The notes beneath the pieces are model-generated. The model did not search any database. It saw nothing but the letters and a program-made list of their open reading frames with translations, and had not been told where the DNA came from. A DNA stretch of 13,536 nt. Origin: a virus. Taxonomy: Duplodnaviria > Heunggongvirae > Uroviricota > Caudoviricetes. The stretch lies in IMG/VR virus record IMGVR_UViG_2695420540_000003; one strand, written 5' to 3'. The translations under genes were made by a program, and so were the position numbers. This document shows, piece after piece, positions 1 through 13,536 of this stretch. Position 1 is the first letter of the stretch, and every line of letters starts with the position of its first letter.

Positions 1-1
1 G

Positions 2-109
2 GCGAATTACCGTCTTATATCACTGGCGCTGACATCTCCGGATGACGGGGGCAGCTGTTATCTCTGGCTCAACCGTGGGCAACCACCCGCAGTTAACCGG
101 CGACGATAA
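2..109 (+). CDS. 3' end of head-tail joining protein FII-like gene (partial, start lies upstream of window)
   Basis: Frame beginning at nt 2 reads ...SPDDGGSCYLWLNRGQPPAVNRRR then TAA at 107-109. This resembles the lambda gpFII C-terminus as I recall it, and it sits immediately upstream of Z as in lambda. Confidence 0.6.
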   Translation, partial: ANYRLISLALTSPDDGGSCYLWLNRGQPPAVNRRR

Positions 110-123
110 ACGCAGGGTGAATT

Positions 124-699
124 ATGGCGATAAAAGGGCTTGATCAGGCGATTGACAATCTGAGCCGGGTTCGTAAAAACGCCATTCCGGCTGCTTCTGC
201 AATGACCATTAACCGCGTGGCCACAACGGCGATTAATCAGTCTTCGTCACAGGTTGCCCGGGAAACCAGGGTGAGACGGAAACTGGTAAAGGAACGGTCC
301 AGACTGAAACGGGCGACGGTCAGAAATCCGAATGCCAGAATTATCGTTAACCGCGGTGATCTCCCTGTGATTAAGCTGGGGATCAGAATGCTGGGGCGTC
401 GTCCGAACAGCATACTCAAAGCCGGTCAGCATCGTTATCAGCGGGCATTTATCCAGCGATTAAATAATGGGCGCTGGCATGTTATGCAACGTCTTCCCCA
501 GGCCAGATATGAGGAGGGCAATGACGACAAGGGAAGGAAAAAGCGTAATCGCCTTCCCATTCAGGTGGTGAAAATCCCGATGGCGGCCCCACTGAAACAG
601 GCATTTGATGAGAATGTTGACCGTATCCGGCGTGAACGCCTGCCTAAAGAACTGGCATACGCGCTGAAACAACAACTGAGGATTGCGATAAAACGATGA
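124..699 (+). CDS. Z: tail completion protein Z
   Basis: 191-aa ORF (lambda gpZ is ~192 aa). MAIKGL... N-terminus and ...KIPMA.PL...RIRRERLPKEL... C-terminus match my recollection of lambda gpZ. Its stop overlaps the U start (ATGA at 696-699). Confidence 0.9.
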   Translation: MAIKGLDQAIDNLSRVRKNAIPAASAMTINRVATTAINQSSSQVARETRVRRKLVKERSRLKRATVRNPNARIIVNRGDLPVIKLGIRMLGRRPNSILKAGQHRYQRAFIQRLNNGRWHVMQRLPQARYEEGNDDKGRKKRNRLPIQVVKIPMAAPLKQAFDENVDRIRRERLPKELAYALKQQLRIAIKR

Positions 700-1091
700 A
701 ACACACTGACATTCGTGCCGCAGTGCTGGATGCACTCGAGCAGCATGAACACGGGGCGACGCTGTTTGATGGTCGCCCCGTTGTTTTTGACGAAGAGGAT
801 TTTCCTGCGATCGCGGTTTATCTGACGGATGCAGAGTATACCGGTGAAGAGCTGGATGCAGATACCTGGCGGGCCACACTGCATATTGAGGTGTTTTTAC
901 CGGCACAGGTACCTGATTCGGAGCTCGATCAGTGGATGGAAAGCCGGATTTATCCGGCGATGACTGCGATCCCTGCACTGGCAGGACTGATTACCACGAT
1001 GGTTACGCAGGGCTATGAGTATCGTCGTGATGACGATATGGCGTTATGGAGCTCTGCGGATCTGACTTATTCCATTACATACGAGATGTGA
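696..1091 (+). CDS. U: tail tube terminator protein U
   Basis: 131-aa ORF, the same length as lambda gp[15 protein letters not shown]...[24 protein letters not shown]...DLTY.ITYEM is near-identical to lambda gpU as recalled. Translationally coupled to Z. Confidence 0.9.
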
Positions 1092-1098
1092 GGACGAT

Positions 1099-1851
1099 AT
1101 GGCAACACCAAATCCCCTGGAGCCGGTAAAAGGTGCCGGTACCACTCTGTGGGTTTACAACGGCAAGGCTGATGCTTATGCAAACCCGTTGTCAGACGAT
1201 GACTGGCAGCGACTGGCTAAGGTGAAGGATCTGACGCCGGGCGAGATGACGGCTGAATCCTATGATGATAACTACCTGGATGATGAAGACGCGGACTGGA
1301 GCGCGACCGGGCAGGGGCAGAAATCTGCAGGTGATACCAGTTTTACGCTGGCCTGGAAACCGGGAGAGGAAGGCCAGAAAGGGCTTATAGGCTGGTTTGA
1401 AAGCGGCGATGTCCGGGCCTATAAAATCCGTTTTCCGAATGGCACGGTGGATGTGTTTCGTGGCTGGGTCAGCAGTATCGGTAAGGCCGTGACGGCGAAA
1501 GAAGTGATCACCCGCACGGTGAAAGTCACTAACGTGGGTAAACCTTCTGTAGCGGAAGAACGCAGCAAAATTACGCCGGTCAGTGCGATTAAGGTGACGC
1601 CGACATCCGGTACGGTGGCAAAAGGGAAAACAACCACCCTGACGGTTTCTTTTGAGCCGGAAAGTGCAACCGACAAGACGTTCAGAGCGGTTTCCGCCGA
1701 TCCGTCGAAAGCCACCATTAGTGTGAAAGATATGACAATTACGGTAAACGGCGTGGCGACAGGTAAGGTGCAGATCCCTGTGGTGAGCGGAAATGGTCAG
1801 TTCGCCGCAGTGGCTGAAGTCACCGTTACTGAAGCGGGCGCTGCAGGGTAA
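1099..1851 (+). CDS. V: major tail tube protein V, with C-terminal Ig-like domain
   Basis: 250-aa ORF (lambda gpV is 246 aa). Long runs are identical to recalled lambda gpV ([67 protein letters not shown]). The C-terminal ~90 aa have the Ig-like pattern. A GGAGG-type SD precedes the next gene. Confidence 0.92.
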
Positions 1852-1864
1852 ACGGAGGTAATAC

Positions 1865-2296
1865 ATGTTTCTGAAAACAGAACAATTTGAATATAACGGT
1901 GTGTCTGTCACGCTTTCCGAATTGTCTGCGCTGCAGCGTATCGAGCATCTTGCCCTCCTGAAACGGCGTGCAGAACAGGCAGAATCCAGCGGCAACCTGC
2001 AGGTAAGCGTGGAAGATCTCGTCAGAACCGGCGCGTTTCTGGTGGCGATGTCCCTGTGGCATAACCATCCACAGAAAACGCAGTCACCGTCAATGAATGA
2101 GGCCGTGATGAAGATAGAGCAGGAAGTGCTCACCACCTGGCCTGCCGATGCCATTGCCCGGGCGGAAGACGTGGTGTTGTGCCTGTCCGGGATGATCGAA
2201 GCTGTTCGTCCGGATACTGATATTACTGAAGTGGCGAAAAATAACACGCTGACTGATGATGATTTTTCTGCGGGAAAGTCTTCGACGGCGAGCTGA
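1865..2296 (+). CDS. G: tail assembly chaperone G
   Basis: 143-aa ORF beginning MFLKTE.FE.NGV.VTLSELSALQRIEHLAL..., matching lambda gpG. SD 'ggagg' lies 7-11 nt upstream. It ends ...SAGKSSTAS just after the slippery heptamer. Confidence 0.9.
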   Translation: MFLKTEQFEYNGVSVTLSELSALQRIEHLALLKRRAEQAESSGNLQVSVEDLVRTGAFLVAMSLWHNHPQKTQSPSMNEAVMKIEQEVLTTWPADAIARAEDVVLCLSGMIEAVRPDTDITEVAKNNTLTDDDFSAGKSSTAS

Positions 2297-2736
2297 ACTT
2301 TGCCCTCAGACTGGCGCGTGAGATGGGGAGACCCGACTGGCGCGCCATGCTTGCCGGGATGACATCCACCGAATATGCCGACTGGCGCCGTTTTTACCGC
2401 ACGCATTATTTTCAGGATACCCAGCTGGATATGCATTTTTCCGGGCTGACGTACGCTGTACTCAGCCTGTTTTTTTGCGATCCGGATATGCATCCCTCTG
2501 ATTTCAGTCTGCTTGTCCCCCGGCATGAGGAAGAGCAGGTGGAGAGGCCGGATGAGGACAAAATGCTGATGCAGAAAGCGGCAGGACTTGCCGGAGGCGT
2601 CCGGTTCGGTGGGGACGGAGGGCGCGATATTTTATCGTCTGCGGATGTGGCGGATGTCATGGTGGATGATGCCGCATTAATGATGGCTTCAGCGGGGATT
2701 CCGGGAGGTGTGAGATATGTCCCAGCCGGTTGGTGA
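1865..2736 (+). CDS. tail assembly chaperone G-T fusion, made by programmed -1 ribosomal frameshift at 2272-2278
   Basis: Heptamer G GGA AAG at 2272-2278 lies in the G zero frame as X XXY YYZ. The -1 frame is open from the slip site through the ORF-track T frame (2323..2736), which ends 20 nt inside H. The arrangement is identical to lambda G/G-T. Confidence 0.8.
2272..2278 (+). promoter_or_regulatory. -1 programmed frameshift slippery site (G GGA AAG)
   Basis: Exact canonical slippery heptamer, correctly phased in G and 6 codons before the G stop. The downstream -1 frame is open. Confidence 0.8.
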
Positions 2737-5290
2737 TCTTGTTATTGACCTGAGTCTGGATGCTGTCCGTTTCGATGAGCAGATGAGCCGGGTAAGGCGT
2801 CATTTTTCAGGTCTGGATACCGACGCCAGAAAAACCGCCAGTGCTGTTGAACAGGGCCTGAGCCGCCAGGCGCTGGCTGCACAAAAAGCCGGGATTTCCG
2901 TCGGGCAGTATAAAGCGGCCATGCGAACCCTGCCCGCACAGTTTACGGATATCGCCACGCAGCTTGCCGGTGGTCAGAATCCCTGGCTGATCCTGCTGCA
3001 ACAGGGCGGTCAGGTGAAGGACTCCTTCGGCGGGATGATCCCCATGTTCAGGGGGCTTGCCGATGCGATCACCCTGCCGATGGTCGGGGTCACCTCGCTG
3101 GCGGTGGCGACAGGTGCACTGGTGTACGCCTGGTACCAGGGAGATTCCACGCTTTCAGCGTTTAATAAAACCCTGGTTCTTTCCGGTAATCAGTCCGGAC
3201 TGACTGCCGATCGTATGCTGACTCTCTCAAGAGCCGGGCAGGCAGCAGGGCTGACGTTTAACCAGGCGAGAGAGTCACTGGCAGCCCTGGTGAATGCCGG
3301 TGTGCGTGGTGGTGAACAGTTTGATGCCATCAACCAGAGTGTCGCGCGTTTTGCGTCTGCATCCGGTGTGGAGGTGGATAAAGTCGCTGAAGCCTTCGGG
3401 AAGCTGACCACTGACCCGACGTCGGGACTGATGGCGATGGCGCGCCAGTTCCGTAACGTGACGGCAGAGCAGATTGCGTATGTTGCACAGCTGCAGCGTT
3501 CCGGAGACGAGGCCGGGGCATTGCAGGCGGCGAACGATATCGCCACGAAAGGCTTTGATGAGCAGACCCGTCGCCTGAAAGAAAACATGGGAACACTGGA
3601 GACCTGGGCGGATAAAACAGGGAAGGCATTCAAATCGATGTGGGATGCCATTCTGGATATCGGTCGTCCGGAATCCTCAGCGGATATGCTCGCCAGTGCG
3701 CAGAAGGCATTTGATGAGGCGGATAAAAAATGGCAGTGGTACCAGAGTCGGAGCCAGCGCCGCGGTAAAACCTCCTCTTTCCGGGCCAACCTTCAGGGCG
3801 CATGGGATGACCGGGAAAATGCCCGTCTGGGTCTGGCAGCGGCAACGCTGCAGTCGGATATGGAAAAAGCCGGTGAACTGGCGGCAAGGGACAGGGCTGA
3901 GCGTGAGTCGTCACAGCTGAAGTATACCGGAGAGGCGCAGAAGGCGTATGAGCGCCTGCTGACGCCACTGGAGAAATATACCGCCCGGCAGGAAGAGCTG
4001 AATAAGGCCCTGAAAGACGGGAAAATCCTGCAGGCGGATTACAACACGCTGATGGCGTCGGCAAAAAAGGATTATGAGTCGACGCAGAAAAAGCCGTCCG
4101 GTGTGAAGGTGTCTGCCGGTGAGCGCCAGGAAGACCAGGCGCATGCAGCCCTGCTGGCGCTTGAAACTGAGCTCAGGACGCTGGAGAAGCACAGCGGTGC
4201 GAATGAAAAAATCAGCCAGCAGCGCCGTGATTTATGGAAAGCGGAAAATCAGTATGTGGTCCTGAAAGAGGCCGCCACGAAACGGCAGTTATCTGAGCAG
4301 GAAAAATCCCTGCTGGCCCATGAGAAAGAAACGCTGGAGTACAAACGCCAGCTGGCTGAGCTGGGCGACAAGATTGAACACCAGAAACGGCTGAATGAGC
4401 TGGCACAGCAGGCGGCGCGGTTTGAACAGCAGCAGAGCGCGAAGCAGGCGGCAATCAGCGCAAAAGCCCGCGGACTCACCGACCGTCAGGCGCAGCGGGA
4501 GTCGGAAGAGCAGCGCCTTCGTGAGGTGTACGGTGATAATCCGGCTGCGCTGGCGAAGGCCACATCTGCACTGAAGAACACCTGGTCTGCGGAGGAGCAG
4601 CTTCGTGGAAGCTGGATGGCCGGGATGAAGTCCGGCTGGGGCGAGTGGGCGGAAAGTGCGACGGACAGTTTTTCGCAGGTTAAAAACGCGGCCACGCAGA
4701 CCTTTGACGGTATTGCACAGAATATGGCAGCGATGCTGATCGGCAGCGAACAGAACTGGCGTGGTTTCACCCGTTCTGTGCTGTCCATGCTGACAGAGAT
4801 TTTTCTGAAGCAGGCGATGGTGGGGATAGTCGGGAGTATCGGCAGCGCCATTGGCGGTGCTTTCGGTGGTGGTGCGTCTGCCTCCACGGGGACGGCCATT
4901 CAGGCTGCGGCGGCGAACTTCCATTTCGCGACCGGGGGATTTACGGGGACGGGGGGTAAATATGAACCTGCGGGGATTGTTCATCGCGGGGAGTTTGTCT
5001 TCACGAAGGAGGCGACCAGCCGGATTGGTGTCGGCAATCTGTACCGCCTGATGCGGGGCTATGCGGAAGGTGGTTATGTCGGCGGTGCCGGAAGTCCGGC
5101 GCAGATGCGGCGGGCGGAAGGCATTAATTTTAATCAGAACAATCACGTGGTGATTCAGAACGACGGCCCCAACGGGCGGGCAGGGCCGCAGCTGATGAAA
5201 GCGGTGTATGAGATGGCCCGCAAGGGGGCACAGGATGAACTCCGGCTGCAGTTGCGTGATGGCGGTATGTTATCAGGGAGCGGTGGATGA
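2717..5290 (+). CDS. H: tail tape measure protein H
   Basis: 857-aa ORF (lambda gpH is 853 aa). N-terminus, central coiled-coil-like region and the Gly-rich C-terminus (GGAFGGGASAS..., FHFATGGFTGTGGKYEPAGIVHRGEFVFTKEATSRIGVGNLYRLMRGYA) match recalled lambda gpH. 'ggagg' SD upstream; the stop overlaps the M start (ATGA at 5287-5290). Confidence 0.93.
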   Translation: MSQPVGDLVIDLSLDAVRFDEQMSRVRRHFSGLDTDARKTASAVEQGLSRQALAAQKAGISVGQYKAAMRTLPAQFTDIATQLAGGQNPWLILLQQGGQVKDSFGGMIPMFRGLADAITLPMVGVTSLAVATGALVYAWYQGDSTLSAFNKTLVLSGNQSGLTADRMLTLSRAGQAAGLTFNQARESLAALVNAGVRGGEQFDAINQSVARFASASGVEVDKVAEAFGKLTTDPTSGLMAMARQFRNVTAEQIAYVAQLQRSGDEAGALQAANDIATKGFDEQTRRLKENMGTLETWADKTGKAFKSMWDAILDIGRPESSADMLASAQKAFDEADKKWQWYQSRSQRRGKTSSFRANLQGAWDDRENARLGLAAATLQSDMEKAGELAARDRAERESSQLKYTGEAQKAYERLLTPLEKYTARQEELNKALKDGKILQADYNTLMASAKKDYESTQKKPSGVKVSAGERQEDQAHAALLALETELRTLEKHSGANEKISQQRRDLWKAENQYVVLKEAATKRQLSEQEKSLLAHEKETLEYKRQLAELGDKIEHQKRLNELAQQAARFEQQQSAKQAAISAKARGLTDRQAQRESEEQRLREVYGDNPAALAKATSALKNTWSAEEQLRGSWMAGMKSGWGEWAESATDSFSQVKNAATQTFDGIAQNMAAMLIGSEQNWRGFTRSVLSMLTEIFLKQAMVGIVGSIGSAIGGAFGGGASASTGTAIQAAAANFHFATGGFTGTGGKYEPAGIVHRGEFVFTKEATSRIGVGNLYRLMRGYAEGGYVGGAGSPAQMRRAEGINFNQNNHVVIQNDGPNGRAGPQLMKAVYEMARKGAQDELRLQLRDGGMLSGSGG

Positions 5291-5616
5291 AAACCTTTCG
5301 CTGGAAAGTGAAGCCGGATATGGAGGTGAACTCGCAGCCATCGGTGCGTGAAGTGCGTTTTGGTGACGGGTACTCACAGCGTATGGCGGCAGGGCTGAAT
5401 GCTGACCTGAAAACATACAGGGTGACGCTTTCCGTGACCCGGGAGGAGGCCCGGCATCTGGAAGCGTTCCTGGCAGAGCACGGTGGCTGGAAGGCATTTT
5501 TGTGGAAGCCACCCTATGCATACCGGCAGATAAAGGTGACCTGTGCCGGGTGGTCTGCGCGGGTCGGGATGTTGCGCGTTGAGTTCAGCGCGGAGTTTAA
5601 GCAGGTGGTGAACTGA
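5287..5616 (+). CDS. M: tail tip protein M
   Basis: 109-aa ORF, the same length as lambda gpM, in the conserved position between H and L. Start overlaps the H stop, and its stop overlaps the L start (TGATG at 5614-5618). Confidence 0.88.
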   Translation: MKTFRWKVKPDMEVNSQPSVREVRFGDGYSQRMAAGLNADLKTYRVTLSVTREEARHLEAFLAEHGGWKAFLWKPPYAYRQIKVTCAGWSARVGMLRVEFSAEFKQVVN

Positions 5617-6314
5617 TGCAGGATATTCGCGAAGAAAGTCTGAACGAGTCGGTTAAGTCAGAGCAGTCACCGCGGGTGGTACTCTGGGAAATCGACCTGA
5701 CGGTACAGGGTGGTGAGCGGTATTTTTTCTGTAATGAGCTGAATGAAAAAGGGGAGCCGGTCACCTGGCAGGGGCGTAAGTATGAGGCATACCCGATTGA
5801 CGGCAGCGGCTTTGAGATGAACGGCCGGGGCAGCAGTGCCAGACCGTCGCTGACGGTGTCCAATCTGTTCGGTCTGGTCACCGGGATGGCGGAAGACCTG
5901 CAGAGTCTGGTGGGGGCCACGGTGGTCCGCCGCCGGGTGTATGCCCGTTTTCTGGATGCGGTGAATTTCGTTGCGGGCAATCCGGAGGCGGACCCGGAGC
6001 AGGAGCTGAGTGACCGCTGGGTGGTGGAGCAGATGTCGCAGCTGACAGCCATGACGGCCTCGTTTGTGCTGGCTACACCGACCGAGACGGACGGGGCGCT
6101 GTTTCCCGGTCGCATCATGCTGGCGAACACCTGTATGTGGGATTACCGGGGAGATGAATGCGGGTATAACGGTCCTGCGGTGGCGGATGAGTTCGACAAC
6201 CCCACCACGGATATCCGTAAGGACAGATGCAGCAAGTGCATGCGCGGGTGTGAACTGCGCAGGAATGTCGGCAATTTTGGCGGTTTCCTTTCCATTAATA
6301 AACTTTCGCAGTAA
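5616..6314 (+). CDS. L: tail tip protein L, with C-terminal Cys cluster
   Basis: 232-aa ORF, the same length as lambda gpL, in the conserved position. The C-terminal region carries clustered cysteines (..NTCMWDYRGDECGYNG..DRCSKCMRGCE..). Confidence 0.88.
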   Translation: MQDIREESLNESVKSEQSPRVVLWEIDLTVQGGERYFFCNELNEKGEPVTWQGRKYEAYPIDGSGFEMNGRGSSARPSLTVSNLFGLVTGMAEDLQSLVGATVVRRRVYARFLDAVNFVAGNPEADPEQELSDRWVVEQMSQLTAMTASFVLATPTETDGALFPGRIMLANTCMWDYRGDECGYNGPAVADEFDNPTTDIRKDRCSKCMRGCELRRNVGNFGGFLSINKLSQ

Positions 6315-6324
6315 ATCCCGGTTT

Positions 6325-7068
6325 ATGACACAGACTGAATCAGCGATTCTGGCACATGCCCGGCGGTGTGCGCCTGCGGAGTCGTGCGGCTTCGTGATAA
6401 GCACGCCGGAGGGGGAGCGGTATATCCCTTGTGTGAATATTTCCGCAGAGCCGGAGGCGTATTTTCGTATCGCACCGGAAGACTGGCTGCGGGCAGAGAT
6501 GCAGGGGGAGATTGTGGCACTGGTCCACAGTCATCCCGGTGGGCTGCCCTGGCTGAGCGAGGCTGACCGGCGGTTGCAGATAAAAAGCGCACTGCCCTGG
6601 TGGTTGGTCTGCCGGGGTGACATTCACAAATTCCGCTGTGTGCCACATCTGACAGGACGGCGCTTTGAGCACGGGGTGACGGACTGTTACACGCTGTTCC
6701 GGGATGCTTATCATCTGGCGGGGACTGAAATGCCGGATTTTCATCGCGAGGATGACTGGTGGCGCAACGGTCAGAACCTTTACCTGGACAATATGGCGGT
6801 CACCGGCTTTTACCGGGTGCCCCTGTCCTCTGCACAGGCGGGCGATATTCTGCTGTGCTGCTTTGGTGCTTCGGTACCGAACCATGCCGCCATTTACTGC
6901 GGCAACGGTGAGCTGCTTCACCATCTGCCTGAACAACTGAGTAAACGGGAGAGGTATTCCGAAAAATGGCAACGACGAACGCATTCAGTCTGGCGTCACC
7001 GCCACTGGCACGCATCTGCCTTCACGGGGATTTACAACGATTTGGCCGCCGCCTCAGCCTGTATGTGA
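6325..7068 (+). CDS. K: tail tip assembly protein K (MPN/JAMM-like plus NlpC/P60-like domains)
   Basis: Frame is open from 6064 but overlaps L until 6314. The first ATG after the L stop is 6325 (MTQTESAILAHARRCAPAESCGF...), matching the lambda K region. JAMM-like motif HSHPGGLPWLSEAD at 6526-6567; NlpC/P60-like Cys in VTDCYTLF at 6685-6687. An alternative internal start at 6499 is possible. Its 3' end overlaps I by 103 nt. Confidence 0.85.
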   Translation: MTQTESAILAHARRCAPAESCGFVISTPEGERYIPCVNISAEPEAYFRIAPEDWLRAEMQGEIVALVHSHPGGLPWLSEADRRLQIKSALPWWLVCRGDIHKFRCVPHLTGRRFEHGVTDCYTLFRDAYHLAGTEMPDFHREDDWWRNGQNLYLDNMAVTGFYRVPLSSAQAGDILLCCFGASVPNHAAIYCGNGELLHHLPEQLSKRERYSEKWQRRTHSVWRHRHWHASAFTGIYNDLAAASACM

Positions 7069-7646
7069 ACACGGCAGCGGAAGCCATTCGCGCCCTGTCG
7101 ATGCAGATGCCGGGCTTTCGCCGTCAGATGAACGAAGGCTGGTACCAGATACGTATTGCCGGTTATGACACGGCACCGGAGGCGGTGTACGCCCGTCTTC
7201 ACGAACAGCTGGGTGAGGGAACGGTCATCCACATTGTGCCGCGACTGGCCGGGGCCGGAAAGGGTGGACTGCAGATTGTGCTGGGGGCGGCAGCCATCGT
7301 GGGCTCTTTCTTCACTGCCGGGGCATCAATGGCGTTATGGGGTTCAGCCCTGGCAGCCGGTGGTTTTTCTGCCACCACGATGCTGTTTTCACTTGGAGCC
7401 AGCATGATTCTGGGCGGTGTGGCCCAGATGCTGGCCCCGAAGGCAAAAACACCGGATTACCGCGCAACGGATAACGGCAGACAGAACACGTACTTTTCCT
7501 CACTGGATAACATGATTGCCCAGGGGAACCCGATGCCGGTGCCTTACGGGGAAATGCTGGTTGGCTCCCGCCGTATATCCCAGGACATCAGCACCCGTGA
7601 TGAAGGCGGGGGCGGAAAGGTCGTGGTTATCGGGCGGCAGGGGTAA
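6966..7646 (+). CDS. I: tail tip assembly protein I
   Basis: 226-aa ORF (lambda gpI is ~223 aa). ...SPPLARICLHGDLQRFGRRLSLYVNTAAEAIRAL... and the Gly/Ala-rich hydrophobic middle and ...NTYFSSLDNM.AQGN..PV.YGEM.VGSR... C-terminus match recalled lambda gpI. It begins inside K in another frame, as in lambda. Confidence 0.9.
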   Translation: MATTNAFSLASPPLARICLHGDLQRFGRRLSLYVNTAAEAIRALSMQMPGFRRQMNEGWYQIRIAGYDTAPEAVYARLHEQLGEGTVIHIVPRLAGAGKGGLQIVLGAAAIVGSFFTAGASMALWGSALAAGGFSATTMLFSLGASMILGGVAQMLAPKAKTPDYRATDNGRQNTYFSSLDNMIAQGNPMPVPYGEMLVGSRRISQDISTRDEGGGGKVVVIGRQG

Positions 7647-7650
7647 AAAG

Positions 7651-7691
7651 AATAAAAAAATCCCGCAGTGATCGCGGACAGGAACTGCGGG
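7651..7691 (-). terminator. putative rho-independent terminator, active on the minus strand
   Basis: Inverted repeat CCCGCAGT (7662-7669) / ACTGCGGG (7684-7691) with a 14-nt loop. On the minus strand the stem is followed directly by TTTTTTTATT (complement of 7651-7660). On the + strand it is not followed by a T-run. Confidence 0.5.
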
Positions 7692-7750
7692 AGAGTTACG
7701 AAGATTAAGTGTAAGGAATTATTCTTATATCACGACAAAAAAATTAACGC
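7653..7750 (-). ncRNA. candidate ~95-nt small RNA (moron) between I and J; hypothetical
   Basis: Region bounded by the minus-strand promoter and minus-strand terminator. It is AU-rich, has no ORF longer than a few codons, and ends in a stem-loop plus U-run (typical sRNA architecture). No expression data or homology search are available. Confidence 0.3.
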
Positions 7751-7756
7751 AGAGAA

Positions 7757-7784
7757 ATTATACGCGCCACAGTCAGTTTGTGAA
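7757..7784 (-). promoter_or_regulatory. putative sigma70 promoter on the minus strand (-35 TTCACA, 16-nt spacer, -10 TATAAT)
   Basis: Minus-strand sequence reads TTCACA-aactgactgtggcgcg-TATAAT (complement of 7784-7757). The -10 is a perfect consensus and the -35 matches 5 of 6. Predicted TSS is near 7750, reading leftward toward the terminator at 7651-7691. Confidence 0.45.
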
Positions 7785-7850
7785 AATGTGAAGATATTCA
7801 GAATTTTTATGCCATTACCGGTTTTAACCAACAGGATTATCGGTGGGCAT

Positions 7851-7892
7851 GAAAGAAAACCCCGGTATCTGCTGATACCGGGGTTTCTCTTT
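7851..7892. terminator. putative bidirectional intrinsic terminator hairpin upstream of J
   Basis: Perfect 9-bp GC-rich stem CCCCGGTAT (7860-7868) / ATACCGGGG (7875-7883) with a 6-nt loop. It is flanked by gaaagaaaa on the left and tttctcttt on the right, so either strand has a stem followed by a U-rich tract. Confidence 0.5.
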
Positions 7893-9616
7893 AGCATGGC
7901 AGAAATGTGTTTCATGCTTTTCGGGCGAAGGATATCCGACTTCTGTACGGAATGGCAAGTGGCGGTTAATTTATTCAGGGGAAGGCTGTATGGGAAAAGG
8001 TGGCGGTAAGGCACACACGCCTCGTGAGGCGAAGGATAATCTCAAATCCACGCAGATGATGAGCGTGATTGATGCGATTGGTGAGGGACTGATAGAAGGT
8101 CCGGTGAAGGGACTGCAGAGTATCCTGGTGAACAAAACCCCGCTGACGGACACGGACGGTAATCCCGTGATACACGGTGTGACGGCGGTCTGACGCGCCG
8201 GGGAGCAGGAGCAGACACCACCGGAAGGCTTTGAGTCCTCCGGTGCTGAAACCGGACTGGGCGTGGAAGTGACGAAGGCAAAACCGGTGACGCGCACCAT
8301 TACGTCCGCGAACATTGACCGCCTGCGGGTTACCTTCGGGGTGCAGTCACTGGTGCAGACCACGTCAAAGGGTGACCGAAACCCGACATCCGTCCGCCTG
8401 CTGATTCAGTTACAGCGTAACGGTAACTGGGTGACAGAAAAGGATGTCACCATTAACGGCAAGACCACCTCGCAGTTTCTGGCGTCGGTGATTCTGGATA
8501 ATCTGCCTCCCCGTCCTTTTAACATCCGGATGGTCCGGGAGACAGCGGACAGCACCACGGACCAGCTGCAGAATAAGACGCTGTGGTCGTCATACACCGA
8601 AATCATCGATGTGAAACAGTGCTACCCGAACACGGCCATTGTGGGGCTGCAGGTGGATGCGGAGCAGTTCGGCGGCCAGCAGATGACGGTGAACTACCAT
8701 ATCCGCGGTCGCATCATCCAGGTGCCGTCAAACTATGACCCGGAAAAACGCACGTACAGTGGTATCTGGGACGGCAGCCTGAAACCGGCATACAGCAACA
8801 ATCCGGCCTGGTGTCTGTGGGACATGCTGACTCACCCGCGCTACGGCATGGGAAAACGTCTGGGGGCGGCGGATGTGGACAAGTGGGCGCTGTATGCCAT
8901 CGGGCAGTACTGCGACCAGACGGTCCCGGATAGTTTCGGGGAGACCGAGCCGCGGATGACCTTCAATGCGTACCTGGCACAACAGCGTAAGGCATGGGAC
9001 GTGCTCAGTGATTTCTGCTCGGCGATGCGCTGTATGCCGGTATGGAACGGCCAGACGCTGACGTTTGTTCAGGACCGCCCGTCGGATGTGGTGTGGCCGT
9101 ACACCAACAGCGATGTGGTGGTGGATGATAACGGCGTGGGTTTCCGCTACAGCTTCAGTGCCCTGAAGGACCGGCACACGGCGGTGGAGGTGAATTATAC
9201 CGACCCGCAGAACGGCTGGCAGACCTCCACGGAACTGGTGGAAGACCCGGAAGCCATACTGCGCTACGGACGCAACCTGCTGAAGATGGACGCGTTCGGC
9301 TGTACCAGCCGCGGTCAGGCCCACCGTGCCGGACTGTGGGTGATAAAGACCGAACTGCTGGAAACGCAGACGGTGGATTTCACGCTCGGGTCTCAGGGGC
9401 TGCGGCACACACCCGGTGACATCATTGAAATCTGTGATAACGACTATGCCGGGACCCTGACCGGCGGACGTGTCCTGTCCATTGATGCTGCCACCCGCAC
9501 TCTGACGCTGGACCGTGAAGTGACACTTCCGGAGACCGGTGCCGCCACGGTGAACCTGATTAACGGCAGCGGTAAGCCGGTGAGTGTGGACATCACCGAA
9601 CACCCCGCGCCGGACC

Positions 9617-10221
<605 letters not shown>

Positions 10222-10684
10222 NGGCGTGAAGGTAAAAGTGAGCCGTGTTCCTGACGGCGTTGCCGGATACAGTGTATGGGGGCTGAAGCTGCCGATGCTG
10301 CGCCAGCGCCTGTTCCGCTGCGTGAGTATCCGTGAGAACGACGACGGCACGTATGCCATCACCGCCGTGCAGCATGTGCCGGAAAAAGAAGCCATCGTGG
10401 ATAACGGGGCGCACTTTGACGGCGACCAGAGCGGCACGGTGAATGGTGTCACGCCGCCAGCGGTGCAGCACCTGACCGCAGAAGTCACCGCAGACAGTGG
10501 GGAATATCAGGTGCTGGCGCGCTGGGACACGCCGAAGGTGGTGAAGGGCGTGAGCTTCCTGCTCCGTCTGACCGTAACAGCGGATGACGGCAGTGAGCGG
10601 CTGGTCAGCACGGCCCGGACGACGGAAACCACTTACCGCTTCACACAACTGGCGCTGGGGAACTACAGGCTGACAGTCCGGGCA

Positions 10685-11685
10685 GTAAATGCGTGGGGGC
10701 AGCAGGGCGATCCGGCGTCGGTATCGTTCCGGATTGCCGCACCGGCAGCGCTGTCGCGGATTGAGCTGACGCCGGGCTATTTTCAGATAACCGCCACGCC
10801 GCATCTTGCGGTTTATGATCCGACGGTACAGTTTGAGTTCTGGTTCTCGGAAAAGCGGATTGCGGATATCAGGCAGGTTGAAACCACAGCACGCTATCTT
10901 GGCACGGCGCTGTACTGGATAGCCGCCAGTATCAATATCAAACCGGGCCATGATTATTATTTTTACGTTCGCAGTGTGAACACCGTTGGCAAATCGGCAT
11001 TCGTGGAGGCTGTCGGTCGGGCGAGCGATGATGCGGAAGGTTACCTGGATTTTTTCAAAGGAGAGATAGGGAAAACACATCTGGCTCAGGAGCTGTGGAC
11101 GCAGATTGATAACGGTCAGCTTGCGCCGGACCTGGCTGAAATCAGGACGTCCATTACGAATGTCAGCAATGAAATCACGCAGACCGTCAATAAAAAACTG
11201 GAAGACCAGAGTGCGGAAATCCAGCAGATACAGAAAGTTCAGGTTGATACAAATAATAACCTGAACAGCATGTGGGCCGTGAAACTGCAGCAGATGAAGG
11301 ACGGACGCCTTTATATTGCGGGTATCGGAGCCGGTATTGAGAATACTCCAGCAGGTATGCAGAGTCAGGTGCTGCTGGCGGCAGACAGGATTGCGATGAT
11401 TAATCCTGCGAATGGCAACACAAAGCCGATGTTTGTTGGTCAGGGCGATCAGATATTCATGAACGACGTGTTCCTGAAACGCCTGACGGCTCCGACCATT
11501 ACCAGCGGCGGTAATCCTCCGGCATTTTCCCTGACACCGGACGGAAAACTGACCGCTAAAAATGCAGATATCAGTGGCAGTGTGAATGCGAACGCCGGGA
11601 CGCTCAACAATGTCACGGTAAATGAAAACTGTACGATTAAGGGCATGCTGGAGGCGACTCAGGTCAGAGGTGACTTCGTTAAAGC
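10685..11685 (+). repeat. 1001-nt direct repeat unit (copy B part), tandem with 11697-12697
   Basis: Runs from gtaaatgcgtgggggcagcagggcgatccggcg... to ...ggtgacttcgttaaagc. The same 1001-nt stretch recurs at 11697-12697 with scattered substitutions (e.g. TTARYL vs TSARYL, YFYVRS vs YFYIRS). The two units are separated only by the N-run. Confidence 0.85.
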
Positions 11686-11696
11686 NNNNNNNNNNN
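11686..11696. other. run of 11 N (assembly gap or scaffold join); a single N also at 10222
   Basis: Literal n characters in the sequence. Both N positions coincide exactly with restarts of the J repeat. Confidence 0.95.
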
Positions 11697-12697
11697 GTAA
11701 ATGCGTGGGGGCAGCAGGGCGATCCGGCGTCGGTATCGTTCCGGATTGCCGCACCGGCAGCACCGTCGCGGATTGAGCTGACGCCGGGCTATTTTCAGAT
11801 AACCGCCACGCCGCATCTTGCGGTTTATGATCCGACGGTACAGTTTGAGTTCTGGTTCTCGGAAAAGCGGATTGCGGATATCAGGCAGGTTGAAACCAGC
11901 GCCCGCTATCTTGGCACGGCGCTGTACTGGATAGCCGCCAGTATCAATATCAAACCGGGCCATGATTATTACTTTTATATCCGCAGTGTGAACACCGTTG
12001 GCAAATCGGCATTCGTGGAGGCTGTCGGTCGGGCGAGCGATGATGCGGAAGGTTACCTGGATTTTTTCAAAGGAGAGATAGGGAAAACACATCTGGCTCA
12101 GGAGCTGTGGACGCAGATTGATAACGGTCAGCTTGCGCCTGACCTGGCTGAAATCAGGACGTCCATTACGGATGTCAGCAATGAAATCACGCAGACCGTC
12201 AATAAGAAACTGGAAGACCAGAGTGCGGCAATTCAGCAGATACAGAAGGTTCAGGTTGATACAAATAATAACCTGAACAGCATGTGGGCTGTGAAGCTGC
12301 AGCAGATGCAGGACGGACGCCTTTATATCGCGGGTATTGGTGCCGGTATTGAGAACACCCCTGACGGCATGCAGAGTCAGGTGCTGCTGGCGGCGGACAG
12401 GATTGCGATGGTTAATCCTGCGAATGGCAACACAAAACCGATGTTTGTTGGTCAGGGCGATCAGATATTCATGAACGACGTGTTCCTGAAACGCCTGACG
12501 GCCCCCACCATTACCAGCGGTGGAAATCCATCGGCATTTTCCCTGACTCCGGACGGAAAGCTGACCGCTAAAAATGCGGATATCAGTGGCAGTGTGAATG
12601 CGAACGCCGGGACGCTCAACAATGTCACGGTAAATGAAAACTGTACGATTAAGGGCATGCTGGAGGCGACTCAGGTCAGAGGTGACTTCGTTAAAGC
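11697..12697 (+). repeat. 1001-nt direct repeat unit (copy C part), tandem with 10685-11685
   Basis: Same as the preceding unit, offset by exactly 1012 nt, estimated at roughly 97-98% identity by eye. Confidence 0.85.
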
Positions 12698-13134
12698 TGT
12701 ATCCAAATCATTTCCGAAACAGGCTGGTACGTGGGGTAACACGGAAACACCAAACGGGACGGTTACAGTCACCATAAGCGATGATCATAACTTTGACCGC
12801 CAGATTATTATTCCGCCCATTATTTTTAACGGTATAGCGTATGACGATCCGGGGAGCGGAAATAACCCAGGAGGCACGCGATACACGGGTTATGGTTTTG
12901 AAGTTCGCAAAAACGGCGTATTAATCGCATCCAGAGAAACTAAAGGTGCCATTCCCGGTAGTTACAGTGCAGTTATTGATATGCCTAGTGGTGGTGGTAG
13001 CGTCACTCTGGAGTTTAAGATTTTCCAGAAAGGCAATCAGGGGGCAGGCAATATCACCGACTGTACGGTGATTGTGACCAAAAAAGCGGCTTCCGGCATC
13101 AGTATTCGTTGAAATATTTATAACCCCAATAAAT

Positions 13135-13159
13135 GGCGTCAGGAATGACGCCTTTTTTA
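13135..13159 (+). terminator. rho-independent terminator downstream of J
   Basis: GGCGTCA (13135-13141), loop GGAA, TGACGCC (13146-13152), followed by TTTTTTAT. It lies 23 nt after the J stop. Confidence 0.7.
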
Positions 13160-13182
13160 TTGCAGAAAAGCGAGAGGTAATT

Positions 13183-13536
13183 ATGCGTAAAGTTTGTGCA
13201 GCCATTTTGTCCGCAGCCATCTGTCTGGCCGTATCCGGTGCGCCTGCATGGGCGTCTGAACATCAGTCCACGCTGAGCGCGGGGTATCTTCATGCCCGGA
13301 CCAACGTTCCCGGCAGTGATGATCTGAACGGGATTAACGTGAAATACCGTTATGAGTTTACGGATACGCTGGGGCTGGTGACGTCATTCAGCTATGCAGG
13401 AGACAAGAATCGCCAGCTGACCCGTTACAGCGATACCCGCTGGCATGAAGATTCCGTGCGTAACCGCTGGTTCAGCGTGATGGCGGGGCCGTCTGTGCGC
13501 GTGAATGAATGGTTCAGCGCGTATGCGATGGCGGGT
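13183..13536 (+). CDS. lom: Lom-like outer-membrane protein (Ail/Lom/PagC/OmpX family), 5' partial; continues beyond window
   Basis: ATG at 13183 preceded by a GAGAGG SD. Predicted signal peptide MRKVCAAILSAAICLAVSGAPAWA with an AxA cleavage site. Mature region has ...GINVKYRYEFTD..G...S...and ...RWFSVMAGP....WFSAYAMAG, which parallel lambda Lom (GINVKYRYELTD, RYVSVMAGP, VSAYAMAG) as recalled. It sits immediately downstream of J, as in lambda. Confidence 0.85.
   Translation, partial: MRKVCAAILSAAICLAVSGAPAWASEHQSTLSAGYLHARTNVPGSDDLNGINVKYRYEFTDTLGLVTSFSYAGDKNRQLTRYSDTRWHEDSVRNRWFSVMAGPSVRVNEWFSAYAMAG

What the first reader, a model, noticed from the sequence alone, without database searches (positions are those of the whole stretch)
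7647..7989. AT-rich ~340-bp insert between I and J with a self-contained minus-strand promoter-to-terminator unit (candidate sRNA moron)
As I recall, lambda I and J are separated by only a few tens of bp; here the gap is 343 bp and much more AT-rich than the flanking tail genes. On the minus strand there is a near-consensus sigma70 promoter (TTCACA, 16-nt spacer, TATAAT; complement of 7784-7757). About 95 nt downstream is a stem-loop (7662-7691) followed by TTTTTTTATT. The enclosed sequence is AU-rich and has no credible ORF. This is the architecture of an Hfq-type small RNA transcribed antisense to the late operon, so it could be expressed in the lysogen. Prophage-encoded regulatory sRNAs are known in enterobacteria, but I cannot say from sequence alone whether this matches a described one.
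Basis: partly seen in the sequence, partly recalled or inferred. Interest (0 to 1): 0.6.

Follow-up and report, generated by a model that had tools for sequence, protein, structure and literature searches.

The report
Known prophage small RNA (PasB family)
The AT-rich spacer between the phage tail genes I and J carries a small regulatory RNA gene of the already described PasB/EcOnc22 family, here as a common E. coli allele that has not itself been studied.

Summary
The I-J gap is 343 bp, against 60 bp in lambda, and it is AT-rich. Its minus strand has an 11/12-match sigma-70 promoter (7784..7757) and an intrinsic terminator (stem 7691..7662, seven U to 7654).

The unit is not new. It sits at the same position and on the same strand as PasB of EPEC E2348/69, an 83-nt RNA confirmed by Northern blot, destabilised without Hfq, with 37 RIL-seq interactions. 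It also corresponds to EcOnc22/23/24 of EHEC Sakai (about 85 nt, bound by Hfq, destabilised in delta-hfq). The window's allele is about 83-87% identical to both. It shares the promoter with PasB, and an AU-rich core and the terminator stem with both.

The most likely function is a trans-acting, Hfq-dependent base-pairing sRNA made in the lysogen. This rests on homology; this allele has not been tested.

Two things are modestly new:
- The CFT073-type allele (megablast match in 800 of 5,426 complete E. coli genomes; 613 records at 99% or more) shares only a 25-nt exact word with PasB. The 2026 PasB census used word size 28 and could not have found it.
- The papers read here do not link PasB to EcOnc22-24.

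No Rfam family exists and RefSeq does not annotate it. Interest is low to moderate.

The parts
7654..7750 (-). Predicted transcript of the PasB-family sRNA, about 97 nt: GCGUUAAUUUUUUUGUCGUGAUAUAAGAAUAAUUCCUUACACUUAAUCUUCGUAACUCUCCCGCAGUUCCUGUCCGCGAUCACUGCGGGAUUUUUUU. The 5' end is uncertain. Position 7750 follows from the promoter; 7735 is the position homologous to the coverage-based 5' end annotated in EPEC (83 nt).
   Evidence: Aligns with PasB of E2348/69 at 65/78 aligned positions over the 83-nt annotated RNA (83%) and at 76/90 (84%) over the 97-nt predicted transcript; aligns with EcOnc22 of Sakai at 75/86 positions (87%). RIL-seq chimeras in EPEC end at the homologous U-tract. 100% identical in 613 complete E. 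coli records.
7757..7784 (-). Sigma-70-type promoter: -35 TTCACA (7784..7779), 16-nt spacer, -10 TATAAT (7762..7757).
   Evidence: Promoter scan gives 11/12 matches. The -35 is invariant and the -10 is T/A/G-ATAAT in 38 distinct variants from 124 loci. Promoter activity was not tested.
7654..7691 (-). Intrinsic terminator and Hfq-binding 3' module: stem CCCGCAG (7691..7685) / CUGCGGG (7668..7662), 16-nt loop, then A and U7 (7660..7654). It ends 8 nt from the stop codon of I (7644-7646).
   Evidence: -15.7 kcal/mol, z = -3.6. The stem is the only helix in the RNAalifold consensus of 32 sequences. The stem arms are nearly invariant, while the loop varies from 3 to 16 nt through indels.
7700..7723 (-). 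Conserved single-stranded AU-rich core, AAUAAUUCCUUACACUUAAUCUUC. This is the candidate seed region. It contains an anti-Shine-Dalgarno-like UCCUU and the invariant AUCUU.
   Evidence: It is the most conserved internal block of the family alignment and is unpaired in the consensus fold. In EPEC PasB, perfect complements of 7-10 nt to the RIL-seq targets bfpI, ler, perB and bfpB cluster in the homologous two segments. The enrichment is weak: 22-31 of 1000 shuffles reach it.
7785..7818 (.). Nearly invariant A/T-rich block at about -35 to -70 from the sRNA start. It could be an UP element or a regulator site. Its function is unknown.
   Evidence: Invariant in 38 variants and recognisable in Sakai Sp15, where the core promoter differs. 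No plus-strand promoter was found.
7860..7883 (.). Second strong hairpin (CCCCGGTATC tgct GATACCGGGG), T-rich on both sides and so terminator-like in both directions. It lies in the 'long' version of the J-proximal half of the spacer.
   Evidence: Folding energy -24 kcal/mol, z = -4.8 on the plus strand and -5.9 on the minus strand. The long (199-nt) version occurs in 62 of 123 loci. The short version carries a different plus-strand hairpin with one compensatory pair.
6966..7646 (+). Flank: tail assembly gene I.
   Evidence: Pfam PF06805 Lambda_tail_I, E = 6e-17. Annotated as tail assembly protein in CFT073.
7990..11776 (+). Flank: tail tip gene J, here a pseudogene. There is a TGG->TGA nonsense at 8191-8193 and two later frame changes. 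The 3' limit is approximate.

Best explanation
The minus-strand unit at about 7750->7654 is a gene for a PasB/EcOnc22-family small RNA. This is a prophage-borne, Hfq-dependent, trans-acting base-pairing sRNA.

Proposed mechanism:
1. Host RNA polymerase with sigma-70 starts at the near-consensus promoter, independently of the late operon and antisense to it, so the RNA is made in the lysogen.
2. Transcription ends at the hairpin and U7 tail next to the stop codon of I.
3. The hairpin, the U-tail and the upstream U/A-rich stretches bind Hfq, which stabilises the RNA.
4. The unstructured conserved core (AAUAAUUCCUUACACUUAAUCUUC) pairs with host and accessory-genome mRNAs to change their translation or stability.

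Shown here: the sequence anatomy, homology, synteny and conservation. Shown elsewhere, for homologous alleles only: expression as an RNA of about 83-85 nt, dependence on Hfq, and Hfq-mediated contacts with mRNAs such as ler, bfpB, bfpI, perB, ftsZ and galE. Inferred: that this allele is expressed, which segment is the seed, what its targets are, and the direction of regulation. The segments flanking the core differ between alleles, so its target set probably differs from that of EPEC PasB.
For: Anatomy:
- Promoter and terminator.
- No ORF.

Identity with PasB:
- Same I-J spacer, same strand, terminator abutting the I stop.
- 83-84% identity.
- The published Northern probe AATCCCGCAGTGATCGCGGAGCT matches window 7659-7678 in its first 20 nt.

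Identity with EcOnc22/23/24:
- They lie in the I-J spacers of Sakai Sp15, Sp14 and Sp11.
- Their probe maps to the homologous spot.
- 87% identity to the window allele.

Experimental facts on the homologues:
- PMC8550237: PasB confirmed by Northern blot, log2 fold change -6.8 in delta-hfq, 37 interactions, RNA2 ends at the U-tract.
- PMC4104026: EcOnc22 about 85 nt, destabilised in delta-hfq.

Family conservation:
- 32 distinct sRNA sequences.
- Only the terminator stem is structured, and the core is conserved.

Prevalence:
- 1,394 of 5,426 complete E. coli genomes match the 97 nt.
- The unit stays intact beside a J pseudogene.
Against: - There are no expression, Hfq-binding or target data for this allele.
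- The 5' end expected from the promoter gives 97 nt, but homologues were sized at 83-85 nt. Either the start lies elsewhere or the RNA is processed.
- No common target motif was reported for PasB (PMC8550237, fig. S5 as read). My complementarity test on six targets is only weakly significant, and energy-based duplex prediction was not significant.
- The terminator stem is invariant, so there is no covariation support.
- No phenotype is known for any family member. The review PMC7873438 lists the targets of EcOnc22 as unknown.
Confidence: 0.85

Rival explanations
1. A cis-acting antisense RNA. Its real job would be to act on the late tail-operon transcript. The RNA, or convergent transcription from its promoter, would interfere with read-through from I into J, or would create an RNase III site in the I-J spacer. 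That would tune tail-tip protein J or hold down leaky late expression in the lysogen. This could coexist with trans regulation.
For: The RNA is perfectly complementary to the I-J intercistronic part of the late mRNA and converges on gene I. Its position in the tail operon is strictly conserved. Both versions of the spacer also carry a plus-strand terminator-like hairpin just before J.
Against: It overlaps neither the I nor the J coding sequence, and its 5' end lies about 240 nt upstream of the J start, so it cannot cover the J ribosome-binding site. The unit is kept intact where J is already a pseudogene. EPEC PasB forms Hfq-dependent chimeras with many unlinked mRNAs.
Confidence: 0.1
2. An sRNA sponge (anti-sRNA), like AgvB and AsxR. 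Its main partners would be other sRNAs rather than mRNAs.
For: Prophage sRNAs of EHEC act this way (PMC4104026). One significant PasB chimera in EPEC is with the pasA-adjacent intergenic RNA.
Against: It has no sequence or positional relation to AgvB or AsxR: no hit to Rfam RF02702 or RF02703, and it lies in the I-J spacer rather than the pR' moron site. Thirty of the 37 PasB interactions fall in the largest partner class of Table S5, which I read as CDS/5'UTR partners, and the seven partners I read are coding regions (bfpB, bfpI, ftsZ, galE, ler, perB, rplX).
Confidence: 0.05
3. No dedicated function. The hairpin would be only a terminator or a spacer relic, and the promoter match fortuitous, giving at most transcriptional noise.
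For: AT-rich DNA produces promoter-like hexamers easily. No phenotype is known for any family member.
Against: The promoter, core and terminator are conserved together across 38 variants, while the segments between them are swapped and carry indels. Homologues are abundant, Hfq-stabilised RNAs in two pathotypes.
Confidence: 0.03
4. A small protein gene, or a type I toxin-antitoxin pair, hidden in the spacer. One example is the 66-aa 'hypothetical protein' annotated in phage ASU11, which corresponds to window 7809-8009 on the plus strand.
For: The ASU11 and PhiR12_1 records annotate short ORFs in this spacer. Mechanical ORFs of 113 and 94 aa span it.
Against: None of these ORFs matches Pfam or PHROGs. 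The sRNA has no AUG. Indels of 1 and 5 nt in close relatives, and the replacement of the whole J-proximal half in half of the loci, break every frame. The strong hairpin lies inside the ORF.
Confidence: 0.02

Closest known systems
PasB (E2348CN_0006), a prophage PP6 sRNA of EPEC O127:H6 E2348/69 (Pearl Mizrahi et al. 2021, PMC8550237; survey by Zhu, Shabalina and Storz 2026, bioRxiv 10.64898/2026.05.13.724894)
   Same: - Same locus: I-J spacer of a lambdoid prophage, antisense to the tail genes, with the terminator a few nt from the I stop.
- Same promoter: TTCACA, 16 nt, TATAAT.
- Same 5' leader (GCGUUA.U.UUUUUU), same core (..AAYUCCUU.ACNYURAUCUUC) and same terminator stem with U7.
- 83-84% identity over aligned positions.
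   Different: - The window allele differs in the segments on both sides of the core: UCGUGAUAUAAGAAU against GCCCGAGUAACAAAAAC, and GUAACUCU against AUUUGUCUGUC.
- It has 5 extra nt in the terminator loop.
- The longest shared exact word is 25 nt. A word-28 blastn with PasB finds nothing in the window, and a word-11 search covers only 30% of the query. The published census (word 28, query coverage above 75%) would not have counted it.
- The J-proximal half of the spacer is a different, 100-bp-longer cassette.
- Expression of this allele is untested.
EcOnc22 / EcOnc23 / EcOnc24, Hfq-CRAC sRNAs of EHEC O157:H7 Sakai prophages Sp15 (Stx1), Sp14 and Sp11 (Tree et al. 2014, PMC4104026; review PMC7873438)
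   Same: - They lie in the I-J spacers of those prophages, antisense to the tail genes.
- 87% identical to the window allele over aligned positions, with the same core and terminator stem.
- EcOnc22 is about 85 nt on a Northern blot and is destabilised in delta-hfq.
   Different: - The core promoter region differs: no TTCACA-16-TATAAT, which is why my promoter pattern did not retrieve them.
- The spacer is of the short type.
- The papers I could read do not equate these RNAs with PasB. That link is my inference.
AgvB / AsxR anti-sRNAs of EHEC prophages (Rfam RF02702, RF02703)
   Same: They are prophage-encoded and Hfq-binding. A conserved 3' terminator module is combined with variable target-recognition segments, and they are expressed in the lysogen.
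   Different: They are unrelated in sequence (no Rfam hit) and shorter, at 51-60 nt. They lie in the moron site downstream of pR', not in the tail operon, and act as sponges of core sRNAs.
DicF (Qin prophage sRNA)
   Same: It is a prophage sRNA acting with Hfq on host mRNAs. ftsZ, the classical DicF target (from general knowledge), is among the RIL-seq partners of EPEC PasB.
   Different: There is no sequence relation (no Rfam hit). DicF is processed from a longer operon transcript (from general knowledge), whereas this unit has its own promoter and terminator.

Membership tests
PasB / EcOnc22-24 prophage sRNA family | Located in the spacer between tail genes I and J of a lambdoid prophage, on the strand opposite the tail genes, with the 3' end abutting the I stop codon | tested here: met
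   Window: I stop at 7644-7646 and sRNA 3' end at 7654. E2348/69: I ends at 1466255 and PasB 3' end is at 1466261. Sakai Sp15, Sp14 and Sp11 have the same layout.
PasB / EcOnc22-24 prophage sRNA family | Recognisable sequence homology to the described RNAs along the whole transcript | tested here: met
   65/78 (83%) and 76/90 (84%) to PasB; 75/86 (87%) to EcOnc22. Leader, core and terminator are collinear. The allele is clearly divergent: megablast with PasB gives no hit.
PasB / EcOnc22-24 prophage sRNA family | 3' intrinsic terminator hairpin followed by a U-tract (the Hfq-binding module) | tested here: met
   7-bp G+C-rich stem plus U7. It is the only conserved helix in the family consensus.
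PasB / EcOnc22-24 prophage sRNA family | Own promoter, independent of the phage late promoter | tested here: met
   The sequence matches at 11/12 positions, and the promoter is conserved in 38 variants. Activity itself is not testable here.
PasB / EcOnc22-24 prophage sRNA family | Expressed as a discrete RNA of about 83-85 nt whose level depends on Hfq | not testable with these tools
   Shown only for the E2348/69 and Sakai alleles (PMC8550237, PMC4104026).
PasB / EcOnc22-24 prophage sRNA family | Hfq-mediated pairing with trans-encoded RNAs | not testable with these tools
   RIL-seq exists only for EPEC PasB. My in-silico check of the seed on six targets was weak: 22-31 of 1000 shuffles reached the observed value.
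Any Rfam family (including AgvB RF02702, AsxR RF02703, DicF, STnc310) | Covariance-model score at or above the family's gathering threshold | tested here: not met
   There are no hits at gathering thresholds in the whole window. The best sub-threshold hits in 7500-8100 are chance-level; for example, STnc310 scores 19.4 against 40 bits, and it falls on the second hairpin, not on the sRNA.
Small protein / type I toxin gene | A conserved open reading frame with a start codon, maintained across relatives | tested here: not met
   The sRNA has no AUG. The spacer ORFs match no Pfam or PHROG family, and indels and cassette replacement break every frame.

The most novel reading that the evidence does not exclude
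The I-J spacer may be a modular sRNA cassette. A fixed scaffold (promoter, U-rich leader, AUCUU-containing core, terminator) is recombined with interchangeable segments on either side of the core. Different prophage lineages would then install different regulons in their hosts.

On this reading, the CFT073-type allele in the window is a second major PasB class. It has a megablast match in 800 of 5,426 complete E. coli genomes, carriers noted here include CFT073, S88 and ATCC 25922, and published surveys did not capture it. It would have its own, still unknown target set, and it would be kept by selection on the host even as the surrounding tail genes decay.
Probability: 0.3. Interest if true: 0.5.

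Novelty: new member of a known kind. Interest (0 to 1): 0.3.

Why it matters
It matters mainly for annotation and bookkeeping.

- An abundant, experimentally supported sRNA family is missing from RefSeq annotation and from Rfam.
- The family goes under two unconnected names, PasB and EcOnc22-24.
- The published distribution rests on a search that cannot detect the allele class found here. With the same collection and the same kind of search, the published PasB query finds 956 genomes and the window allele finds 800. The family may therefore be considerably more widespread than reported (overlap between the two genome sets was not checked), including in well-studied extraintestinal strains such as CFT073.
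- The alleles differ in the segments that flank the putative seed. If that changes their targets, the family would be a natural example of how prophages diversify host post-transcriptional regulation.
- The general concept, a prophage-borne Hfq-dependent sRNA, is well established, so a specialist would not be surprised.

Tried and rejected
- Rfam, at gathering thresholds on the whole window and at E <= 1 on 7500-8100: no family found.
- AgvB/AsxR as the identity. This was my first recollection, and it was wrong. Those RNAs lie downstream of pR' and are unrelated in sequence.
- Energy-based duplex prediction (RNAduplex) of PasB or the window allele against six EPEC RIL-seq target fragments. The z-scores ran from -1.0 to +0.9 apart from one outlier, and the long looped duplexes were uninformative. 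I replaced it with a count of perfect complements, which gives only weak enrichment.
- Small-ORF explanations: rejected.
- A plus-strand promoter feeding the plus-strand hairpins: none found by scan or by eye.
- Search for expression evidence of this allele in UPEC. The UTI89 Hfq co-IP paper (PMC4546395) and the CFT073 Ribo-seq preprint (10.64898/2026.09.28.754932) do not mention this locus.
- Identity profile of the window against CFT073. The spacer is 100% identical, but so is 5000-6200. The pattern reflects mosaic recombination and cannot be read as special constraint on the spacer.
- Genome-contig scan with the promoter pattern. It found only Escherichia albertii and one contaminated 'Streptomyces' contig. 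The pattern is too strict to detect promoter-divergent members such as EcOnc22.
Full report
**1.

The window carries a lambda-like tail gene series. ORF 6966..7646 matches Pfam Lambda_tail_I (E = 6e-17). The ORFs from 7990 onward match gpJ domains. In E. coli CFT073, which is 100% identical to the window over 7600-8040, the tail assembly protein ends at the position of window 7646 and gpJ starts at 7990.

The gap is therefore 7647-7989, or 343 bp. In phage lambda, I ends at 15444 and J starts at 15505, a gap of 60 bp. G+C drops to 0.38-0.45 in the gap from 0.56-0.62 in the flanks.

On the minus strand, the scan finds TTCACA, a 16-nt spacer and TATAAT (7784..7757), which is 11 of 12 matches. 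It also finds a terminator. The region has 3 promoter-like sites where shuffles give 0.8 +/- 0.8.

The terminator stem is CCCGCAG/CUGCGGG (7691..7685 and 7668..7662). It is followed by A and U7, ending at 7654, 8 nt from the I stop codon. It folds at -15.7 kcal/mol with z = -3.6.

The predicted 97-nt transcript (7750->7654) has no AUG. The only ORFs across the gap are mechanical ones with no Pfam or PHROG match.

**2. What it is: homology to PasB**

Rfam has no family for it, and RefSeq annotates nothing there. The literature does describe it.

Table S6 of Pearl Mizrahi et al. 2021 (PMC8550237) lists PasB. It is in E2348/69 prophage PP6, on the minus strand at NC_011601.1 1466343->1466261, 83 nt long, between E2348C_1436 and E2348C_1437. 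Its Northern probe is AATCCCGCAGTGATCGCGGAGCT.

- That interval lies between the tail assembly gene (ending at 1466255) and gpJ (starting at 1466496), antisense to both.
- The first 20 nt of the probe equal window 7659-7678.
- The two spacers align collinearly from the I stop through the terminator, the sRNA body and the promoter.
- Identity is 65/78 aligned positions over the 83 nt and 76/90 over the 97-nt predicted transcript.

PasB was confirmed by Northern blot. It drops 6.8 log2 units in delta-hfq under the activating condition. It has 37 RIL-seq interactions and is more abundant under the non-activating condition. In chimeras its 3' end is at 1466260/61, which is the U-tract.

**3. A second published name: EcOnc22/23/24**

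Table S2 of Tree et al. 2014 (PMC4104026) lists EcOnc22 (Sp15, the Stx1 phage; about 85 nt; destabilised in delta-hfq), EcOnc23 (Sp14) and EcOnc24 (Sp11) as homologues of one another.

- In NC_002695.2, these three sites are the spacers between 'phage tail assembly protein' and 'phage host specificity protein'. The RNAs are on the strand opposite these genes.
- Their shared Northern probe maps, with a few PDF-extraction errors, to the stretch homologous to PasB.
- The three copies are identical to each other. They are 87% identical to the window allele and 80% to PasB over aligned positions.
- A 2021 review still lists the targets of EcOnc22 as unknown (PMC7873438).

Table S6 of the PasB paper gives EHEC homologues for PasA and PasD but none for PasB. 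The 2026 survey by Zhu et al. does not mention EcOnc at all. That EcOnc22-24 and PasB are one family is therefore my inference from sequence and synteny.

**4. Anatomy of the family**

A scan of IMG/VR with the promoter pattern, together with the other loci, gave 124 loci, 38 distinct promoter-plus-sRNA sequences and 32 distinct sRNA sequences. The window's allele is the most common, with 29 copies.

Conserved features:
- the -35 hexamer, with a -10 of the form NATAAT;
- an A/T-rich block upstream of the promoter (7785-7818);
- the leader GCGUUARUKUUUUUU;
- a central core around AAYUCCUUMACNYURAUCUUY;
- the terminator stem and U-tract.

Variable and apparently reassorted features:
- the segment between leader and core;
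- the segment between core and terminator;
- the terminator loop, which ranges from 3 to 16 nt.

RNAalifold finds only the terminator helix; the rest is predicted single-stranded. This is the usual build of an Hfq-dependent sRNA. The stem never varies, so there is no covariation evidence. Confinement of the indels to the loop is the only structural argument.

**5. How it most likely works**

By homology, host RNA polymerase transcribes the gene in the lysogen. The terminator hairpin and U-tail bind Hfq. The unstructured core pairs with mRNAs.

[quoted passage not shown] I looked for perfect complements of at least 7 nt between EPEC PasB and six of its RIL-seq target fragments. They cluster in two core segments: ACAACUCCUUCACA (bfpI, perB, ler) and UUGAUCUUCAUUU (bfpB, bfpI, ler). 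The enrichment over dinucleotide shuffles is modest, with 22 to 31 of 1000 shuffles reaching the observed counts. Energy-based duplex prediction was uninformative.

In the window allele, UCCUU and AUCUUC are retained, but the neighbouring bases differ. I therefore expect an overlapping but not identical target set. This last step is inference only.

The 5' end is also unsettled. The promoter predicts 97-98 nt, whereas published sizes are 83 nt (from coverage) and about 85 nt (from a Northern blot).

**6. Rivals**

- A cis-antisense role on the late transcript is possible and not exclusive. But the RNA covers no coding sequence or ribosome-binding site. It is also preserved where J is dead: a TGG->TGA change at 8191-8193 plus two frame changes.
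- A sponge role like that of AgvB or AsxR has little support. The sequence and location are unrelated, and the partners are mostly mRNAs.
- A protein-coding reading is rejected.
- A no-function reading does not fit the joint conservation of promoter, core and terminator, or the abundance of the homologues.

**7. Distribution and what is new**

| Query and search | Complete E. coli genomes matched (of 5,426) |
|---|---|
| 441-nt spacer query, megablast | 1,718 |
| 97-nt window allele, blastn word 11 | 1,394 |
| 97-nt window allele, megablast | 800 (613 records at >= 99%) |
| Published 83-nt PasB, megablast | 956 (all at >= 90%) |

PasB and the window allele share at most a 25-nt exact word. A word-28 search with PasB gives no hit in the window, and a word-11 search gives a 25-nt match covering 30% of the query.

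Zhu et al. used word size 28 and required query coverage above 75% within Escherichia and Shigella. They report only 'a few nucleotide differences' among PasB variants. Their PasB-2 is the C27A variant that I also see as L108-type. The allele class in the window thus lies outside the published census, although it is about as frequent as the published class.

In a one-genome-per-species collection, the promoter pattern occurs only in Escherichia albertii and in a contaminated contig. This fits the reported restriction to Escherichia and Shigella.

**8. Verdict**

The object belongs to a family that is already described and experimentally supported, so the finding is largely explained.

The residual novelty has three parts: the allele is uncharacterised and uncounted, the two published names can be joined, and the family shows modular variation next to its putative seed. 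Interest is low to moderate (0.3).

Noticed in passing
window 7990-11776: Tail tip gene J is a pseudogene in this window. Relative to CFT073 there is a TGG->TGA nonsense at 8191-8193, and the open frame changes twice more, near 9850-9900 and near 10200. The adjacent sRNA unit is intact. No complete E. coli genome matches the whole window better than 96.6%.
   Followed up: partly
window 7860-7883 (flanks 7856-7892): There is a very stable hairpin, CCCCGGTATC-tgct-GATACCGGGG, with T-rich runs on both strands (-24 kcal/mol, z = -4.8 and -5.9), so it looks like a terminator in both directions. It belongs to the 'long' (199-nt) version of the J-proximal half of the spacer. The 'short' (96-106 nt) version in E2348/69 and Sakai carries a different plus-strand hairpin, CAGGCAYCC...GGRTGCCTG followed by TTGTTTTT, with one compensatory pair (C:G, T:A, T:G). 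It is unclear what plus-strand transcript these hairpins terminate.
   Followed up: partly
window 7929-7958 (minus strand) down to about 7857: A weak promoter-like site, TTGCCA-18-TATCCT, lies upstream of the 7860-7883 hairpin on the minus strand. It would give a second small RNA of about 70 nt, with a 5' stem (AGCAUG/CAUGCU) and a terminator. The only database echo is a sub-threshold Rfam STnc310 match (19.4 against 40 bits). There is no comparative or expression evidence.
   Followed up: no
window 7785-7818: An A/T-rich block (AAATGTGAAGATATTCAGAATTTTTATGCC) upstream of the sRNA promoter is nearly invariant in all variants. It is kept even in Sakai Sp15, where the core promoter differs. It could be an UP element or a regulator site; PasB is condition-dependent in EPEC.
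   Followed up: no
window 7809-8009 (+); L002 1709-1909: Phage ASU11 annotates a 66-aa hypothetical protein here, overlapping the J start. It has no Pfam or PHROG match, it contains the strong hairpin, and 1-nt and 5-nt indels in close relatives (L014, L126) break the frame. It is probably an annotation artefact.
   Followed up: yes
L126 (NZ_JBHTEB010000006.1, 'Streptomyces flavalbus', 3408 bp): This contig is 97.9% identical over its full length to the E. coli prophage K-I-J region, including a PasB-type unit. It is almost certainly E. coli contamination of that assembly.
   Followed up: yes
L128, L129, L130 (Sakai NC_002695.2): The EcOnc22/23/24 coordinates in Tree et al. 2014 are offset by about 147 nt from NC_002695.2, a difference between record versions. 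The three sRNA copies are identical across the 97 nt compared.
   Followed up: yes
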